Source: Candidatus Hermodarchaeota archaeon
GTDB taxonomy: Archaea > Asgardarchaeota > Hermodarchaeia > Hermodarchaeales > Hermodarchaeaceae
NCBI GenBank assembly: GCA_016839365.1
Contig: JAEOUH010000047.1
Coordinates: forward strand, 14,542 to 78,541
Direction of reading: 5' to 3'
Length of the DNA stretch: 64,000 nucleotides
The position numbers and the translations under genes are program-made. How positions within the stretch are numbered: position 1 is the stretch's first letter; each line of letters opens with the position of its first letter. Shown here one piece after another: positions 1-64,000 of this stretch. The notes under the pieces were generated by a model. It did not search any database. It was not told the origin of the DNA and was given only the letters and a program-made list of their open reading frames with translations.

Positions 1-997
1 TTACGAGCGAAAGCAGTCCCTTTTGAAGATGCAGTCGATTCTCCGCTTGATCGAAGATGACACTTTGAGAGCTATCAACGACTTCATCTGTCGCCTCTTC
101 ACCTCGGAAGACGGGGAGACAGTGCATGAAGATAGCGTCCTTGTTAGCTAGTTCCATGAGTTCAGAATTACAGATCCAGTCACGATATTTTTCGTGGAGT
201 TTGGCTTCGCGGTCTTCTCCCCATTTATCAATGCCCACAGCTGAGCACTCTGCGCTCATCCATGAGCGAGGATAGATGACATGTGCCCCCGAATAAGCTT
301 CCTTGATGTCATTGGTGATGGAAAATCCGCCACCTGATTCATTAGCATTTTGATGGCACCAGTCCATAATCTCGGGATCTAATTCAAAGCCAGGAGGGTG
401 TGCAAGGACAGTATCCATTCCAAACCGAGTTGCGGTCAATACCGCACTCTGCACGCTACACCAAGAACGGGAATGGCGACTATATGCCCATGAGAAGACG
501 AATTTCTTGCCCTGAATTTTTGGGAAATTCTCCTGTACTGTCATGAGATCAGTCAGCGATTGGCACGGATGGAACTTATCATCGGCCATATTGATTATAG
601 GGATAGTTGACCATTTGGCGTATTCACGTAAGACTTGATTTCCTCGCCCATATACATAGCCAACTGCTTTTTCGAGGATACGGATGCCAATACCGTGACC
701 ATATCGAGCGAGCGTATTAGCTGTGTCTTTGACACTTTCACCCTCGCCTAGCCGCATAGCACCTGGCTCAAGGAATTGGGCGTGCCCGCCAAGTTCCGTT
801 AGTGCGGCTTCGAAACTTGCCCGGGTTCGTGTGCTTGTATTGTAGAATAGCATGAAAAAGGTCTTATCAGACAAAAGGTGAGGAGATTTTCCCGCTTTCG
901 TCTTTTTCTTTAAGTCTTTTGAGAATTCGAGAACGGCTTCGAGTTCTTCTCGTGTCCACTCTTGAGTGGTAATCATATCTCTGCCACGTAAATCCAT
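1..997 (-). CDS. aspartate/ornithine carbamoyltransferase family protein (OTC-like); C-terminus cut by window edge
   Basis: Absent from the ORF track because there is no stop inside the window. Hand translation from ATG 997..995 gives MDLRGRDMITTQEW... with the STRTR carbamoyl-phosphate motif plus HPCQ and HCLP motifs. The frame is still open at base 2. Confidence 0.8.
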   Translation of the reverse strand, partial: MDLRGRDMITTQEWTREELEAVLEFSKDLKKKTKAGKSPHLLSDKTFFMLFYNTSTRTRASFEAALTELGGHAQFLEPGAMRLGEGESVKDTANTLARYGHGIGIRILEKAVGYVYGRGNQVLREYAKWSTIPIINMADDKFHPCQSLTDLMTVQENFPKIQGKKFVFSWAYSRHSRSWCSVQSAVLTATRFGMDTVLAHPPGFELDPEIMDWCHQNANESGGGFSITNDIKEAYSGAHVIYPRSWMSAECSAVGIDKWGEDREAKLHEKYRDWICNSELMELANKDAIFMHCLPVFRGEEATDEVVDSSQSVIFDQAENRLHLQKGLLSLV

Positions 998-1088
998 CTT
1001 CCACAACCTCAGGTTCTACTTATGTGGATGCGGTGGTGGCAAAACCTTTTGAAGCTTTCGAGAAGACGCTATCGAGAAGGTATGCACC

Positions 1089-1859
1089 GTGAAGTATTTT
1101 GATACCCATTCGCATTTGGAGATGCCGCGACTTTACCCACAGGTAGATAAAATCGTAAGTCGGGCCAAAGAGGCAGGGGTAATTGGAGTAGTTGTTAGTG
1201 CTATTGAGCCAAAATTCTATCCAAAGGCGATGGACTTGAAACAACGATTTCCAGGATTCATTTGGCCTACCTTTGGTCTCCACCCACCAAGAGCGACACC
1301 TCAGATGGTGAAACGGACAATTAGGGCCATCCGTACTCACGCAGAAGAGATTGTAGCAATAGGAGAGGTAGGATTAGATTACTATTGGGTGAAAGACTCG
1401 ACAGAGCGGAATTATCAGAAGACTGCGTTTGTAGAGTTCATTCATCTCGCTAAAGAACTGAATTTACCGTTAGTCGTACACTCACGTGATGCTGAGGCAG
1501 ATGCGATGCAGATTTTACGTGAGCAGCAGATGTTTGATGTGCAGTTACATTGCTTTAATGATCCTCAACAAGTTCGACAAGCAGCAGACGCCAACTTCTT
1601 CATGAGTGTCCCAACAAGTGTCGTTTTACGTCAACGTATGCAGCGTATTGCGAAAGAGATGCCGATAGAGAATATGCTCTTAGAAACTGATGCACCTTAT
1701 CTGTCTCCTGTTCCAAAACAAACTAATGAGCCAGCAAATCTCCCACAGGCTGCTGTCAAAATTGCTGAACTCAAGGGCACAACACCTGAAACGATTGCGG
1801 TTACAACAACCAAAAATGCTCTAAATTTCTTGCAATTACTTAATCTCTATACAGGGTAG
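1089..1859 (+). CDS. TatD-family metal-dependent hydrolase
   Basis: 256 aa. N-terminal FDTHSHL motif, HSRD and ETDAPYL motifs typical of TatD/YcfH. Confidence 0.85.
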   Translation: MKYFDTHSHLEMPRLYPQVDKIVSRAKEAGVIGVVVSAIEPKFYPKAMDLKQRFPGFIWPTFGLHPPRATPQMVKRTIRAIRTHAEEIVAIGEVGLDYYWVKDSTERNYQKTAFVEFIHLAKELNLPLVVHSRDAEADAMQILREQQMFDVQLHCFNDPQQVRQAADANFFMSVPTSVVLRQRMQRIAKEMPIENMLLETDAPYLSPVPKQTNEPANLPQAAVKIAELKGTTPETIAVTTTKNALNFLQLLNLYTG

Positions 1860-1877
1860 AAGCAATGATTCGGACTT

Positions 1878-3704
1878 CTATCGTACTGTAAGGGTCTTGC
1901 TAATATTCCGAGGATAATCAGGATCGATATCCTTGTATGTTGCTAAATGATAGGCCAGAAGTTGGAGGGGGATTGCTTGAAGGATTGGACTAAGGTTTTG
2001 GTTTGATTTCGGAACAGTAAGAAAATCTTCTTCGGTCACATAACGTCGGAGTAGCGGATGGTCTTCGCCAGTGGCAATGATTCGGGCGCCACGGCATTCA
2101 ACTTCAGCTAAGTGATTTACTATATGTTCTGCGTCGTCTGGTGCAATTGCGAAAATGATGGGATAGCCTTTGTCGACGATGCTAAGCGGACCATGTTTGA
2201 ATTCACTTGAGTACATACCATCTGCTACAATATAGCAAACCTCTTTGATTTTCAGGGCACCTTCCAAAGCTACACCATGTGTCAGGCCATGGCCTAGCAC
2301 GTAAAAGTGGGAGAATCTTGATAGATACGGAGCAAGCGATCTTGCTTTCAGAGTGGTTGTCGAAATGGTTTCTTCTATGAGAGGAGAAAGCTGGGTCTTC
2401 AAAGCATTTAGCTTAGATTCAGCTTGATTTTGGTTTAGAACGCCTTTCTTACGCCCCGCTTGGATTGCTAAAAAGTCAAAGAGGGTGACTTGGCTTGTGT
2501 AGGTTTTGGTGGCAGGAACGCTAATTTCAAAACCGGATCCTAAAGGCAGATAGAGATCACTTAGATGAGTCAGGGTTGACCCTAACACGTTGACTACACC
2601 TAGGATTTTGGTGTTCTTTTTCAGTGAATGATGGACTGCATCAATAACATCCTTTGTTTCCCCACTTTGACTAACGCAGACAGCAACGTCTTTTTCACCA
2701 ATGGATTCGCCATAAAGTGAAGTGAATTGACCCCCAATGACAGGAATGGCTGCAATGTTAGCTAATTCATTGAAGTAATAGCTTCCAACAACTGCTGCAT
2801 GGTAACTGGAACCGCAAGCTATGAAAAAGACACGGTTAGCTTCGATGAGCGTGTCTACGAATTGACTGATGTAAGGTTCACGGATGGCGCTGAAGAGAGT
2901 GCGAGTCGCACTAACTTGTTCATGGATTTCCTTGAGCATAAAATGAGGATAACCACCCTTCTGAGCTACACGGATATCTGCATCAGAGGTGTATGGATTT
3001 CTTTCAATGACTGTACCTTTGGAGATACTGCGAATTTCAAGGGTTTCAGGTGTTAGAATAATCATCTCACCGTCATGGATGTTCACAATTTCACGGGTGA
3101 CAGGCAAAATGCTTGGTAAATCACTGCTTACACAGGTTTCCCCATCGCCGATACCAGCGAAAAGACTCGATCCCATCTTCACGGCATAGATTTTGTCGTC
3201 ATCCCGGTGCATTACTGCAAATGCGTAATCCCCCTTTAGGTCACTACAACCTTTGCGAATAGCATCGATCAGATCGCCCGACTGATCGTAGTATCTTTCC
3301 ACAGCGTGTACACAAATCTCCCCATCGTTCATGCTGCGAACAATATGACCTTCTTCAGTGTATTGTTCCCGGAGGGGAAGGAAATTTAGGATGTTCCCAT
3401 TATGTGCCGCACATAGGTCCTCATCACAGTCTAAATGAGGTTGAGCATTTAGTTTACTCGGAGCACCAAAGGTTGCCCATCGAAGTTGGGCAATTCCCTT
3501 TGATCCTGGCATCTCGCTGAGCCGGAGCTTTTCTGCTACTTCATCGAATTTTCCTTTGTCTTTGCGTAGATGAATCCGATTCTTAGCTACAGTAGCGATG
3601 CCGACAGTGTCATAACCACGGTAGGTGAGTTTCTCGGCACATTCGACGAGGATTTCGCCGATATCATTGCGTTTGTTGCTGGTTATTGCGAATATGCCGC
3701 ACAC
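1878..3704 (-). CDS. glmS: glutamine--fructose-6-phosphate aminotransferase (isomerizing)
   Basis: 608 aa. Starts MCGIF (N-terminal nucleophile Cys of a class II amidotransferase), two SIS-like halves, typical length. Confidence 0.9.
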   Translation of the reverse strand: MCGIFAITSNKRNDIGEILVECAEKLTYRGYDTVGIATVAKNRIHLRKDKGKFDEVAEKLRLSEMPGSKGIAQLRWATFGAPSKLNAQPHLDCDEDLCAAHNGNILNFLPLREQYTEEGHIVRSMNDGEICVHAVERYYDQSGDLIDAIRKGCSDLKGDYAFAVMHRDDDKIYAVKMGSSLFAGIGDGETCVSSDLPSILPVTREIVNIHDGEMIILTPETLEIRSISKGTVIERNPYTSDADIRVAQKGGYPHFMLKEIHEQVSATRTLFSAIREPYISQFVDTLIEANRVFFIACGSSYHAAVVGSYYFNELANIAAIPVIGGQFTSLYGESIGEKDVAVCVSQSGETKDVIDAVHHSLKKNTKILGVVNVLGSTLTHLSDLYLPLGSGFEISVPATKTYTSQVTLFDFLAIQAGRKKGVLNQNQAESKLNALKTQLSPLIEETISTTTLKARSLAPYLSRFSHFYVLGHGLTHGVALEGALKIKEVCYIVADGMYSSEFKHGPLSIVDKGYPIIFAIAPDDAEHIVNHLAEVECRGARIIATGEDHPLLRRYVTEEDFLTVPKSNQNLSPILQAIPLQLLAYHLATYKDIDPDYPRNISKTLTVR

Positions 3705-3775
3705 ACAATTTCGCTCCTTGTAATTGGCTTCACAGGCAAAATTCGTTTAACTGTGTTTCGTTATTGCATCATTTT

Positions 3776-5038
3776 CTATTTTTCAAGACCAAGCGCTTGA
3801 CGAAGTTGGTTGAGATCTGGGTCAATGACTGGTGGTGTTAAAACTCGTTGAATGACTATATCTTGGTCTTTTAATCCGCTACCTGTTGCTTCAACTAGAA
3901 TGCATTCCGAGGGGTCTTGAGTTCCTAATTCGAGTTGAACAAGTAGACCAGCGAGTCCAGTAACTCCGGAAGGCTCTGCAAAAATTCCTTCATACTTTGC
4001 GAGCAATTGTTGTGCATAAAGAATCTTGTCATCTTCAACCGCTATGGCAGAACCTTTCGAATCCCGTATTGCAGTAAGAGCAAGGTCACCATCCCAAGGT
4101 AAAGGATCACATAATCCTTCAGCGACGCTGTGAGGCGAGGCACAAGGGACAATCTTGAAAGGATCCTGATTAGTAAGGTACGCTTGAACAAGTGGAGCAC
4201 ATCCGGTGGCTTGAACAGCCAACATACGAGGATGACCCTTTACTAGCCCAAGTGTTTCAAAATCAGTGAAGCCACGCCATTGACCACCGAGTAGGCCCCC
4301 AGCACCCACTTGAACATAGGCTATGTCGGGCACATTCCAGTCGAGTTGTTCAATGATTTCGTATGCAAGGGTCTTCGGGCCTTCGGCTTGATATGGATTG
4401 AAAGGTCCAAAGCTTGGGCAAGGAGTCCACCCATAAGTGCCGCAGGCTTCCCGTAATAATTTGACCGTTGGATCGTCCCCTTTGTGTAATCCACGGAGTC
4501 GTACAACTTTTGCTCCGTATAGGAGCAGTTGAGCGATTTTTCCCATGGGTGCAATATCCGGTACAAAACAATAGCAGGAAAACCCTGCACGGGCACAATA
4601 TGCCGCCAAGGCGGCAGCTGCATTACCACTACTTGCCGAAGCAAGAGTTGTTGCACCGTGCTCTTTGGCTTTCGAAACACCAACAGTCATGGGGCGATCT
4701 TTGAATGACCATGTAGGATTTCGTGTTTCATCTTTAATGAAGAGCTCACGCAGCCCCAGGTGTTCAGCAAGGCGTTTGCTACGGAGGAGAGGCGTGCCGC
4801 CCTCACCAAGGCTGATTATGTTTGATTGATCTTTAACGGGAAGTAGTTCAGAGTAACTCCATACTCCAAGAGGGCGCCTAATCAATTCCCTCTTAGTTAT
4901 GATTTCTTTGAGTTGTTCGAAATCGTAGTGGACATCAATACGTGCGTTACATTCGTGAGTTTTACAGAAAAGTGGATTCTGGGATTCTTCGTATTTGCTT
5001 CCACATTTTGGGCAACTGAGATGAGTTACATATGACAC
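3776..5038 (-). CDS. thrC: threonine synthase-like PLP enzyme with N-terminal zinc ribbon
   Basis: 420 aa. CPKCG...C zinc ribbon, PLP-lysine motif SFKDR, ASSGNAAAALAAY. Confidence 0.7.
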   Translation of the reverse strand: MSYVTHLSCPKCGSKYEESQNPLFCKTHECNARIDVHYDFEQLKEIITKRELIRRPLGVWSYSELLPVKDQSNIISLGEGGTPLLRSKRLAEHLGLRELFIKDETRNPTWSFKDRPMTVGVSKAKEHGATTLASASSGNAAAALAAYCARAGFSCYCFVPDIAPMGKIAQLLLYGAKVVRLRGLHKGDDPTVKLLREACGTYGWTPCPSFGPFNPYQAEGPKTLAYEIIEQLDWNVPDIAYVQVGAGGLLGGQWRGFTDFETLGLVKGHPRMLAVQATGCAPLVQAYLTNQDPFKIVPCASPHSVAEGLCDPLPWDGDLALTAIRDSKGSAIAVEDDKILYAQQLLAKYEGIFAEPSGVTGLAGLLVQLELGTQDPSECILVEATGSGLKDQDIVIQRVLTPPVIDPDLNQLRQALGLEK

Positions 5039-5040
5039 GG

Positions 5041-5793
5041 TTAACTGGCCTCCAATTGGGTTTCACTTTGTAATGCGACTAACCCATCGTGGATTATTAC
5101 ATATCGTTCTGACATGCCTTCTAAATGTTCAAAGAGGGTTGTATAAACTGATCGACTTCGTAATGGCGCTTTCGTGTCTAAGTCATCGATGGGAGCAAGA
5201 GATTTACGTCTAATAGCGCGTCTAAAAGCGATTACTATTCGATAACCATCTTCCCGTCGAAGCCGTGCTTGCTGTTTCTTCGACAGAATATGGAGGAAAC
5301 TATCGAGCTGTGTCTTCAGAGAGAGTGAATCAACTATTATTACTAAACACGCAACAAACAGAAAGATACTTCCTATCATCTCACTTTCCCACCAAGATAG
5401 TTGCGTTATAGGAGCCATCAAATCCAGTGCCGCTCTCAAGCAGCGTAGGCTTACATCCCGTTTTTGGGCTAAATAGAACAGGTCGCTAGCCTCGAGTAAG
5501 AGACCGGCGGCTCTTGTGGGCTGGTGTTTGCGCCAATAATAGTCCCCGCTAACGAGGACAAAGACTAGCGCATCTTCGTGCTGTTTTTTCTCCCGAAGTT
5601 TTGCGGCTTCTTGCAGGTATTGACCTAACTTCGCCTTGGCCACATCCGATCCAGGCGATGTCATTAACCCTGTTAAGCGTAACTCAGCTTCTGTTTCAAA
5701 TGACTTTCGGTGATTCCCAACCGCCTTATAGAGATCCCGCCAGAAATTTTGCAGAAAAACACCTCGTAACAACCGGGAAAGTGCTCTTTCCAA
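5041..5793 (-). CDS. hypothetical protein with one central hydrophobic segment
   Basis: 250-aa ORF, 3 nt from thrC on the same strand. No motif recognised. Confidence 0.4.
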   Translation of the reverse strand: MERALSRLLRGVFLQNFWRDLYKAVGNHRKSFETEAELRLTGLMTSPGSDVAKAKLGQYLQEAAKLREKKQHEDALVFVLVSGDYYWRKHQPTRAAGLLLEASDLFYLAQKRDVSLRCLRAALDLMAPITQLSWWESEMIGSIFLFVACLVIIVDSLSLKTQLDSFLHILSKKQQARLRREDGYRIVIAFRRAIRRKSLAPIDDLDTKAPLRSRSVYTTLFEHLEGMSERYVIIHDGLVALQSETQLEAS

Positions 5794-5916
5794 TCCTTAG
5801 CTTATAAGACTGAAAAACATTCGGTGAAATCTAAAACTTCAAAGAAAGTGAGGTTTATTCATCGAATCTAGCAAAGTTTATGTTGGTCGAACCTTTGTTT
5901 CAGTTGGTGGCGTCAA

Positions 5917-8900
5917 GTGGTTTCCAAGCGGACTGTAGTGGCAGCTATTTCCGTAGCCATTATCCTAATGATAATTCTTAGTTTTCTTTTGCCACTTATT
6001 TTTGTGCCACCTATTCCGCGACAACGACCATTCGATGACATCCCCGATTGGGGAACTGGGGTGACAGTAGAGGGGGGAGAAGACACCATCCTTGATAATA
6101 TTACGCTTGAGGATGTTACCTTAGATCTAAACTGGTCAATTGACCCGACATTCATTGTTGCCATTGTCTCACCGGTGGATCCACCTCGTTATTGGCGAAC
6201 TACCGCCTACGACCGATATACTGGAACCGATTGGGAAAAGAGCACAAACGCCACCCTGCCACTTCCCATGGTTACTCCCGCAGGTGAGACAGTGTATACC
6301 ATAACCCAAAATATTACCAATCAGGGTCCAACGGGAACATTTCCTCTCTTATCCTTGTGGCCGGAACCCCAAATTATTGACCAGTCCCTTCAATTTCCCA
6401 ATCTTTCCGATCCTAATTCCTATAACCTTGAGGTTGATGAGTTCGGAACTGCCCTTTTCAACGGATTCTTCTCCCAAACGGGAACCGCAACCTTGCAATA
6501 TCAGGTTACTTACCTACCCCGAAATTGGACACTAATCCGCCCACAATCGCTCCCAAGTAGTTCGACTCCAGCTCCTATTCTCGCTCAGTATCAACAGCAA
6601 GGGCTTACTATGATGAGCGCTTCGACCCGTTCGAATGTACAGACACGGTTATCGTCGATTCTTGCTGGTGTACCCAATACAGCCTTCGAGCAAGCTTTTG
6701 CCATTCACAACTATTTCAAAGCAAGTTTCGCCTTTGACCCGTTTGTTCCAAGACCAAGTTCGAGCGAGGAGCATGTTGAATGGTTTCTCCAGCAAGGCGG
6801 AGGTATAGGAATTGACTTTGCCACCACTTATACAATGTTTCTCCGTGAAGCGGGAATTGCCGCCAGACCGGTCTTTGGAGCAGTGCTTGGAGAAAATCAG
6901 GGGAGTCAACGGGTCCTTCGTCTGATGCACCTTCATTTTTGGGTCGAAGTGTATATTCCTACCGCTTCACAGGGCTATTGGATTCAATTTGACCCCACCC
7001 CGTTACCCAGCTTTGTCACCGACGGTAGCCCTCCACCCGTACCCAGCCCACCAAACCAGTCTCCCACCCCTGTTGTGCCCGATGAGGACCCCTGGGTTGT
7101 GAGTAGCTACTTGAACCTAGCCGTCAGCGTTTCTTCTCCCATTGTCAACCGATTTCAGCTATTTCAAATCAGTGCAACTCTTACCGAGGATGGCGTCCCC
7201 CAAGCTGGTGAGACGATTTCATTCTATGATGAAACCGAACAATGGTTCTTGGGAAGCAGTGTAACCTCGGCTCTTGGTGTAGCGAGTGTAACCTTTGAGT
7301 ATAACAATTCAGCCATCGTTGGTGGACACTTACTCAGCGCGGAATTCATCGCCTTGAGAGCGTACAACGTCACTGCACTTTATGGTGCAGCAAATCTGTT
7401 GATGTCCGTTGCCCCATTGGAAGCGAACCGAAGTACATTCGTTCATATTAATGGTACATTAACCGATGCGGTTAATGGCAGAGGGATTTCAGCTAATGAA
7501 ACCGGCTTCACAGGCGTTAATATCTTATTCAATTTCGCCCTTGCTTCGCAACCGTTAACTGACGCACTAGGTCGTTACGCGGTTGATTACTCAATTCCTC
7601 TCTCTCAAGCACCTTTAGGTCCAACGCAGGTGCAAGCCGCATTTGTTTTACCAGGTGTCATAGATCCAACGGCGAGTGGAATTGAAATATTAAATGTCAC
7701 TGCCACCTCACAGCTTACTGTCCAAGCACAACCGAATTCGGTACGGTTAAACAGTAATACTACACTTCAAGGCCAACTAAGATATGACAACGGCACAGGA
7801 ATTGCCGGACAGAGCATTCTACTGTTTTGGAATGGAACACCTGCTGGCACAACAAGCACTGATGGGGCTGGCTACTATTCTCTGGATTATAATGCTACAG
7901 CAATTGGACAGGTCACCATTGATGCCCGGTTTTTAGGTGCTCAATATGTGTACGGTTCACAGGCATCAAGCACTGCTCTCGTGCACCAACAAGGCACAAT
8001 CGTTGTATATGTAGACGATGATGATGGTGACGATATCACCCAACGGGGAAATACTGTTTTCTTTTCAGGTTATGTTGAAGATCAATATGGAACCCGCCAA
8101 GGATCCGTGACCGTCCGTATTTTTTTGAATGGAACTCAGGTTGCTTCTACTGTAACCTTTGCCAACGGGTCGTACTCAGTTAGTTTTTTGCTTCCAGGAA
8201 CCCAACCGGTGGGTATTCGTGAGGTCACTGGGGATGTCGTTCATGCAACATTGATAGCCATCTCCAGCTTTGATTATTTTCTAATTAATTCATCAACCGC
8301 GGTTCAGAACCTAATAGTTGATATCTCCCCTGCCCTGCTGGGGGAAACAGTCACTCTTATTGGTCAACTTATTGATGATCAAAGAATCGGGCTTTCAGGA
8401 CAAAGTCTTGACCTTGCTATTTCTTACTTAGCCACCTCCATCCCAATTGGACCAGTGTTAACTCAACCAGGTGGCACGTTTTCATTTGTTCTACCGATTC
8501 CAACAATCATTCCTTCAAGCGTTTCGACCATTTCATTGGATGTGACCTATGTTGGGACCCTCTATTATGGCGCCAGTGGCAATTCTTCGTTTCTTTACAT
8601 CTTCTCAAACGCGACGCTCCTGATTGATGTCCCTGCGGGACCTTTTGCGTGGAATGAAAGCATTCTGGTAAATGGTTCCCTTGTCGATAATTTTGGTCGT
8701 CCCCTACCTAACCGAGATATCCAGCTTTTCGTTAATGGAACGAGTAACATTTTAACTGCATCAGATCAATTGGGCCACGTCGGGTTCCTGATTAGATTCA
8801 GACCTTCAGGAATCAACGATGCGACCTATGCCCTACAGCTCCGGCACGAAACGATAATTACCCTTAACTCGTCTGTAAGAAACATAATTGTGGAGGCCGA

Positions 8901-9423
8901 ACAACCCATGCAACCACCACCATCTCTACCAATTCCCCTTGAATGGATTTTTGTTATAGTCATAATCATTGTCATTGCGATTATTGCCTTTCTTGGCTAT
9001 CGCTACTGGAAACGCCGTCCTCGGCAGCCTACTGTACCATCAATAGATGCAGCAGCGATGCTGACTGCTCTTCGTCAGCTTCTGACAGATAAGAAATACA
9101 GGGAAGCCATCATCTACGCCTTCCGGATGTATGAAGCCATCATTCAGGCTAAACTCGGAATCTATCGCGACCCTAGTATAACAGTACGAGAGTTCGCCAA
9201 TCTCACTGTTGCGCATGGCCGCCTAGACTCCCGAAATATGGAGGTTTTCATTCGGGGTGTCGAAGAAGCCCGCTACAGTGATCATCCCGTTAGCTATAAT
9301 CTGGCGCTCTCCACATTGAGTGCCTTTGCCAGTCTCTACAACTCCTTAACTGGAGGCAATCTGCGGTTTGTCACGCAAGAAGAACAACCCCAACCAAATG
9401 CCCAACCAACCGAAAGCGGCTGA
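5917..9423 (+). CDS. large surface protein: N-terminal TM, transglutaminase-like core (Cys replaced), about six Ig-like/CarboxypepD_reg-like repeats, C-terminal TM, DUF4129-like tail
   Basis: 1168 aa, GTG start. TGase-like signature GIGIDFATTYTMFLREAGIAARPVFG...HFWVEVY...QFDPTP. Repeated G-x-L-x-D-x-x-G-x-P/G...G-x-Y modules. 26 N-x-S/T sequons by hand count. TM helix EWIFVIVIIIVIAIIAFLGY followed by a REAIIYAFRMYE... helical tail. Confidence 0.7.
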   Translation: MVSKRTVVAAISVAIILMIILSFLLPLIFVPPIPRQRPFDDIPDWGTGVTVEGGEDTILDNITLEDVTLDLNWSIDPTFIVAIVSPVDPPRYWRTTAYDRYTGTDWEKSTNATLPLPMVTPAGETVYTITQNITNQGPTGTFPLLSLWPEPQIIDQSLQFPNLSDPNSYNLEVDEFGTALFNGFFSQTGTATLQYQVTYLPRNWTLIRPQSLPSSSTPAPILAQYQQQGLTMMSASTRSNVQTRLSSILAGVPNTAFEQAFAIHNYFKASFAFDPFVPRPSSSEEHVEWFLQQGGGIGIDFATTYTMFLREAGIAARPVFGAVLGENQGSQRVLRLMHLHFWVEVYIPTASQGYWIQFDPTPLPSFVTDGSPPPVPSPPNQSPTPVVPDEDPWVVSSYLNLAVSVSSPIVNRFQLFQISATLTEDGVPQAGETISFYDETEQWFLGSSVTSALGVASVTFEYNNSAIVGGHLLSAEFIALRAYNVTALYGAANLLMSVAPLEANRSTFVHINGTLTDAVNGRGISANETGFTGVNILFNFALASQPLTDALGRYAVDYSIPLSQAPLGPTQVQAAFVLPGVIDPTASGIEILNVTATSQLTVQAQPNSVRLNSNTTLQGQLRYDNGTGIAGQSILLFWNGTPAGTTSTDGAGYYSLDYNATAIGQVTIDARFLGAQYVYGSQASSTALVHQQGTIVVYVDDDDGDDITQRGNTVFFSGYVEDQYGTRQGSVTVRIFLNGTQVASTVTFANGSYSVSFLLPGTQPVGIREVTGDVVHATLIAISSFDYFLINSSTAVQNLIVDISPALLGETVTLIGQLIDDQRIGLSGQSLDLAISYLATSIPIGPVLTQPGGTFSFVLPIPTIIPSSVSTISLDVTYVGTLYYGASGNSSFLYIFSNATLLIDVPAGPFAWNESILVNGSLVDNFGRPLPNRDIQLFVNGTSNILTASDQLGHVGFLIRFRPSGINDATYALQLRHETIITLNSSVRNIIVEAEQPMQPPPSLPIPLEWIFVIVIIIVIAIIAFLGYRYWKRRPRQPTVPSIDAAAMLTALRQLLTDKKYREAIIYAFRMYEAIIQAKLGIYRDPSITVREFANLTVAHGRLDSRNMEVFIRGVEEARYSDHPVSYNLALSTLSAFASLYNSLTGGNLRFVTQEEQPQPNAQPTESG

Positions 9424-10813
9424 AGCGAAAAAACGGAGCAAATTCATCACTATCTTTGTCTTCTGCTTCGTGTTCGCCATAGCGTGGCTGCCAATTTTAC
9501 TCAGCATTACGGGTGTCGGTGGCGTTGACCTGCTCCCATTCTCAATCTATAACACAAGCACTGATCCAGGGGACGGCTGTTCAGAACTTGCCAGTGAATT
9601 GGTGAGCAATGGGTATGAGGTTCATCCCTTAATCAGCTCTCTAAGTGTGATTAACAGCATTCCCAGCAACCACGTCCTTTGTATTATCGGACCTACTCAC
9701 TTTTTTTCCATAATTGAAATTTCAGCGCTATTAGACTTCTTCATGAATGGGGGAAGCCTGCTATTAGTAGATGATTTTGGTTCTGCGAATAACATACTAG
9801 ATGGGCTAGCGGTTTACAGCGACACGTGGCCCAAACGGACCGTGAATCTAATGGTCGTATCAGACATTCGCTTTTCTCACGGTCTCCTCTTAGATGCAAG
9901 CATCAATGAAAACGGGCTCCCTTTGCTCCCGGTAATCAACTCTTTTAATGATGGGGGGCGCATCTTTTCTCCTGGTCACCACGTTGTAATGAACTACGCC
10001 TCATCCATTGAAGGAGCTTCAGGTTACGAGCTAGCCGCCTCCTCGACGAACTCATGGATTGTAGCCGGAGATGTTTACAGTCATGTAATAAATGCAGGCG
10101 ATCCCAATTACATCGCCTATAACGCAACCCGAGGAGACCAACCTGGTCCACTTCCAGTAATGCTAGAGATGCAGGTAATGAATGGCACGTTGATTATGCT
10201 TAGCGATCCTAGCATCTTTATCAATAATATGATTGACCGTGGCACCAATCGCCGGTTTGCCGTCGAACTGTTTACCTACCTTGCGAATCAGGCGAATGCA
10301 AACTCCATCATAATTGATCATAACCATTTAGGATGGACCCCAAACTCACCGGTCCTTTATGTAGGGTTGATGTTGGGGCAAATCACTTATGTTTCGACCA
10401 ATTGGATTTTAGCCCCCTTGGCACCGCTTTTAGCCATTTGGATGGTTCGGCGGTACCTACCATTTGGACGCCCAGAGAAGCAGAAACCTATGGAAATCTA
10501 TCGGTTACGGGGCCAAACGATGTTCACGAGAACATTGTATGAGTACATTAACAACCAGCGTTATAACGAAGCCCTAAAAATCATCTATGGCCAACTTAAG
10601 CGCGATTTAGGTCGAAAATACGGGTTACGCATTTTTGATGTACCACGACTTCTTGTAACGGTTTCGCGCACACGACAGCCAAGCGATATTGCACTTATTA
10701 CAGATGATTTTGAAGCACTTGAAAAAGTAGTCCATACATCAAAACGGATTAAACGTGAAGAATTTCTGGACCGCTTTTTCCAAATTCAACGTATACGAGA
10801 CAATATTGGGTGA
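9398..10813 (+). CDS. DUF4350-like membrane-anchored protein
   Basis: The ORF track starts at TTG 9368; the first ATG is at 9398 (MPNQPKAAEAKK...). It has an N-terminal TM and a second TM near residue 350. Its position between the DUF4129-like protein and MoxR matches the known DUF4129/DUF4350/MoxR/DUF58 neighbourhood. Family assignment is from memory and context. Confidence 0.5.
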   Translation: MPNQPKAAEAKKRSKFITIFVFCFVFAIAWLPILLSITGVGGVDLLPFSIYNTSTDPGDGCSELASELVSNGYEVHPLISSLSVINSIPSNHVLCIIGPTHFFSIIEISALLDFFMNGGSLLLVDDFGSANNILDGLAVYSDTWPKRTVNLMVVSDIRFSHGLLLDASINENGLPLLPVINSFNDGGRIFSPGHHVVMNYASSIEGASGYELAASSTNSWIVAGDVYSHVINAGDPNYIAYNATRGDQPGPLPVMLEMQVMNGTLIMLSDPSIFINNMIDRGTNRRFAVELFTYLANQANANSIIIDHNHLGWTPNSPVLYVGLMLGQITYVSTNWILAPLAPLLAIWMVRRYLPFGRPEKQKPMEIYRLRGQTMFTRTLYEYINNQRYNEALKIIYGQLKRDLGRKYGLRIFDVPRLLVTVSRTRQPSDIALITDDFEALEKVVHTSKRIKREEFLDRFFQIQRIRDNIG

Positions 10814-10819
10814 AATGAA

Positions 10820-11788
10820 ATGAGTAGACGCAGAAGAAGTGAAGGAATGACCATTTCTGAAGTACGAAGCCATGCAACCAAAATCCTCGACGAAGTAGGC
10901 AAGGTGATTGTGGGGAAACGCAATATTCTCCAAAATATCCTGATTGGACTACTAGCGAAAGGACACATCCTCCTTGAAGGAGTGCCCGGCATCGCAAAAA
11001 CTTACATGGCAAACGCCTTTGCCCAAGCCATTGGCTGTGAGTTTAAGCGAATCCAATTTACCCCGGATATGTTACCCGCCGACATCGTTGGAACTAACAT
11101 CTATGACCCTAACACAGGGGAATTTCGCCTACGAAAAGGTCCAGTCTTTTCAAATCTTGTGCTAGCCGACGAAGTCAACAGATCACCCCCAAAGACCCAA
11201 TCAGCGTTGCTTGAAGCGATGCAGGAAAAGCAAGTTACTATTGAAGGCGCTACGCTACCCCTTCCAGAACCATTCATGGTTTTGGCAACACAGAACCCTA
11301 TCGAATTAGAAGGAACATATCCTCTTCCCGAAGCACAGGTTGACAGATTCTTGTTTAAGCTTCATGTCGATTATCCTTCGGATGCGGAGGAGGTAGAGAT
11401 TCTTCGTCGGAAGCATCAACCCGAGGAGGTTGATATTGAACCCGTCGCGGATCCACATATTTTGATGCAGATGCAGGAATCGACTAAGCGGGTATTCGTT
11501 GAGCCTTATATTATGTCGTATATTCGAGACATCGTTGTTCGCACGCGGAATGATCCTCAGATTTTGATTGGTGGTTCGCCTCGTGCATCGATTGTGTTGC
11601 TTGACACTTCCAAAGTTCATGCGGCGTTTAGTGGTCGTGACTATGTTACACCAGACGACATTAAGATGTTGGCTCAGCATGCGCTGAACCACCGTTTGAT
11701 TCTGAAACCCGAAGCTGAATTGGAAGGCACTTCCGTCCAGGCTGTTGTGGACCGGATTCTAAGGCAGATTAGTGCACCGGGAGCGTAA
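10820..11788 (+). CDS. MoxR-family AAA+ ATPase
   Basis: 322 aa. Walker A GVPGIAKT, Walker B LADEVNRSPPKTQSALLEAMQE, typical MoxR length. Confidence 0.9.
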   Translation: MSRRRRSEGMTISEVRSHATKILDEVGKVIVGKRNILQNILIGLLAKGHILLEGVPGIAKTYMANAFAQAIGCEFKRIQFTPDMLPADIVGTNIYDPNTGEFRLRKGPVFSNLVLADEVNRSPPKTQSALLEAMQEKQVTIEGATLPLPEPFMVLATQNPIELEGTYPLPEAQVDRFLFKLHVDYPSDAEEVEILRRKHQPEEVDIEPVADPHILMQMQESTKRVFVEPYIMSYIRDIVVRTRNDPQILIGGSPRASIVLLDTSKVHAAFSGRDYVTPDDIKMLAQHALNHRLILKPEAELEGTSVQAVVDRILRQISAPGA

Positions 11789-11794
11789 GTTTAC

Positions 11795-13117
11795 GTGTTC
11801 TCCGAACGTGGACGAACAGTTCTCCTCATTGGGATATTCATCCTCGTCTCGGGATTTGCCTTTACAAATTTCGTTCTTGTCATTTTAGGCATCTTTCTTA
11901 TCATAGGATCCGTAGCCAGTTCACCCTTTTTTCATCTGACCATGCCGGTTGAAACTCTTGAAGTGACCAGGGAAATCGACAAACGCAAAATTTTCCAAGA
12001 TGATTTTCTGCATGTGAAACTTATTGTGAAAAATTCGGGGTCTCATCGAATCGATTCAATTGATATTTTCGATGTATATCCTGAGATATTTCGACTGGTG
12101 TTGGGACAGAACAGAATTCGAACCCGTATTGACCCGAATCAAGAGATTAAATTCTCATACATTCTCCAAGCTCCACTCCGAGGGAAGTTCACTTTTGGAC
12201 CCACTAAATTTCAGATATATGATCGGTTAGAGTTTCGGTTTGAAGAAATGTCTGGAGAGAATTTTGAAGAGCTTCTAATTTATCCTAATGTCGAAGAAGT
12301 CCGTATTATGGAAAGTCTCGCAAAGAAGCGCCGAGTGGGTCATATGTTTGGAATTCATAAGACCCGCCAGATGAGTTTAGGGACCGATTTCACAGGTATC
12401 CGGAAATATGAAGTGGGAGATGAATACCGCCGGATTGACTGGAAGGCGTCTGCTCGAACACAAAAGCTCATGATGCGCCAATATGAGACTGAGCGCAACA
12501 TTCGCATGTTTATCATTCTTGATATTGGTGCAACCATGGCAGCTGGGCGTCCAGAAAATAGTAAACTTGAGGCCGCCATCCGTGCAGCCTTGATGCTCGC
12601 AAAGATGGCGATGGAGCGAAAGGACCATGTTGGACTATTAAGTTGGTCAACGAAGCAACATTCGTTCTTGAAACCTGGGTTAGGTGATGCCCATTATTAT
12701 CGAATGCTCGATCTGTTAGCTGAGATTTCACCTGGCGGCGAGTTCGATTTGACCACGGCCATTGAGTATCTAGCGCCACGCGTTACTCAGCAAAGCTTCT
12801 TTGTAATAATTACCGACCTGGAATCAAATCGTAAGCGTTTGGAAAAAGGTGTCAAACTTATTCGTGGTTACAAACATAATGCAATAATTGTTCGACCTTT
12901 TGGCCCATGGTTCGAAATAGAAGAGATTTACCTCTCCCCTGTTGAACGAGCCATTGGAGAGGCGATTGTCCACAGGCTTCTTGAAGAACAGTCTCAGTTA
13001 TCGAAAAGCTTCCAACGAGTGGGTGTAACAATTGTTCCTGTTGGCCCCGGGGATTTTCTTCCCACAGTTTTAAGTGAGTATCTCAAGGCGAAGAAACGAA
13101 GTATAGCGGTGATTTAG
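11795..13117 (+). CDS. DUF58 domain protein (vWA-like partner of MoxR)
   Basis: 440 aa, GTG start 7 nt after moxR. Two N-terminal TM helices. Motif IRKYEVGDEYRRIDWKASART typical of DUF58. Confidence 0.8.
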   Translation: MFSERGRTVLLIGIFILVSGFAFTNFVLVILGIFLIIGSVASSPFFHLTMPVETLEVTREIDKRKIFQDDFLHVKLIVKNSGSHRIDSIDIFDVYPEIFRLVLGQNRIRTRIDPNQEIKFSYILQAPLRGKFTFGPTKFQIYDRLEFRFEEMSGENFEELLIYPNVEEVRIMESLAKKRRVGHMFGIHKTRQMSLGTDFTGIRKYEVGDEYRRIDWKASARTQKLMMRQYETERNIRMFIILDIGATMAAGRPENSKLEAAIRAALMLAKMAMERKDHVGLLSWSTKQHSFLKPGLGDAHYYRMLDLLAEISPGGEFDLTTAIEYLAPRVTQQSFFVIITDLESNRKRLEKGVKLIRGYKHNAIIVRPFGPWFEIEEIYLSPVERAIGEAIVHRLLEEQSQLSKSFQRVGVTIVPVGPGDFLPTVLSEYLKAKKRSIAVI

Positions 13118-13137
13118 GAAATGGAGGCAGAAAATCA

Positions 13138-14382
13138 ATGACACGATACATTCTTTGGGTGCTCCGGGGCATCGCTGTAGCCGCATTCATTGCTTTTGCC
13201 GCTATTATACTGATGAGTCTAAATCCATTAGTATGGCGTATCGCGGGACCTAGTGGCATCTTCACCGCACTTGTAGACTTCGCAGTCGGACTTCGTAATG
13301 TGTTAACTTTACTGATTATTTCTTTCATCGAATTAGCTGCAGCTGTAAGTGCGTACATCACAGGTTTTCTGACACAACAGGATGCCGCTGGACTTGTTAC
13401 GTTCTTCCGAGATGCGATTACTGCGTATTTCCAAGCCTTTGGATTCAGTCTAGCGCCTGCTGGGCTCCCTCCATTCGATTATGTGATTATTTTTCTCCTT
13501 AGCTTCTATTTCTTGTCCTTTTGGATTCTACTGATCATTGCCATTATCGCAGGCGTTACGTCATTTCTTAGAGTGAGTGGCCGATTAGCATCATTGTGCT
13601 TCATCTCGATGATTGGATTAGCAATCCTTGGTGCTGCTGGGATTGTGCTGAATATTCCAGGCAGCGAAAACGGCTACTTTCTTCCAAGTGCTGAGTTTAT
13701 CTGGCCCTTGTCATGGCCTGTATTACTTGTGGCCTTGGTGGGCTTCATCTACCTCGAAGCCTCCTACCAAGTCGTGTATTTTTACTCACTTCTTGAGCCG
13801 GTAACTGTTCGCGAAGAACAGTTACGAAGGCAAATAACTCAGTTGCACACTGATGCTCAAAGACAGGTGCCGGTGCAAACTGAGGAGGTTCCAGTGCCTA
13901 AAGCGCTTCAACGAATGTTAGGCTCAGATGCGTTTCGATTAATGCGCCAAGTGATTGAAAGAAAATTGTTACGCAGAGAATGGCTCGTCGAATTGAAAGA
14001 CGCCCATGAGGTACGACGATTGAATAGGTTTGTTACGCGGTTATTCCGGGAAGACCCAGAAGCTGAAGCCACTCTAACTGCGCGTGCTTCAACGCCCTCA
14101 ATATATCGTATGACTGTCTTATCGATCAGCTCATCAGCTATTGGGTTTATTTTCGTGCTTCTCATTGCGTATATTTGCATCAATCCTCTAGCCTTTCTAA
14201 CCCTATTGAATGCCCCGCCAATCATTATTGAATCAATTGAGCTGTTATTTCTGCCCGAAAAAACACTGTTGTTTCTGGTGCCCCTAGCACTGCTCTTTCC
14301 TCTTGCAGCTTCGATAATCGGCTATATTCGACAACGACGTGCTCAACCAGCAGAGCCGACTAGACCGACAATAACACAGTAG
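13138..14382 (+). CDS. polytopic membrane protein, unknown function
   Basis: 414 aa with many hydrophobic segments flanking a charged central region. Same strand as, and tightly spaced after, the DUF58 gene. Confidence 0.55.
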   Translation: MTRYILWVLRGIAVAAFIAFAAIILMSLNPLVWRIAGPSGIFTALVDFAVGLRNVLTLLIISFIELAAAVSAYITGFLTQQDAAGLVTFFRDAITAYFQAFGFSLAPAGLPPFDYVIIFLLSFYFLSFWILLIIAIIAGVTSFLRVSGRLASLCFISMIGLAILGAAGIVLNIPGSENGYFLPSAEFIWPLSWPVLLVALVGFIYLEASYQVVYFYSLLEPVTVREEQLRRQITQLHTDAQRQVPVQTEEVPVPKALQRMLGSDAFRLMRQVIERKLLRREWLVELKDAHEVRRLNRFVTRLFREDPEAEATLTARASTPSIYRMTVLSISSSAIGFIFVLLIAYICINPLAFLTLLNAPPIIIESIELLFLPEKTLLFLVPLALLFPLAASIIGYIRQRRAQPAEPTRPTITQ

Positions 14383-14836
14383 CTCGTGAGGTAGCACTTT
14401 CAGCCAATGCCACTTGAACGGCAGTGACATTTGGGAAATCAGAGGACAGGTTGACAATCAACTTCTGGCATAAAAAGCGGGCGAGCTCTTCAGCAGTTGT
14501 TTCGACAACGTCAATGACCTTTACATCCTTAGCGGGAAATGAGTATTTACCGTTGGGCGTGGTAACTTCGATTTGCTGGGCCTTTTTAGTGGTTCTGATT
14601 AATTTCGATTGGGCAGGAAGTAGGACAAAGTGATCCCACTGTTTGCAAAGTTGTTGTATGCGCTTTTTGAGTATGCGAAAATCCACAACCATCCCATATG
14701 AATCGATTTCACCCCAAATAGTGACAGTGACATGGTAATTATGCCCGTGAAGTTGCTCACAGGCTCCCCCTTCGCTAACGAAGTGGGCTGCAGCAAAATC
14801 GATTCCTGAAACCTCTACCGAAACCTGACTGGTCAT
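14360..14836 (-). CDS. queD: 6-pyruvoyl-tetrahydropterin / 6-carboxytetrahydropterin synthase family protein
   Basis: CEQLHGHNYHVTV zinc-binding motif. The track start is TTG at 14854; I prefer ATG at 14836, which has GGGGGT 9 nt upstream. Confidence 0.75.
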   Translation of the reverse strand: MTSQVSVEVSGIDFAAAHFVSEGGACEQLHGHNYHVTVTIWGEIDSYGMVVDFRILKKRIQQLCKQWDHFVLLPAQSKLIRTTKKAQQIEVTTPNGKYSFPAKDVKVIDVVETTAEELARFLCQKLIVNLSSDFPNVTAVQVALAESATSRATVLLSV

Positions 14837-14923
14837 AGTGAGTACCCCCTTCAATAGAGTATGTTCGTGTAGAAAAAGTATGGGAAAAAGAGAGGAAAGG
14901 CGCCCGCCAAGGCGGACGCGGGG

Positions 14924-16588
14924 TTACATCATACCGGGCATTCCGCCCATACCGCCCATGCCACCCATACCAGGAGGCATCCCACCGGGTCCACCAGGGG
15001 GACCAGCACTCCGCTTAGATGCAATGACATCATCAATTCGTAGAATTAGTGATGCGGCTTCAGCAGCTGATCGAATGGCATGTGTTTTCACACGAAGTGG
15101 TTCGAGTACACCGGCTTTGAACATATCTTTGGCTTTCCCTGTCATGATATCGATACCCATGTTTTTGTTGTTACTTCCGTGTGCAGCACGAAGTGCAACA
15201 ATGACATCAATGGGATCATGACCTGCATTTTCAGCAAGGGATTTGGGGATTATCTCCATCGCATCAGCGAATTTGTTGACGGCAATTTGTTCCCGGCCCT
15301 TGAGAGACGAAGCGTATTCTCGGAGTTGGGTTGAGACTTCCACTTCTGGGGCTCCACCACCGGCAACGACTTTGCCATCTTCAACGGCATCGCGAACGAC
15401 AGAGACAGCGTCATGAAATGCGCGTTCAGCCTCATCAACAACACGTTCTGTGCCGCCACGAATGAGGACGCTCACTGTTTTAGGATCTTTACACCCTTCA
15501 ACAAAGACCATTTTGTCATCACCGACCTTCCGTTCTTCGACGATATCACAGCGGCCAAGGTCATTGGACGTGAGATGATCGATGGATGATACAACTTGTC
15601 CTCCCGTTGCACGGGCAAGTGCTTCCATGTCACTTTTCTTAACACGACGAACGGCAAGAATGCCATCTTTAGCGAGATAGTGTTGAACTTTGTCATCGAT
15701 GCCTTTCTGGGCAAAGACCACATTGGCACCAACTTCAATCACCTTTTCTGAGATCTTTTTCAGCATTCGTTGCTCTTCGTTCAGAAAGGATTGCATTTGT
15801 TCGGGGTTGGTGATTCGAATTTCAGCATCCATCTCCGTTTTCTCAACTTCCATGGAGGCGTTGAGCAGCGCGATTTTCGCTTTGTGTACACTACGCGGCA
15901 TTTCAGAATGCACTATTTCTTTGTCGATAATGACTCCGCGAACTAATTGAGTGTCGCGAACTGATCCGCCTTCCTTCTTTTCGACTTTAATGTTATCAAT
16001 GTCGGCCACAATTCCATCAGGTGTTTTTTCGGTTATTTGTAGCACGGCATCAACCGCAATGGGAGATAGGAAGTCTTTAGCTTCGGCAATCAGCTTGCTA
16101 GCTATAGAGGTGTCGCTGACTTTCAAAAGTTTTGCACGGTCATCAATAGGGCAGTCAATAGCCATGTTGTTGAGAATTTCACTAGCCTTGTCTACGGCTT
16201 TTCGATAACCTGAGATAATGACAGTTGGATGGACGCCTGATGTGATTAGTCCCAGTGCTTGTTTGAGATATTCACCGCACAGGACCACTGCTGAGGTGGT
16301 GCCATCACCCGTCTCAGAGTCTTGGGCTTTGGCTACTTGAACAAGCATCTTGGCAGCAGGATGCTGAACTTCAATCTCATCAAGGATAGTCGCACCATCA
16401 TTTGTGATGGTGACATCACCAAGGCTATCCACCAGCATTTTATCTTGACCACGCGGACCCAGAGACGTGCGTACTGCATCAGCAAGTGCTCGTACTGCCA
16501 TAATATTATTTTCGCGAGCGTCACGACCTCGGGCGCGTTCAGTTCCTTCTTTGAGTATTAATACCGGCACACCTTGCATTTGTGCCAT
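14924..16588 (-). CDS. ths: thermosome subunit (group II chaperonin)
   Basis: 554 aa. [18 protein letters not shown] and GDGTTS motifs, C-terminal [13 protein letters not shown] tail. Confidence 0.95.
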
Positions 16589-16707
16589 GATAGTGTTCCT
16601 CCTTCATATTTAGTGGTTTTTTAAATAGGATGAACTTGGTCGGCAATCTTTGCACTGACATAAAAAGATTACGCCGTTTCTGGTTGCGCTGCTGATTGAG
16701 AAAGAAC

Positions 16708-17349
16708 CTACATTTCTGTTAGGGGAGTGTAATCCCAACGTGTAAAGATTGTCTTCAAGAGCCGTACAATGCCACGAGAGAGGAAGATCGTCTCCATGAG
16801 AAACGCCATGAAGAGAATCTCGATCCAAGCCTTCCCCACTATGCCTAGTGCGATGATGAGGACGAACTCAGCAGGAATGGGTGTCATAACTGGAACGATG
16901 AACAAGAAAAGCCAGATAGTGAAGAGGCACTCGGGTACATATCCGAGGACTACAGAAAGGAAAGGCCGTTTCAGGGTTCGCTGTACAAACCCACTTGTGA
17001 AACCTGCCATGGCTTTTCCTGCTGGAAGGCCGATGAGCCCCACTATGCCTAAAGAACCCCAGATATAGCCAAAGGCAATTCCTGGGTAAATCCCCACAAT
17101 TGCACCGGTTATTGCGCCTAAGATTGCTCCACCCGGTATTGCTACCATGAAGGTTCCAAGGTGACTTAGATCCAGAGAGATTTGGGTAGCACCAAGTTGA
17201 ACTGTGTTGATTGTAAGAATCGATACAGCTGTGCCTAATGCGGCCATCACAGCAACATAAACGATGATTTTCGTGCTAAAGCGCCGTTTTACGTTCTCGT
17301 CCGACAAAGTGGAACCTCCTTCGGAGTTGGCGCATTGAAGGTTCCTCAT
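16708..17349 (-). CDS. integral membrane protein (possibly an ECF-transporter S-component-like protein)
   Basis: 213 aa with about five hydrophobic helices. The family guess is weak. Confidence 0.4.
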   Translation of the reverse strand: MRNLQCANSEGGSTLSDENVKRRFSTKIIVYVAVMAALGTAVSILTINTVQLGATQISLDLSHLGTFMVAIPGGAILGAITGAIVGIYPGIAFGYIWGSLGIVGLIGLPAGKAMAGFTSGFVQRTLKRPFLSVVLGYVPECLFTIWLFLFIVPVMTPIPAEFVLIIALGIVGKAWIEILFMAFLMETIFLSRGIVRLLKTIFTRWDYTPLTEM

Positions 17350-17447
17350 ATATAAGAGTAGCTACTCGTTATTGAGTTGAAGCCTATCATAGTTGTGGAG
17401 AAAGTTATTTCTGAGTCGGGTCAACGAACAGTGGTGAGGTTTGTTCA

Positions 17448-18857
17448 GTGTCGAAGTTCCGCCATTCCTTCCTGCCCACGGTGGGTGTACAAGAAAAAGA
17501 GATGCTTACTACCCTTGGCATCAAAGATATCGATGAATTGTTCAGTGACATTCCTTCAAAATTTCTGTTAAAAAAGCGCTTGAAGATTCCAAATGGTCTA
17601 TCCGAAAGTGAAGTTTGTGAGAGGGTTTCTCGTTCGCTTGCGCAAAACTGGATTCCTAGAAAAGGAATGAGTTTCTTAGGAGGCGGCGTTTGGCCACATA
17701 TTATCCCTGAAGCGATCAAAAGTATCGTCAATCGCACGGAATTTCTAACAGCATACACGCCCTATCAGGCAGAAATTAGTCAGGGCATGTTGCAGGCGCT
17801 ATTTGAGTATCAGAGTCTGATGGCGGAGTTAATTGAACTCCCAATTGTTAACGCCTCGATGTACGATTGGGCAAGTGCGTTGGGAGAAGCAGCCCTTTTA
17901 ACCAGTCGGATTACTACCCGAGATTCTTTTTTAATTCCTCACCTCATTTCACCGGGTCGCCGAGCAGTTTTGCACACCTATACCCAGCCTGCAGGGGTCA
18001 AGGTTGTTGATATTGGTTATAATCGCCGTACGGGACAATTGAATGTTGAGCACCTAAAAGAGCTGCTCGATACGAACACTGCAGGTGTCTATTTCGAAAA
18101 CCCAGGATATATGGGAGTTCTCCAAGATGATGTCGACGCTATTGTGGATATTGGGCATGATGCTGGGGCACTTGTTGTTGTAGGTATCGATCCTATTTCC
18201 CTTGGAGTAATTCGGCCTCCCGGAGATTATGATGCTGATATTGTCATAGGTGAGGGGCAACCCTTGGGTAGTCCAATGAATATGGGTGGACCACTCCTAG
18301 GGATTTTTGCCAGTAAAGATGAAAGAAAAATCTTACGTCAGTTGCCTGGTCGAATCATTGGTTTGACATCAACACAAGAAGGGGATGAAAGGGGTTTTGT
18401 AATGACGATTCAGGCCCGAGAGCAGCATATTCGTCGGGAGAAAGCAACATCGAACATTTGCTCAAATCAGGCTCACTCAGCAATCACCGCCGCAGTGTAC
18501 TTGTCTCTATTAGGACCCCAAGGCATAACCGAGTTGGGAGAGAAAATCCTCCAACTACGCCACTATGCGGAAGAGCAACTTCATGCTGTCGATGGACTCA
18601 AAGCCCCCTTATTCGAAGCCCCCCATTTCAAAGAATTTGGCGTTTCAATAGAGAAGGGACAAGAATCAACACCACCAACGATACGAGATGTACTTGCCAG
18701 AATCCAGGAATGTGGAATTTTAGCAGGCATTCCATTGGATCAGAGTTTCCCTGAACTAGGGGAAGCTGCACTTGTCTGTGTTACAGAAACCCATACACAA
18801 GAGGAGATAGACCAACTTTCGGTAGCATTTCAACAGGCTTTGGAGGGTAAACCATGA
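17448..18857 (+). CDS. gcvPA: glycine dehydrogenase (aminomethyl-transferring) subunit 1
   Basis: 469 aa. TPYQAEISQG motif. Its stop overlaps the start of gcvPB (ATGA). Confidence 0.9.
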   Translation: MSKFRHSFLPTVGVQEKEMLTTLGIKDIDELFSDIPSKFLLKKRLKIPNGLSESEVCERVSRSLAQNWIPRKGMSFLGGGVWPHIIPEAIKSIVNRTEFLTAYTPYQAEISQGMLQALFEYQSLMAELIELPIVNASMYDWASALGEAALLTSRITTRDSFLIPHLISPGRRAVLHTYTQPAGVKVVDIGYNRRTGQLNVEHLKELLDTNTAGVYFENPGYMGVLQDDVDAIVDIGHDAGALVVVGIDPISLGVIRPPGDYDADIVIGEGQPLGSPMNMGGPLLGIFASKDERKILRQLPGRIIGLTSTQEGDERGFVMTIQAREQHIRREKATSNICSNQAHSAITAAVYLSLLGPQGITELGEKILQLRHYAEEQLHAVDGLKAPLFEAPHFKEFGVSIEKGQESTPPTIRDVLARIQECGILAGIPLDQSFPELGEAALVCVTETHTQEEIDQLSVAFQQALEGKP

Positions 18858-20383
18858 AGTTTCGCCAAGCAAAATGGAATGAGCCTTTGATTTTTGAACG
18901 ATCTCGAGTAGGGGCGATAGGCTATTCCCTACCCGACCCTAGCAAGACCATAAAAAAACTGCTGCCTAATCCACTTTCAACCATTCCCAAGAACCTCCGC
19001 CGCAAAGTACAACCTTCTTTGCCTGAATTATCAGAACCAGAAGTAGTTCAACACTTCACCCGTTTATCTCAGATGAACTACAGCATCGATTTGGGTCTTT
19101 ACCCATTGGGTAGCTGCACGATGAAGTATAATCCACCCATGAATGAGGAGATTATAAAGGACCCTAATTTTGCTCAGGCTCACCCCCACCAAGATTGTAC
19201 AACCCTTCAGGGTATTCTCAAAATCCTTTTCGAGTTACAGCAGTGGCTTTCAGAAATAACTGGAATGGATCAGCATTCGCTCCAGCCGGCAGCGGGTGCG
19301 CAGGGAGAACTGGCCGGTGTTCTTATCATCCGTGCCTTTCATGTAGATCAGGGCGAACTAGAGATCCGACGACAAATTATTGTTCCCGATTCTGCCCATG
19401 GTACCAATCCTGCAAGTGCCGCGATGGCAGGATTTGATGTTGTCGTAGTCCCATCAAACAAACTCGGTCAAATTGATATCCAAGCCCTAGAAAGTGCCGT
19501 TTCGAATCAAACCGCAGGTCTAATGTTGACGAACCCGAATACTTTGGGCCTGTTTGAACAAGAAATCGAAACCATCGCTTCCATCGTTCACAAGGCAGGG
19601 GGCTTGCTCTATTACGATGGCGCGAACTTAAACGCAAATTTGGGTCGTGTTCGACCAGGGGATATGGGTTTTGATATAATCCACACAAATTTGCACAAAA
19701 CATTCGCAACGCCACACGGGGGGGGAGGACCAGGTGCAGGACCTGTCGGCGTGAAGCAACGACTCGCAGAGTACCTACCAGTGCCTGTGATTTCATTCGA
19801 CGGGACACAGTATTACACAGATAATGCCCGGCCAAAATCGATTGGGCGCCTCCACGGATTCCATGGTAATGCGGCTGTCTTGTTGAAATCCTATGCGTAT
19901 ATCATACGAATGGGGTGGGAAGGATTGCATGCAGTTTCGAATCATGCGGTTTTGAACGCAAACTACCTTATGAAAAAGATCGAGAGTATCAAGGGTTTCA
20001 GCATTCCCTTCGCTCCTGGTGTCTGGAGAAAACACGAGGTTGTGGTTAGTGCAAAACCCCTTGAACGAGATACGGGAGTAAACGCTCGAGACGTAGCAAA
20101 AGCTTTACTCGACAGGGGATTACATGCGCCTACTTTCTATTTTCCAGCCATTGTTGAGGAGGCATTAATGATCGAACCCACAGAGACCTTCAGTAAGGCA
20201 GAACTTGACAGATTTATTAAAGCACTAACAGAAATTGCAGAACAAGCCTACTCCGACCCCAACCTCGTTCGCCGTGCACCGCAGAACACGGCAATTACTC
20301 GACTCGATGAGGTTAAGGCAGCACATCCACGCACCATGACCCTATCTTGGCGGATGTTACAACAACGCGATCAGGAAATCTAA
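18854..20383 (+). CDS. gcvPB: glycine dehydrogenase (aminomethyl-transferring) subunit 2
   Basis: 509 aa. NLHKTFATPHGGGGPGAGP PLP-lysine region. Confidence 0.9.
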   Translation: MKFRQAKWNEPLIFERSRVGAIGYSLPDPSKTIKKLLPNPLSTIPKNLRRKVQPSLPELSEPEVVQHFTRLSQMNYSIDLGLYPLGSCTMKYNPPMNEEIIKDPNFAQAHPHQDCTTLQGILKILFELQQWLSEITGMDQHSLQPAAGAQGELAGVLIIRAFHVDQGELEIRRQIIVPDSAHGTNPASAAMAGFDVVVVPSNKLGQIDIQALESAVSNQTAGLMLTNPNTLGLFEQEIETIASIVHKAGGLLYYDGANLNANLGRVRPGDMGFDIIHTNLHKTFATPHGGGGPGAGPVGVKQRLAEYLPVPVISFDGTQYYTDNARPKSIGRLHGFHGNAAVLLKSYAYIIRMGWEGLHAVSNHAVLNANYLMKKIESIKGFSIPFAPGVWRKHEVVVSAKPLERDTGVNARDVAKALLDRGLHAPTFYFPAIVEEALMIEPTETFSKAELDRFIKALTEIAEQAYSDPNLVRRAPQNTAITRLDEVKAAHPRTMTLSWRMLQQRDQEI

Positions 20384-20425
20384 CTTAGACTAATTGAAAT
20401 GCAAGCTTATTCACTCGTATGGTTT

Positions 20426-21157
20426 CTATCCACGCTTCTTTAGGCCTGACCGCTTGGGTGCAATGAGCCCAACTTTCCGGCCTGGAGGAGCAGTACGCGC
20501 AACTGAGCTTGGGCCCCCGGGCCTTTGCTTGTTACCACCACCGTGTGGGTGGCTGGCTGCATTCATTGCAACACCCCTGACCTTCGGATATGTTAAACCT
20601 TTAGCGTAACGCTGTTTGTGTTTGCTTCCGGCTTTCAGAAACGGTTTCTCAGGTCGTCCACCACCGGATACAACGCCAATTGTAGCCCGTGCTGTGGAGC
20701 TGAAGGTTCGAGTCTTTCCAGATGGTAAGCGAATCGAGGTGCTTCCTCCAGAATGTGTGATTATGGTGGCATAGGTGCCACTAGATCGAACGAATTTTCC
20801 CCCGTCACCAGGTTGACTTTCGATATTGAAGACAGGTGTACCTTCTGGGATTTTTCCAATAGGTAGAATATGCCCTGCACGAATGCCGGCCTTGGGACCT
20901 ATTCGTATTTGCTCTCCAACAGCGGTTCCTTCTGGTACAAGGGAAAGATGAGTTTCACCATTTTCATATCGAAGTGTGGCGATGGGAGCTCCACGACCGG
21001 GATCATGCATTAGTTCTTCAACATCGGCTTGAAGATAACCACGCTTGTCCATCAAAGCCAGTGGAGGATACTTGACCGCCCCGCGTCGACGGTGCGTTTT
21101 TGCACGAAATGTCGGTGATCCGCGCCCGCGACGTTGTACATAGATTCGTTTACCCAT
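20426..21157 (-). CDS. rpl2: 50S ribosomal protein uL2
   Basis: 243 aa, archaeal L2 sequence, with the conserved HPHGGG motif (AASHPHGGGNKQRPGGPSS). Confidence 0.95.
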   Translation of the reverse strand: MGKRIYVQRRGRGSPTFRAKTHRRRGAVKYPPLALMDKRGYLQADVEELMHDPGRGAPIATLRYENGETHLSLVPEGTAVGEQIRIGPKAGIRAGHILPIGKIPEGTPVFNIESQPGDGGKFVRSSGTYATIITHSGGSTSIRLPSGKTRTFSSTARATIGVVSGGGRPEKPFLKAGSKHKQRYAKGLTYPKVRGVAMNAASHPHGGGNKQRPGGPSSVARTAPPGRKVGLIAPKRSGLKKRG

Positions 21158-21173
21158 TCTTATCTACCTCTGA

Positions 21174-21434
21174 TTAGAATAATCCTAGTTTGACTGCTAA
21201 GTCAGCTGCATTGTATTCAGGGGCAAGTTTTACGAGAGCCTTCTTTGTACCCTCGGGAGTAATCATAGTGTTAACCTTGATAACCTTCACTTCATAGAGT
21301 AGTTCAATGGCTTCACGAATTTGTCCCTTTGTGGCTTTTCGGTTCACCATGAAGGTGAGACGGTTTTCTTTTTCGACAATCTCTGAAGCCCGCTCAGTAA
21401 TCATCATCCGGATTATCACATCATAAGGATCCAT
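21174..21434 (-). CDS. rpl23: 50S ribosomal protein uL23
   Basis: 86 aa. Position in the L3-L4-L23-L2 order. Its start overlaps the uL4 stop by 1 nt (TAATG). Confidence 0.9.
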   Translation of the reverse strand: MDPYDVIIRMMITERASEIVEKENRLTFMVNRKATKGQIREAIELLYEVKVIKVNTMITPEGTKKALVKLAPEYNAADLAVKLGLF

Positions 21435-22225
21435 TACTGATCACCCTCGGCTGGTTGTTCCGCAAGAGCTTCAATTGCTGATTTCGTCCAGATTGTCAAG
21501 CGTCCTGGTTGTGTTCCCGGCGCTAAAACCTCGGCGTTAAGCTTTGAAGCATAGATAACCCTAACCCCTGGAATATTTCGTGCAGCCTGACGTATTCCCC
21601 CGTCCTGGGTGATGACAATCAATGGACCCACCGGTCTTCGGTACTTTCGACCGCGGCGTCGGGCGTTTCCTGCCCGGATCTTTCGCCCGTTTTTCACTCG
21701 GATAATATCGCTCCAAACACCGAGATTTTCCAAGACATCTTTGACTTCCTCTGTTGTTTGCAACTCTTGGAACTTATCAATGATGACCAGTGGAAATTGG
21801 TCAGCTTCAAAGACATGACCACGTAATGACACAAGTTCCGGATTAGTTGTTGCAGCAATGGCTGAACGAATGGCTAACCGACGTTCTTTTTTGTTAATCC
21901 GTTCTACAGGATTCTTTGCGGCCTCTGGAGGATGGGTTTTCCGCCCACTAACTGTGAATGGAGCAAAAGCAGCATTTGAAGCAGTGGGGTAACCCTGTCC
22001 CTTTCTACGGGGTACCCTTGCTTTACCTTGTCCTGTTCCCCAAGATTCTGCGGAGGTCCGTTTGCCAGCGAGGGGATCGACGCCTTGCCTTTGATACCGA
22101 GCGGATTGCTGGGCAAGGACGGCGCGCTTGATGACATCTTTTCGAAGTGGAGTGTCAAATACTGGAGGAAGGGCGACTGTTCCCCGCGATTTTCCTTCTA
22201 ATGTATGAATCTTAACTGAAGCCAT
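21434..22225 (-). CDS. rpl4: 50S ribosomal protein uL4
   Basis: 263 aa, basic, conserved cluster position. Confidence 0.9.
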   Translation of the reverse strand: MASVKIHTLEGKSRGTVALPPVFDTPLRKDVIKRAVLAQQSARYQRQGVDPLAGKRTSAESWGTGQGKARVPRRKGQGYPTASNAAFAPFTVSGRKTHPPEAAKNPVERINKKERRLAIRSAIAATTNPELVSLRGHVFEADQFPLVIIDKFQELQTTEEVKDVLENLGVWSDIIRVKNGRKIRAGNARRRGRKYRRPVGPLIVITQDGGIRQAARNIPGVRVIYASKLNAEVLAPGTQPGRLTIWTKSAIEALAEQPAEGDQ

Positions 22226-22238
22226 GATGAATCCTCCA

Positions 22239-23249
22239 TTATTTCTTCGCGGTTGTACTGATATATACGATTTCAGGGGGTTTATCTGGAATCGGTTTTG
22301 ACCGACTCGGTACTCGGAGACGAATCAATCTTCGAGATGGTCCAGGTAGGGATCCGTCGATTAGAAGGAAATCGGATAGAAGGTTACCATAATGTGGAAA
22401 CCCACCGGATGGCGTAATATCATCACTCTTTTCGCCGATTCGTAATAATCGCTTATTATATTCGGTTCGTTGATGAAGCCCCATTTGACCCGCTCGGGGT
22501 ACTGTGTACATAATTCGGCTCGGATGCCATGGACCTAGGGTACCAACTGCGCGAACTGCTTTACGTGATTTGTGTGGCAGTTTAGCAACGTTAAAGCGTT
22601 TAACCACGCCTTGGAATCCTTTTCCTTTCGTAACAGCAATGACATCGAGGAACTGACCCGGTTGGAAGATATCCCGTACGCGTATCTCTTTTCCGAGGAG
22701 GGGTTTTACGTAATCAAATTGGTCTTTGATTGAACCGCCATAGATGCCACATTCAATGACCTCGGGTTTCTTCTTACCAATTCCTGCCTGCTTGGGCTGG
22801 GTCAAAAGAGAGACACGCAATTCTGTGATTTCATCTAAGGATTTGGATAGTTTATCCATGGATGTTTTGCCTTCATAGTCTTTGGGCCAAGGTAATACGC
22901 GCCGTATATCACGTGGAAGTTTGTCCATCCAGGTTTCACTTAAAACCCGAAAACCACCGCCATTTTGACCGTAGCCCCGGATTGACGCAACAAGCATCGG
23001 TGGTGTATCGACAATTGTGACCGCGCGACTAACTTCTCGACCAAACCAGGGGCTGGTTGGTTTATTATCGATTAGAATCACATGTGTCATCCCCACTTTA
23101 TATCCTGCAAAGCCAAGGATTTGGGGTTCCGCTGCCTGTTCGGGCCAATGGCGAACCCGTCCACTAACCCGACGCACACGCTTTCGGGGACGATGGGAAA
23201 GGCTACCATGTCTTGGGGCACTTTGTTTTCGATGACCCATGGATTCCAC
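22239..23249 (-). CDS. rpl3: 50S ribosomal protein uL3
   Basis: 336 aa. FAGYKVGMTHV and VTKGKGFQGVVKR motifs. Confidence 0.95.
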   Translation of the reverse strand: MESMGHRKQSAPRHGSLSHRPRKRVRRVSGRVRHWPEQAAEPQILGFAGYKVGMTHVILIDNKPTSPWFGREVSRAVTIVDTPPMLVASIRGYGQNGGGFRVLSETWMDKLPRDIRRVLPWPKDYEGKTSMDKLSKSLDEITELRVSLLTQPKQAGIGKKKPEVIECGIYGGSIKDQFDYVKPLLGKEIRVRDIFQPGQFLDVIAVTKGKGFQGVVKRFNVAKLPHKSRKAVRAVGTLGPWHPSRIMYTVPRAGQMGLHQRTEYNKRLLRIGEKSDDITPSGGFPHYGNLLSDFLLIDGSLPGPSRRLIRLRVPSRSKPIPDKPPEIVYISTTAKK

Positions 23250-23481
23250 TTCTAAGGGAAGTAATCAGGGGAGGCAAGTTCTGTTACGAATAAGATGTTG
23301 CCTCCACCAGCTCAACGGCTCGGAAGCGGGTGGAGCGATTTAAGTCTTTCGTACTCCTAACCCATCGAACCATTACACAAGTTCAAAAAAGATAGTAGGA
23401 GTTCCGGTTTCCATCCACCGCTATTTCTATAAACCACGACTTCTATCCTACTGGAAGGAAAACCAAGGAATTGTGCATAAA

Positions 23482-23593
23482 GCCGGGATAGCCAAGTGGT
23501 TACGGCGCGGGCCTTGAGAGATGCCATGAAGTGTCATCCAAGGTAGCCTGTGACCCTACGGTCGCAAGGGTTCGAATCCCTTTCCCGGCGCCA
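23482..23593 (+). tRNA. tRNA-Ser (anticodon TGA) with a 26-nt canonical intron (23519..23544); CCA encoded
   Basis: Hand-folded cloverleaf: acceptor GCCGGGA/TCCCGGC, discriminator G, long variable arm GACC-CTAC-GGTC, T-arm AAGGG-TTCGAAT-CCCTT. The intron forms a strict BHB: CTTG(AGA)GATG...CATC CAAG(GTA). Confidence 0.9.
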
Positions 23594-23704
23594 TCCCACC
23601 CTATCATATTTGTCTCTTGCCCTTTTTGTTAGCGATGCAGCAAATCCGAATGTTAAAAAGTGAACAACCCTCTTGGTTTTCTGTGCTTCATCAGGTGATA
23701 ATTC

Positions 23705-24127
23705 GTGGAATACGAATACTCCGACGAAATCACATCCGACCAGCTGTTCCACGCCTATGGAACGACCCTACCGGAGGTTTTCCGAAACGCAGGAAAAGCG
23801 TTGTTCGGTGTCATGTCTGATCTAGAGGAAGTCAAGCTCGAACACGAAATCGAAGTGAAAGCTGAAGGTATTGATGAGCAACACCTACTCTATGATTGGT
23901 TGTCAAACCTGTTACTAGAATTTGAAGTCGAAGGTGTGTTTTTCGCGGATTTCTCCATCAATTTAATCGAAGAAAGGCCAGGTGAAGGATTTCACTTAGT
24001 AAGTATAGCAAAAGGAAACAAGAAAATACCAGAACTTCGAACCCACGTTAAAGGGGTGACGTTACACCGTTTCTCCCTTGAAAGAATTAATAACGGATAC
24101 AGGGCTACCGTTGTAGTGGATGTTTAG
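23705..24127 (+). CDS. archease (RtcB activator)
   Basis: 140 aa, GTG start. SDQLFHAYGTTLPEVFRNAGKALFGVM N-terminal signature. Immediately upstream of rtcB. Confidence 0.85.
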   Translation: MEYEYSDEITSDQLFHAYGTTLPEVFRNAGKALFGVMSDLEEVKLEHEIEVKAEGIDEQHLLYDWLSNLLLEFEVEGVFFADFSINLIEERPGEGFHLVSIAKGNKKIPELRTHVKGVTLHRFSLERINNGYRATVVVDV

Positions 24128-24156
24128 AATCACATATCATTAAGGGGTAATCAAGT

Positions 24157-25605
24157 ATGAAGGAAAAATTAAAGCAGCAAGACGAGTTTCGCTGGTGGCT
24201 TGACAAATCAGCGCGTCCTCGCATGAACGTCGGGGCAAAGATAATCGGTTCGAAAGAGATCATCAATACCTTAGAGGACGCAGCTGTTGAGCAACTAACC
24301 AACGTAGCAACGCTTCCTGGTCCAATTGAACCGGTTCTGGCCATGCCTGACGCTCATTGGGGATATGGGCTTCCGATGGGAGCCGTTGGCGCTTTTGATG
24401 CTGAAGAGGGGATTATTTCCGCAGGGTGTACAGGTTTTGATATCAACTGTGGCGTCCGCCTCATTCGCACTAATCTTAGTGTTGAAGATGTCCAACCCAA
24501 GTTACAACAGCTAGTTGAGGAGCTATTTAATCGAGTTCCTGCGGGAGTCGGTTCTCAAGGTAAAATTCGATTAAGTGATAGTCAGTTTAGTGATGTTATT
24601 CGGTGGGGAGCTAAGTGGGCGATTGATAATGATCGGGGGGTACCAGCGGATTTAGCCCATTGTGAGGAAGGAGGTTATATGGAGGGAGCCGCCATGCAGG
24701 CACCTCAAGTTAGTGAAAAGGCACGACGTCGCGGACGTCCACAACTTGGTACGCTTGGAGCAGGAAACCATTATCTAGAGGTTCAGAAGGTTGAGAAAAT
24801 TTTTGATGAACCTGTTGCCAAAGTCTTTGGTCTGGAGAAAGGGCAAATAGTGGTGATGCTTCACTGTGGATCCCGTGGATTTGGCCATCAGATTGCAACC
24901 GATTATTTAGAGAGTATGGCTGTAGCAGTTAAGAAATATAACATATGGCTTCCAGATCAACAACTCGTCTGTGCACCTGCAAACTCTCCTGAAGGGCAGG
25001 ACTATTATGCTGCGATGAAGGCAGCAGTGAATTTTGCCTTTTGTAACAGACAGGTTATGACCCATTGGATTCGACAAGGTTTTGAAGCGGTCTTTGGTCG
25101 AGATTGGGAATCGCTGGGGATGCACCTTGTTTATGACGTGACGCATAATATCTGCAAGTTCGAAACCCATGAGGTGAATGGATTGAAACGCGACATGTAT
25201 TTGCATCGGAAAGGTGCGACGCGCGCGTTCGGGCCAGGCAACCCCAAAATCCCTGAAGACTACCGATCAGTTGGTCAACCCGTCCTAATCGGTGGCTCAA
25301 TGGGAACCGCATCCTATGTTCTAGTTGGCACAGAACAGGCAATGAAAGAAACCTTTGGATCCACCTGTCATGGAGCAGGTCGAGCAATGTCTCGAAAAGC
25401 AGCGATTCGCAAGTATCATGGACGAGATATCAAAAACGCACTTGAAGCCAAAGGAAAAGTGGTTCGTTCCATGGGTACAAAGATACTAGCTGAAGAAGCG
25501 CCCAATGCCTACAAAGATGTCCATGTTGTTGTAGACTCAGTCCATGGCGCGGATATCTCACGCAAGGTCGCAAGTCAGATACCATTGGGTGTTGTGAAAG
25601 GCTAG
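24157..25605 (+). CDS. rtcB: RNA-splicing ligase RtcB
   Basis: 482 aa. HCGSRGFGHQ, GSMGTASY and CHGAGR motifs. No intein-sized insertion. Confidence 0.95.
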   Translation: MKEKLKQQDEFRWWLDKSARPRMNVGAKIIGSKEIINTLEDAAVEQLTNVATLPGPIEPVLAMPDAHWGYGLPMGAVGAFDAEEGIISAGCTGFDINCGVRLIRTNLSVEDVQPKLQQLVEELFNRVPAGVGSQGKIRLSDSQFSDVIRWGAKWAIDNDRGVPADLAHCEEGGYMEGAAMQAPQVSEKARRRGRPQLGTLGAGNHYLEVQKVEKIFDEPVAKVFGLEKGQIVVMLHCGSRGFGHQIATDYLESMAVAVKKYNIWLPDQQLVCAPANSPEGQDYYAAMKAAVNFAFCNRQVMTHWIRQGFEAVFGRDWESLGMHLVYDVTHNICKFETHEVNGLKRDMYLHRKGATRAFGPGNPKIPEDYRSVGQPVLIGGSMGTASYVLVGTEQAMKETFGSTCHGAGRAMSRKAAIRKYHGRDIKNALEAKGKVVRSMGTKILAEEAPNAYKDVHVVVDSVHGADISRKVASQIPLGVVKG

Positions 25606-25620
25606 GTTTGGTATTCAAGA

Positions 25621-26508
25621 ATGCTATCAAAAGAAGCTAATCAGATTCCATTTGCGATATCTATTGCCATACCAACCTCCTTCATTGACGTTGACCAAAG
25701 TCGAGAGCAACAAACCCAGCATATCGGACGAATTGCCCGAGCTGCAGCAATCTTTCAAGTCGATGATATTATCATCTATCGGGATAAGATGAATTCAAAA
25801 CAAATGAAGAACCTACAGTTCGTCAGCCGGGTCCTTGAATATATGGAAACACCACAATATCTTCGAAAACACCTCTTTGGAAAGATGCCCGATTTGCAAT
25901 ACGTAGGAAGCCTCCCTCCACTTCGAACACATCATCATCCTCTTGTGAAAGAATCATCGAAGCTTCGGAATGGCGAATTTCGAGAAGGGGTGGTACTTAC
26001 AGCCAAAGGAAAAAATGTTGTAGATGTCGGCGTCGAATCACCTTTACCACTCTTACAATTCAAATCCACTCATCTGCTACAACGAATCACAGTACAAATT
26101 CGAAGAGATAAATCCGGGAAAGTGACCGCACACCCGAGTTCTCCTCCTCGATCCAAACAATATTGGGGATACTCTGTCAAGGGTGTGGAATCCTCTTTGG
26201 GTGACTTCTTGGTGAAAAAAACGAATTATCCTTTCGTTATTGCTACGAGTCGGAGAGGAAGACCAATTGCGGAAGAAGCGAGTAAAATTAGAAGTCAGTG
26301 GGAGAAATTCCATCGACTACTATTGCTTTTTGGGAGCTATAAAGAGGGGCTTGCAGAGATTCTTCAGCGGGACCAAATTGATGTAGCCTCAGTTTCGAAT
26401 CATATTATCAATCTAGTTTTCAATCAGGGCACAGCAACCATTCGAACAGAGGAGGCGGTATTTATGGGGCTCTCCGCATTCAGATTACTTGAACAACTAA
26501 AGGATTAG
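25621..26508 (+). CDS. SPOUT-class putative RNA methyltransferase (DUF171 / Methyltrn_RNA_3, SPOUT1-like)
   Basis: 295 aa. IAIPTSFIDV..., ETPQYLRKHLF, YWGYSV and QGTATIRTEEA signatures as I recall them for this family. Confidence 0.75.
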   Translation: MLSKEANQIPFAISIAIPTSFIDVDQSREQQTQHIGRIARAAAIFQVDDIIIYRDKMNSKQMKNLQFVSRVLEYMETPQYLRKHLFGKMPDLQYVGSLPPLRTHHHPLVKESSKLRNGEFREGVVLTAKGKNVVDVGVESPLPLLQFKSTHLLQRITVQIRRDKSGKVTAHPSSPPRSKQYWGYSVKGVESSLGDFLVKKTNYPFVIATSRRGRPIAEEASKIRSQWEKFHRLLLLFGSYKEGLAEILQRDQIDVASVSNHIINLVFNQGTATIRTEEAVFMGLSAFRLLEQLKD

Positions 26509-26512
26509 CAGT

Positions 26513-27046
26513 CTATACTTCTTCTTGGATTTCTATTTGATCACTGGTGGCGATGAGAAGCTCATAGGATCCTGTACCCGTGAAATAGCCATCTCGTGTA
26601 ACCTGGATTGTAATGTTGTGGTATCCTGAAGAGACATTGGGAATTCGAAGATGTAACTCGGTGGGACTGGATTCTATTTTCTGAATGGTAATGTTGAGAT
26701 TTCCAAGGAAAGCCTCAAGAACCGCATTCTCTGGAATTTCGTTCTTTGGAAAGCCCACGACAACTGTTAGCTTGAGCTCTTCGCCTGGCTCTGCGACTCT
26801 GAGTTCTGGACCCAAAACCTTGACATCAATTCGATGGCTCCAGTATACATAGCTTGCAGGAAGCAAAAAAAGTAGAAATAACACGAGATAAACGAGGGCA
26901 CCTTGTAGAATCGCTATGATGAGGTCGTCACGAACTACTATTGTGGGTGCGATGAAGGGAAGCAACAAGACTGCTACGGCTCCGTAGACGATAAGACTCC
27001 CACAAATTACGAGGGTTAGAGTTGAACGAGGATTACTATCTGTCAC
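26513..27046 (-). CDS. hypothetical membrane-anchored protein
   Basis: 177 aa. Two N-terminal hydrophobic helices followed by a beta-rich soluble part. Confidence 0.4.
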   Translation of the reverse strand: MTDSNPRSTLTLVICGSLIVYGAVAVLLLPFIAPTIVVRDDLIIAILQGALVYLVLFLLFLLPASYVYWSHRIDVKVLGPELRVAEPGEELKLTVVVGFPKNEIPENAVLEAFLGNLNITIQKIESSPTELHLRIPNVSSGYHNITIQVTRDGYFTGTGSYELLIATSDQIEIQEEV

Positions 27047-27155
27047 AGTTAAAGGGATGTTAATCTAATGCTAAATAGCATTTCGATTAAGCAACGAGTA
27101 TTCTATTAATTTTAAAGCGAATGAATTTTCCAGACTCCCTTGAAAACGTAAAATC

Positions 27156-27464
27156 TTACTTCAGGGTTATTTCGATGAAGACTTCATCGGGCACCCGGAT
27201 TCGCATAATCTGGCGCATTGTCCTTTCATCAGCTTCTAAATCAATTAAGCGTTTGTGGATTCGCATTTGCCAATGATCCCAAGTTGGTGTTCCTTCTCCA
27301 CAAGGTGATTTTCGCGTCTGAACTTTCAGAGTCTTTGTGGGTAAAGGAATAGGACCTGACATCTGAACACCTGTTCTGGATACAATGGATAGGACTTGGT
27401 TACAGACTTCGTTTAGCTTTGGAATGTCTGTACTGGAAAGTCGAATCCGAGCTTTCTGCGCCAT
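27156..27464 (-). CDS. rps10: 30S ribosomal protein uS10
   Basis: 102 aa, directly downstream of EF-1alpha as in archaeal str-type operons. Confidence 0.9.
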
Positions 27465-27608
27465 ATTAACTACACCAAATTGACTTGGGAATCAACCCGA
27501 ATGTTTGCTCCCTTTTAACTTTTTTTGCACACCGAAAGCGTATCCAATTGATGCACCTTGGAGAATAGAAAAAGAAAGGGAAGAAGAATAGTGATAGCAG
27601 GGCTACCT

Positions 27609-28910
27609 CTACTTCTTCTCCTCGGTGATTTTTCGAACAACGCCTACAGCAACTGTTCGTCCACTATCCCGGATTGCAAAGCGACCTAACTGTTTCATAT
27701 CTGCATAGGTCTCCAGACAGATTGGGGTAACAGGTCGGAGTTTTACTAGTGCAGATTCGCCTTGCTTAATGAAGTCGGGTTTCTCTTGTACCGTTTCTCC
27801 GGTTCGCGGATCAATCTTAGCGACGATTTCAGTGAAGGTGGCTGCTACTTGGGCGGTGTGTGCGTGCAAAACAGGAGTATATCCTGCAGCAAGAGCACGG
27901 GGGTGGAAAATAACGATGATTTGCCCCTCGAACTCAGACACAACGCGTGGTGGCTTATCGAGATGCCCCATCACATCGCCACGGCGAATCTCACCTTTCC
28001 CGATACCTCGGACATTGAATCCGATATTGTCACCAGGTTCAGCGCTGTCCAAGCGTTCGTGGTGCATTTCAATGGTCTTAATTTCACCTTCTTTGCCAGG
28101 TGGCATGAAGATGACTTTGTCACCGATTTTCATTTTTCCAGTTTCAACCCGCCCCACAGGAACTGTGCCAACACCTGTGATGGTGTACACGTCCTGAACA
28201 GGAACCCGAAGGGGTTGATCAACGGGTTTGGGTGGAAGGACAAATTCATCAATTGCTTCAAGCAACGATGGTCCCTTGTACCATTCCATGTTAGAGCTGG
28301 CTTCAGTCAACAGATCACCGGTCCATGCAGATACAGGAACAAAGTTGATCTTGCTTGGGTCAAACTGTGCACCTTTCAACAGGTCTGAGACTTCAGACTT
28401 GATCTCTTCGTACCGATCTTTCGACCAGGCGGGTGTTGAGTCATCCATTTTGTTGACGGCAACGACAAGCTGCTCGATGCCCAGAGTTCGTGCGAGGAAA
28501 GCGTGCTCGCGCGTCTGACCACCAGCACCCACGCCAGCTTCAAACTCACCCTTACGCGCTGAAACCACTAGAATTGCAGCATCAGCTTGACTGGCTCCGG
28601 TAATCATGTTCTTGATGAAGTCAGCGTGACCCGGAGCGTCAATAATAGTGAAATAGTGTTTCTGGGTCTCAAATCGGCGGAACGCAAGGTCAATGGTCAG
28701 CCCACGTTCCCGCTCTTCTTTGAGACGGTCCATCACGTAAGCGAACTTGAAGGATCCTCGATCCATCTCTTCGGCCAGCTTCTCGAGCTTTGCCATCTCT
28801 TGTTTTGATAATGCTCCAGTCTTGTAGAGCATGTGCCCCATCAACGTTGATTTACCATGGTCTACATGACCGATGATAATTAGGTTGATGTGTGGTTTCT
28901 TTTCCGACAT
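27609..28910 (-). CDS. tuf: translation elongation factor EF-1alpha (aEF1A)
   Basis: GHVDHGKST, DAPGH and NKMD motifs. The track ORF starts 21 codons too early; I place the start at ATG 28910 (MSEKKPHINL...). Confidence 0.95.
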   Translation of the reverse strand: MSEKKPHINLIIIGHVDHGKSTLMGHMLYKTGALSKQEMAKLEKLAEEMDRGSFKFAYVMDRLKEERERGLTIDLAFRRFETQKHYFTIIDAPGHADFIKNMITGASQADAAILVVSARKGEFEAGVGAGGQTREHAFLARTLGIEQLVVAVNKMDDSTPAWSKDRYEEIKSEVSDLLKGAQFDPSKINFVPVSAWTGDLLTEASSNMEWYKGPSLLEAIDEFVLPPKPVDQPLRVPVQDVYTITGVGTVPVGRVETGKMKIGDKVIFMPPGKEGEIKTIEMHHERLDSAEPGDNIGFNVRGIGKGEIRRGDVMGHLDKPPRVVSEFEGQIIVIFHPRALAAGYTPVLHAHTAQVAATFTEIVAKIDPRTGETVQEKPDFIKQGESALVKLRPVTPICLETYADMKQLGRFAIRDSGRTVAVGVVRKITEEKK

Positions 28911-29071
28911 TGTATTCAACTCGTTTTTTGCTAACTTAAGCTGGCATAAAATATGCAGGTTATGGCACATCAAGTGGGGCGTATAAAACTCTTTTGGCGT
29001 TATGGGTTCCCAGAAGGGTTCGAAAACCTGTTAGATGCCTTGTGAGATTGTCAATGTGGGAAAGGGTATTC

Positions 29072-29710
29072 CTAGCGGGCTGAGAGTGCCATGCGTTCTT
29101 TTTCTTCTCGTCGTCGTACGGCGTTGCTTCGAGAGTCGCCACTTGCAGCGGCGATGAGTTCATCTGCGATGATCTCTTCGATGGCTTCAATGGTACTGAA
29201 GCTTCGACGCCAGATGCTTTCGGAGATGAATCGAAGTGCCAAATCGATGCGACGGAGCGGAGCGACATCGCAGGCGGTGTGGTAACTTATCCCACCATAT
29301 GAAATCCGCGTGGTTTCTTCACGAGGAGCTGTGTTTTCGATTGCTTCGATTAGAATTTGGAGTGGATTCTGATTAGTTCGTAGATGTATTACTTCGAAGG
29401 CAGACCGGACTATTCGGATGACAGTGGATTTTTTCCCAGTGATGAGTCCGGATTGTCGTGCGCTTTGACTTCGTCGGCTGGCCCAACCAGGTGTCATGAT
29501 GCGGTTAATGAACCGTTCGACAATTGGAACTTGGCGTTTTCCAAACCGCCGATGTTCGTGACGACCGAAAGTGTGGGGGACAATTACTGGACTAAGGCTA
29601 ATGTATTTTGCTAGGCCCTGATCGCGGATTTGGATATCTTTTGTGCTCCAGCGACCAAGCACTTTGATTTCAGGAAAAGTTGTTGTCGGATTGGGAGTTT
29701 CAGCACTCAT
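29072..29710 (-). CDS. rps7: 30S ribosomal protein uS7
   Basis: The track ORF overlaps uS12. The internal ATG at 29710 (MSAETPNP...) gives a 212-aa protein of normal size. Confidence 0.9.
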   Translation of the reverse strand: MSAETPNPTTTFPEIKVLGRWSTKDIQIRDQGLAKYISLSPVIVPHTFGRHEHRRFGKRQVPIVERFINRIMTPGWASRRSQSARQSGLITGKKSTVIRIVRSAFEVIHLRTNQNPLQILIEAIENTAPREETTRISYGGISYHTACDVAPLRRIDLALRFISESIWRRSFSTIEAIEEIIADELIAAASGDSRSNAVRRREEKERMALSAR

Positions 29711-29730
29711 CTTTGATTTACACCTTTGGG

Positions 29731-30180
29731 CTAGCGTTGTGGTTTTTCGACCTTGCCAATAATCATGGCTTCGAGAGATGCACCATTGCACTTGACAACT
29801 TTCCACCGAACACCGGGAAGGTCTCCAAATGATCTTCCGCGAGCGCCTCCAATTCCTTCGACGATGACTTCGTCGTGTTCATCGACATAAGTGAGTGCAC
29901 CATCACCAGGGAGAAAGGCTGTGATTTGCCTGCCATTGCGAATTAATTGTACGCGCACACATTTGCGGATTGCTGAGTTTGGTTGTTTTGATTCAATACC
30001 CACTTTCTCTAAAACGATGGCACGTGCTTGTGGGCTTCCTTCAAGTGGGTCGGCCTTGACATCAAGGCGTAACATCCGCCGTTTATAATATCGATCTTTC
30101 CAGCGGAACTTCTTACGCTTTTTCTTCAGGGTGCGGCCAGCAAATTCTCCTGATGGTGATTTTGATCCAGGCAATCTCAC
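29731..30180 (-). CDS. rps12: 30S ribosomal protein uS12
   Basis: 149 aa. [15 protein letters not shown] motif. Confidence 0.95.
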
Positions 30181-30259
30181 TTTTCCTCGTAATTATGTAG
30201 GGTGCTGCGATTCCGTGAAGGAGCTTAAAACTTTTGTCATCTATCGGTTGATGCGAAGG

Positions 30260-30724
30260 TTATCCAGAGGTTTCAGGGGTTGGTTCGGTAATAATAATCG
30301 CATCAATACCATGATGACGCTTTGCCAGAAGCCGAGCTCGTTCTATATTACGGCCATTTCTACCAATCACGCGCCCCCGGTTCTCACTATTAACAGTGAC
30401 AACAGCAACGCGGCGTCCTTTAGATTGTTCTTGGACATCGACGGTAGAGACTTTTGCAGGGGCTAGTGCATTGCGTACGAATGACTCGGGTGTGTCAGCA
30501 TCTTCCACAACATCAATATCACGTTTGAGCATGGTTCTCGCTCGTTTTATGGTCATGCCCCGGCGACCAATAGCTAATCCAAGATGCCCTGGACTCACTA
30601 CGAATATGATGCGTTCTCCATCTTGATCGACGACACAGTCTTTGACCTCAGCGCCTGTGATGTCACTGAAGAGTGCCATCAGTTTGATTTCTTCAATGTT
30701 CAATTTTATGTCAGAGGTCGTCAC
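30260..30724 (-). CDS. nusA: archaeal NusA-like KH-domain protein
   Basis: 154 aa. Two KH GxxG motifs (GRRGMTIKRA, GRNGRNIERA). Conserved position after eL30. Confidence 0.85.
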   Translation of the reverse strand: MTTSDIKLNIEEIKLMALFSDITGAEVKDCVVDQDGERIIFVVSPGHLGLAIGRRGMTIKRARTMLKRDIDVVEDADTPESFVRNALAPAKVSTVDVQEQSKGRRVAVVTVNSENRGRVIGRNGRNIERARLLAKRHHGIDAIIITEPTPETSG

Positions 30725-31029
30725 TTCTTACTCGCCTCAGTTAGAGCAGAAATGTCTGCATCTCCTGGCTCTAATACAGCCATTGCAGCCACCATATGTG
30801 GGCGTCCACATATTTGGCCTAAATCCCAACTGTTACTTTGAAATTCATGAATCGGCACTCTGTTTGCTTTTGCGAGCATATCAACTTCGGTAATCACTTC
30901 ACTTGGCGCATTTGCTGCCAAGATGACTACACGAGGAGAGCCTGTTCGGAGTAAATGAAGTGTGCGATTAGCTCCGAACACAGTTTTTCCGGACTTCACA
31001 GCTAATCTTATTGCAGTTTCAGCATCCAT
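30721..31029 (-). CDS. rpl30e: 50S ribosomal protein eL30
   Basis: MDAETAIRLAVKSGKTVFGANRT... The track starts at TTG 31032; the ATG is at 31029. There is a 4-nt overlap with nusA. Confidence 0.9.
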   Translation of the reverse strand: MDAETAIRLAVKSGKTVFGANRTLHLLRTGSPRVVILAANAPSEVITEVDMLAKANRVPIHEFQSNSWDLGQICGRPHMVAAMAVLEPGDADISALTEASKK

Positions 31030-31190
31030 CAAGAATCACTCTTTAGTTTTCTTATTGCATGCATTACGTCTTGTAATGAAGCTTGCAACACACCGTCGCA
31101 TATAAGAGCTACGGAAGCGAATTGCGCGTTTGGCAGAATTTCTACGCTCCCTTTTAAGTTCTGTGCACACTCCGTTAAACTTCTAGCCAT
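31029..31190 (-). CDS. candidate small ORF (53 aa), translationally coupled to eL30
   Basis: Below the track cutoff. Hand translation gives MARSLTECAQNLKGSVEILPNAQFASVALICDGVLQASLQDVMHAIRKLKSDS. Its TGA overlaps the eL30 ATG (TGATG). A TATAAA lies about 29 nt upstream of its ATG. No family recognised. Confidence 0.3.
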   Translation of the reverse strand: MARSLTECAQNLKGSVEILPNAQFASVALICDGVLQASLQDVMHAIRKLKSDS

Positions 31191-31216
31191 TTACATAAAA
31201 TGACATCACAGAGGGG

Positions 31217-31222
31217 TTTATA
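31217..31222 (-). promoter_or_regulatory. TATA-box-like element for an internal promoter (small ORF, eL30, nusA, S12, S7)
   Basis: The minus strand reads TATAAA, centred about 29 nt upstream of ATG 31190, which is compatible with a leaderless transcript. Confidence 0.3.
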
Positions 31223-31236
31223 CACCCGCAATGGTG

Positions 31237-32451
<1,215 letters not shown>

Positions 32452-35100
32452 TCACTTCTCCTGGCTTAAAACGCGTTCAATGATTACATCAAGATTTACA
32501 GCCTTGCCATGATCGCTTCGAGCGGGGTCAACGCCATCTTCGCCATATTTGAATTGGATGATTTCTCCGTTTGAATTTCGTACAGTGCCATCGTATTCGA
32601 CTTTGATGTCTTGGAGCGCATTGATGAGTCGGCGTTGCATATACCCACTAGTGCTGGTTCGAACAGCAGTATCCACTAGACCTTCTCGACCTCCCATTGC
32701 ATGGAAGAAGAATTCGATGGGGTTCAATCCTTTTCGGTAACTGGCAACCACAAATCCTCGAGCTTGTGGAGACAAATCGCCTTGAACAAAGTGGGGGAGC
32801 GTTCGCCTCCGATACCCTCGGGAGATCCGTTGACCACGAACCGCTTGTTGTCCAACACTGGCAGCCATTTGTGCCAAGTTAAGTGGGTTACCTTTCGCAC
32901 CTGTGCCAGTCATTATTACCGCATGCTTATCAAGTCCAAGTTGTTGTGCCGCCACTTCGCCGGCTTCATCACGTGCACGAGCAAGAATCTCAATCATTTT
33001 CATTTCGAAGGTTTCCTCAATTGAACGACCTGGAAGCCGCTGAAGTTCATCTGCTTCATAGATTTGAACTAACTGACTCCCTTCTTCTTCTGCGTCCTTG
33101 AGAATCTGTTCAATTTGACGTATGGCAGTTGGTGTGAGAATGACATCATCAATTCCCATGCTAAAGCCCATGTTGGTGATGAGGACTACAAGCAGGGGAC
33201 AGATGGCGTCGAGAAATCGTCGAGCTGCAGAGTTTCCATAGTCCTTTGCGATTCTGTGTAGAACACTTTCAGGTTGTGCAGCTCCGATTGCCTTCTTATC
33301 AATTACACCGGTTAATAGCTGACCGTCGCGAATGAGCACGTAGGCATCATATGGGCATTTTTCTTTTTGGCACTTATCGCATTTTTGGCAAATTCGGGCT
33401 TTCAAAGATAGGTTCAGACCCTTTGGCAACAGCATGCTAAAGATTTGTTTCCCGGTCCACATGGGTTCAGGATCTTTGATGGTGGGTGGTGGAAGGTCTT
33501 CCCGGTAGCCAGCTGAAGCTAAAAGCTGGCAGGTTTGGCGTTTGTTGAATATCGAGCTCTTTCGCGTAAGTAAGAAAGCAGAAGATATGTAGTCTTGAAT
33601 CCCACCGATGATAGGGCCACCATAACGAGGGCTAAGAATCTGCTCTTGAACTAGCATTAGGATTCGAGCTTCAGCCCGAGCCTCTTCGCTTTGAGGAACA
33701 TGGAGGTTCATTTCGTCGCCATCGAAATCTGCGTTATAAGGCGGGCAGACAACAAGGTGAAGCCGAAATGTCCGGTATTCCATTACCTTCACTTCGTGGG
33801 CCATGATAGACATGCGGTGAAGTGACGGCTGTCGGTTGAAGAGAACAATATCCCCTGACCGAAGGTGTCTTTCAATCACGTAGCCTGGAGCCAATCCATC
33901 AGCGTTTGTCTTCCGATCTTTTACATAGCGTAGATCAATTCGTTTCCCATCAGGACGCACAACATAATTACATCCGGGATAACCCTGAGGACCCTCAAGG
34001 ACGAGTTCCCGCATATCTTCGATATTCCATTCGGTGACCCGCTCAGGAACTGTTAGGGTTTTGGCAATTTCTAAAGGAACACCCACTTCATTGATGGATA
34101 GGTTAGGATCAGGCGAAATTACTGTTCGGGCTGAGAAGTCGACACGTTTTCCGGAAAGATTGCTTCGGAATCGTCCTTCCTTTCCTTTTAATCGTTGAGC
34201 TAATGTTCGTAAGGCACGGCCTGATCGATGGCGCGCTGGTGGAATGCCGGAGACTTCATTGTTGAAATATGTGGTTATATGATATTGAAGCAGCTCCCAA
34301 AGGTCTTCCACAATCAGTTGTGGTGCGCCAGCTTCGATGTTTTCCCTGAGTCGTTGATTAATTCGGATGACATCCACAAGCTTGTGTGTAAGGTCATCTT
34401 CTGATTTTACACCAGATTCTAATGTGATGGACGGACGAACGGCTACTGGAGGTACAGGTTGGACAGTGAGAATCATCCATTCGGCCTTTGAGACACGGGT
34501 GTCGATGCCCATGAGGAAGGCATCTTCAGGGGTGATTCGTTCCAGTCGGTCGCGAACATCAGTAGGCGTTAGACGGACACTGCCTTCCATCTTCTCTTCG
34601 TAGAAGGTTGTTGGTTTTTCGAACTTAATCTTGTATTGTTCGGCCTCGCAGTGGGGGCAGGTGGTGGCTTTTCCAGCTTCTTTTAGGACTTCATCAGCGA
34701 TAACTTGGTCTAAATGACCGAATTTTTCAAAGTGCATATCAACTCGATTTTTGTATGTTTCTCGAGATTCCTCTTTCAGTTTTAATCGAGCACAGCGTCT
34801 ACAGAGTGCCTTGAGGAATTTCTTAATCTCCTTCGCGAAACTGACGTGCACGACGGGGCGAGCCAGTTCAATGTGGCCAAAGTGACCGGGACATTCGCCG
34901 ACTCGATTTCCACAGGATTTGCAGCGCTGACCAGGTTCAATTGTGCCTAGTTTGGGATCCATCAGTCCAGAGGATATGGGAAGACCATCTTCGTCGTAGG
35001 TGTCAGCTGTAATAACCTGTGTTACACTCATTTTACGAATTATCTCAGGGGAGAGAAGGCCGAACCAGACGCTTCCAATCTGTTTGAGTGGGTGTGACAT
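32452..35100 (-). CDS. rpoA1: DNA-directed RNA polymerase subunit A'
   Basis: 882 aa. Catalytic NADFDGDEMN motif and N-terminal zinc-binding cysteines. Confidence 0.95.
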   Translation of the reverse strand: MSHPLKQIGSVWFGLLSPEIIRKMSVTQVITADTYDEDGLPISSGLMDPKLGTIEPGQRCKSCGNRVGECPGHFGHIELARPVVHVSFAKEIKKFLKALCRRCARLKLKEESRETYKNRVDMHFEKFGHLDQVIADEVLKEAGKATTCPHCEAEQYKIKFEKPTTFYEEKMEGSVRLTPTDVRDRLERITPEDAFLMGIDTRVSKAEWMILTVQPVPPVAVRPSITLESGVKSEDDLTHKLVDVIRINQRLRENIEAGAPQLIVEDLWELLQYHITTYFNNEVSGIPPARHRSGRALRTLAQRLKGKEGRFRSNLSGKRVDFSARTVISPDPNLSINEVGVPLEIAKTLTVPERVTEWNIEDMRELVLEGPQGYPGCNYVVRPDGKRIDLRYVKDRKTNADGLAPGYVIERHLRSGDIVLFNRQPSLHRMSIMAHEVKVMEYRTFRLHLVVCPPYNADFDGDEMNLHVPQSEEARAEARILMLVQEQILSPRYGGPIIGGIQDYISSAFLLTRKSSIFNKRQTCQLLASAGYREDLPPPTIKDPEPMWTGKQIFSMLLPKGLNLSLKARICQKCDKCQKEKCPYDAYVLIRDGQLLTGVIDKKAIGAAQPESVLHRIAKDYGNSAARRFLDAICPLLVVLITNMGFSMGIDDVILTPTAIRQIEQILKDAEEEGSQLVQIYEADELQRLPGRSIEETFEMKMIEILARARDEAGEVAAQQLGLDKHAVIMTGTGAKGNPLNLAQMAASVGQQAVRGQRISRGYRRRTLPHFVQGDLSPQARGFVVASYRKGLNPIEFFFHAMGGREGLVDTAVRTSTSGYMQRRLINALQDIKVEYDGTVRNSNGEIIQFKYGEDGVDPARSDHGKAVNLDVIIERVLSQEK

Positions 35101-35115
35101 TGTTTTTTCCTCTTA

Positions 35116-38100
35116 TCATGTCCTGTCAGTTAATTTCAGTCGAGGCCATATGCCAAGTGATATGAGCTCTTGTATGACGAGTTTGAATGCATAGGACATT
35201 TCAACTCGACTAATTGTGGTTGTTTTAGGTGCACAGACACGGCATCGGAACCGATCACGATTTCGATCATATTCGGCCAGCATACCACATTCTTCGCAAA
35301 CCATCGCCGTGTATTTGTCAGATTCTTCTAATAATCGTTCGCGGAGTAGTAGTGCTGCTCCATGGCCAATTAAACAGTCTCGCTCCATTTCACCAAAGCG
35401 CAGTCCACCCTCTCGTGCTCGGCCTTCGGTGGGCTGGCGTGTTAGAATTTGCACTGGACCACGGGCACGGGCATGCATCTTATCTGCAACAAGATGGTGG
35501 AGTTTCTGATAGTAAACCACGCCGACGAATAGGTCAACGTCATATTTGTGGCCTGTTACCCCATTATACATCGTTTCTCGCCCGCTATATTTGAATCCAA
35601 GATTGTGGAGATCTTGGAACATTTGATCTAGCTTCTTTCCAGAGAATGGTGTGCCGTCGATTGGTTGTCCTTGTAAGCAGCCGATTTTACCGCCCATGGA
35701 TTCAAGGATTTGTCCAAGAGTCATCCGACTGGGGAAGGCATGAGCATTGACTACGAGGTCGGGTACGATGCCTGATTCGGTAAATGGCATGTCTTCTTGG
35801 GGGGCGAGGAGTCCAATGACACCTTTTTGTCCATGGCGGCTAGCAAATTTATCGCCTAATTCGGGTATGCGTTCATCCCTGACTTTTACTTTGACTAAGC
35901 GGTTCCCGTCAATCGTTTCTGTTATGAGCACTTTATCGATTGTGCCCTCTTCCCCATGACGAAGGCTGATTGATGTTTCACGGCGTTTGGGTCCAGGGAC
36001 TTCAAGTTCAGTATATTCTTCTAAGAACCGTGGAGGACTGGTTCGTCCGATGAGGATTTCATCGCCGGCAACTTGGAATTCAGGTTCGATGACACCATCT
36101 TCACTGAGCAGTCGATAGGCTTCTGATGCCCGATATCCACGCACTTCGCGGCTGGGAATTTCAAATTTGTCTTCTTGGCCACCCGGATACTTACGTTCCT
36201 CGGCGTCATAGCTTCGAAAGAAGGAAGATCGTGCAATACCCCGTTCAATAGAAGCTTTGTTGAGCACTAGGGCGTCTTCGATGTTGTAGCCTTGGAAGGA
36301 GTGGATGGCTACAATGAAGTTTTGCCCTGCAGGGCGTCGATGATACCCAATTACTTCCATTGGTCGAGTTGTGACAATGGGGCTTTGAACATAATGTAGA
36401 ATGTGACTACGGGTGTCCACTCGAAGACTAAAGTTCGCTGAATAGAGCCCGAGAGCTTGTTTAGCCATACCTGCTTCGTAGGTGTTGCGTGGGGATTGGT
36501 TGTGCTCAGCAAAGGGGACAAGACTTGCACATATGCCTAAAATCGTTTCAGGGACAATTTCGAGATGAGTGTGTTCTGGTGTTATATCCTCCAGATTCAT
36601 GGCGATAAGGGTGTTTTCTTCTTCTTCTGCATCAAGGTATTCGATTATCCCTGCTTTTACTAGGTCATCCCAAGAAATCTCACGATTCCGTACGCGCTCT
36701 ATATGTTGCTTTTCAAGAAGCGGAGAACCATCTTTGACGATGATAAGGGGACGACGAACGCGCCCCGCATCAGAGTTTATTTCCACCTCATTGGTATCGG
36801 GATAGAAAGCAACGTTCACCTGATCGCTGAGCTCGTTCCGTTGGCGGCGATCCCGAAGACGAGTAACTAATAACTCGGGTTGTGAATGGTTGCCAACAAA
36901 TCGGCCATTTAGATAAACGTAAGCGCCCTTCTTAGCCGTGTCCGCTTTAGCATCTATTGGCTGGACTTTAAGGGATAAGAGAGCTTCTTCCACTTCGGCT
37001 TCGTCAGAACCTACTGAAATATATGACATTAAGGCGAGGTTCTTTACAAGTCCACAGTTGGGACCTTCAGGGGTCTCATTTGGACAGATTTTGCCCCAAT
37101 GGGTGGGATGCAGGTCCCGGGCTTCGAAGTGTGGTTGGCTGCGACTGAGGGGCGATACTACGCGGCGAAGGTGGCTGATTGATGACATGTAGTTAACGCG
37201 ATCAAGTAGCTGACTCACTCCTGCCTTTCCACCAACCCAGTTCCCTGTGGCAAGGGCATGGCGTAGCCTTTCGGTAATCACGTCGGCTCTTACGGCGGTT
37301 TTGATATTGGGTTTGCGGCCTCGCGTGGCGGTACGTTCAAGCTGATATTTGATGTCGCGGCAAAGATTGAGGAATGCTACTCGAAACAGGCTAGTCAACA
37401 GGTCTCCGGCAAGTTTGAGCCGTTTATTCGCATAGTGGTCTTTGTCATCTTGATTTCGTTGATTGACACTAAGTTCAAGAAGGCGCTGGGTCATTTGACC
37501 CACATAATGGGCCTTACTCACTGCAGACCCTGTATCTGTTCCAACGTGAGGTAGCAGGTAGCGGTTGAGAACCTGTTCGGCTCGACGAAGGCGGTAATCC
37601 TTGGTTTGGCCAACAGCAACCCGTTTACCAATATAATCCAAGGCATTTTCACGAGTAGTTTGGGGGTCCTTCGGAGCCACTAATGATTCCGCCGCATGAA
37701 AACTAGGAATTAGTTCTTGCGCGATTGCTGGGTCATCAGTGATTGCTGAAACGATTTCGCGATCGGTTACCAGACCTAGGGCCCGCATCAGAACGACTAG
37801 GGGAATCTTCCCTGGTACTGATGGAAATGATACACGAAACGTATGATCAGCCCGTCGTTCCATGGTCACCGGCGCCCGAAATCCTCGGGCTGTTGAGAAC
37901 ACCTTAGCCATGTGTGTACACGAGCTGCTACTTGTCGCTTCCTCAATGAGGATACGGTTCGGGGCGAGATCTTCCTGTGTGACAAGCACACGCTCTGACC
38001 CGTTAATGATGAAATAGCCGCCAGGGTCGTTTGGATCTTCACCGGCTTCAACAAGTTCTTCCGGTGTCATCGCCGAAAGTCGGCAAAACGCAGATTTGAG

Positions 38101-38478
38101 CATAATTGGAAGCCGGCCTACATACACACTAATCGTTTCTTCATCATACTCCATCCCAGTCTTCTCATCCCGGTACACCGGAGTCATTTCTAAGTAAATG
38201 GGAGAGGAATAGGTGAGGTTGCGAATCCGCGCTTCCGCAGGCGCGATATTACGGACCGACCCATCAGCCTCACGTACGGAGGGATTTTGAATCTCAACAC
38301 GTCCAAGGCGCACATAATAGTTTGGAATATCGGGCTCTATCTTTCCAACATCACTAACAATCTGTTGAATGCGGCGCTCAACAAAGTGATTGTACGAGTC
38401 CAGGTGCTGCCTGACTAAACCCTTCGAAAGAAAGAAGGATTTCATAACTGCCCAACGGTCTTCAGTCGAAAGTGCCAT
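35116..38478 (-). CDS. rpoB: DNA-directed RNA polymerase subunit B (unsplit)
   Basis: 1120 aa. GDKFASRHGQKGV motif, C-terminal CEECG...CRVC zinc ribbon. GAGGGTGG Shine-Dalgarno-like sequence upstream of the ATG. Confidence 0.95.
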   Translation of the reverse strand: MALSTEDRWAVMKSFFLSKGLVRQHLDSYNHFVERRIQQIVSDVGKIEPDIPNYYVRLGRVEIQNPSVREADGSVRNIAPAEARIRNLTYSSPIYLEMTPVYRDEKTGMEYDEETISVYVGRLPIMLKSAFCRLSAMTPEELVEAGEDPNDPGGYFIINGSERVLVTQEDLAPNRILIEEATSSSSCTHMAKVFSTARGFRAPVTMERRADHTFRVSFPSVPGKIPLVVLMRALGLVTDREIVSAITDDPAIAQELIPSFHAAESLVAPKDPQTTRENALDYIGKRVAVGQTKDYRLRRAEQVLNRYLLPHVGTDTGSAVSKAHYVGQMTQRLLELSVNQRNQDDKDHYANKRLKLAGDLLTSLFRVAFLNLCRDIKYQLERTATRGRKPNIKTAVRADVITERLRHALATGNWVGGKAGVSQLLDRVNYMSSISHLRRVVSPLSRSQPHFEARDLHPTHWGKICPNETPEGPNCGLVKNLALMSYISVGSDEAEVEEALLSLKVQPIDAKADTAKKGAYVYLNGRFVGNHSQPELLVTRLRDRRQRNELSDQVNVAFYPDTNEVEINSDAGRVRRPLIIVKDGSPLLEKQHIERVRNREISWDDLVKAGIIEYLDAEEEENTLIAMNLEDITPEHTHLEIVPETILGICASLVPFAEHNQSPRNTYEAGMAKQALGLYSANFSLRVDTRSHILHYVQSPIVTTRPMEVIGYHRRPAGQNFIVAIHSFQGYNIEDALVLNKASIERGIARSSFFRSYDAEERKYPGGQEDKFEIPSREVRGYRASEAYRLLSEDGVIEPEFQVAGDEILIGRTSPPRFLEEYTELEVPGPKRRETSISLRHGEEGTIDKVLITETIDGNRLVKVKVRDERIPELGDKFASRHGQKGVIGLLAPQEDMPFTESGIVPDLVVNAHAFPSRMTLGQILESMGGKIGCLQGQPIDGTPFSGKKLDQMFQDLHNLGFKYSGRETMYNGVTGHKYDVDLFVGVVYYQKLHHLVADKMHARARGPVQILTRQPTEGRAREGGLRFGEMERDCLIGHGAALLLRERLLEESDKYTAMVCEECGMLAEYDRNRDRFRCRVCAPKTTTISRVEMSYAFKLVIQELISLGIWPRLKLTDRT

Positions 38479-38894
38479 AATCCACCCTCAGAGACGAATC
38501 TGCTCAACATGTGACAGGATTCTTACCCTCACCAGACGGCACCATGCTTCCATGAGCCCATATAGCTATAGTCCGCATGAGAAACGTAGAACCCTGTGTC
38601 TATGAAGCAGAACGGGAACATTGTCTCATCAGTAATTTTGCCCGGGCAGAAACATGCGGCGCCAAACCAGCCGTCGCTCCAGCGAAACAGACCGTCTGCG
38701 AAGTTACGCGGACAATGTACAAACGCCTTTTTAAGCTTTCGATTAAACGCTTAAAATACACAGAAAAAACCTACACTATCTGCCCCATCAACCACTGAAA
38801 AGGAAAAATTGCGCCCGTTTCATGGTTAGGGGTTTATATTTGAACAGCAGGACAGAATTTCTTCATAATTTGAGTTTTGCGAGAGGTTTGAGCA

Positions 38895-39434
38895 GTGCCA
38901 ACGAAGATTGTAATTGAATCGGAGAAAGAATGGTTCGGTTCGAGAGCCGCAGGTGTAATGCTTGACGAGAAGAACCGAGTCCTGCTATGTCAACTGAAAG
39001 GTGATGACCTCTGGGTTCTTCCCGGCGGAGGAATAGGCCTGCATGAAACCCTACACGAAACCATCGAGAGAGAACTCACCGAAGAAGCGAACTTCGAAAT
39101 CACGGTCCAACGACTACTTTGGGTAATCGAGAATTTTTTCATCTTTCATGCCAAGAAACACCACATCCTTGAATTCTACTTCCTCGTAACACCCAAAGAA
39201 CCAACCGGAATCTGGGAACAAGACGAATTCAAAGGACAAGAAGAGTTCCTTCCTACAGACAACTTCTGGCACCTCCCCACAGGAAAAACCCCATTACACT
39301 TCAAATGGTTCGACATCCCAAACCTTAACGAGATCAATTTCAAACCCGCCATCCTCATCGAACTCCTCAAAGACCTCCCACAACACCCCATGCACCTAGT
39401 ATGGGACACCTACGGAAGAAACACAGAAATCTAA
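38895..39434 (+). CDS. NUDIX hydrolase
   Basis: 179 aa, GTG start. Nudix box GGGIGLHETLHETIERELTEEANF. Confidence 0.85.
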   Translation: MPTKIVIESEKEWFGSRAAGVMLDEKNRVLLCQLKGDDLWVLPGGGIGLHETLHETIERELTEEANFEITVQRLLWVIENFFIFHAKKHHILEFYFLVTPKEPTGIWEQDEFKGQEEFLPTDNFWHLPTGKTPLHFKWFDIPNLNEINFKPAILIELLKDLPQHPMHLVWDTYGRNTEI

Positions 39435-39478
39435 CTCCCCTTTTCCCACCAAAGAGAAACCAACGAGAAGAGAAGAAG

Positions 39479-39587
39479 TGGCGCCCGTTCCGGGATTCGA
39501 ACCCGAGTCCTAGGAGATCCGCAGACCCATGAATCATCATTGATCGTTGACAGTCCCAGATGATAGACCTGGCTACACTAAACGGGC
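39479..39587 (-). tRNA. tRNA-Asp (anticodon GTC) with a 31-nt intron at 37/38 (39517..39547); CCA encoded
   Basis: Acceptor GCCCGTT/AACGGGC, D-arm GTGTAGCCAGGTCTATCAT typical of archaeal Asp. The loop reads CTGTCA|intron|C. The length bookkeeping (78 + 31 = 109) closes. Confidence 0.85.
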
Positions 39588-39658
39588 GCGGTGTTGTGTG
39601 GATTATTTGGGGAAATTTAAAGGTTACTCTGGTCGGAGTGGCTGGTTTGGGTGAGGGT

Positions 39659-39791
39659 TGGTCCCGGCGCCCGGATTTGAACCAGGAACCATCTGGTGTC
39701 TGCGTTGGTTGACACCCAGTCATTGCCATGATGGCTCGGGGTGCGGTGTATACCTACAGCCAGACGCTCTACCAGGTTGAGCTACGCCGGG
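39659..39791 (-). tRNA. tRNA-Tyr (anticodon GTA) with a 56-nt intron at 37/38 (39698..39753); CCA encoded
   Basis: C1:G72 pair (CCCGGCG/CGCCGGG) characteristic of archaeal/eukaryal tRNA-Tyr, D-arm GCTC-AACCTGGTA-GAGC, anticodon stem TCTGG/CCAGA. 77 + 56 = 133. Confidence 0.85.
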
Positions 39792-39832
39792 ATTGCGAAA
39801 AATAGGTTCGCGTGAGTCGCTTATAAGAGTTT

Positions 39833-40324
39833 TCAAAGGGTTTTGGTGAAAAGTTGGGTGAGAGTAGTGATGATTTCGTTGGCAGCGTCTTGGACGGGTT
39901 TAGAGAGGGGTTGAGTGAATTCGTCGGTGAGGGGTTGGATGCCGAGGATGAGGATAGTGGTAGCGATGTTGTTTTCGAGGTATTCGAGAAAGAAGGTGAG
40001 GGGGAGTTGGTGGGAGGAGAAGGCGATACCACCAATAGAGTCTTTATCAATGAGTTTAATGGTGCCAGCTTCAGCTTGCATGAGGGCAGCATCGATGAGG
40101 AGGATGAGATGGGGGTGGGAGTCGATGATATGACTGAGGAAGTTTTCAGGAACCGTGCTGGCATTGATGAGTTCCACATGGGGTGGATTGCGACCTTGGA
40201 GCTGGTCAATGATGTAGGGACCGATGCCATCGTCAGCTTTGAGGTCGTTTCCGATGCCGAGGATGGCGATTTTAGGTGCGTTGGTGAAGGCTTCTGTAAG
40301 ACGGTGTTGCCAGGATATCATCAA
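39833..40324 (-). CDS. hydrogenase maturation endopeptidase family protein (HycI/HybD/FrhD-like)
   Basis: 163 aa. ILGIGNDLKADDGIG motif and a later SSHQLP motif. No hydrogenase structural gene is present in the window. Confidence 0.7.
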   Translation of the reverse strand: MMISWQHRLTEAFTNAPKIAILGIGNDLKADDGIGPYIIDQLQGRNPPHVELINASTVPENFLSHIIDSHPHLILLIDAALMQAEAGTIKLIDKDSIGGIAFSSHQLPLTFFLEYLENNIATTILILGIQPLTDEFTQPLSKPVQDAANEIITTLTQLFTKTL

Positions 40325-40390
40325 GTCAGGAAAACGGGAAGAATGTTATATAGCTTCGCCTCTTGTCGCTTCAAATAGTGGTGCATAGGC

Positions 40391-40981
40391 ATGGTAGAGG
40401 AAAACGAACAGCATTCTTCAGAAGAGGAGCGCCTTCCGCTTCCTGATGAGCCTATTCCAGCGAGATTAACTCGGGGAAAAGTAGTGGTTGAAGGTGAGTA
40501 TGCGTCTGTGCTCTATGAGGCGGGGTATTATGGTACGATCAAGGGTGAGCAGAAATTAGAACTTGAGCCCGAAGAAGCGCTCTTATTGGCTCGGCGACAG
40601 CGTATAGCGGTGAGTCTGCCACAAAAGGAGGTGCTGGAATTTTCTTCGCTGCTGATGCGCTTATCAGAGGGGCAGCCGGGACTTTGGACTCGTTTTCTTG
40701 TATACAGTGATCTTCGAAGCCGAGGGTATGTAGTGCGGACGGGGTATGGGAAAGGATTGTTGTTCCGCGTATATCCAAGAGGAGCTAAGATCAATGAGGC
40801 AACTGCTCAGTATTTTGTTTGCGCGATTTCCGAGGGCTCTCCCTTGAAGGTGGAAGAGCTGGATGCGTTTAGCAAACAGGCGAAACGTAACCGGAAGAAG
40901 TTGATGCTTGCTGTGTTAGACCGGCAGGGGGAGACGACGTACTACCTTGTGTCTCCTGCTGATATTGTTGCGGAAAAATAG
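40391..40981 (+). CDS. endA: tRNA-splicing endonuclease family protein (EndA homolog; catalytic His apparently absent)
   Basis: 196 aa. FLVYSDLRSRGYVVRTGYGKGLLFRVY ... QYFVCAIS ... RKKLMLAVLDRQGETTYY aligns by eye to the EndA catalytic domain. The position of the conserved HS(K/E)(Y/W) histidine reads TAQY. Confidence 0.7.
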   Translation: MVEENEQHSSEEERLPLPDEPIPARLTRGKVVVEGEYASVLYEAGYYGTIKGEQKLELEPEEALLLARRQRIAVSLPQKEVLEFSSLLMRLSEGQPGLWTRFLVYSDLRSRGYVVRTGYGKGLLFRVYPRGAKINEATAQYFVCAISEGSPLKVEELDAFSKQAKRNRKKLMLAVLDRQGETTYYLVSPADIVAEK

Positions 40982-40997
40982 AGTAACTGTAGAAGAA

Positions 40998-41120
40998 TGG
41001 CGGGCCCGCCGGGAATTTCGACGTCAACGTTATCGATCGTATTCGAACCCGGGGTTACCAACTTAGGAGGCTGGCGCCTTCTCCGGGGAAGAAGAGCCTA
41101 TCCGGCTTGGCCACGGGCCC
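40998..41120 (-). tRNA. tRNA-Arg (anticodon CCT) with two introns: 20 nt at the 25/26 junction (41076..41095) and 27 nt at 59/60 (41015..41041); CCA encoded
   Basis: Acceptor GGGCCCG/CGGGCCC, anticodon arm CCAGC-CTCCTAA-GTTGG, T-stem CCGGG/CCCGG. The T-loop intron is a strict BHB: TTCG(AAT)ACG...CGT CGAA(ATT). 76 + 47 = 123. Confidence 0.75.
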
Positions 41121-41168
41121 AGGGAATACTAGTGTGCAAGGAAGTTGATGCTTTATGCATGTTTCGTT

Positions 41169-41858
41169 TTATCTCGTGAGTAACTTCGCACCTTTATCTT
41201 GACCGACATAGACAATATCGGCTTGAGTGGGAAAAAGGCCGTTTTCGATAACTCCAGGAATGGCATTCAGTTGGGAATCTAGTTGTTTTGGATCAGTGAT
41301 TTGCGGAAATGAGACGTCGATAATGAAGTTGCCGTTATCTGTGATTACTGGTCCAGCCTTTCGTTGGGCTTGCCGGAGCATCGGCGAGCCACCAAGACGT
41401 TGAATGCGATCTATAGAGAGAGCCAAAGCAGCGGGAAGCACTTCAACTGGAATGGGGACCGTCGTTCCTAGGATATCCACGAGTTTTGAACTATCAACAA
41501 TGATGATTAGTTGTTGCGCGGCCTCAGCCAAGATTTTTTCGCGGAGAAGGGCGGCGCCACCACCTTTGATCAGTGCAAGATTTGGATCCACCTCATCCGC
41601 TCCATCCACAGCACAAGCTAAACTGGTGACAGCACCCAATGGGACTGTGGTAATTCCTACATCATGTAATCGTAACTCAGTTGCATAGGAACTTGGCACA
41701 GCAGTGATGGTAATGTTTTCAGAGGCAATTTTTTCCACTAATAGGTCAATGAATATCTCAACCGTTGACCCTGTACCCACCCCCAAGCACATCCCATCAG
41801 AAACATGTGTTACCGCCGCTTCAGCAGCAAATCGTTTTTCTTCATCAACCGTCAACAT
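41169..41858 (-). CDS. rpiA: ribose-5-phosphate isomerase A
   Basis: 229 aa. GVGTGST, DGADEVD and KGGGAALLREK motifs. Confidence 0.9.
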   Translation of the reverse strand: MLTVDEEKRFAAEAAVTHVSDGMCLGVGTGSTVEIFIDLLVEKIASENITITAVPSSYATELRLHDVGITTVPLGAVTSLACAVDGADEVDPNLALIKGGGAALLREKILAEAAQQLIIIVDSSKLVDILGTTVPIPVEVLPAALALSIDRIQRLGGSPMLRQAQRKAGPVITDNGNFIIDVSFPQITDPKQLDSQLNAIPGVIENGLFPTQADIVYVGQDKGAKLLTR

Positions 41859-41960
41859 CAGCCACCTGTACGCTCAACTGGCACATAGCACTTCAACCAT
41901 TTGACCCTTAAAAATTCATCATCTCCCAACGAAATCCAGTTCGCACACCCAGGAAAAGAG

Positions 41961-42037
41961 TGGAGCCTCGGGCGGGATTTGAACCCGCGACCCTCGCCTT
42001 ACCAAGGCGATGCGCTACCACGCTATGCCACCGAGGC
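41961..42037 (-). tRNA. tRNA-Thr (anticodon GGT), no intron; CCA encoded
   Basis: Acceptor GCCTCGG/CCGAGGC, anticodon arm TCGCC-TTGGTAA-GGCGA, T-arm GCGGG-TTCAAAT-CCCGC. One D-stem mismatch. Confidence 0.85.
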
Positions 42038-42050
42038 TCAACAGGCTAAA

Positions 42051-42233
42051 TGGTGCCGAGGGCGGGCGTTTCGTGAAGCCCTACAGGCTTCAGTTCGATC
42101 CCGCGACCTCCAGATTTCTCCGGTGCGCCAGCAATCATCATATTTTGACCCTGGGGCAAAGCCCTATGAGTATCGCCCTGACATTTCAAGAATGTTCCAA
42201 GTCTGGCGCTCAACCAGGCTAAGCTACCTCGGC
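42051..42233 (-). tRNA. tRNA with anticodon TGG (Pro by anticodon; identity uncertain) with an 80-nt intron at 37/38 (42116..42195) and a 26-nt intron at 59/60 (42068..42093); CCA encoded
   Basis: Acceptor GCCGAGG/CCTCGGC, discriminator A, D-arm GCTT-AGCCTGGTT-GAGC, anticodon arm CCAGA-CTTGGA|..|A-TCTGG, T-stem GCGGG/CCCGC. The T-loop intron has a 7-bp hairpin, TGAAGCC/GGCTTCA. 77 + 106 = 183. Confidence 0.7.
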
Positions 42234-42403
42234 AGCACTAACCCACCGACCGTACCTTTTAAGCATTATTCTCAGGGCTTCCCCGATTCACAATTTTTCA
42301 CACCTATTCACTAACACGAAGCAATTTTAAGCACCAAAACAACTTTGACACGCCACCAACTGTGCGGGGCGTGTCCAAGGGTCACCGCCACAAAGACTAA
42401 GCC

Positions 42404-42514
42404 GCGGGGGTATCTCCCCCGATAGAGACCCCACAGCCAAGCTTGGTCAAAGGCGCAGGACTTAAGATCCTGTCTCGTAGGAGTTCCCGGGTTCGAAGCC
42501 CGGCCCCCGCACCA
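42404..42514 (+). tRNA. tRNA-Leu (anticodon TAA) with a 23-nt intron at position 8/9 (42412..42434); CCA encoded
   Basis: Acceptor GCGGGGG/CCCCCGC, discriminator A, D-arm GCC-AAGCTTGGTCAAA-GGC, anticodon arm CAGGA-CTTAAGA-TCCTG, long variable arm. Strict BHB: GGGG(GTA)TCTC...GAGA CCCC(ACA). Confidence 0.85.
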
Positions 42515-42615
42515 ATTTTCAAAAGATTTTTGTGCAATCTTGGAAGGTAGCGATTCGGAAAGCCACAAGCATCTTCCGAATCATTAATCAACAGTACTTG
42601 CACTAAATCAAATGA

Positions 42616-42690
42616 GCCTCCGTAGCATAGTGGTGGTGCTTTGGCCTTGTAAGCCAATGGTCCCGGGTTCAAATCCCGGCGGAGGCTCCA
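42616..42690 (+). tRNA. tRNA-Thr (anticodon TGT), no intron; CCA encoded
   Basis: Acceptor GCCTCCG/CGGAGGC, anticodon arm TTGGC-CTTGTAA-GCCAA, T-arm CCGGG-TTCAAAT-CCCGG. Confidence 0.9.
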
Positions 42691-42944
42691 TTTCAAATAA
42701 TGAGTTTTTAGATAATTTTGTAAAAAGCACCTTTAGAATGAAGTGTATCGAAATACATGGAATTTCATAGGGTTTAGACCAATGCGGTTGTTTATCGAAT
42801 AGAGCCACAATGATTTACTCAGGTTGAAGATAATGAAACTGGGTTTTATTATCTGCAGAGCCCTTGGTATAATTAAAATTAGATTACAGCAAGAAGTTTC
42901 TAGATAAGATTTATCAAGAACCCGTCTTTTCCTATACGCGCATC

Positions 42945-43080
42945 GGGCCGGTAGTCTAGTTATCCGGTTACAACTTGTGCTGGACTAGAGCGGTATGATG
43001 CGAGAAGGAAAACGGGTTCTGTTTTTCTCGCAAAGTTTGGGACCTCGTGGTCCCGAGTTCAAATCTCGGCCGGCCCACCA
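42945..43080 (+). tRNA. tRNA-Pro (anticodon TGG) with two introns: 29 nt in the D-loop (42962..42990) and 30 nt at 30/31 (43005..43034); CCA encoded
   Basis: Acceptor GGGCCGG/CCGGCCC, discriminator A. After excision the anticodon arm is CGAGG-TTTGGGA-CCTCG, the classic Pro loop. Both introns draw as strict BHBs: CTAG(TTA)TCCGGT...GCTGGA CTAG(AGC), and TGCG(AGA)AGGAAAAC...GTTTTTCT CGCA(AAG). Confidence 0.8.
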
Positions 43081-43108
43081 CTTTTCTGTGTCAATGATTT
43101 CACAACAC

Positions 43109-43116
43109 TTTTATAG
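43109..43116 (+). promoter_or_regulatory. TATA box for the 5S rRNA gene
   Basis: TTTTATAG centred about 24 nt upstream of the predicted 5S 5' end. Confidence 0.5.
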
Positions 43117-43135
43117 CGGGGGTGAATCCTGCTGG

Positions 43136-43255
43136 GTGGCGCGGTCATAGAAGCTGGGTCACACCCGGTCTCGTCAGATCCCGGAAGTTAAGCCGGTTTC
43201 GTCGCCCTGAGTACTGATATCCGAGAGGTGTCGGGAAAAGTGTGAACTGCGCCAC
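43136..43255 (+). rRNA. rrf: 5S ribosomal RNA (unlinked to 16S/23S)
   Basis: Helix I GTGGCGC/GCGCCAC. Conserved CCCGGTCTC...CCCGGAAGTTAAGCC...GAGTACTG core. Followed by a T-rich tract. Ends are accurate to about 3 nt. Confidence 0.9.
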
Positions 43256-43268
43256 TTCTTTTCCTTTC
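43256..43268 (+). terminator. oligo-T termination signal after 5S rRNA
   Basis: TTCTTTTCCTTTC immediately 3' of helix I. Confidence 0.4.
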
Positions 43269-43359
43269 AGTCCGTTAGGAGTGGAGGGTTGACTCTAAGC
43301 AAAGGTTTTTATTTTGCCTTGAATCCGTTCCGGCAATAGCCTGAACTCTGTGACAAGTT

Positions 43360-44460
43360 ATGTTGCAATTTGCTGATTTCAATTGGATTTTCCAGATCAT
43401 CTTTCTGGTCTTTTTCATGTTCATCTACCTTTATGGAACCAGGTTGCAAGGCTACATTTGGCAACGACAGGCAGAAGCGGGTCTTAAACAACTTGAAGTC
43501 TTAGCGACTCAGGGCAAGAATATCGCGGCGAAAGCCTTCAAGGATTTGAACGTCGATGAAAAGGAGCTCAAATCAACTATTGATGATTTCATGGAGTTTT
43601 TCATCATTGAGCCCGTCAATATTGACCCAGCGGGCGTATTGCAACGCTTGGAGCATGTTCTTGACGTGCGAACAACACGATATGAAGAGCACGTAGCTCG
43701 AGTTATTCCAAAAGCTACACCAGAACAACAAGCTAACGCTGAGGCGGTGCTCTCAGGAGCCATGGCCCTACACTACGTATATCGGGTTGTCCGTCATTTC
43801 TTTCTGTTGGGTAAAAAGACCAAGAGCATCTACTATACCATGCAGCTTCAGATGCAACTACCTATGATTATCCAGATGGCTAAGGCCTACTTTGAAGCGA
43901 CTCGAGCCTTTGCCGATGGCAAACCCATTGGTGATGGTATGGGTCCTCTTGCGGTTGCCCATTTTGCAAAAGAAATCAAGGCAGGAGATCCCGAAGAAAT
44001 TGCTCAGCACACGATTGCGTTTTCTGGCGAATTTGAAGGACGAACTCTATGGTTTGTCCGTGCTAAGGGATACGGAAGCCAGGTTGGTAAACCCGGTGAG
44101 GGCATAAAGAAAGTTGTTGAACGCAACAAAGGTAAAATTGCCCGTATCATCACTGTTGATGCTGGACTAAAACTTGAAGGGGAAGACACCGGACAAGTTA
44201 TTGAAGGCGTTGGTGCCGCAATTGGCGACCCGGGACCTGAGAAATTCAAGATGGAGGATTCTGGAGTCAGGTTCGAAATCCCCATCGATGCGATTGTCAT
44301 CAAAGAGTCATTAGAAGATGCGCTTGCACCGATGAAGAAATCTCTTGTTGACGCTGTTCCTAAAGTTGTTGAACGGATGAAAAACGCGGTTCGTTTGCGA
44401 ACAACGAAGGGTGATACCATCATCATCGCAGGCATTGGCAACACCATCGGCATTGGATAG
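43360..44460 (+). CDS. conserved archaeal membrane-anchored protein (possibly DUF1512 family)
   Basis: 366 aa. The N-terminal TM, overall size and composition fit my recollection of DUF1512. No motif certainty. Confidence 0.4.
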   Translation: MLQFADFNWIFQIIFLVFFMFIYLYGTRLQGYIWQRQAEAGLKQLEVLATQGKNIAAKAFKDLNVDEKELKSTIDDFMEFFIIEPVNIDPAGVLQRLEHVLDVRTTRYEEHVARVIPKATPEQQANAEAVLSGAMALHYVYRVVRHFFLLGKKTKSIYYTMQLQMQLPMIIQMAKAYFEATRAFADGKPIGDGMGPLAVAHFAKEIKAGDPEEIAQHTIAFSGEFEGRTLWFVRAKGYGSQVGKPGEGIKKVVERNKGKIARIITVDAGLKLEGEDTGQVIEGVGAAIGDPGPEKFKMEDSGVRFEIPIDAIVIKESLEDALAPMKKSLVDAVPKVVERMKNAVRLRTTKGDTIIIAGIGNTIGIG

Positions 44461-44489
44461 AATTACTCTCTGCAATCGAATTTTGGCTT

Positions 44490-45035
44490 GTGGTAAAGCT
44501 TTTTCAACAGAATACAAAAGCAAGACATGAGGATTGCGTCTTGTCTGAAGTGCCATATGAATGGGCCGCCATCGGTGGAACCTTCGATCGTCTACATAAG
44601 GGACACAAGACGCTGCTTCGTCGGGCCTTCGAGTTGGGCAAGAAGGTGCTTATTGGTTTAACCACTCAGGATATGGTCAAGCATAAGCCCGATTGGGAAA
44701 TAATCGCCAGTTATGACGAGCGCAAAGACGAATTAGAAAAATGGTTAGAAACCGAAGGTTATGGTGGACGTTATATTATTCGACCGCTTCACAATAAATA
44801 TGGGCCTGCAATCACGATGCTTGAGCTCGAATTGATTGTAGTCAGTGAAGAAACTTGTCCAGTTGCAAAAGAAATCAATGAAATACGTCACGATTCCCAG
44901 CTGCCCCTTCTACATATCGCCGTTCTTACCATGGTTAAAGCGGAAGACCAAATCTCAATTTCGTCCACACGTATCCGAGCTGGGCAGATTGATCGAGATG
45001 GGCGAATCATCTACCATGGTGTTCCAAGTCAATAG
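44490..45035 (+). CDS. coaD: archaeal phosphopantetheine adenylyltransferase (cytidylyltransferase-like)
   Basis: GGTFDRLHKGH nucleotidyltransferase motif. The true start is probably internal (TTG near 44541, preceded by GAGGAT). Confidence 0.75.
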   Translation: MVKLFQQNTKARHEDCVLSEVPYEWAAIGGTFDRLHKGHKTLLRRAFELGKKVLIGLTTQDMVKHKPDWEIIASYDERKDELEKWLETEGYGGRYIIRPLHNKYGPAITMLELELIVVSEETCPVAKEINEIRHDSQLPLLHIAVLTMVKAEDQISISSTRIRAGQIDRDGRIIYHGVPSQ

Positions 45036-45415
45036 TGGAAGCTTTTTTGAGTAACCGTTTACGTTTGTTTGTAAGCAATGAAAGGATAATAGCCACCAAC
45101 GAGGACGAATCCGAAGACTATGATCTGATGATGATTCGTGCAAATTTGTGGCAACACTGGAGCAGCGTTGAGGGTTATGCGGCATGTGACAGGCTCCTGC
45201 ATGATTTAAGACGTGTCGTCAAGAGGTGACTGTGGGGGCAACCCACGATGTCCACACTTCAACGCCGGGTCGCATAGGCTCACAATGCCCGACATATTAA
45301 GAGAGGACTCGTCGGAGGAATGAAGGCGCTCCGCCCACCGATGATGATGGGGCGTTAGTGTATCGGTCAGCAGAGCAGAAGCGACCCATCACTTCTCTAT
45401 ATTATCATCATTCAG

Positions 45416-46279
45416 GTGAAGAAAATAACCTATCGTCACCGCACACCCTTCTATCACTTTCTCAAAACCCAGCTAGGAGACCAGATACCTCCTAGGCTCC
45501 TACCTCGACGGCTTCGAATACTTGGCCATGTAGCAATTTTGTGGCTAAACCCACAAATTGAGCAATACAAGGAGTTGATTGGGGAAACCACGCTGGGATA
45601 TAGTACCAAAATTCGATCCGTCTTACGGCGAACGGCTGCAATTACTGGTCCCTATCGGAAACCTGCCGTGGAATTGATTGCGGGTTCACCTGAAACTGAG
45701 ACCGTCTTTCGAGAAAACAAGGTGATTTTCCATTTGGATCCAGTGAAAGTCATGTTCTCCGTTGGAAATAAGGCAGAACGGCTGCGCATGAGCAAACTGG
45801 GAACTGATGAGTTTGTCGTTGACATGTTTGCTGGGATAGGGCATCTATCTCTTCCCATGGCTGTGCATGCAAAACCTAAAGTCATTCATGCGATTGAGTG
45901 GAATCCTGATGCCTTCCATTTTCTTCAACAGAACATCCAATCAAACAATGTCTCCCACTTGTTTCAACCACATTTTGGAGATACCCGTCAACTCGCCCCG
46001 AGAATAGGTAAAGGTCAAGGAGATCGCGTCATCATGGGTTTAATTCAAGGCACTGATCAGTATCTCGAACAAGGAATACAATGCCTTCGTCCCGGGGGTA
46101 TGATGCACATTCATGAAATCGGTCCTAAAGAAGATATGGCAACACAACTGCTTTCACAATTGCACAAGATTGCATTGACGATGAACCGACAAGCGGATCT
46201 TGTTAGCACACGGATGATAAAGACCTATAATCCTAGATACAACCACTTCGTTCTTGATATCCAACTAAACAGTAGGTAA
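45416..46279 (+). CDS. Met-10+ family tRNA methyltransferase (Trm5 / Taw2-like)
   Basis: 287 aa, GTG start. SAM motif VDMFAGIGHLSLP and IEWNPDA. The size is closer to Taw2 than to full-length aTrm5. Confidence 0.75.
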   Translation: MKKITYRHRTPFYHFLKTQLGDQIPPRLLPRRLRILGHVAILWLNPQIEQYKELIGETTLGYSTKIRSVLRRTAAITGPYRKPAVELIAGSPETETVFRENKVIFHLDPVKVMFSVGNKAERLRMSKLGTDEFVVDMFAGIGHLSLPMAVHAKPKVIHAIEWNPDAFHFLQQNIQSNNVSHLFQPHFGDTRQLAPRIGKGQGDRVIMGLIQGTDQYLEQGIQCLRPGGMMHIHEIGPKEDMATQLLSQLHKIALTMNRQADLVSTRMIKTYNPRYNHFVLDIQLNSR

Positions 46280-46288
46280 CTCCAGGAT

Positions 46289-47455
46289 TTATCGGGTTAT
46301 TTGGTATTCCATGATTTCCTCATAGAGTTTCTTTGCTTCAGGATTATCTTCGAAGTATTTCCTAATCGGTTCAAGAAAATCGCACAGAGCCTTAGTTGTC
46401 GCGTCTTTCAAATCCAACGGGTGAATAGCCCCTGCAGCATACAGTGATTCGACTTCATCAGCGCTCGTAAGACTTAATGGCCCACCGAATTTCTCGGCTC
46501 GCTCTATGTGGAAAGTATAGCCATCTTGCATAAACAGGATATTTCGAACGTAACTGAGTATTGGGTTATTTTCGACTTCTCCTGCAGGACAGTAAGCATT
46601 TTTAATTTTCCTTCTGATTACCCGAGGTGGGTCATGTATAAAGATGGCATCGCCGGGTTTGGATTTCGACATCTTGATGTCTATAGACACCTCTGGCGCT
46701 GTGAACTCAGAGGAGACGTCCATCCGAGCGGTTCCAGTCAGCCCGGGAAGAAGGGGCATATGAATGCCTATAGGTTTCCACCCCAGTTTCATCTTATCGG
46801 CCACTTCACGGGCTAGCACATGTGCACGACGTTGATCCATACCAGAAAGACAGATTTCGTAATGTTGGTCGATGATATCCGTTACCTGTAAGAGCGGATA
46901 GATGAGCTTAGAGAAGTCAATAGCTGCTTCCTCCTCGGTTCGACCCATTATGTCAGTCGATCGGCGCACTCGAGCGAGAGTGAGATTTTTGGCCACCCGC
47001 AGAATTCTTTCCCAGTATTCGAGTCGACGCATTAAGTCTTCAGCGGTTACAATGTGCACTTTGGTAGTATCTACTTTCAATGCTACAAAGCAGTGACGCA
47101 GGTATTCAGCACAACGTCTGATTTTTTCAATACTACCTCCAAATTTGTCGTTTACTTGGGCATGCCAAGTAGCGAGAAGAATTTCCATGCGCACACCCAT
47201 ATCCACCAGTTCATTGAGCTTATGGACCCAACCGAGCCATCCCACATGAAATAATCCACTGGGTTCAACACCTATGTATCCTCGAGGTTTTTCTTGACGT
47301 GCAAAGGCAGCTATCAAGTCCTCTATGGTTAATACTTCTTGGGTATGCTGTGCAATCTTTTCTACGCTAGGTGGAAGAATGTTCACTAGTAATACACCAT
47401 TACCCTTCGGGCATATTCTGTGTGATATAAAAGTACACCGATACTTATGGTCCAT
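46289..47455 (-). CDS. tyrS: tyrosine--tRNA ligase
   Basis: Class I signature GVEPSGLFHVGW (HIGH-like), GMDQRRAHVLAREV, KMSKSKP. The N-terminus is about 40 aa longer than usual, so the start is uncertain. Confidence 0.75.
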   Translation of the reverse strand: MDHKYRCTFISHRICPKGNGVLLVNILPPSVEKIAQHTQEVLTIEDLIAAFARQEKPRGYIGVEPSGLFHVGWLGWVHKLNELVDMGVRMEILLATWHAQVNDKFGGSIEKIRRCAEYLRHCFVALKVDTTKVHIVTAEDLMRRLEYWERILRVAKNLTLARVRRSTDIMGRTEEEAAIDFSKLIYPLLQVTDIIDQHYEICLSGMDQRRAHVLAREVADKMKLGWKPIGIHMPLLPGLTGTARMDVSSEFTAPEVSIDIKMSKSKPGDAIFIHDPPRVIRRKIKNAYCPAGEVENNPILSYVRNILFMQDGYTFHIERAEKFGGPLSLTSADEVESLYAAGAIHPLDLKDATTKALCDFLEPIRKYFEDNPEAKKLYEEIMEYQITR

Positions 47456-47518
47456 TGCCAGTGATATATAAGAGCCAGTTAGGTCAATGACCCTGGTAGG
47501 TAGTTTTGGCGAATTATC

Positions 47519-47938
47519 ATGTGCCCCCTACGTGAAGCGACCCAAGCGAAGCAGGAGCGACTGGAAGAGCGTTTTGTAAAAGGTGTTCAGCTCTTGATTA
47601 ACCTCTCGGAAGACGGGGTAACAATAGTAGTAGAGGGGATTAAGGATATCACTGCACTACGGGGATTAGGACTGAGTGGACCTATTTACATGCTTGCGGG
47701 TCACAGTGTCGTTAGTTTAGCTGATGAATTGGCTAATATTCCTCGTTTACTCATCCTATTTGATTTTGATCGACGGGGAGGGCAATTGACAAGACGACTA
47801 ACTGATCAATTAGAAGGGCGAGGGGTCTCAATACTTCATCGAGAAAGGCACCAGTTAAGGCGAGCGTTTTGTTGGCGTGTGAGGGTAATTGAGGGACTGA
47901 AGGGAATTGAGAAAACTCCGAAAGGCACAAAATTTTAA
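47519..47938 (+). CDS. small Toprim-domain protein
   Basis: 139 aa. VVEGIKD (Toprim Glu) and FDFDRRGG (DxD) motifs. Confidence 0.65.
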   Translation: MCPLREATQAKQERLEERFVKGVQLLINLSEDGVTIVVEGIKDITALRGLGLSGPIYMLAGHSVVSLADELANIPRLLILFDFDRRGGQLTRRLTDQLEGRGVSILHRERHQLRRAFCWRVRVIEGLKGIEKTPKGTKF

Positions 47939-47964
47939 TGTGGCTCATTCGTGAGGCTAACTGT

Positions 47965-48068
47965 ATCACAATTACCAAATTACCTAATCATCATCACAAA
48001 TCACTTCAAAGTGGCGTTATCAATATCACACGCCCGCACTTACATATCACAAATCATTTCACAAGGTG
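47965..48068 (+). repeat. four ATCACA motifs, including two near-identical ~20-mers (47993..48013 and 48046..48068), in a G-depleted leader upstream of dnaG
   Basis: ATCACAAATCACTTCAAAGTG versus ATCACAAATCATTTCACAAGGTG. Additional ATCACA copies lie at 47965 and 48025. Bases 47961..48010 contain a single G. Confidence 0.6.
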
Positions 48069-48074
48069 ACGATT

Positions 48075-49374
48075 ATGGGAACAAATGCAGAAGGTACTGG
48101 TACTACGAAGTATTGTATTCATGGTAAAATCGAGATAGATGGAGTAGTTGAGACCCCCGATGTTGTAGGTGCTCTCTTCGGTCAAACGGAGGGCCTACAC
48201 TTCATATCGGCGATGTGAAGGGGTAATCGGTGAAGATTTAGATCTAAGAGAATTACAACAGTCGGGGCGGATTGGTCGAATAAAAGTCGAGCTTCACACT
48301 GAGAGTGGAAAATCAAAGGGCACTATCACTATCCCATGTAGCCTAGATCGGACGGAAACTGCAATCCTTGCTGCAGCAATGGAAACAGTGGACAGAGTTG
48401 GTCCTTGTGCGGCTAAAATAACCCTTGAAAAACTCGAGGATGTCCGCGAAGAAAAGCGGCAACAAATCGTAAATCGTGCAGTAGATTTGCTACGGGATTG
48501 GGAAGGGGAAATCTCTCCAGATTCTCAGGAAATGACGGATACGGTTCTTCAACAGGCACGTACTGCAGAGATTATCAAACTCGGCAAAGAAAAGCTGCCT
48601 GCAGGGCCGGAGGTAGAGATATCAAAGACCATTATCATCGTAGAGGGTCGAGCAGATGTCTTAGCCCTGTTGAGATCTGGTGTCAAGAACGCTGTTGCAG
48701 TTGAGGGGACATCGGTTCCCAAATCTATTGCTGACATTGCCAAGGGGAAAACCGTGATTGCATTTCTCGATGGAGATCGTGGTGGGGATCTAATTCTAAA
48801 GGAGCTTGCACAAACCATCAAGGTTGATTATGTGGCTAGAGCACCTACTGGTAGAGAGGTAGAAGAACTCACTCACAAAGAGGTTACTAAAGCTCTCCGT
48901 AATAGGATTCCAGCAGGGCAGATTTTAGGAAAAGCGCCAGCTAAGGCGAAGCCAAAGGAGAAGAAGCGTACCCGTCGGACCCCCGAGAAGATCAAGAAAC
49001 CGCGTCGCACAACAACGCGTACCACCTCTCGCATTACCACACGAACGAAAGTTGAAGCAAAACCAGAGCCAAAGGTGAAGGATTTGGGAATCCCAGAGCC
49101 GGTGCTTGATTCGGCTCAAAAGATTCAACGGACGATGATGGCAGTCATCATGGACGAGAAGTTTAAGCAATTAAAGGAGACTCATGTGGGTGAACTTGCT
49201 AACGATTTGCAGGAACTTGATAAGGCTAAAGTGCTTATCCTTGATGGCGTTGTAACACAACGCCTTATTGATATTGCCGAAGATCGTGGCGTCGAATTAA
49301 TTATTGGGGTGCGAGTTGGCAATATTGTGAAGAAACCGGCGAAAATGCGTATCCACACTTTCGATGAACTGTGA
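48075..49374 (+). CDS. dnaG: archaeal DnaG (Toprim; primase-like, exosome-associated), interrupted: join(48075..48198,48227..49374)
   Basis: ATG 48075 is preceded by GGTGA and encodes [41 protein letters not shown]. That frame stops at 48216..48218. The rest ([19 protein letters not shown]..., [17 protein letters not shown]) lies in the frame of the track ORF 48169..49374. Removing 28 nt gives a continuous 423-aa protein. Confidence 0.85.
48199..48226 (+). other. candidate bulge-helix-bulge intron inside the dnaG coding sequence
   Basis: GCCT(48193-96) pairs with GGGT(48221-24). The 3-nt bulges are ACA(48197-99) and AAT(48225-27). The hairpin is CTTCATATC-GGC-GATGTGAAG (48200-48220). Cutting after the 2nd bulge nucleotide removes 28 nt. 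Confidence 0.6.
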
Positions 49375-49478
49375 TTACTCAGAAAGCCTGTCAAGTCAGC
49401 AATGCTTAAATATTGAGCACCCGCATTTTCGCTTCACCCTATCATAATAACGAGAGTGCTGCTGTGGCCGAAACCAAC

Positions 49479-49751
49479 ATGAAGCTCATTCGAATCCTAC
49501 AGGTTCTTGGCATTATCTTCCTGTTAGCGGCAGGATTCGTTGCCATTACGAACCTGGTTCTGGATATTCCATGGGATCAAGCGTCAGCAATAATTCTCCT
49601 TTCTTATTTGCTCATTTGTGGTCTGAGTTTCGGCATAACAGGTCTTATGAGCGACAATCCTGAGAGAACCCGAAGACTGTTGGTCGAATGGTTTATTGTT
49701 GTGGCAGCGATTCTTATTTGGGTCGTAGGAGTGTACGCTTTACTTCCTTGA
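49479..49751 (+). CDS. small membrane protein, unknown function
   Basis: The track starts at TTG 49413. ATG 49479 gives MKLIRILQVLGIIFLLAAGF..., with three hydrophobic helices. Confidence 0.4.
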   Translation: MKLIRILQVLGIIFLLAAGFVAITNLVLDIPWDQASAIILLSYLLICGLSFGITGLMSDNPERTRRLLVEWFIVVAAILIWVVGVYALLP

Positions 49752-49760
49752 GGGATTACT

Positions 49761-50414
49761 GTGTCTGAATCGGTCGGAATCATTGCAGGAGTTCGCCCGA
49801 CACGGATGGAATTACTCACCCTCAAAGAACGAAGAGAACTAGCCGCGCGAGGTTATGAACTGCTCCGTGAGAAGCAAGATGCGCTTGTTCGTGAATTCTT
49901 TACAATTCTATCAGAGGCAAAGAAATTCAGAGAAGAAATGGAATCAACTCTTGCTGAAGCTTATGTTTCATTACTTAACGCAAAATTAGTTGAAGGCGGA
50001 GCAAAACTCGAAGAACTTGCCTTGGGAGCAAAAAGCCCACTTGATTTTGAAGTTGAGACACGAAATACGATGGGTGTTACGGTTCCAATTTTTAGAATCA
50101 CAGAGCAGGAAGAATCAGTTCAGCTGCATTACAGTCTGGCAGGAACTTCTGCTACTGTAGATAAAGCGGCCCAAAAGGTTCGATTGGCGCTAGATAAGGT
50201 TGTACGACTCGCAGAGATTGAGGCAACGGTTAAACGACTTGCAGCGGAAATTGAGAAAACGAAACGGCGCGTCAATGCACTCAACTATGTGGTTCTTCCG
50301 CGAATTAACAACACAATTCGATATATCGAGTTGATGTTGGAAGAACAGGAAAGAGAAGACCTCTTTCGGATGAAGCGAGTTAAAGCGATGCTTGAGCGAA
50401 AAGCAAACGCATAG
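49761..50414 (+). CDS. atpD: A/V-type ATP synthase subunit D
   Basis: 217 aa, GTG start. RPTRMELLTLKERRELAARGYELLREKQDAL N-terminal coiled-coil signature. Confidence 0.85.
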   Translation: MSESVGIIAGVRPTRMELLTLKERRELAARGYELLREKQDALVREFFTILSEAKKFREEMESTLAEAYVSLLNAKLVEGGAKLEELALGAKSPLDFEVETRNTMGVTVPIFRITEQEESVQLHYSLAGTSATVDKAAQKVRLALDKVVRLAEIEATVKRLAAEIEKTKRRVNALNYVVLPRINNTIRYIELMLEEQEREDLFRMKRVKAMLERKANA

Positions 50415-50421
50415 ACTGAAT

Positions 50422-50775
50422 CTACTTTTCAGTTAGAGCGATTATTGCCCTAGCAAGATTGCCCTCAGCGCCACGTAAAGCTTCACGTGCTTCATCCTCT
50501 GATACATTTGCTTGGTTAGCTACGAGTTGGACATCTTCTTCAGTAAATGTTTGGGAAGTGGTTACAGGAGTAGCCTCTTCTGCTTCAGATGAGATTGTAA
50601 GATTCCTTTCCTCCGATTTTCCTACAATTTGGAAGACATCATCATCTTGTGCCTGCATCTTTATTACCTGAGCCTCAGGAATAACTAATTCTCTATCAGA
50701 AAAACGAATAAGAACCTCTGTAACATCTTCAAGTTGTTGGAAATCAACACCCATCCGACGCATCTGTCGTTCCAT
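50422..50775 (-). CDS. nac: nascent polypeptide-associated complex protein (aNAC)
   Basis: NAC domain followed by a C-terminal UBA-like EDEAREALRGAEGNLARAIIALT. I prefer ATG 50775 (MERQMRRMG...) over the TTG at 50814. Confidence 0.85.
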   Translation of the reverse strand: MERQMRRMGVDFQQLEDVTEVLIRFSDRELVIPEAQVIKMQAQDDDVFQIVGKSEERNLTISSEAEEATPVTTSQTFTEEDVQLVANQANVSEDEAREALRGAEGNLARAIIALTEK

Positions 50776-50862
50776 TGAGCGTTTTTTTGACTTTACTTTC
50801 TTTACCTTTACCAAAGGGTATCCCTCAAGCAGTTACAGCATCGCATAACTGGCTGAACAAAT

Positions 50863-51345
50863 TTAGCTTTTTTGTTTACCAGTCGAGTGACGGATCTTTA
50901 CAGCTACTCCACGGGTTAGATCTAACATTTCTTGAGGACTAAGACTGGCCCTTCCAACGGCAAGCAATCTATCTTGACCATCAACAACTATTACCTCATC
51001 ACCAGCGCGAAGCTGTGGATCTACTGCTATAACATGCTTGGCAAAGACGCTACGACCCTCTGAAATGAATGGGGCCACCTCTTGGACCACAACTACTCTG
51101 AGTTTGGGAAAAGGTATTGCGTTGTGCAGTCGTCGAGCTCCTTCGATGGTAAGAACAAGGAACCCGTCATGTGCGCGAATAGTAGCAAGAATCTGTGCAT
51201 TAAAAATAACCCGGCGAATTCGACCAGAGCTTTTTGAAATCTCCACCTGACAATTGTCAGGAAAAACCTGGTGTCCGATTGCTGCTCGAAATTGGTAGTT
51301 AGCAATTCCTCGTACTCGATACAATCTTTCATTGATTTGCGACAT
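50863..51345 (-). CDS. PUA-domain RNA-binding protein
   Basis: 160 aa. C-terminal LRAGDEVIVVDGQDRLLAVGRASLSPQEM...GVAVKIRH, typical of a PUA domain. Confidence 0.7.
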   Translation of the reverse strand: MSQINERLYRVRGIANYQFRAAIGHQVFPDNCQVEISKSSGRIRRVIFNAQILATIRAHDGFLVLTIEGARRLHNAIPFPKLRVVVVQEVAPFISEGRSVFAKHVIAVDPQLRAGDEVIVVDGQDRLLAVGRASLSPQEMLDLTRGVAVKIRHSTGKQKS

Positions 51346-51372
51346 AATTCGCCTCGTCTTCTTTTCAACGGG

Positions 51373-52578
51373 CTATCCATAAATGTCTGTCGCGTCACCG
51401 TGGTCGCCGATCATGCCTAAGACTTTGCTAATAGCCTTATCAAAGTCTTCTTTTTGTACTAAATCACGAAGCTCACGGATAGCAAACATTCCAGCTTCGG
51501 TGCATATTGCCTTCAAATCTGCCCCAGATGCGCCATTTGTTTTTGAAGCAAGCAGACTGACATCCACATCTGATTCGATATTCATGTTTCGCATATGAAT
51601 TTTAAGAATTTGAACACGCGCTTCTTTATCGGGAAATGGAAATTCGATGATACGATCAAACCTTCCAGGTCTTGTAAGAGCTGTGTCAAGGATATCAGGA
51701 CGATTGGTTGCTGCGAGTATACGCACGTCACCGCGTGGATCAAATCCGTCGAGCATACTAAGTAGTTGCATGAGTGTTCTTTGAACTTCTCGGTCTCCAC
51801 TCGTGGCGATATCAAGGCGGCGACTCGCAACGGCATCTAGCTCATCGATAAAGACAATACTTGGTGCTCGTTTACGAGCCATAAAGAAAATCTCTCTAAC
51901 AATTCGTGCCCCCTCACCGATGAACTTTTGGACAAGTTCAGAACCAATGACACGAATGAATGTTGCCTTCGTTTCATTAGCAACTGCGCGGGCTAGGAGA
52001 GTTTTTCCAGTTCCAGGAGGACCACAGAGAAGTACGCCTTTTGGTGGCTCGATTCCCACCTTCTCAAATAGTTCTGGATGAAGAAGCGGAAGTTCAACAG
52101 TTTCACGGATTTCTTCGATTTGTTCTTCCAACCCCCCAATATCGTTATAGGTGACATCTGGACTTTCTTCAACGTTCATGGCTTGAACAAAAGGATCGAT
52201 GGACATTGGTAAGACATCGACTACGGCCAAAGTTCTTTGGTTCAATGCCACTTTAGCCCCAGACTCAAGCTGGCTCCCAATTATCGATTCTGGATAATTG
52301 ACTACAAACTGGGGTCCTGTGCTACTTTTGACAATGACCCTTCCATCGTCAAGAATATCAATTACAGTTGCAGAAACTAAGGGTGGTTGCCGTAACTTAT
52401 TGAGCTCTGCTTGAAGGATTCGAACTTCGTTTTCCAGTCGTGTTCGTTCTGCTGCAAGTTGTTCTCTTTCCAATTCGAGTTCGCGAACACGTTGCTCAAG
52501 TAAAAATGTCCGTTCAGCCAAACTCATATAATCGTCAGAAGAAACCGCTTTCTTACGTAAATCTGTTGAATCGGTCAT
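51373..52578 (-). CDS. pan: proteasome-activating nucleotidase
   Basis: 401 aa. N-terminal coiled coil, Walker A GPPGTGKT, Walker [12 protein letters not shown] second region of homology. Confidence 0.95.
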
Positions 52579-52719
52579 TGCAAGTTCTCTGAGTCGTACG
52601 CGCTAAAAGCTTTTTTTATTCCTCCATCAGAAGTTGTAGACCTTCTGTGAGATTATTAAAATGAAAAGAACTTTTTAGATTATGGCGGGTAATAAATAGA
52701 ATGGTGGCGATTGCGCAAA

Positions 52720-53229
52720 ATGCCAACCTGTGAGATTTGTGGTCGTGAATGTCATTCGACAAGGGAAATCGCCCTTGAGGGCGCCCACCTGCATGCTTGT
52801 AGTCGGTGTGCAGAGCTGGGAAAACCAGTTCAGCAGAAGAAGAAACTAGGATACGAACCTCCAGCCGACCTGAAACGCCGGCCTGTTCATATACCACGCG
52901 AAGTCCGACCTGGACCACTTCGAGAGCCAGCTCGCGAATTGGTACCTGTGGAGGACTTCACTAAACTTATTAGAAAAGCACGTGAGCAACGAGGAATGGC
53001 TCAAAAGGATGTCGCTCGTGCTCTAAATGAGCGAACTTCCGTTATCACAAAAGTTGAAAGTGGCAAAATGGCACCTACAATTAGTTTGGCGCGGAAATTA
53101 GAGCGACTATTCAAATTGATATTACTTGAGGAATCGGAATCAGTTGACCTTCCTCCTGTTCATTCTCAAAGTTCAGCAACACTCGGAGACGTTGTTCAGA
53201 TTCGACGCAAAAAAACCTCTTCTAAATAG
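52720..53229 (+). CDS. archaeal multiprotein-bridging factor 1 (zinc ribbon + HTH)
   Basis: MPTCEICG...CSRC zinc ribbon and a C-terminal XRE-type HTH (QKDVARALNERTSVITKVESG). ATG at 52720. Confidence 0.8.
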   Translation: MPTCEICGRECHSTREIALEGAHLHACSRCAELGKPVQQKKKLGYEPPADLKRRPVHIPREVRPGPLREPARELVPVEDFTKLIRKAREQRGMAQKDVARALNERTSVITKVESGKMAPTISLARKLERLFKLILLEESESVDLPPVHSQSSATLGDVVQIRRKKTSSK

Positions 53230-53273
53230 ATTGTTAAGTAAGAACCGTGAGTTGTAACAGGCTGGATATTCGG

Positions 53274-53840
53274 ATGAGCGCACCTAAATGGAGGATTACT
53301 GTACTCAAGCTGGATCACCGTCCCGAGCGCGATAAACGTCTTACAACTCATGTGGGATTAACGGCCCGTGCATTTGGTGCGAGCGAGTTTTGGTCAGCTG
53401 GACTTAAGGATACAAATATCATGGATACAATCCAGCAGGTTTCTAATCAATGGGGTAAGAAAGATTTCATAGTACTTACAGGTGTCAAATGGAAGACCCG
53501 TCTTCGTCAATGGAAGGAGGAGAATGGGGAAGTCATTCATCTTACCATGTACGGACTTCACGTAGATGATGTAATTGATGATATTCGTCGCTCACAGCAA
53601 CCGAAACTCGTTGTTGTAGGAGGTCCTAAGGTTCCGAACCAAATATACCAGTTAGCTGATTACAATGTAGCTGTTGGTCATCAACCCCATAGTGAAGTGG
53701 CAGCACTTTCAATCTTTTTAGATCGGCTGTTTGAAGGGCAAATGCTTCGCTGGGAATTCCCTGATGCCGTGCTACGAATCCAAGCAACCTCACATGGGAA
53801 ACGGATAATCGAAGCCGAAGAAAAAAAAAGGGCGATTTAA
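53274..53840 (+). CDS. tRNA (cytidine56-2'-O)-methyltransferase aTrm56
   Basis: LDHRPERDKRLTTHVGLTARAFGA signature. I prefer ATG 53274 over GTG 53247. Confidence 0.8.
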   Translation: MSAPKWRITVLKLDHRPERDKRLTTHVGLTARAFGASEFWSAGLKDTNIMDTIQQVSNQWGKKDFIVLTGVKWKTRLRQWKEENGEVIHLTMYGLHVDDVIDDIRRSQQPKLVVVGGPKVPNQIYQLADYNVAVGHQPHSEVAALSIFLDRLFEGQMLRWEFPDAVLRIQATSHGKRIIEAEEKKRAI

Positions 53841-53872
53841 TCCTTAACTTTTTTTTGTTAAACGAAAAGGTC

Positions 53873-53881
53873 TTTATTTAA
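53873..53881 (+). promoter_or_regulatory. TATA-box-like element upstream of tfe
   Basis: TTTATTTAA preceded by purine-rich AAAAGG, centred about 31 nt upstream of ATG 53908 (short or no leader). Confidence 0.4.
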
Positions 53882-53907
53882 TGCAAGGGTAGGTTATCCG
53901 TAAATCT

Positions 53908-54417
53908 ATGTCTGGACGTGAGATGCTAATTAAGCAGGTTGTCATTGAATTCGCCGGTGAAGACGCATTTGAAGTGGTTTCACACCTCAAAGAAGATGAA
54001 GAAACAACGGATGAGGAGATTGCCAACGAAACTGGTATGCGCCTCAACGCTGTTCGAAAGATCCTCTACAAACTTTATGACCTTCATCTAGCGTCCTATC
54101 GCCGTACCCGCGATAAACAAACCGGATGGTTTGTCTACTACTGGATATTGGAACCTGAACGCATCCATGACCTACTCCATGAAAAGAATACAAAGGTCCT
54201 TGAACGATTAAAGCAACGACTCCTTTACGAGACAGAAAACACGTTCTACCATTGCAAGAACAACGGCTGTCCCCGCCATACCTTTGAGGAAGCTATGGCT
54301 AATGCCTTTAAATGTCCTACATGTAATGGCCAGCTGGTTCATGTTGACAATCTACAAATCATAAAGTTGCTTAAAACACAGATCGAGACCCTTGAACAAG
54401 AAATGAAACACAACTAG
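53908..54417 (+). CDS. tfe: transcription factor E (TFE alpha)
   Basis: 169 aa. Winged-helix N-terminus and a zinc ribbon, CKNNGC...CPTCNG. Confidence 0.85.
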   Translation: MSGREMLIKQVVIEFAGEDAFEVVSHLKEDEETTDEEIANETGMRLNAVRKILYKLYDLHLASYRRTRDKQTGWFVYYWILEPERIHDLLHEKNTKVLERLKQRLLYETENTFYHCKNNGCPRHTFEEAMANAFKCPTCNGQLVHVDNLQIIKLLKTQIETLEQEMKHN

Positions 54418-54484
54418 AATAGACGCCACCTTTTTGTCTTCAAGAAGCCTTTTTAGGTTGGCGTTGAACATCACACAACAGATA

Positions 54485-54593
54485 GGGCCGATAGTCTAGC
54501 TATCTGAGAGGAGGCTATTCTCTTGGACTAGAAGGCTATGATATCGCGTTTACACCGCGATGGTCGGGGGTTCGAGTCCCTCTCGGCCCACCA
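54485..54593 (+). tRNA. tRNA-Val (anticodon TAC) with a 32-nt D-loop intron (54502..54533); CCA encoded
   Basis: Acceptor GGGCCGA/TCGGCCC, discriminator A, anticodon arm TCGCG-TTTACAC-CGCGA, T-arm GGGGG-TTCGAGT-CCCTC. Strict BHB: CTAG(CTA)TCTGAGAGGA...TTCTCTTGGA CTAG(AAG). Confidence 0.85.
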
Positions 54594-54605
54594 AAGAACC
54601 CTTTT

Positions 54606-55067
54606 ATGAAGACAGCTCAAAGGCGTCGAAGCGGAGATGAATGTTTGCCAGATAAAGGTAAGAAACTCTGGTTTACCCGGTTTGTATTATTCGGAGGCGT
54701 CTACGACATAGTCTTAGCCTTGACTTTTCTCTTCTTTACACCGATAGTTTCAATTCTTCTCAATTACCCGATTTCGATTCTATCTGCGGCGCTCCTTCAG
54801 ATCATCGGCGCGTTTCTGATAGGTTTTGGTTTGGCATTGCTCGTAGCAGCAAGAAATTTAGATCAGCAACTCATCATCCCGATCGCCAACATTCCCGCTC
54901 GAATAATTGCCGCTGTTGTTCTCATGTACTATATTTTTCTAGGGTTACCGTTTACTCTGCTTGTGTTGGGAATCATTGAAGGTCTCTTTGGCATTGTTTA
55001 CACCATCTTCATCCTTGCCATTCCTGAGTACACATTCCGCTCGGTTTTCAAGAATGCGCCAACATAA
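54606..55067 (+). CDS. hypothetical membrane protein
   Basis: 153 aa with four hydrophobic helices. Confidence 0.4.
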   Translation: MKTAQRRRSGDECLPDKGKKLWFTRFVLFGGVYDIVLALTFLFFTPIVSILLNYPISILSAALLQIIGAFLIGFGLALLVAARNLDQQLIIPIANIPARIIAAVVLMYYIFLGLPFTLLVLGIIEGLFGIVYTIFILAIPEYTFRSVFKNAPT

Positions 55068-55107
55068 CCTTCTTAAATAACGCAGTTTTAACAAGGAAAC
55101 AATGTGT

Positions 55108-55193
55108 GCCGAGGTATCCTAGCCTGGTAGGGAGCAGGCCTGCTAAGTCTGTGTCCATCGGACTCACGAGTTCAAATCTCGTCCTCGGCGCCA
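55108..55193 (+). tRNA. tRNA-Ser (anticodon GCT), no intron; CCA encoded
   Basis: Acceptor GCCGAGG/CCTCGGC, discriminator G, anticodon arm CAGGC-CTGCTAA-GTCTG, long variable arm GTCC-ATC-GGAC, T-arm ACGAG-TTCAAAT-CTCGT. Confidence 0.9.
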
Positions 55194-55234
55194 CTCTTAC
55201 TAAATTCAGAACACCTCATGAAAAGCTGAATACT

Positions 55235-55729
55235 ATGCCGTTTACCCCCTTCCATTTAGGTCCAAGCCTGCTGATTGGATTGATACTCTTTCCCTACCTA
55301 TTTCTACCCAGCATCCTCCTTGGGAGCATCATCGTGGACGTTGAACCACTCGCCTTCCTTCTCCTCGGTTTACCAGTACAACATTTATTCTTTCATACTT
55401 TCTTGGGAGCCACCATCTTAGCTCTGATTGGGGCCCTTGTAATCTATCTTCTTCGAGGCATCTTTGAAAAGATAATGGCATCCTTCCTTCTCCCGCAAAC
55501 AGCTTCGCCATTGAACATCACTGCCGCGGCCCTAATCGGCGCTTACTCACATATCCTGTTAGACGGCTTCTTATATCCTGAAATGCAGCCATTCTGGCCA
55601 CTGTTAGGAAATCCCTTTCTTGGTCTTGTATCGTCTTCAACGATCTATCTTTTCTGTGTCTTATGCTTCATTATTGCTATTCCAGTTTACATCTTTCAGA
55701 TTTGGCGTGTAAAACAGCACCCTAAGTAA
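55235..55729 (+). CDS. hypothetical polytopic membrane protein
   Basis: The track ORF begins inside the tRNA-Ser gene. ATG 55235 (MPFTPFHLGPSLLIG...) gives 164 aa. Confidence 0.45.
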   Translation: MPFTPFHLGPSLLIGLILFPYLFLPSILLGSIIVDVEPLAFLLLGLPVQHLFFHTFLGATILALIGALVIYLLRGIFEKIMASFLLPQTASPLNITAAALIGAYSHILLDGFLYPEMQPFWPLLGNPFLGLVSSSTIYLFCVLCFIIAIPVYIFQIWRVKQHPK

Positions 55730-55762
55730 ACATTATATATTGCGGAGTTGTGTGAGCTGAAT

Positions 55763-56109
55763 GGACGGTGAGCCTAGGCGGGGGGCTAGAAGCCCCGCAG
55801 CGCCGCTACGGGCTGGCTAAGGCTCCCCTGCACCGCAAACGCTCTATACGGCGGGCTGAATGCCGATGTTAGGCTTTCTGACCTGTTGTACGACTCACTG
55901 TTTAAGGCTGTGACGATCCGCCTCGGAGGATCGCTGGTGGCGGTAGGCTTTTCGTAGGAAGGGCTGAATCGTCTTTATCAGGTGAAACCAGCGAGGCCCG
56001 GGAGGGAGCAGCGTAAGCCTGTACTGTAGATGCTTCCGAGATCCGGGTCTGAGACCTGACTGTGAGTACGGCTTCAGGGAGGGTTGACGACCGTCGGGGT
56101 TCATCGTCC
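55763..56109 (+). ncRNA. signal recognition particle RNA (7S/SRP RNA)
   Basis: Helix-8-like AGGCCC-GGGA-GGGAGCAGCG. The 5' GGACGGTGAGCC pairs fully with the 3' GGTTCATCGTCC. TTATATAT lies about 25 nt upstream (55733..55740). Ends are approximate. Confidence 0.8.
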
Positions 56110-56119
56110 ACCCCTTAAC

Positions 56120-57064
56120 TTATTTTGGTGATGAGAAGCCCAGGGCTTCCTTATGAAGGCACACTGCACATACTTGTTGGGATGTGATTTCTCCGCAACT
56201 CTGACATTTCCTATACGGAACCTCTTCTTCTTGTTGAATGGCTTCGATGATCTTCGTAAAGGTGGCATGAAGGTTGTATTTGGAGCCAGGATGTTTTACT
56301 TCGAAAGCGTTGAGCCATTCACGGATTTCTGAGCGAAGTGAGGTTTCTTTGTAGGGACAGGGGGGATGATAGATTGGGTATCCAAGTAAGTTAGCAAAGA
56401 GGGCGAGATCAGCTTCAAGAGTATGATACAAGGGCTTGATTCGGGGGATAAGCCAATCAGAAACACCCCTCAGGTAGGGAGTAATCCGTGATAATCGCGG
56501 TAAATCTCCACGAATGAGATTCATGAGCATCGATTGAATTTCATCATCCAGATTGTGTCCTAAGGCTAATTTATCGGCTTGAATTTTACGAGCCAGCTGG
56601 TTCAGCCCCTGTCGTCTAAGTGTTCCACAATAAGCACATGGTGAAAGGGATGATTGCAAAACTTGTGCCCGAGTCGCGATTTCATCAAGGGTAAGGGAGA
56701 ACATATCCTGATAAGAGGCCGTTACATGTTCTACTTTGAGGGTATTCGTGACCCTTTGCAACACCTCTTGCCGTAGAAGGTCTTGTTTGTTGCCTTCTTC
56801 GAGGGTTATGGCGATGACTTCCGATTCAGGGAAACGTTGCTGGATTTCCACTAAAATCGCTAACAGTACAGTGCTATCTTTTCCGCCTGAATAGCCAACA
56901 GCGATTCGATCTGTACGCTCAAGCATATTGTATTTTGAGATGGCCATTCGCACGGCGTTGGTAACAGAGTCCTTGAAGCAGCGCTCACAAAGTACTTCAC
57001 CTGAGTAGGGTCGAGACATTACCGATTCTGCCTTGCACATCGTACACTCGTTAGTCATTGCCAT
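56120..57064 (-). CDS. PP-loop tRNA 2-thiolation protein (NcsA/TtuA/Ctu1-like)
   Basis: 314 aa. SGGKDS PP-loop, N- and C-terminal CxxC zinc fingers, central CxxC. Confidence 0.8.
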   Translation of the reverse strand: MAMTNECTMCKAESVMSRPYSGEVLCERCFKDSVTNAVRMAISKYNMLERTDRIAVGYSGGKDSTVLLAILVEIQQRFPESEVIAITLEEGNKQDLLRQEVLQRVTNTLKVEHVTASYQDMFSLTLDEIATRAQVLQSSLSPCAYCGTLRRQGLNQLARKIQADKLALGHNLDDEIQSMLMNLIRGDLPRLSRITPYLRGVSDWLIPRIKPLYHTLEADLALFANLLGYPIYHPPCPYKETSLRSEIREWLNAFEVKHPGSKYNLHATFTKIIEAIQQEEEVPYRKCQSCGEITSQQVCAVCLHKEALGFSSPK

Positions 57065-57101
57065 AAAGAGCTAGGAGCTTGTGAAATAAAATTCCATGCC
57101 T

Positions 57102-58316
57102 CTAACGAAAGAAGAAGAGCAATAGACTTGGATTGAGGAAGGTGAAAATGATGTTTAGGATAAGTATTGTCAGAGCGGTAATGCGAAGCCCCCAAAGGAG
57201 CGCTTTTCCACTTTTTCGTTCAAGTGACACTGTTCGATCAATGAGCTCCTTCCAAAGCCTATCACCATCGAGTGGCGGGATAGGCAAGAGGTTGATGATA
57301 CCCAGACTGATAGTTATCACAAAGAACCAAGTCAGCCCTTCATAAAACTGAGTACCCACCGTCGGGCCAAGCAGGCTAAAGGGATATACTAGGGGGAAAT
57401 ATGTTCGTGACCAGATTCCGATATATCCAAGCGAAGCGTTGTTTGGGTTTGTACCAAGAGTTAGAGGTATTGTACCTTCGTGTATGTTAAGTATCACCAA
57501 GTCTCCAGGACTCGTATTTGCCATGAAGGTGCTAATATCTTGGTTTGTGTGTATAGCCGTGCCATTCATTCCAATGATGACCATTCCTGGAACAAGTACG
57601 CCATGTGCGGGAGTTCCAGCATCTACTTGAGAGATGAGTGCACCACTTGGAACAGGGATTATTATGAACGTAATCATGACCAAGGCAATTGCCGCAACAG
57701 TGAGGTTTGCCCCAGAACCAGAGGCGTAAAGTCGAACCCGTTGTAATCGTGTGGTCTTAGTTTTTACATATTCTTCATCTGGTTCAACGAACGCACCAAA
57801 GAAGATTAAGAAGAGGAACAGGCCTGAACTTTGAACAGGAATGTTGTCAGCACGAGCAGCAACACCGTGAGCGAGCTCGTGTACAACAACTGCTACAATC
57901 AAGGGGATTAGAATCATCAAGAAGAAATTAAATGACATGGTGATGCCGGGAATCAATGGAGCAACGGCCCCTGGCGTGCTGGGTTGACCTAGATAGAATT
58001 TGATGAATTCCCAAACATTGGATCCCATGAAGTAAAATCCATATAAAGAGAAGAAGAAGCCGACACCGATGAAGAAGGACCAGATATAGCGCCAAGCCCG
58101 GGGATGCCATCGCCCGATGCGATCTAAGAGGTTATTAAAGCGTTGCGTGCGGGCGAAGAGCATGAAAGGGCCAACTTCAACGCCATATTTTTCGAGTTTG
58201 AATACTGAGGCAAGACCAATTATTACCATCCAGGCCAGCAAAATGAGCAGCCATGGAAGGAAAGGAAGTAGAAACTCGAATTGTAGCATTCGCTGTATCG
58301 CCTCGTAGAGGTGCAC
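57102..58316 (-). CDS. site-2 protease family (M50) membrane metalloprotease
   Basis: 404 aa. HELAHG zinc motif within a TM region, PDZ-like insert, late LPIPPLDG motif. Confidence 0.85.
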   Translation of the reverse strand: MHLYEAIQRMLQFEFLLPFLPWLLILLAWMVIIGLASVFKLEKYGVEVGPFMLFARTQRFNNLLDRIGRWHPRAWRYIWSFFIGVGFFFSLYGFYFMGSNVWEFIKFYLGQPSTPGAVAPLIPGITMSFNFFLMILIPLIVAVVVHELAHGVAARADNIPVQSSGLFLFLIFFGAFVEPDEEYVKTKTTRLQRVRLYASGSGANLTVAAIALVMITFIIIPVPSGALISQVDAGTPAHGVLVPGMVIIGMNGTAIHTNQDISTFMANTSPGDLVILNIHEGTIPLTLGTNPNNASLGYIGIWSRTYFPLVYPFSLLGPTVGTQFYEGLTWFFVITISLGIINLLPIPPLDGDRLWKELIDRTVSLERKSGKALLWGLRITALTILILNIIFTFLNPSLLLFFFR

Positions 58317-58407
58317 AGTTCAGAGATTATGTATAAATGTGTGATGCACCGATGAGAGAGAAGCTTTTAAGAGATGCGGTAGGGGCTCGTTGGATGAGCG
58401 TGTGAAC

Positions 58408-58734
58408 ATGCCGACTCAGTATTGCATTGTGTTCGTTTCTGTTGGCAACGAAGAAGAGGCTCACATTATTGCCCGTACTTTGGTTGAAGAGTCACTTGCG
58501 GCATGCGTTGGAATGGTTCCGCAGAAATCGATATACTCTTGGAAAGGCAAAATCGTGGAAGATACCGAGGTTTTGCTCATGATTAAAACTAGAATAGACC
58601 TGTTTAACCCACTCAAAAACGTAGTACTAAAGGCTCATAGTTATGAGGTACCGGAAATCATCAGAGTCAATATCGAAGAAGGCCATCACCCCTATCTACA
58701 ATGGATAGAAGAGATTGTGAAAACTCCAAGTTAG
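58408..58734 (+). CDS. cutA: divalent-cation tolerance protein CutA
   Basis: YCIVFVSVGNEEEA...YSWKGKI...HSYEVPEI. I prefer ATG 58408 over TTG 58390. Confidence 0.85.
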   Translation: MPTQYCIVFVSVGNEEEAHIIARTLVEESLAACVGMVPQKSIYSWKGKIVEDTEVLLMIKTRIDLFNPLKNVVLKAHSYEVPEIIRVNIEEGHHPYLQWIEEIVKTPS

Positions 58735-58746
58735 GAACGCGTAAAG

Positions 58747-59460
58747 ATGCCTCGAGAGAAAACGGCCCGTCGTGATACTGGGAGCCATGATGTCATATAT
58801 ACAGCGGACAGGTGGTTTCATCTCTCAACATTACGACACCGAGCATTGGAAATCATGGATGCACTCAATCCAATAGGAGCTGAACAGCTCATCCATGGGA
58901 GTATATGCCGTGGTGACGTATCTGAAAAGAGTGACATTGACATTTACCTACCAAGTGTAATCCCTTCCTTTTCTGTTGAATTTGCCCTGACAGAGGCAGG
59001 ATACCAAATAATTCACCGCGAACTCGTACACGCCACACCATTCCACGCGATAAAAGCCCACATCTTCTTGCCCGATAATGCAGTAGTGACATTCCCGCTT
59101 ACGAATCCTGCACCAATCGAACTCGAGTTTTACCAGTTCGGTGGATGTCTTGATCGAATCGGCCTCGAAAACGAGCACCGCGTGCCAGGCGTTGATAAAC
59201 GCCTCTTGTTAATTGAGCCAACAGAAAAAGGTCACATTGAATCACCGGTAATTGGTAATGAGCTAGTTGTGGCCAAGAAGGTAGGAGTAAGCCTGAAAAT
59301 CGTTGAAGAGCGGGTGAAAATCTTAATGCGCCGGGATGAGGTTGGCCGTACTGGTGTATACCTGAAACGGCAACTATCTCCAGAGGAAACTTTCGAAGCT
59401 GTATTAAAGCATGTCACTGATCGCGATCCAGTTGTCCGCCGGCGGGTACAAAAGGGCTGA
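58747..59460 (+). CDS. Pol-beta-superfamily nucleotidyltransferase domain protein
   Basis: 237 aa. HGSICRGDVSEKSDIDIYL (GS...D.D) motif. Confidence 0.65.
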   Translation: MPREKTARRDTGSHDVIYTADRWFHLSTLRHRALEIMDALNPIGAEQLIHGSICRGDVSEKSDIDIYLPSVIPSFSVEFALTEAGYQIIHRELVHATPFHAIKAHIFLPDNAVVTFPLTNPAPIELEFYQFGGCLDRIGLENEHRVPGVDKRLLLIEPTEKGHIESPVIGNELVVAKKVGVSLKIVEERVKILMRRDEVGRTGVYLKRQLSPEETFEAVLKHVTDRDPVVRRRVQKG

Positions 59461-59466
59461 GTCAGA

Positions 59467-60552
59467 ATGACACGAGAGATACACCTTTCACGGGGTAACT
59501 CCCCCTACGTTGGACGCTTGACAAAGGGTTGCAAGCTTTGCATGAGGGGTGAAAAACTGGTTCTCTTTGTCACCGGTGAGTGTGCAAAGGATTGCTATTA
59601 TTGTCCAATATCTGAAGAACGGTGTAACCAGAATGTAATTTTCGCCAATGAGGTTGAAGTAACTGCCATTGACGAAATAATTGCAGAAGCACAATTGAAT
59701 AGAGCCACGGGAATGGGCATTACCGGCGGGGAACCAGTCCAGAAATTAGACCGGGTACTCGAGTTTATTCGGGTGGTCAAAAGCAGAGCTGGGAAATCCT
59801 TTCACATCCACTTGTATACGGGGCTTGAACCCGTTCCGCTTGACGCAGTGGAAAAGCTCATAGATGCAGGCCTAGACGAGTTACGACTCCACCGATTCAA
59901 GATTGGAGAAGATTACCTCGAATTGCGGAGGCTGACAAAAGGGCGGGTAAAGCTGGGATTAGAAATCCCAGTCATCCCTGGAATGCGTGATTCGCTTAAG
60001 AAACTGTTCCAACAATTGGATAAGATTGGGATTGATTTTGTTAATCTCAACGAAATGGAATTCACCTCTGGCAATGCCCAGCAATTACAAAAAAGAGGTT
60101 TCAAGCTAGAGTCTGGAACAATTGCATCAGTACAAGATAGTGAAGCTGAAGCAATAGAACTTCTTGAGTGGGCTGTGAAAGAGACCTCTCTAAACATTCA
60201 TTATTGCCCGCTATCACTCAAGGATGGAGCACAACTACGAAATCGCTTCAAACGCCGGGCGAGAAGCATTGTTAAACCTTTTGAACGAATTTCAAAGGAG
60301 GGGCTGCTGGTCAAGGGTATCATCACACCCTCTGAGGAGTTGGGTTTGACAGCCATTCAGAAACTATTAGAAAAAGAGTTCCAAGTTGAGCCTAAGCACA
60401 TATGGGTGAATGAGGTCAAAGGACGAATCGAAACTACAACTACTATAACTCGCCGTTTAGCAAAGCGGTTGAAGGCAATGGGATTGGGTGTGGGGATTGT
60501 TGAAGAGTATCCTATTGATACTCGGTTTCAGGTTTCATATTCGCCGCTTTAA
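59467..60552 (+). CDS. radical SAM protein (pyruvate formate-lyase-activase-related archaeal family)
   Basis: 361 aa. CAKDCYYC (CxxxCxxC) cluster motif preceded by a CKLC pair. Confidence 0.75.
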   Translation: MTREIHLSRGNSPYVGRLTKGCKLCMRGEKLVLFVTGECAKDCYYCPISEERCNQNVIFANEVEVTAIDEIIAEAQLNRATGMGITGGEPVQKLDRVLEFIRVVKSRAGKSFHIHLYTGLEPVPLDAVEKLIDAGLDELRLHRFKIGEDYLELRRLTKGRVKLGLEIPVIPGMRDSLKKLFQQLDKIGIDFVNLNEMEFTSGNAQQLQKRGFKLESGTIASVQDSEAEAIELLEWAVKETSLNIHYCPLSLKDGAQLRNRFKRRARSIVKPFERISKEGLLVKGIITPSEELGLTAIQKLLEKEFQVEPKHIWVNEVKGRIETTTTITRRLAKRLKAMGLGVGIVEEYPIDTRFQVSYSPL

Positions 60553-61643
60553 GAATCAGGTAGACGGAAGCGGAGCAGCGCAACAAGCCCACCTAATCCT
60601 TCAAGTTGTTTTCCCGCTTGGTGATCAGCACTGAAGATTTCAAGTGATCCAGCTTGCTTTTCCACCTGCCTCATGATATTTTCTAGTTCTCGCCGATACT
60701 CGGGTTCAGCCTCACGGAATAGTTTATCAAGAACAAGAAGCGTTTCTACAGCACCAAACTGGACTGCGCGGACGATGGCGTCCCAACCATATGCTGCTTT
60801 TCCTGTGTCTTTTCCGAGATTCGTCATTACTTCGTCCATTAGGCGGAATTCACGATTTAATCGAATTTCGCTCGCAATCCTTTCGACGATTCCCCGGTTT
60901 AACGCCTCATATATGCCTGCAACAGTCCCGGTGCTCACATGTTCTATGAGGAGGCGTCCTTTACTTGCAGGAACTTTATTTTTCAGGTATTCAGCTAACT
61001 TCTCTTTTGTTGAGCCTGGTCCGACTAGCACAATGCGAGTATTTTCGGGTAACCGCTCTAGGAGTTCTTGGAGTTGGGTGGCAACGCCTGCAAACATCTG
61101 ATCCAGTGTTTCAGTTGCTTGGACGTATTTACCATATTTTCCCCGAGCAGTTCCATGGATTTCGATGCGGACATCAATCCCTGAATCATCAATAACTCCG
61201 ATTGAAGCCTGATCTTCTTCTACAGCCACAATAATCAGTCGTTGACCTTTCCGTGTAACAGCGTCTTGTAACCGTTTCAGGAGGAGATTCGGCCATCTTT
61301 CTTTGATGATTTCGATTTTGAGACCTGGTTCGACGTTAATTGTATGATAGGTTCCGGTTGATACGAAATCATCTGGGCCTTCCAAGATTTTTCCTTTTAC
61401 TCGAAGCCGATTTGAGTATTTGTGCAACGAGACCTCTTCGACGGTGAGACGGATGAACATCGGTCGGCGTTCGCCTTTGTCTGGACGGGATGTGTCACCA
61501 GAATCACGACGTACACGCCTGACTGTTCGTGCTGCAACTTTATCACCTGGGAGAATCACGTTGTATAGGTGCCATAAGTCATCCATGTCTTCGGGGACGA
61601 CGACTATTTTACCCAGTTTCAGGCGCTTCGCAACAATTTTCAC
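60549..61643 (-). CDS. pelA: Pelota (Dom34) mRNA surveillance / ribosome rescue factor
   Basis: EDMDDLWHLYNVI N-terminal signature. I prefer GTG 61643 (VKIVAKRLKLGKIVV..., GAGGAGA 7 nt upstream) over ATG 61676. Confidence 0.85.
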   Translation of the reverse strand: MKIVAKRLKLGKIVVVPEDMDDLWHLYNVILPGDKVAARTVRRVRRDSGDTSRPDKGERRPMFIRLTVEEVSLHKYSNRLRVKGKILEGPDDFVSTGTYHTINVEPGLKIEIIKERWPNLLLKRLQDAVTRKGQRLIIVAVEEDQASIGVIDDSGIDVRIEIHGTARGKYGKYVQATETLDQMFAGVATQLQELLERLPENTRIVLVGPGSTKEKLAEYLKNKVPASKGRLLIEHVSTGTVAGIYEALNRGIVERIASEIRLNREFRLMDEVMTNLGKDTGKAAYGWDAIVRAVQFGAVETLLVLDKLFREAEPEYRRELENIMRQVEKQAGSLEIFSADHQAGKQLEGLGGLVALLRFRLPDS

Positions 61644-61716
61644 AAAAAGTCTCCTCAGCACTTGATATGACCACAAACCTCACACATATTTCTATCCACC
61701 GCTAGGATTTACTCAA

Positions 61717-62175
61717 ATGAGAAAAATTCGCCCCATCAAACAAACGGATTTCAACCAAATTATGAAAATCGAGTTCGAGGCCTTTTTCGATCCTTACCCC
61801 CTTAGCTTATTCCATATAATTGCGGAAAATGCTCCTGATTTATTTTTAGTTGCTGTTCAGAATGGAGAGCTGCTTGGCTATGTCGTAGCGGAGATTGAAC
61901 AAGAATCTAACCTTAGGATTGGGCATTTGCTTTCCATAGCCGTTAGAAGAGATAAACGCCGTCTGGGAATTGGACATGAACTGCTAGATTCGATAAATAG
62001 GGTGCTTGTAGAAAAGGGGTGTACAGAGGTTTATTTGGAGGTGCGTGTTTCGAACGAGGTTGCGAAAGCGTTCTATCGAAAACAGGGTTTCCTAAAACTC
62101 TGGCGAACCCGTAAATACTACGGTGATGGAGAAGATGCACTGGTGATGAGGCTTCTGTTGGAGGACCAGCAGTGA
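61717..62175 (+). CDS. rimI: GNAT N-acetyltransferase (RimI / archaeal Ard1-like)
   Basis: 152 aa. RRLGIGHELL acetyl-CoA motif. Confidence 0.8.
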   Translation: MRKIRPIKQTDFNQIMKIEFEAFFDPYPLSLFHIIAENAPDLFLVAVQNGELLGYVVAEIEQESNLRIGHLLSIAVRRDKRRLGIGHELLDSINRVLVEKGCTEVYLEVRVSNEVAKAFYRKQGFLKLWRTRKYYGDGEDALVMRLLLEDQQ

Positions 62176-63230
62176 TTCGACAAAACGAGCAAATATGCCT
62201 GTTTATACTTTCAGGAGAACATGATACCTTACCCCAAGCAGAGCTTTGTGCGATATTAGAATCTGAGAATTTTTCATATACTGTTAAGAATAGAGAAAAA
62301 CGCATTTTGGTAATGGAAGTAGACCCAGAGGGCGCACGGAGGGCTACTAAAAGAGCTGGGTTAGTAAACCAAGCTAGTGTTGTAGCCTTTGAGTCTGCTT
62401 CAGAAGAGGACGCCATTCTCCATTCTCTTCGGAGAATCGATTTTTCTCTGTGGGTTCATCCAGGAAGCCGATTTGGTGTAAAGGTTACCCGAATAAAACG
62501 AGAACCAGTCGAATTCAACGTAGATGAGTTACAAGGAAAGATTGGTTCAGTAATATGGCAGGCTTTGGAAGGTCAAGTCGAAATTAGTTTAACCTCACCT
62601 GATGTGCTTTTTCTTGGAGTTATAAATGGTAATCGGTTCTTTTTTGGACCCCAGCTAGCTACACGTGATCGAAAAGTGTTTTCAAAAAGGCGGAGTCCAC
62701 TTCGTCCCTTCTTTGTTCCCAGTGCTATCCACCCGAAAATTGCCCGAGTTCTGGTGAATCTGAGCCGTGCAAAACCATGCAGTGAATTCTTTGATCCGTT
62801 TTGTGGCACAGGAGGTCTTTTGCTTGAGGCAGCAGAGATCGGTTGTATTCCTGTTGGATTTGACATTGATATTTCAATGCTTGCGGGTAGCCAACAGAAT
62901 CTTAGCCATTACGAGGTTCAATTTTATGGTTGCTTAGCGGATGCTAGGGAACCACCGATAAGGAATGGTATTGTTAAAGCGATTGCAATGGATCCTCCAT
63001 ATGGCCGATCCAGTTCTACAAGGGGAACAACAATCAGTAAGCTAATTCAAGCTAGTTTAGCTTCATTTGCACCAATTTTAAAGCCAGGAGGATTTCTTTG
63101 CCTTGCTTTACCATTAGAATATTTCAGGGAAAACATGATACCATCTGAAAGCTTCATAATCAGAGAAATGCATACAATGCGAATTCATCGAAGCCTCCGT
63201 CGTCATATCGTGGTCTTGGAGCGAAAATAA
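62172..63230 (+). CDS. THUMP-domain tRNA (guanine10-N2)-methyltransferase (Trm-G10 / Trm11-like)
   Basis: 352 aa. GTGA start/stop overlap with rimI. DPFCGTGG SAM motif and DPPYG catalytic motif. Confidence 0.8.
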   Translation: MIRQNEQICLFILSGEHDTLPQAELCAILESENFSYTVKNREKRILVMEVDPEGARRATKRAGLVNQASVVAFESASEEDAILHSLRRIDFSLWVHPGSRFGVKVTRIKREPVEFNVDELQGKIGSVIWQALEGQVEISLTSPDVLFLGVINGNRFFFGPQLATRDRKVFSKRRSPLRPFFVPSAIHPKIARVLVNLSRAKPCSEFFDPFCGTGGLLLEAAEIGCIPVGFDIDISMLAGSQQNLSHYEVQFYGCLADAREPPIRNGIVKAIAMDPPYGRSSSTRGTTISKLIQASLASFAPILKPGGFLCLALPLEYFRENMIPSESFIIREMHTMRIHRSLRRHIVVLERK

Positions 63231-63233
63231 TCC

Positions 63234-64000
63234 ATGACGAACAGCAAAGTACGAGTATATTTCTTGGGGGTTGGAGGGGGCATCCCAGCGGTAACTCGAG
63301 CCCCACCAGCTGTGGCGGTCCAATTCCAAGGTAAACTTTTACTCTTCGATTGTGGTGAAGGAACTCAGCTTCAGTTGCGAAAAGCAGGTCTGAGCCCACA
63401 GCGGGTTCAAGAAATTTTTATCACGCATCTTCACGGTGACCACGTTCTGGGATTACCCGGACTTATTTCGACAATGGTTATGCTGAATCGATCTAAACCC
63501 TTGACAATCTATGGACCAGTAGGCACAGCTGAATTCACGCAAATCGCTTTGGAATTAACTCATGTACAGCTTGATTTTGAATTGACAACCAATGATGTGG
63601 AGAAGGGTATCATATCTAACCAAGCGCAATATCAAGTCCGATGTTTACCAGCGATTCATAGTATTCCTTCCCTTTCGTATATTCTTCAAATGGCTGATAG
63701 CCCAGGAAGATTTGATGTAAGTAAAGCTCAACGGCTTGGTGTACCCTCTGGTCCACTTCGCAAAAGCCTTTGCGAAGGAACGTCAATCCAAACATCTGAC
63801 GGTAAAATCGTCAACCCTGAGGATGTTCTAGGACCAACCCGCAAAGGCGTTAGCATCGTTTATTCAGGAGATACTGCTCCAAATCCCAAACTTGCCAAAG
63901 CAGCCACGAATGCAAACCTTTTGATTCACGACGCGACTTTTACCGCAACCCATAAGGAGAATGCAAAAAACTATCTGCACTCAACGGCTGCACAGGCCGC
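63234..64000 (+). CDS. rnz: ribonuclease Z (tRNA 3' endonuclease), 3' end beyond the window
   Basis: Not in the track because no stop lies inside the window. Hand translation gives MTNSKVRVYFLGVGGGIP...FDCGEGTQ...THLHGDH. The frame stays open to base 64000. Confidence 0.85.
   Translation, partial: MTNSKVRVYFLGVGGGIPAVTRAPPAVAVQFQGKLLLFDCGEGTQLQLRKAGLSPQRVQEIFITHLHGDHVLGLPGLISTMVMLNRSKPLTIYGPVGTAEFTQIALELTHVQLDFELTTNDVEKGIISNQAQYQVRCLPAIHSIPSLSYILQMADSPGRFDVSKAQRLGVPSGPLRKSLCEGTSIQTSDGKIVNPEDVLGPTRKGVSIVYSGDTAPNPKLAKAATNANLLIHDATFTATHKENAKNYLHSTAAQA

Follow-up and report, generated by a model that had tools for sequence, protein, structure and literature searches.

tRNA genes and introns in the window

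Eleven tRNA genes were identified with ARAGORN and Rfam within the 64-kb stretch of DNA analysed here (the window), and eight of the 11 are interrupted, by 12 introns in total. Judged from their sequences, these are very probably ordinary archaeal protein-spliced (bulge-helix-bulge, BHB) tRNA introns, of which this genome, from a member of the Hermodarchaeota (Asgard), has a high density. The sequence anatomy, conservation, covariation and intron-free alleles described below were observed directly, as was the presence of the splicing enzyme genes. Removal of the inserts restored a canonical cloverleaf in all eight interrupted genes, and the spliced products were full-length tRNAs of 77–88 nt with encoded CCA (ARAGORN). 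For three of the 12 introns (both Pro introns and the Met intron at 30/31), intron-free alleles matching the predicted junctions were found in relatives; for the remaining nine, none was found among the relatives. Further tRNA genes in the window were sought using a splice search anchored on the acceptor stem and CCA and a permissive Rfam scan, and none was detected.

An initial annotation of the same DNA had likewise reported eight interrupted genes among 11, which was borne out, with 11 introns. Nine of these were recovered at the position and length given, and the two other models, for a minus-strand 'TGG' tRNA and for an Arg intron at 25/26, were wrong; the total was raised to 12, since a proposed 80-nt intron is in fact two introns. 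Exon structures departing from the proposed ones, the outcome that the initial annotation had named as refuting it, were obtained for just two genes, Met and Arg.

The exons are nearly invariant among relatives while the inserts vary, and compensatory changes keep the BHB helices of the Val, Arg, Leu, Arg T-loop and Met introns; both observations speak against the view that some inserts, chiefly relaxed or D-arm ones, are unspliced and represent retained expansions or decaying pseudogenes. A recent preprint does note a minority of Asgard D-arm insertions without a canonical motif that may not be introns, and the window Met gene has an unusual A54, but neither the D-arm nor the anticodon arm could form properly if the inserts were retained. 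No second copies of the anticodons of the interrupted genes, and hence no intact substitutes for them, were found in a rough census of the genome (a MAG, 84% complete), and it is therefore presumably the interrupted genes that function. Lack of splicing in some of the inserts is regarded as quite improbable.

The genome is a MAG of 93 contigs with 84% completeness, and interruptions could in principle arise as assembly or binning artefacts. The same interrupted genes were, however, found in the same order in more than 12 independently assembled MAGs from different studies, by which this explanation, of negligible probability, is effectively refuted. Twelve related loci, all from MAGs, were compared, of which 10 are labelled Hermodarchaeota, Promethearchaeota, Odin- or Thorarchaeota and two 'uncultured archaeon'. 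A lineage of the Thermoproteales type (Crenarchaeota), as implied by the initial annotation, is wrong, the close relatives all being Hermodarchaeota/Promethearchaeota (Asgard) MAGs.

BHB motifs and chance expectation

A BHB was defined as strict when the central helix H was paired at 4/4, with h ≥ 2 and h′ ≥ 2. Six of the 12 introns are strict by this definition and 10 have a fully paired 4-bp H; the two with H 3/4 are Met 37/38 and Met 59/60, the latter in this strain only. Random boundary pairs in the window gave H = 4 with a probability of 0.022 and a strict motif with a probability of 0.0005, and the BHB geometry at the twelve boundaries is thus far above chance. The textbook motif is absent from four introns (Asp, Tyr, Met 37/38 and Arg D-loop), and minimum-free-energy folds of the pre-tRNAs recovered the central helix for only five of the 12. 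ARAGORN was too permissive for multi-intron genes, returning dozens of alternative solutions per gene, and comparative evidence was therefore used to judge the exon models.

Ser, Asp, Tyr, Leu, Pro and Val genes

tRNA-Ser(UGA), with CCA encoded, is located on the plus strand at 23482..23593 (ARAGORN -i; Rfam, 48.3 bits), and its 26-nt intron at 37/38 (23519-23544) has a strict hBHBh′ motif with H 4/4, h 6 and h′ 4. tRNA-Asp(GUC), on the minus strand (39479..39587; ARAGORN -i; Rfam, 40.7 bits), contains a 31-nt intron at 37/38 (39517-39547) with H 4/4, including two G-U pairs, and h 6/6; since h′ starts after one mismatch, the motif is slightly relaxed. A hairpin inside the Asp intron is kept by compensatory changes in relatives. 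The same intron was considered as a box C/D guide (ATGATGA, 12 nt, CGGA), which was rejected because ATGATGA is not conserved in relatives and simply forms one arm of the hairpin. A box C/D-like pattern was also seen in the Met 37/38 intron. tRNA-Tyr(GUA), also on the minus strand (39659..39791; ARAGORN -i; Rfam, 53.4 bits), carries a 56-nt intron at 37/38 (39698-39753), which is unusually conserved and has H 4/4 and h 6/6 with no adjacent h′ (hBH type). Position and length of these three introns agree with the initial annotation, as do those of the Leu, Pro and Val introns described next.

The plus-strand tRNA-Leu(UAA) gene (42404..42514) was assigned from the BHB table and orthologue comparison, and the Rfam match to it covers only positions 9-63 (27.3 bits). 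Its 23-nt intron at 8/9 (42412-42434) forms a strict BHB in which the central helix uses acceptor-stem G3-G6, and h′ shows compensatory changes across eight orthologues. tRNA-Pro(UGG) (42945..43080, plus strand) was assigned from intron-free orthologues and the BHB table and contains two introns. The D-loop intron (29 nt at 17/17a, 42962-42990) has H CTAG/CTAG and a single G.G mismatch in h; the other, of 30 nt at 30/31 (43005-43034), has a strict BHB. Pro orthologues in three genomes of the same genus have neither intron and equal the joined exons exactly; these intron-free genes score 61-64 bits as tRNA and occupy the same syntenic site adjoining the same 5S gene. tRNA-Val(UAC) (54485..54593, plus strand) was assigned from the BHB table and covariation, and its 32-nt D-loop intron at 17/18 (54502-54533) is strict, with h 5, H 4 and h′ 8. 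Across 18 Val orthologues, 93% of the BHB cells were paired, compared with at most 52% using slid partners, and 27 cells were compensatory; none of 500 shuffles was as high.

The three uninterrupted genes are tRNA-Thr(GGU) on the minus strand (41961..42037; Rfam, 61.5 bits) and, on the plus strand, tRNA-Thr(UGU) (42616..42690; 70 bits) and tRNA-Ser(GCU) (55108..55193; 54.3 bits), all found using ARAGORN.

Exon structure of tRNA-Arg

tRNA-Arg(CCU), on the minus strand at 40998..41120, contains two introns, as judged from the BHB table, covariation and intron-free Arg D-arms. The 27-nt intron at 59/60 (41015-41041) has a strict BHB and had been annotated correctly. The other was initially described as 20 nt at 25/26 and is here placed as a 19-nt D-loop intron at 20a/21 (41081-41099), with H 4/4, both bulges, h′ of 2 bp and no adjacent outer helix. 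All four pairs of its H helix form in 15 of 17 orthologues, and U-A takes the place of C-G in seven of the 17. The mature D-arm under the 19-nt model, GGATAAGGC, is that of the intron-free Arg(UCU) and agrees with Arg(GCG) of the same genome as well, and the predicted spliced D-loop is AGCCGGAUA (9 nt). A 20-nt intron can be folded into a tRNA in the window sequence alone, but its D-stem GGC reads GGA, GGT or AGT in relatives. Hand inspection of the four equivalent registers of the 20-nt intron found no BHB in any, and none of the four was among the BHB candidates of the splice search. It is very unlikely that the exon structures first proposed are right, for this Arg intron and equally for the 80-nt intron considered below.

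Exon structure of tRNA-Met

The minus-strand gene at 42051..42233 was identified as tRNA-Met(CAU) of the elongator type, interrupted by three introns, based on 11 aligned orthologues, BHB tables and the spliced cloverleaf; the initiator Met is a separate gene on contig C76. A 31-nt intron at 30/31 (42172-42202; strict BHB) and a 49-nt intron at 37/38 (42116-42164; H 3/4) flank a 7-nt micro-exon, ACTCATA (42165-42171), and a 26-nt intron lies in the T-loop at 59/60 (42068-42093), where it had already been annotated. The T-loop intron has H 4/4 in relatives and H 3/4 here because of A54, which also breaks the usual 54-58 tertiary pair.

The initial annotation had read this gene as a UGG tRNA with one 80-nt intron at 37/38. 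That reading, too, yields a relaxed motif (H 3/4, h 5/5, read by hand with the same geometry), and ARAGORN accepts the 80-nt intron once the T-loop intron is removed, though calling the anticodon 'tga'. Against it, the 31-nt piece is bracketed by a strict BHB and exactly this insert is missing from five of the 11 orthologues (present in six), and those five read CAT. The anticodon under the 80-nt reading also varies among orthologues (TGA/TGG, TGT, AGT), the supposed TGG being TGT, AGT or TGC there, while CTCATA of the micro-exon is invariant. The gene is thus taken as Met(CAT), with introns of 31 and 49 nt around a 7-nt exon. For the 37/38 intron, ARAGORN returned Met(cat) in five test sequences and a class-I 'Ser(aga)' in nine, one of the nine being the window gene after removal of its other two introns; the 'Ser(aga)' call, for which ARAGORN shifts the 37/38 intron, is not credible.

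CUCA of the micro-exon is used by both the strict 30/31 BHB and the 37/38 BHB. Since both motifs need the same CUCA, they cannot form simultaneously; removal of the two introns is probably sequential, starting with the 30/31 intron.

Splicing enzymes and proposed pathway

Archease (23705-24127; Pfam PF01951, E = 3.6e-32) and the tRNA-splicing ligase RtcB (24157-25605; Pfam PF01139, E = 2.2e-170) are encoded on the plus strand of the window. The genome has two EndA paralogues matching the PF01974 profile, one catalytic and one not. The paralogue in the window (40391..40981, plus strand; 196 aa) has both N- and C-terminal domains (Pfam PF01974, PF02778) and is situated between tRNA-Tyr and tRNA-Arg, as it is in 12 relatives. 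In an alignment to M. jannaschii EndA (1A79) it has T138 at the position of the catalytic His and keeps the Tyr and Lys; because only this His is lost, the protein is presumed to be the non-catalytic β subunit of an (αβ)2 endonuclease. The catalytic α subunit (186 aa) is encoded on another contig (C43) and has the catalytic Y, H and K. It aligns end to end with A. pernix α (E = 6e-46), and the alignment is gap-free through the A. pernix specific loop, K41 being opposite K44, the lysine of the A. pernix EndA α loop (PMC5829648). The splicing kit is thus complete, with an EndA α carrying a putative broad-specificity loop, a His-less β-like EndA, archease and RtcB. The initial annotation had called for an endonuclease of relaxed substrate specificity; its core is upheld, in that an EndA α with the specific-loop lysine and a His-less paralogue are encoded, and cleavage of these introns by such an enzyme is predicted.

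In the proposed pathway, the pre-tRNA would fold locally, so that pairing between the 3′ portion of the intron and an exon segment gives a 4-bp helix between two 3-nt bulges. An (αβ)2 EndA, composed of the catalytic α subunit from the other contig, with its specific-loop lysine, and the His-less subunit from the tRNA cluster, would cut each bulge after its second nucleotide, and the exons would be joined by the window-encoded RtcB and archease. We infer cleavage, ligation and splicing order from established knowledge of the pathway.

Comparison with known systems

Multi-intron Asgard tRNA genes have already been published in 2018, 2024 and 2026, including a 2024 paper (PMC11291895) and a preprint by Goswami et al. 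(2026; 10.64898/2026.10.13.758758) that surveys 90 genomes, and the Hermodarchaeota case adds a family; neither of these two sources mentions Hermodarchaeota by name in its main text. The published systems have in common with the window several BHB introns per gene, many of them in the D-arm and T-arm and missed by standard tools, and with this genome two EndA paralogues and intron presence that varies between close relatives. The intron burden of about 1.1 per gene in the window is below the 2.0-2.4 per gene of the published Asgard focal families; about 65% of tRNA genes are interrupted genome-wide by a rough census.

The multi-intron tRNA genes of the Thermoproteales, as reviewed in PMC4090602, resemble those here in having up to three introns per gene, at sites that include 20/21, 30/31 and 59/60, in showing relaxed (hBH, HBh′) as well as strict motifs, and in an (αβ)2 EndA (putative here) with the specific loop; tRNA-Pro(UGG) of Pyrobaculum islandicum is cited there as having three introns (Sugahara 2007, 2008). 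The Thermoproteales belong to another phylum, and intron families in them are attributed to transposition, whereas blastn of each of the 12 window introns against the whole genome gave self hits only. As in this genome, the A. pernix (αβ)2 EndA (PDB 3P1Z, 3AJV) and an Asgard EndA (Kaneta et al. 2018, PMC5829648) combine a catalytic α with the loop lysine and a non-catalytic paralogue. The second subunit of this genome differs in being a complete two-domain protein (196 aa), nearest to M. jannaschii EndA, a homotetramer (E = 4.5e-21), and matching the A. pernix β subunit more weakly (E = 2e-6).

Intron turnover and annotation of tRNA genes

Within a single Hermodarchaeal genus, intron-bearing and exactly intron-free alleles of the same tRNA genes occur, and the two Pro introns are either present together (six genomes) or absent together (three genomes). 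A wider interpretation is offered tentatively and is on balance doubtful: that the joint Pro absence could reflect loss via recombination with a spliced-tRNA cDNA and not two separate gains, and, separately, that the mutually exclusive BHBs around the Met micro-exon predict an obligatory splicing order. If cDNA-mediated loss were true, the clade would offer a natural comparison of genes before and after BHB introns enter or leave them; the clean presence/absence alleles can be used for studying intron turnover.

The window illustrates how generic tRNA finders come to report too few genes in Asgard genomes. Essential decoders (elongator Met, Pro, Arg, Leu and Val) that would otherwise seem absent or be mis-assigned are recovered once the exon models are correct, and the gene for Met, misread as a second 'Pro-like UGG' tRNA, exemplifies how multi-intron genes can lead to false anticodon calls. 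Using the Rfam tRNA model, three of the 11 window genes were missed outright and two fell below threshold, and only 23 hits passed the cut-off in the whole genome.

tRNA gene detection

Three tRNA genes were returned by ARAGORN in the window without introns. Allowing canonical introns added genes for Ser(TGA), Asp(GTC) and Tyr(GTA) with introns of 26, 31 and 56 nt, respectively, in exact agreement with the initial annotation, which had claimed eleven introns in eight of eleven tRNA genes (corrected total, twelve). The Rfam tRNA model scored six window genes above threshold and gave partial sub-threshold matches to the Leu and Val genes; the Arg, Met and Pro genes gave no signal with this model in the window scan. 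All eleven were recovered again, and no further loci found, when the window was searched in a splice-aware way with a 7-bp acceptor stem and an encoded CCA as the anchors. The 3' CCA was encoded in 11/11 genes. A 'tRNA-Ala' was rejected as a low-threshold ARAGORN mis-reading, in which a G+C-rich hairpin-like stretch immediately upstream of tRNA-Leu (GCGGGGCGTGTCC...GTCACCGCC, 42364-42403) was joined with the tRNA-Leu gene.

Bulge-helix-bulge (BHB) geometry

The BHB register was calibrated on the textbook Ser(UGA) intron and then applied to all later tables. One 4-nt strand of the central helix (H) closes the 5' exon and its partner strand closes the intron; each leads into a 3-nt bulge in which cleavage falls after the second base. 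On the exon side is the outer helix (h), and the inner helix (h') is contained in the intron. H was fully paired in 10/12 introns and the strict motif (H 4/4, h and h' at least 2 bp each) was present in 6/12. For random boundary pairs in the window the corresponding probabilities were 0.022 and 0.0005, giving binomial tails of ~1e-9 and ~5e-14 with four alternative registers granted per intron.

Minus-strand tRNA-Met(CAU)

The minus-strand gene had been read as a TGG tRNA with a single 80-nt intron at 37/38. On sequence comparison it is tRNA-Met(CAU) with three introns, the 80 nt comprising 31 + 49 nt. Precisely 31 nt between GCGCCAG and ACTCATA are missing from five of ten aligned orthologues, in which the anticodon arm reads CCAGA-CTCATA. 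The insert is flanked by a strict BHB in the window (H CGCC/GGCG, h 4, h' 2) and in the five other orthologues carrying it. The retained 7-mer is thus ACTCATA (42165-42171) and not ACTTGGA; the earlier error arose because both fit ACTNNNA. A single 80-nt intron would make the 'anticodon' TGG in the window and TGT, AGT or TGC in orthologues, whereas CAT is invariant. ARAGORN alone was ambiguous on the 37/38 cut, which was chosen on the invariant CTCATA, the BHB register and the rejection of a class-I 'Ser(AGA)' as not a credible tRNA. In the resulting 49-nt intron H is 3/4, A35.G being a conserved mismatch, and h reaches 5 bp after removal of the first intron. C32-A35 is used twice, in h of the first BHB and in H of the second; these helices are mutually exclusive, which suggests that the two introns would be removed in order. 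Ordered removal in multi-intron pre-tRNAs has reportedly been described by Tocchini-Valentini and colleagues (2009).

The 26-nt T-loop intron of this gene was upheld. It is a strict BHB in relatives; in the window strain and the relative nearest to it (L003) H is 3/4, since both have A as base 54 (window 42099). Nine other orthologues have T54; A54 costs one central-helix pair and the usual 54-58 tertiary pair. The initiator tRNA is a separate intron-free gene on another contig (C76), with A1-U72 and a G-C-rich anticodon stem, and the minus-strand gene is therefore assigned as elongator Met. An Ile2-type CAU tRNA is a formal alternative.

D-arm intron of tRNA-Arg(CCU)

A 20-nt intron at 25/26 had been proposed for this gene; it gave no BHB in any equivalent register. 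The intron is instead 19 nt long and lies in the D-loop (41081-41099), after gene position 21 (Sprinzl 20a/21). H is formed by C16-G19 with intron CCGG, with two 3-nt bulges and a 2-bp h', and is fully paired in 15/17 orthologues, C16-G being replaced by U16-A in seven. Since the outer helix is offset by a small internal loop, the motif is of the relaxed HBh' type. Orthologues all keep GCCAAGNCGGAT|AAGGCG as the mature D-arm, and the intron-free Arg(UCU) and Arg(GCG) genes of the same genome share its 9-nt D-loop, GGATAAGGC or GGATATGGC. The GGC previously taken as D-stem was discarded; it is GGA, GGT or AGT in relatives.

Other introns

The remaining introns were placed as initially annotated. 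The 23-nt intron at 8/9 of Leu(UAA) uses acceptor-stem G3-G6 in H, and its h' is preserved in eight orthologues by compensatory changes (TCTC/GAGA, TCAC/GTGA, TCTA/TAGA). The 27-nt intron at 59/60 of Arg(CCU) has a strict motif (H TTCG/CGAA, h the T-stem), with h' covariation across 17 orthologues. The 32-nt D-loop intron of Val(UAC) was placed at 17/18 (h 5 bp, H CTAG/CTAG, h' 8 bp) and is present in every family member. Across 18 orthologues 93% of cells in its BHB pair, versus 31-52% with slid partners; double changes occur at five pairs (27 cells), and 0/500 shuffles reached the observed score. One Val orthologue (L060) has an extra intron adjoining the anticodon loop. In Asp and Tyr, H is 4/4 and h is the full anticodon stem; Tyr has no inner helix and Asp an imperfect one, so that 'relaxed' was a fair term.

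For Pro(UGG), the 29-nt D-loop intron (17/17a) has a single G.G mismatch in h, and the 30-nt intron at 30/31 is strict. Three same-genus genomes carry this gene with both introns absent, letter-for-letter identical to the joined window exons, leaving zero slack at the boundaries; the tRNA scores of these intron-free genes are 61-64 bits, and they adjoin the same 5S rRNA gene. In the window that gene (43137-43255) lies 57 nt downstream of tRNA-Pro, a pairing repeated in relatives. Intron content varies gene by gene among close relatives: another same-genus orthologue (L023) has one different intron near 38/39, and in sister-genus loci (L025-L029) the only intron is in the D-loop, its site and its TGGACTAGA-type 3' end being the same. 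A tRNA-Pro(GGG) on another contig (C12:583-717) has a D-loop intron at the Pro(UGG) site, with a CTAG helix, plus a second intron; their sequences are unrelated to the Pro(UGG) introns.

Splicing enzymes and lineage

Two EndA paralogues are encoded in the genome, and the window has archease and RtcB genes downstream of tRNA-Ser(UGA). Genes for the complete cutting and joining pathway are therefore present, and we infer that these enzymes act on the introns described here. The EndA on contig C43 (186 aa) matched A. pernix alpha (3P1Z_B) with E 6e-46, keeps Tyr, His and Lys, and aligns gap-free across the crenarchaeal specific loop, K41 aligning with K44, the lysine tied to broad specificity (Kaneta et al., PMC5829648). 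The window EndA (40391-40981) has both domains, with Thr at the catalytic His position. The gene for this putative non-catalytic subunit sits among its own substrates, between tRNA-Tyr/tRNA-Asp (39479-39791) and tRNA-Arg (40998-41120), an arrangement kept in 12/12 related MAG loci. Its protein relatives were found only in Asgard MAGs, with the surrounding tRNA genes in identical order; ten of the twelve loci bear the labels Hermodarchaeota, 'Promethearchaeota', Odin- or Thorarchaeota and two that of 'uncultured archaeon'. The Thermoproteales context initially drawn stands in part: three-intron genes and non-canonical positions such as 20/21, 30/31 and 59/60 have long been known there (PMC4090602), but the EndA relatives here come from Asgard MAGs.

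Genome-wide context

A rough heuristic census of the genome (84% complete) gave ~40 tRNA loci, fourteen intron-free and ~26 interrupted, roughly ten with two or more introns; only 23 Rfam-threshold matches were obtained genome-wide. By these figures the window is typical of its genome. Asgard multi-intron tRNA genes and an (alpha-beta)2 EndA with L1 loop were reported in 2018 (PMC5829648), and extreme intron load in Atabeyarchaeia and Freyarchaeia in 2024 (PMC11291895). A 2026 preprint surveying 90 Asgard genomes (Goswami et al., 10.64898/2026.10.13.758758) emphasized how D-arm introns are overlooked, along with repeated gains and enrichment at BHB sites, and found no general intron-copying route; in agreement, blastn with each of the twelve introns found no second copies in the genome. 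Heavily interrupted tRNA genes are thus already described for Asgard archaea, and Hermodarchaeota, unnamed in the main texts of the 2024 paper and the 2026 preprint, is an added case.

Intron conservation and neighbouring genes

Among relatives, the canonical Tyr (39698-39753) and Met (42116-42164) introns have mean pairwise identities of 0.80 and 0.83, respectively; the non-canonical introns are far less conserved (0.50-0.61). Beside an ATGATGA motif, the Met intron has the sequence CTGGCGC, the complement of exon positions 24-30, and the Tyr intron has a K-turn-like GA...GCC-loop-GGC-AAU-GA arrangement. Both may serve a role besides splicing. An archaeal SRP RNA (55766-56106) lies downstream of tRNA-Ser(GCU), and near the tRNA clusters are genes for a Trm5/TYW2-family methyltransferase (45416-46279), a putative RNA methyltransferase (PF02598, 25621-26508), the HycI hydrogenase maturation protease (39833-40324) and RpiA (41169-41858).

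Follow-up and report, generated by a model that had tools for sequence, protein, structure and literature searches.

A candidate bulge-helix-bulge intron in the dnaG gene of Hermodarchaeia-type Asgard archaea

The interrupted dnaG gene and its surroundings

The stretch of archaeal DNA analyzed here (64,000 nucleotides, called the window in the following) contains the gene dnaG, whose product is an exosome and primase subunit. The reading frame of this gene shifts at 48199..48226, where 28 nt interrupt it within the most conserved motif of DnaG (Table 1). The frame opened by ATG 48075, the codon homologous to the one with which dnaG begins in the related loci used for comparison, terminates at TGA 48216-48218, and this stop codon falls inside the insert. 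The remainder of DnaG is found in the ORF 48169..49374, which lies in the +1 frame relative to the frame of ATG 48075. This is the frame break that had been described in the initial annotation.

Table 1. Positions of the dnaG features, of the predicted RNA elements and of the genes for splicing proteins in the window
Feature	Position	Strand	Basis and remarks
Shine-Dalgarno-like GGTGA	48065..48069	+	Sequence; 5 nt 5' of the dnaG start codon
dnaG exon 1 (predicted)	48075..48198	+	41 codons + C, first base of Leu42
Candidate intron, 28 nt, ACTTCATATCGGCGATGTGAAGGGGTAA	48199..48226	+	Sole 28-nt deletion restoring GQTEGLLG; same site in 21 related loci
dnaG exon 2 (predicted)	48227..49374	+	Last two bases of Leu42 to stop codon; includes Toprim domain
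Distal exon-exon helix, 5' strand UCUUCG	48175..48180	+	RNAalifold pairing with 48231-48236
Central 4-bp helix, exon strand GCCU	48193..48196	+	Pairs with 48221-48224; 100% of cells paired, 17 sequences
5' bulge ACA, 3 nt	48197..48199	+	Unpaired in MFE and alifold; invariant in 17 sequences; predicted cut between 48198 and 48199
Intron hairpin, 9 bp + 3-nt loop	48200..48220	+	MFE, RNAalifold, compensatory changes
Central 4-bp helix, intron strand GGGU	48221..48224	+	Pairs with GCCU 48193..48196
3' bulge or loop AAU	48225..48227	+	Predicted cut between 48226 and 48227
Distal exon-exon helix, 3' strand UGAAGA	48231..48236	+	RNAalifold pairing with 48175-48180
EndA (tRNA-splicing endonuclease) homolog, 196 aa	40391..40981	+	Pfam tRNA_int_endo and tRNA_int_endo_N
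RtcB RNA ligase	24151..25605 (stop-to-stop frame)	+	PF01139 RtcB, E 2.2e-170, full-length match from residue 48

When 48199..48226 is deleted a product of 423 amino acids is obtained, which reaches 518.8 bits against the NCBIfam DnaG equivalog (cutoff 300). Sliding the 28-nt deletion along the sequence produced the residues GLLG in just one of 30 cases, namely with this very deletion, and the excision put forward in the initial annotation is thus unique among those compared. It corresponds to cuts behind the second bulge nucleotide on either side of the structure described below, leading to a product with GQTEGLLG restored. The alignment of the spliced product with intron-less DnaG is gap-free across the junction, as the initial annotation had anticipated. 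With up to 3 mismatches allowed, the window contains no other copy of the 28-nt element, which is therefore not a repeated mobile element here.

The window also codes for the RNA ligase RtcB and for a homolog of the tRNA-splicing endonuclease EndA. The latter scores 66.4 bits with TIGR00324 endA (cutoff 59.6), and its best solved structure is that of the M. jannaschii EndA (1A79, E 4.7e-21). Since a threonine is aligned to the catalytic histidine of the M. jannaschii enzyme this homolog may be a structural subunit; a catalytic EndA subunit was not seen within the window. The ORF 39827/39854-40378 on the forward strand was considered as EndA beta subunit and rejected, as neither Pfam nor PDB gave a match for it and it is overlapped by a longer ORF of the opposite strand. 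In Asgard archaea EndA has been reported to take the (alpha-beta)2 form with the L1 loop (PMC5829648), and the tRNA-intron load of their genomes is reported to be very high (PMC11291895). Several intron-bearing tRNAs are encoded in the window, including tRNA-Arg(CCU) with two introns at non-canonical positions and tRNA-Ser(UGA) (window 23482-23590), whose 26-nt intron is laid out like the dnaG insert (1 nt, then a hairpin, then 4 nt and 2 nt).

A brute-force scan of the window for BHB-like motifs fusing two open frames gave 1216 candidates and was too noisy for the detection of other mRNA introns. Analysis of the adjacent or overlapping pairs of large ORFs in the window with Pfam revealed no pair that looked like two halves of one family. 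For two glycine-cleavage P-protein ORFs the match was to GDC-P (PF02347), complete along the profile in one case and partial in the other; these we take to be the usual two-subunit form of this protein.

Predicted RNA structure of the insert

The initial annotation had proposed a pairing of GCCU with GGGU, an ACA bulge and a 9-bp hairpin with the loop GGC. Unconstrained minimum free energy (MFE) folding recovers the helix, the bulge and the hairpin, and the same core is recovered independently by RNAalifold on 17 homologs. The 4-bp helix consists of two G-C and two G.U pairs with an alternation between G-C and G.U at two pairs among the 17 sequences, and one of the nine pairs of the hairpin is U.G. 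At the 3' site, which the MFE fold draws as a 2x2 internal loop and not as a bulge, the first and third bases of AAU are invariant in the 17 sequences and the middle base is variable (A/T/G).

The weak outer helix had been named as the weak point of this structure. This holds for the part directly adjoining AAU, which is the single pair G48192-C48228, conserved in 17/17 sequences and energetically unfavourable (+2.7 kcal); further out, however, lies the distal exon-exon helix of 6 bp (48175-48180/48231-48236), kept in 17/17 homologs bar one cell and showing U/C changes opposite G. The dnaG element fits the relaxed BHB motifs described in the literature (PMC5829648) and not the strict hBHBh' form, the relaxation being at the 3' site.

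Over the 17 sequences 97.1% of the cells are paired in the dnaG element versus 37-53% in slid controls, and none of 500 shuffles equalled the observed paired percentage or the covariation score. Three pairs show double-sided changes; the compensatory changes in the hairpin are C-G to U-A, U-A to C-G and A-U to G-C. High sequence conservation of the element keeps the covariation modest, and several sequences have one mismatch in the hairpin. The regional fold energy (z = -1.69) is not significant and was not counted as evidence. The window contains 919 loose BHB-like motifs and 174 hairpins of at least 9 bp, and in only six of its motifs does the stem reach 9 bp while the intron does not exceed 40 nt. 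BHB-like geometry alone is no rarer than chance, and the significance of the dnaG element rests on its position, the exact junction and its conservation rather than on geometry. A group I or group II self-splicing intron was also considered and rejected: the insert has 28 nt versus hundreds of nucleotides for a ribozyme core, and no Rfam match was obtained in the insert region.

Related loci and alternative explanations

At the identical nucleotide an insertion is present in 21 related Hermodarchaeia-type loci, with a length of 28 nt in 20 of them and of 31 nt in L014. These loci comprise 12 related species genomes (12/12 carry the insertion), 4 metagenome loci and 5 further contigs; they stem from independent assemblies (NCBI MAGs, JGI and ENA), and the insert sequence varies among them. 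The frame relationship CTAC...TCGG is invariant across 22 loci and both exons are under purifying selection. The annotated DnaG proteins of the insertion-bearing relatives all lack the N-terminus. The comparison with orthologs proposed in the initial annotation also yielded a near-identical contig without the insertion (L013, contig Ga0395754_008471 of JGI sample 3300036486), in which the junction, GGGCCTAC followed directly by TCGG, is the predicted one; at the nucleotide level the sequence around it reads GAGGGCCTAC/TCGGTGAAGAT. The protein of this contig is identical in 285 of 286 residues to P0040, for which the gene calls are split. Possibly L013 derives from a transcript, and a comparison of its 5' end with L098 gave no obvious promoter. 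In 76 other archaeal dnaG loci the gene is uninterrupted and encodes FGQTEGL[LF]G with zero indels at the site. A protein database search that used residues 1-114 of the spliced protein as query returned no junction-spanning Hermodarchaeia fragments and matched only short fragments from other archaea with at most 73% identity.

A subclade of the Jordarchaeales has an insertion in dnaG 13 nt upstream of the Hermodarchaeia site; it measures 31, 32 or 34 nt, and its 4-bp helix shows compensatory changes. As far as can be read from these sequences, this insertion shows RNA-level removal in the same region of dnaG and is a putative second intron family that arose independently.

In the exon flanks of the Hermodarchaeia loci the variable columns at codon positions 1, 2 and 3 amount to 6/32, 2/32 and 28/31. 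The insert displays no codon periodicity in either frame, and the columns of the hairpin loop are freely variable with 3-4 different bases each. This is the pattern of an insert that is conserved for its structure rather than for its coding content.

How the cell could deal with the interruption, or whether it exists at all, allows several explanations. An assembly indel, one of the alternatives listed in the initial annotation, or any other assembly or sequencing artefact in the window is already refuted by the 21 other loci from independent projects which share the insertion with sequence variation, and the same sharing excludes a sporadic pseudogene. More generally, dnaG could be left without repair, being split into an N-terminal peptide of ~47 residues and a separately initiated C-terminal protein or being a pseudogene, and gene callers do treat the pieces as two genes, the artefactual starts of which vary. 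This we judge to be very improbable given the purifying selection on both exons and the invariant CTAC...TCGG relationship. Moreover, no start codon is conserved in the downstream piece, whose called starts differ among genomes, the break lies within the most conserved motif, the structure of the insert is itself conserved, and no second dnaG copy was present among the loci returned.

Two further explanations place the repair at the ribosome. With programmed +1 frameshifting the insert would be translated, the shift would take place before the frame-0 stop and 9-10 extra residues would be added in GQTEGLLG. The downstream frame is indeed the +1 frame, and the inserts of the Hermodarchaeia, with 28 or 31 nt, are always 1 mod 3 in length, so that length alone does not argue against a +1 frameshift in this family. 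Moreover, every sequence has an open interval, sometimes of one codon, which begins after the last +1-frame stop and ends at the first frame-0 stop. However, the permissible shift site varies, L002 having a frame-0 TAG at offset 11, and in seven sequences a +1-frame stop at offset 12-14 would force the shift onto the last sense codon before UGA, which varies as well (AUG, AUA, AUU, ACA, GCA) and offers no re-pairing. The insert lacks codon periodicity, its translation would break a motif that is without indels in 76 other archaeal DnaG proteins, and the intron-less L013 has exactly the spliced junction. For the analogous Jordarchaeales insert the three lengths are incompatible with one shift direction, so that frameshifting is excluded there; for dnaG of the Hermodarchaeia, where it agrees poorly with the observed substitutions, we consider it extremely improbable. 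In the bypass of phage T4 gene 60 an untranslated gap contains a hairpin and an in-frame stop, and matched take-off and landing codons are needed. Translational bypassing of this type, likewise listed in the initial annotation, would have the ribosome take off close to the insert's 5' end and land close to its 3' end. The dnaG gene resembles gene 60 in having a gap, a hairpin after the take-off region and a stop codon inside the gap, and judging from the sequence the protein length would be kept by a hop with CUA 48195-97 as take-off and GUA 48223-25 as landing codon, or with GGC and GGG in these roles. The matched codons are absent, however: the landing codon is GUA or GCA and never equals the take-off codon CUA, and a GGC-to-GGG hop would put VI, AI, AF, AV or VF where LL/LF is invariant. 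Columns 48 and 50 vary, and with bypassing these changes would be non-synonymous, whereas for a BHB structure they are neutral (G.U versus G-C; bulge base). Bypassing fits the substitution pattern poorly and has, in our opinion, a very small probability, the lowest of the explanations that are not already refuted.

Proposed splicing and comparison with known systems

The computational checks suggested in the initial annotation all favour an intron, and we consider it very probable that the dnaG pre-mRNA of this Hermodarchaeia-type Asgard archaeon contains, at 48199..48226, an intron of the bulge-helix-bulge type. In the folded transcript GCCU of the exon would pair with GGGU of the intron, and the resulting 4-bp helix would lie between the ACA bulge, backed by the 9-bp intron hairpin, and the 3' AAU bulge or loop, which the exon-exon pairing would hold near. 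The tRNA-splicing endonuclease would cut between 48198 and 48199 and between 48226 and 48227, each time behind the second bulge nucleotide, and RtcB would ligate the exons to ...GGC CUA C/UC GGU GAA... (slash at the junction), encoding the 423-aa DnaG with its invariant motif. From the cbf5 case (PMC2738675) it is known that the cut follows the second bulge nucleotide and that hetero-oligomeric EndA uses relaxed motifs, and we infer that EndA cleavage of the relaxed dnaG motif and RtcB ligation proceed in vivo. In unspliced dnaG mRNA translation would end at TGA 48216 after 47 codons. The predicted spliced junction is GGGCCUAC/UCGGUGAAGA; the sequences to be expected are GAGGGCCTACTCGGTGAAGA for the spliced RNA, GGGCCTACACTTCATATC for the unspliced RNA and AAGGGGTAAACTTCATA for the circular intron, and the junction-spanning peptide of DnaG would be ...FGQTEGLLGEDLDLR.

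To our knowledge hardly any archaeal introns of protein-coding genes are known that the tRNA-splicing pathway removes. We found no report of a dnaG intron in the literature, in agreement with the initial annotation, and the precedent named for a coding sequence is crenarchaeal cbf5. The archaeal mRNA BHB cases named in the publications consulted are cbf5 and one Haloferax 5'-UTR (PMC7714728, 2020), and a publication of 2025 cites only cbf5 (PMC12397907). The dnaG intron would be only the second coding-gene BHB intron family known in archaea. A conserved class-wide intron in the essential gene dnaG, together with an independent second one, would mean that such introns also occur in the prokaryotes most closely related to eukaryotes, and suggests that the high tRNA-intron load of Asgard archaea spills over into mRNAs. 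It also bears on annotation: the public annotations of Hermodarchaeia dnaG genes are all truncated or split, and BHB-interrupted genes are overlooked by gene callers and when the completeness of Asgard MAGs is estimated.

The cbf5 intron of the Crenarchaeota (Watanabe 2002; Yokobori 2009, PMC2738675) is, like the dnaG element, small, non-spliceosomal, in phase 1 and located within a highly conserved motif of a coding sequence. It also shares the mostly relaxed BHB form, the predicted cleavage between bulge nucleotides 2 and 3 and the restriction to a clade with gain or loss, and it has been attributed to hetero-oligomeric EndA. Splicing of cbf5 was verified by cDNA and in vitro cleavage, whereas the dnaG case is built on comparative evidence, and gene and lineage differ. 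The BHB intron in the HVO_1309 mRNA of Haloferax volcanii (PMC7714728) is another mRNA substrate of the tRNA-splicing endonuclease; unlike the dnaG element it lies in a 5' UTR, and its host is a euryarchaeon with dimeric EndA. The nearest structural parallel had already been drawn in the initial annotation, which saw the same geometry in the tRNA introns of the window: the layout in pre-tRNA-Ser(UGA) is identical (26 nt versus 28 nt in dnaG), the order being helix exon strand (4 bp), 3-nt bulge, intron hairpin, helix intron strand and a further 3-nt bulge, with the last bulge base starting the 3' exon. In the tRNA the anticodon stem provides a stable outer helix, whereas dnaG has one adjacent G-C pair and the distal 6-bp exon helix; moreover, the host RNA of the dnaG element is an mRNA and splicing alters the reading frame.

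A short frame-changing intron is also removed from XBP1/HAC1 mRNA without the spliceosome, the exons being joined by an RtcB-family or tRNA ligase; the XBP1 intron measures 26 nt. The endonuclease in this system is IRE1, which recognises twin stem-loops, and splicing serves as a regulated stress switch. The dnaG case resembles XBP1/HAC1 in its short frame-changing candidate intron. It is conceivable, though rather unlikely, that EndA/RtcB introns were gained repeatedly at a hot spot of dnaG (Hermodarchaeia, Jordarchaeales) and retained for function, such that splicing gates DnaG on tRNA-splicing capacity. If true, this gate would be an archaeal counterpart of XBP1/HAC1 unconventional splicing in the lineage closest to eukaryotes.

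The dnaG frame and its proposed repair by excision

The window is archaeal; its RNA genes include one for an archaeal SRP RNA, one for 5S rRNA and several for tRNAs, the latter being long. Re-reading of the frames confirmed that the conserved N-terminus of DnaG runs into a stop codon and that the rest of the protein lies in another frame. The initial annotation had proposed that 28 nt at 48199..48226 form a bulge-helix-bulge (BHB) intron in the mRNA, whose excision restores the frame. Deletion of this segment indeed yields a protein of 423 residues, as claimed, which scores 518.8 bits on the NCBIfam DnaG equivalog model (cutoff 300). When a 28-nt deletion was slid over 30 positions, GQTEGLLGEDLDL was obtained from the predicted position only, and the predicted cut is thus the one which recreates the conserved motif.

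Directly upstream of dnaG there is a small ORF of about 130-139 aa with a Toprim domain (PRK04017-like, below cutoff), and the two genes form a conserved pair in both Hermodarchaeia and Jordarchaeales loci. In several Hermodarchaeia loci a conserved AATCATCATCA-type motif precedes the dnaG start by about 90-100 nt and could represent a promoter or an element of the leader.

Positions of features in the window and, where a locus is named, in related dnaG loci
Feature	Position	Strand	Remarks
dnaG start	ATG 48075	+	opens the frame for the conserved DnaG N-terminus; GGTGA 5 nt upstream
Frame-0 stop ending the DnaG N-terminal frame	TGA 48216-48218	+	
Remainder of DnaG	ORF 48169..49374	+	+1 frame
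Jordarchaeales-subclade dnaG insertion	L063:1306-1336; L099, L100, L101, L102 about 985-1020 each		
Small Toprim-domain ORF	47519-47938; L014:843-1235; L099:366-764 and others	+ (window)	
AATCATCATCA-type motif	47985-48010; L013:1-15; L098:1180-1195		
RtcB RNA ligase, full-length	within 24151-25605	+	PF01139, E 2.2e-170
Putative RNA methyltransferase	25606-26508		next after RtcB
Trm56	53238-53840		tRNA-processing gene
TYW2/Trm5	45359-46279		tRNA-processing gene
TGT_C2+PUA	50863-51372		tRNA-processing gene
EndA homolog, 196 aa	40391-40981	+	both Pfam endonuclease domains; above TIGR00324 cutoff
tRNA-Ser(UGA) intron	23519-23544		1 nt, hairpin, 4 nt, 2 nt, as in the dnaG intron layout
tRNA-Arg(CCU)	41120..40998	-	two short insertions at non-canonical positions (D-arm region, T-loop)

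Interrupted and uninterrupted relatives

A protein search with the spliced product gave about 50 close homologs (62-98% identity) labelled Hermodarchaeia, Hermodarchaeota or Promethearchaeota. These span just 65-94% of the query and their N-termini are missing or artefactual, except for one protein (P0046) in which the true N-terminus is retained and the C-terminus is cut short instead. Full-length DnaG is found at about 50% identity in more distant Asgard archaea, namely Jord-, Loki-, Freya- and Baldrarchaeia. On the DNA level, 21 related loci were retrieved, 12 in species-representative genomes, 4 on metagenome contigs and 5 on other contigs, and all of them carry the insertion at the identical nucleotide, with a length of 28 nt in 20 loci and of 31 nt in L014. 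The segment is absent from 76 further archaeal loci, where the uninterrupted gene reads FGQTEGL[LF]G..LDLRELQ and is constant in length; the spliced motif matches these without a gap, as the initial annotation would have it.

One contig of the same clade, L013 (JGI Ga0395754_008471, 1524 nt; dnaG alone with about 100-120 nt on each side and an A7-versus-A6 homopolymer frameshift near the C-terminus), is without the insertion and reads GAGGGCCTAC|TCGGTGAAGAT. Its junction is the predicted splice junction, exact to the base. The L013 protein is identical to the homolog P0040 at 285 of 286 aligned residues, and the gene calls of P0040, a 49-residue ORF followed by the main ORF, show the same pattern as the interrupted loci L097 and L098. 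L013 could therefore derive from a spliced transcript, or the intron may have been lost there very recently. Together, the 21 loci interrupted at the identical nucleotide, L013 and the 76 uninterrupted homologs rule out an assembly error or a sporadic pseudogene.

Across 17 distinct sequences 97.1% of the cells show the proposed pairing, compared with 37-53% in slid controls, and three pairs show changes on both sides. None of 500 shuffles matched the real alignment in paired percentage or covariation score; these counts are not to be read as probabilities since the 17 sequences are related. In the exon flanks the variable columns at codon positions 1, 2 and 3 number 6/32, 2/32 and 28/31, and no codon periodicity was seen in the insert in either frame. 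Changes within the insert fall in the loop and the upper hairpin, at the G.U/G-C pair in the central helix and on the middle base in the 3' bulge; neither the base of the hairpin nor the nucleotides at the two cut sites vary.

A +1 frameshift across the insert fits badly. Both lengths, 28 and 31 nt, are 1 mod 3, so that length cannot argue against it in the Hermodarchaeia family, but in L002 frame 0 is closed by a stop at offset 11, and in seven sequences a +1-frame stop stands at offset 12-14. Shifting at the first stop would be the sole rule that holds universally, and there the P-site codons are variable and unable to re-pair, and the product would contain 9-10 variable residues within a motif which shows no indel in the 76 other archaeal loci. 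Translational bypassing requires matching take-off and landing codons, and CUA does not match GUA or GCA; a variant from GGC to GGG would give VI, AI, AF, AV or VF where all archaea have LL or LF. If dnaG were simply expressed as two separate pieces without repair, the downstream start would be expected to be conserved, which it is not, and the invariant CTAC...TCGG as well as the invariant structure of the insert would be left unexplained. Judged from the comparative data, 48199..48226 is very probably an intron conserved across the Hermodarchaeia, which would be spliced by the tRNA-splicing endonuclease EndA and the RNA ligase RtcB.

A further dnaG interruption, BHB-like in form, was found among the distant loci in L063, whose nearest protein carries the label Jordarchaeales. 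It is situated 13 nt upstream of the Hermodarchaeia site, straight after the Gln codon (FGQ|LEGLLG). N-terminal truncation affects all of the six closest protein relatives of L063 and every annotated protein of this subclade, other Jord- and Freyarchaeia proteins being full length. Four further contigs also carry the insertion and the lengths over all five are 31, 32, 34, 31 and 31 nt. The reading-frame offset thus differs within this subclade, and therefore no fixed translational recoding could repair the gene, whereas excision could. The fold of this insertion comprises a bulge (AAU), an interrupted hairpin of 10 bp and a GGCC/GGC(A) helix, and in L101 a compensatory change from C-G to U-A makes that helix a perfect GGUC/GACC; compensatory changes occur in both the 4-bp helix and the hairpin. 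The pairs are formed in 92.6% of cells versus 31-50% in slid controls, the shuffle control being weak with n=5. Since there is zero sequence similarity between the two putative introns, they look like independent gains within one short stretch of dnaG.

Fold of the element and chance expectation

An unconstrained fold recovers the GCCU/GGGU helix, the ACA bulge and the 9-bp hairpin, all as drawn initially, and RNAalifold, applied to 123 nt around the site, arrives at this core independently. A single adjacent pair closes the AAU bulge, namely G48192-C48228, which is conserved in 17/17 sequences and costs +2.7 kcal, and the MFE structure shows a 2x2 loop at this site. On the 3' side the motif is thus a relaxed one, and the initial annotation was right to name the outer exon-exon helix, at best 1-2 bp, as its weak point. 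A further exon-exon helix of 6 bp, between 48175-48180 and 48231-48236, appears in the RNAalifold structure and is retained in 17/17 sequences except for one cell. Relaxed motifs of this kind have been assigned as substrates to hetero-oligomeric or epsilon-type endonucleases (PMC5829648, PMC2738675).

BHB-like geometry by itself is no rarer than chance in the window. A loose scanner gave 919 matches on both strands, six of them with a stem of at least 9 bp and an intron of at most 40 nt; hairpins of at least 9 bp number 174, and the local fold z-score at the dnaG site is -1.69. The dnaG element derives its weight from a coincidence of position, one of six stringent motifs lying at the single nucleotide where the frame break of an essential gene needs repair, and from the canonical cut rule, which yields the sole correct junction. 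A strong BHB-like motif (10-bp hairpin, 4-bp helix, 5 outer pairs, 32-nt 'intron') is also located at 54496-54534 (+), where an unannotated frame of 190 residues begins just behind the TFIIE-alpha gene.

Splicing machinery and known BHB introns

The window is rich in tRNA-processing genes (RtcB, Trm56, TYW2/Trm5 and TGT_C2+PUA). The best solved relative of the encoded EndA homolog is M. jannaschii EndA, and a Thr aligns opposite the catalytic His of that enzyme (His125). Among NCBIfam models the homolog matches best those for the N-terminal (structural) repeat of two-unit endonucleases. On these two grounds it may serve as structural subunit in a heteromeric enzyme, which would be in line with the (alpha-beta)2 type that has been reported for Asgard archaea (PMC5829648).

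Anticodon-loop introns are present in tRNA-Asp, tRNA-Tyr and tRNA-Ser(UGA), and the last bears out the earlier remark that dnaG shares the geometry of the tRNA introns in the window. The tRNA-Arg(CCU) gene was missed by ARAGORN and Rfam and is called by ARAGORN once both insertions are removed. ARAGORN in intron mode also reports a tRNA-Ser(GCU) with a 49-nt intron at 42945-43080 (+), just upstream of the 5S rRNA gene, and Rfam a sub-threshold tRNA at 42435-42503 (+; 27.3 bits, anticodon region CUUAAGA); both may be further disrupted tRNA genes.

A literature search on BHB introns in dnaG, Asgard archaea and Hermodarchaeota gave nothing on the dnaG element, and no coding-sequence precedent was found besides crenarchaeal cbf5, in agreement with the initial view that cbf5 is the sole well-documented protein-coding case in archaea and a dnaG intron new. 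A 2020 study adds a Haloferax 5'-UTR case and names cbf5 as the only other reported mRNA BHB intron (PMC7714728), a 2025 endonuclease paper still cites cbf5 alone (PMC12397907), and a 2024 paper describes introns in 92-95% of the tRNA genes of some Asgard genomes and leaves mRNA introns unmentioned (PMC11291895). Archaeal BHB introns have the same mechanism and layout as proposed for the dnaG insertion. The crenarchaeal cbf5 intron is, like the dnaG one, a phase 1 intron with mostly relaxed motifs, and it is sited at a catalytic motif and shows gain and loss (PMC2738675).
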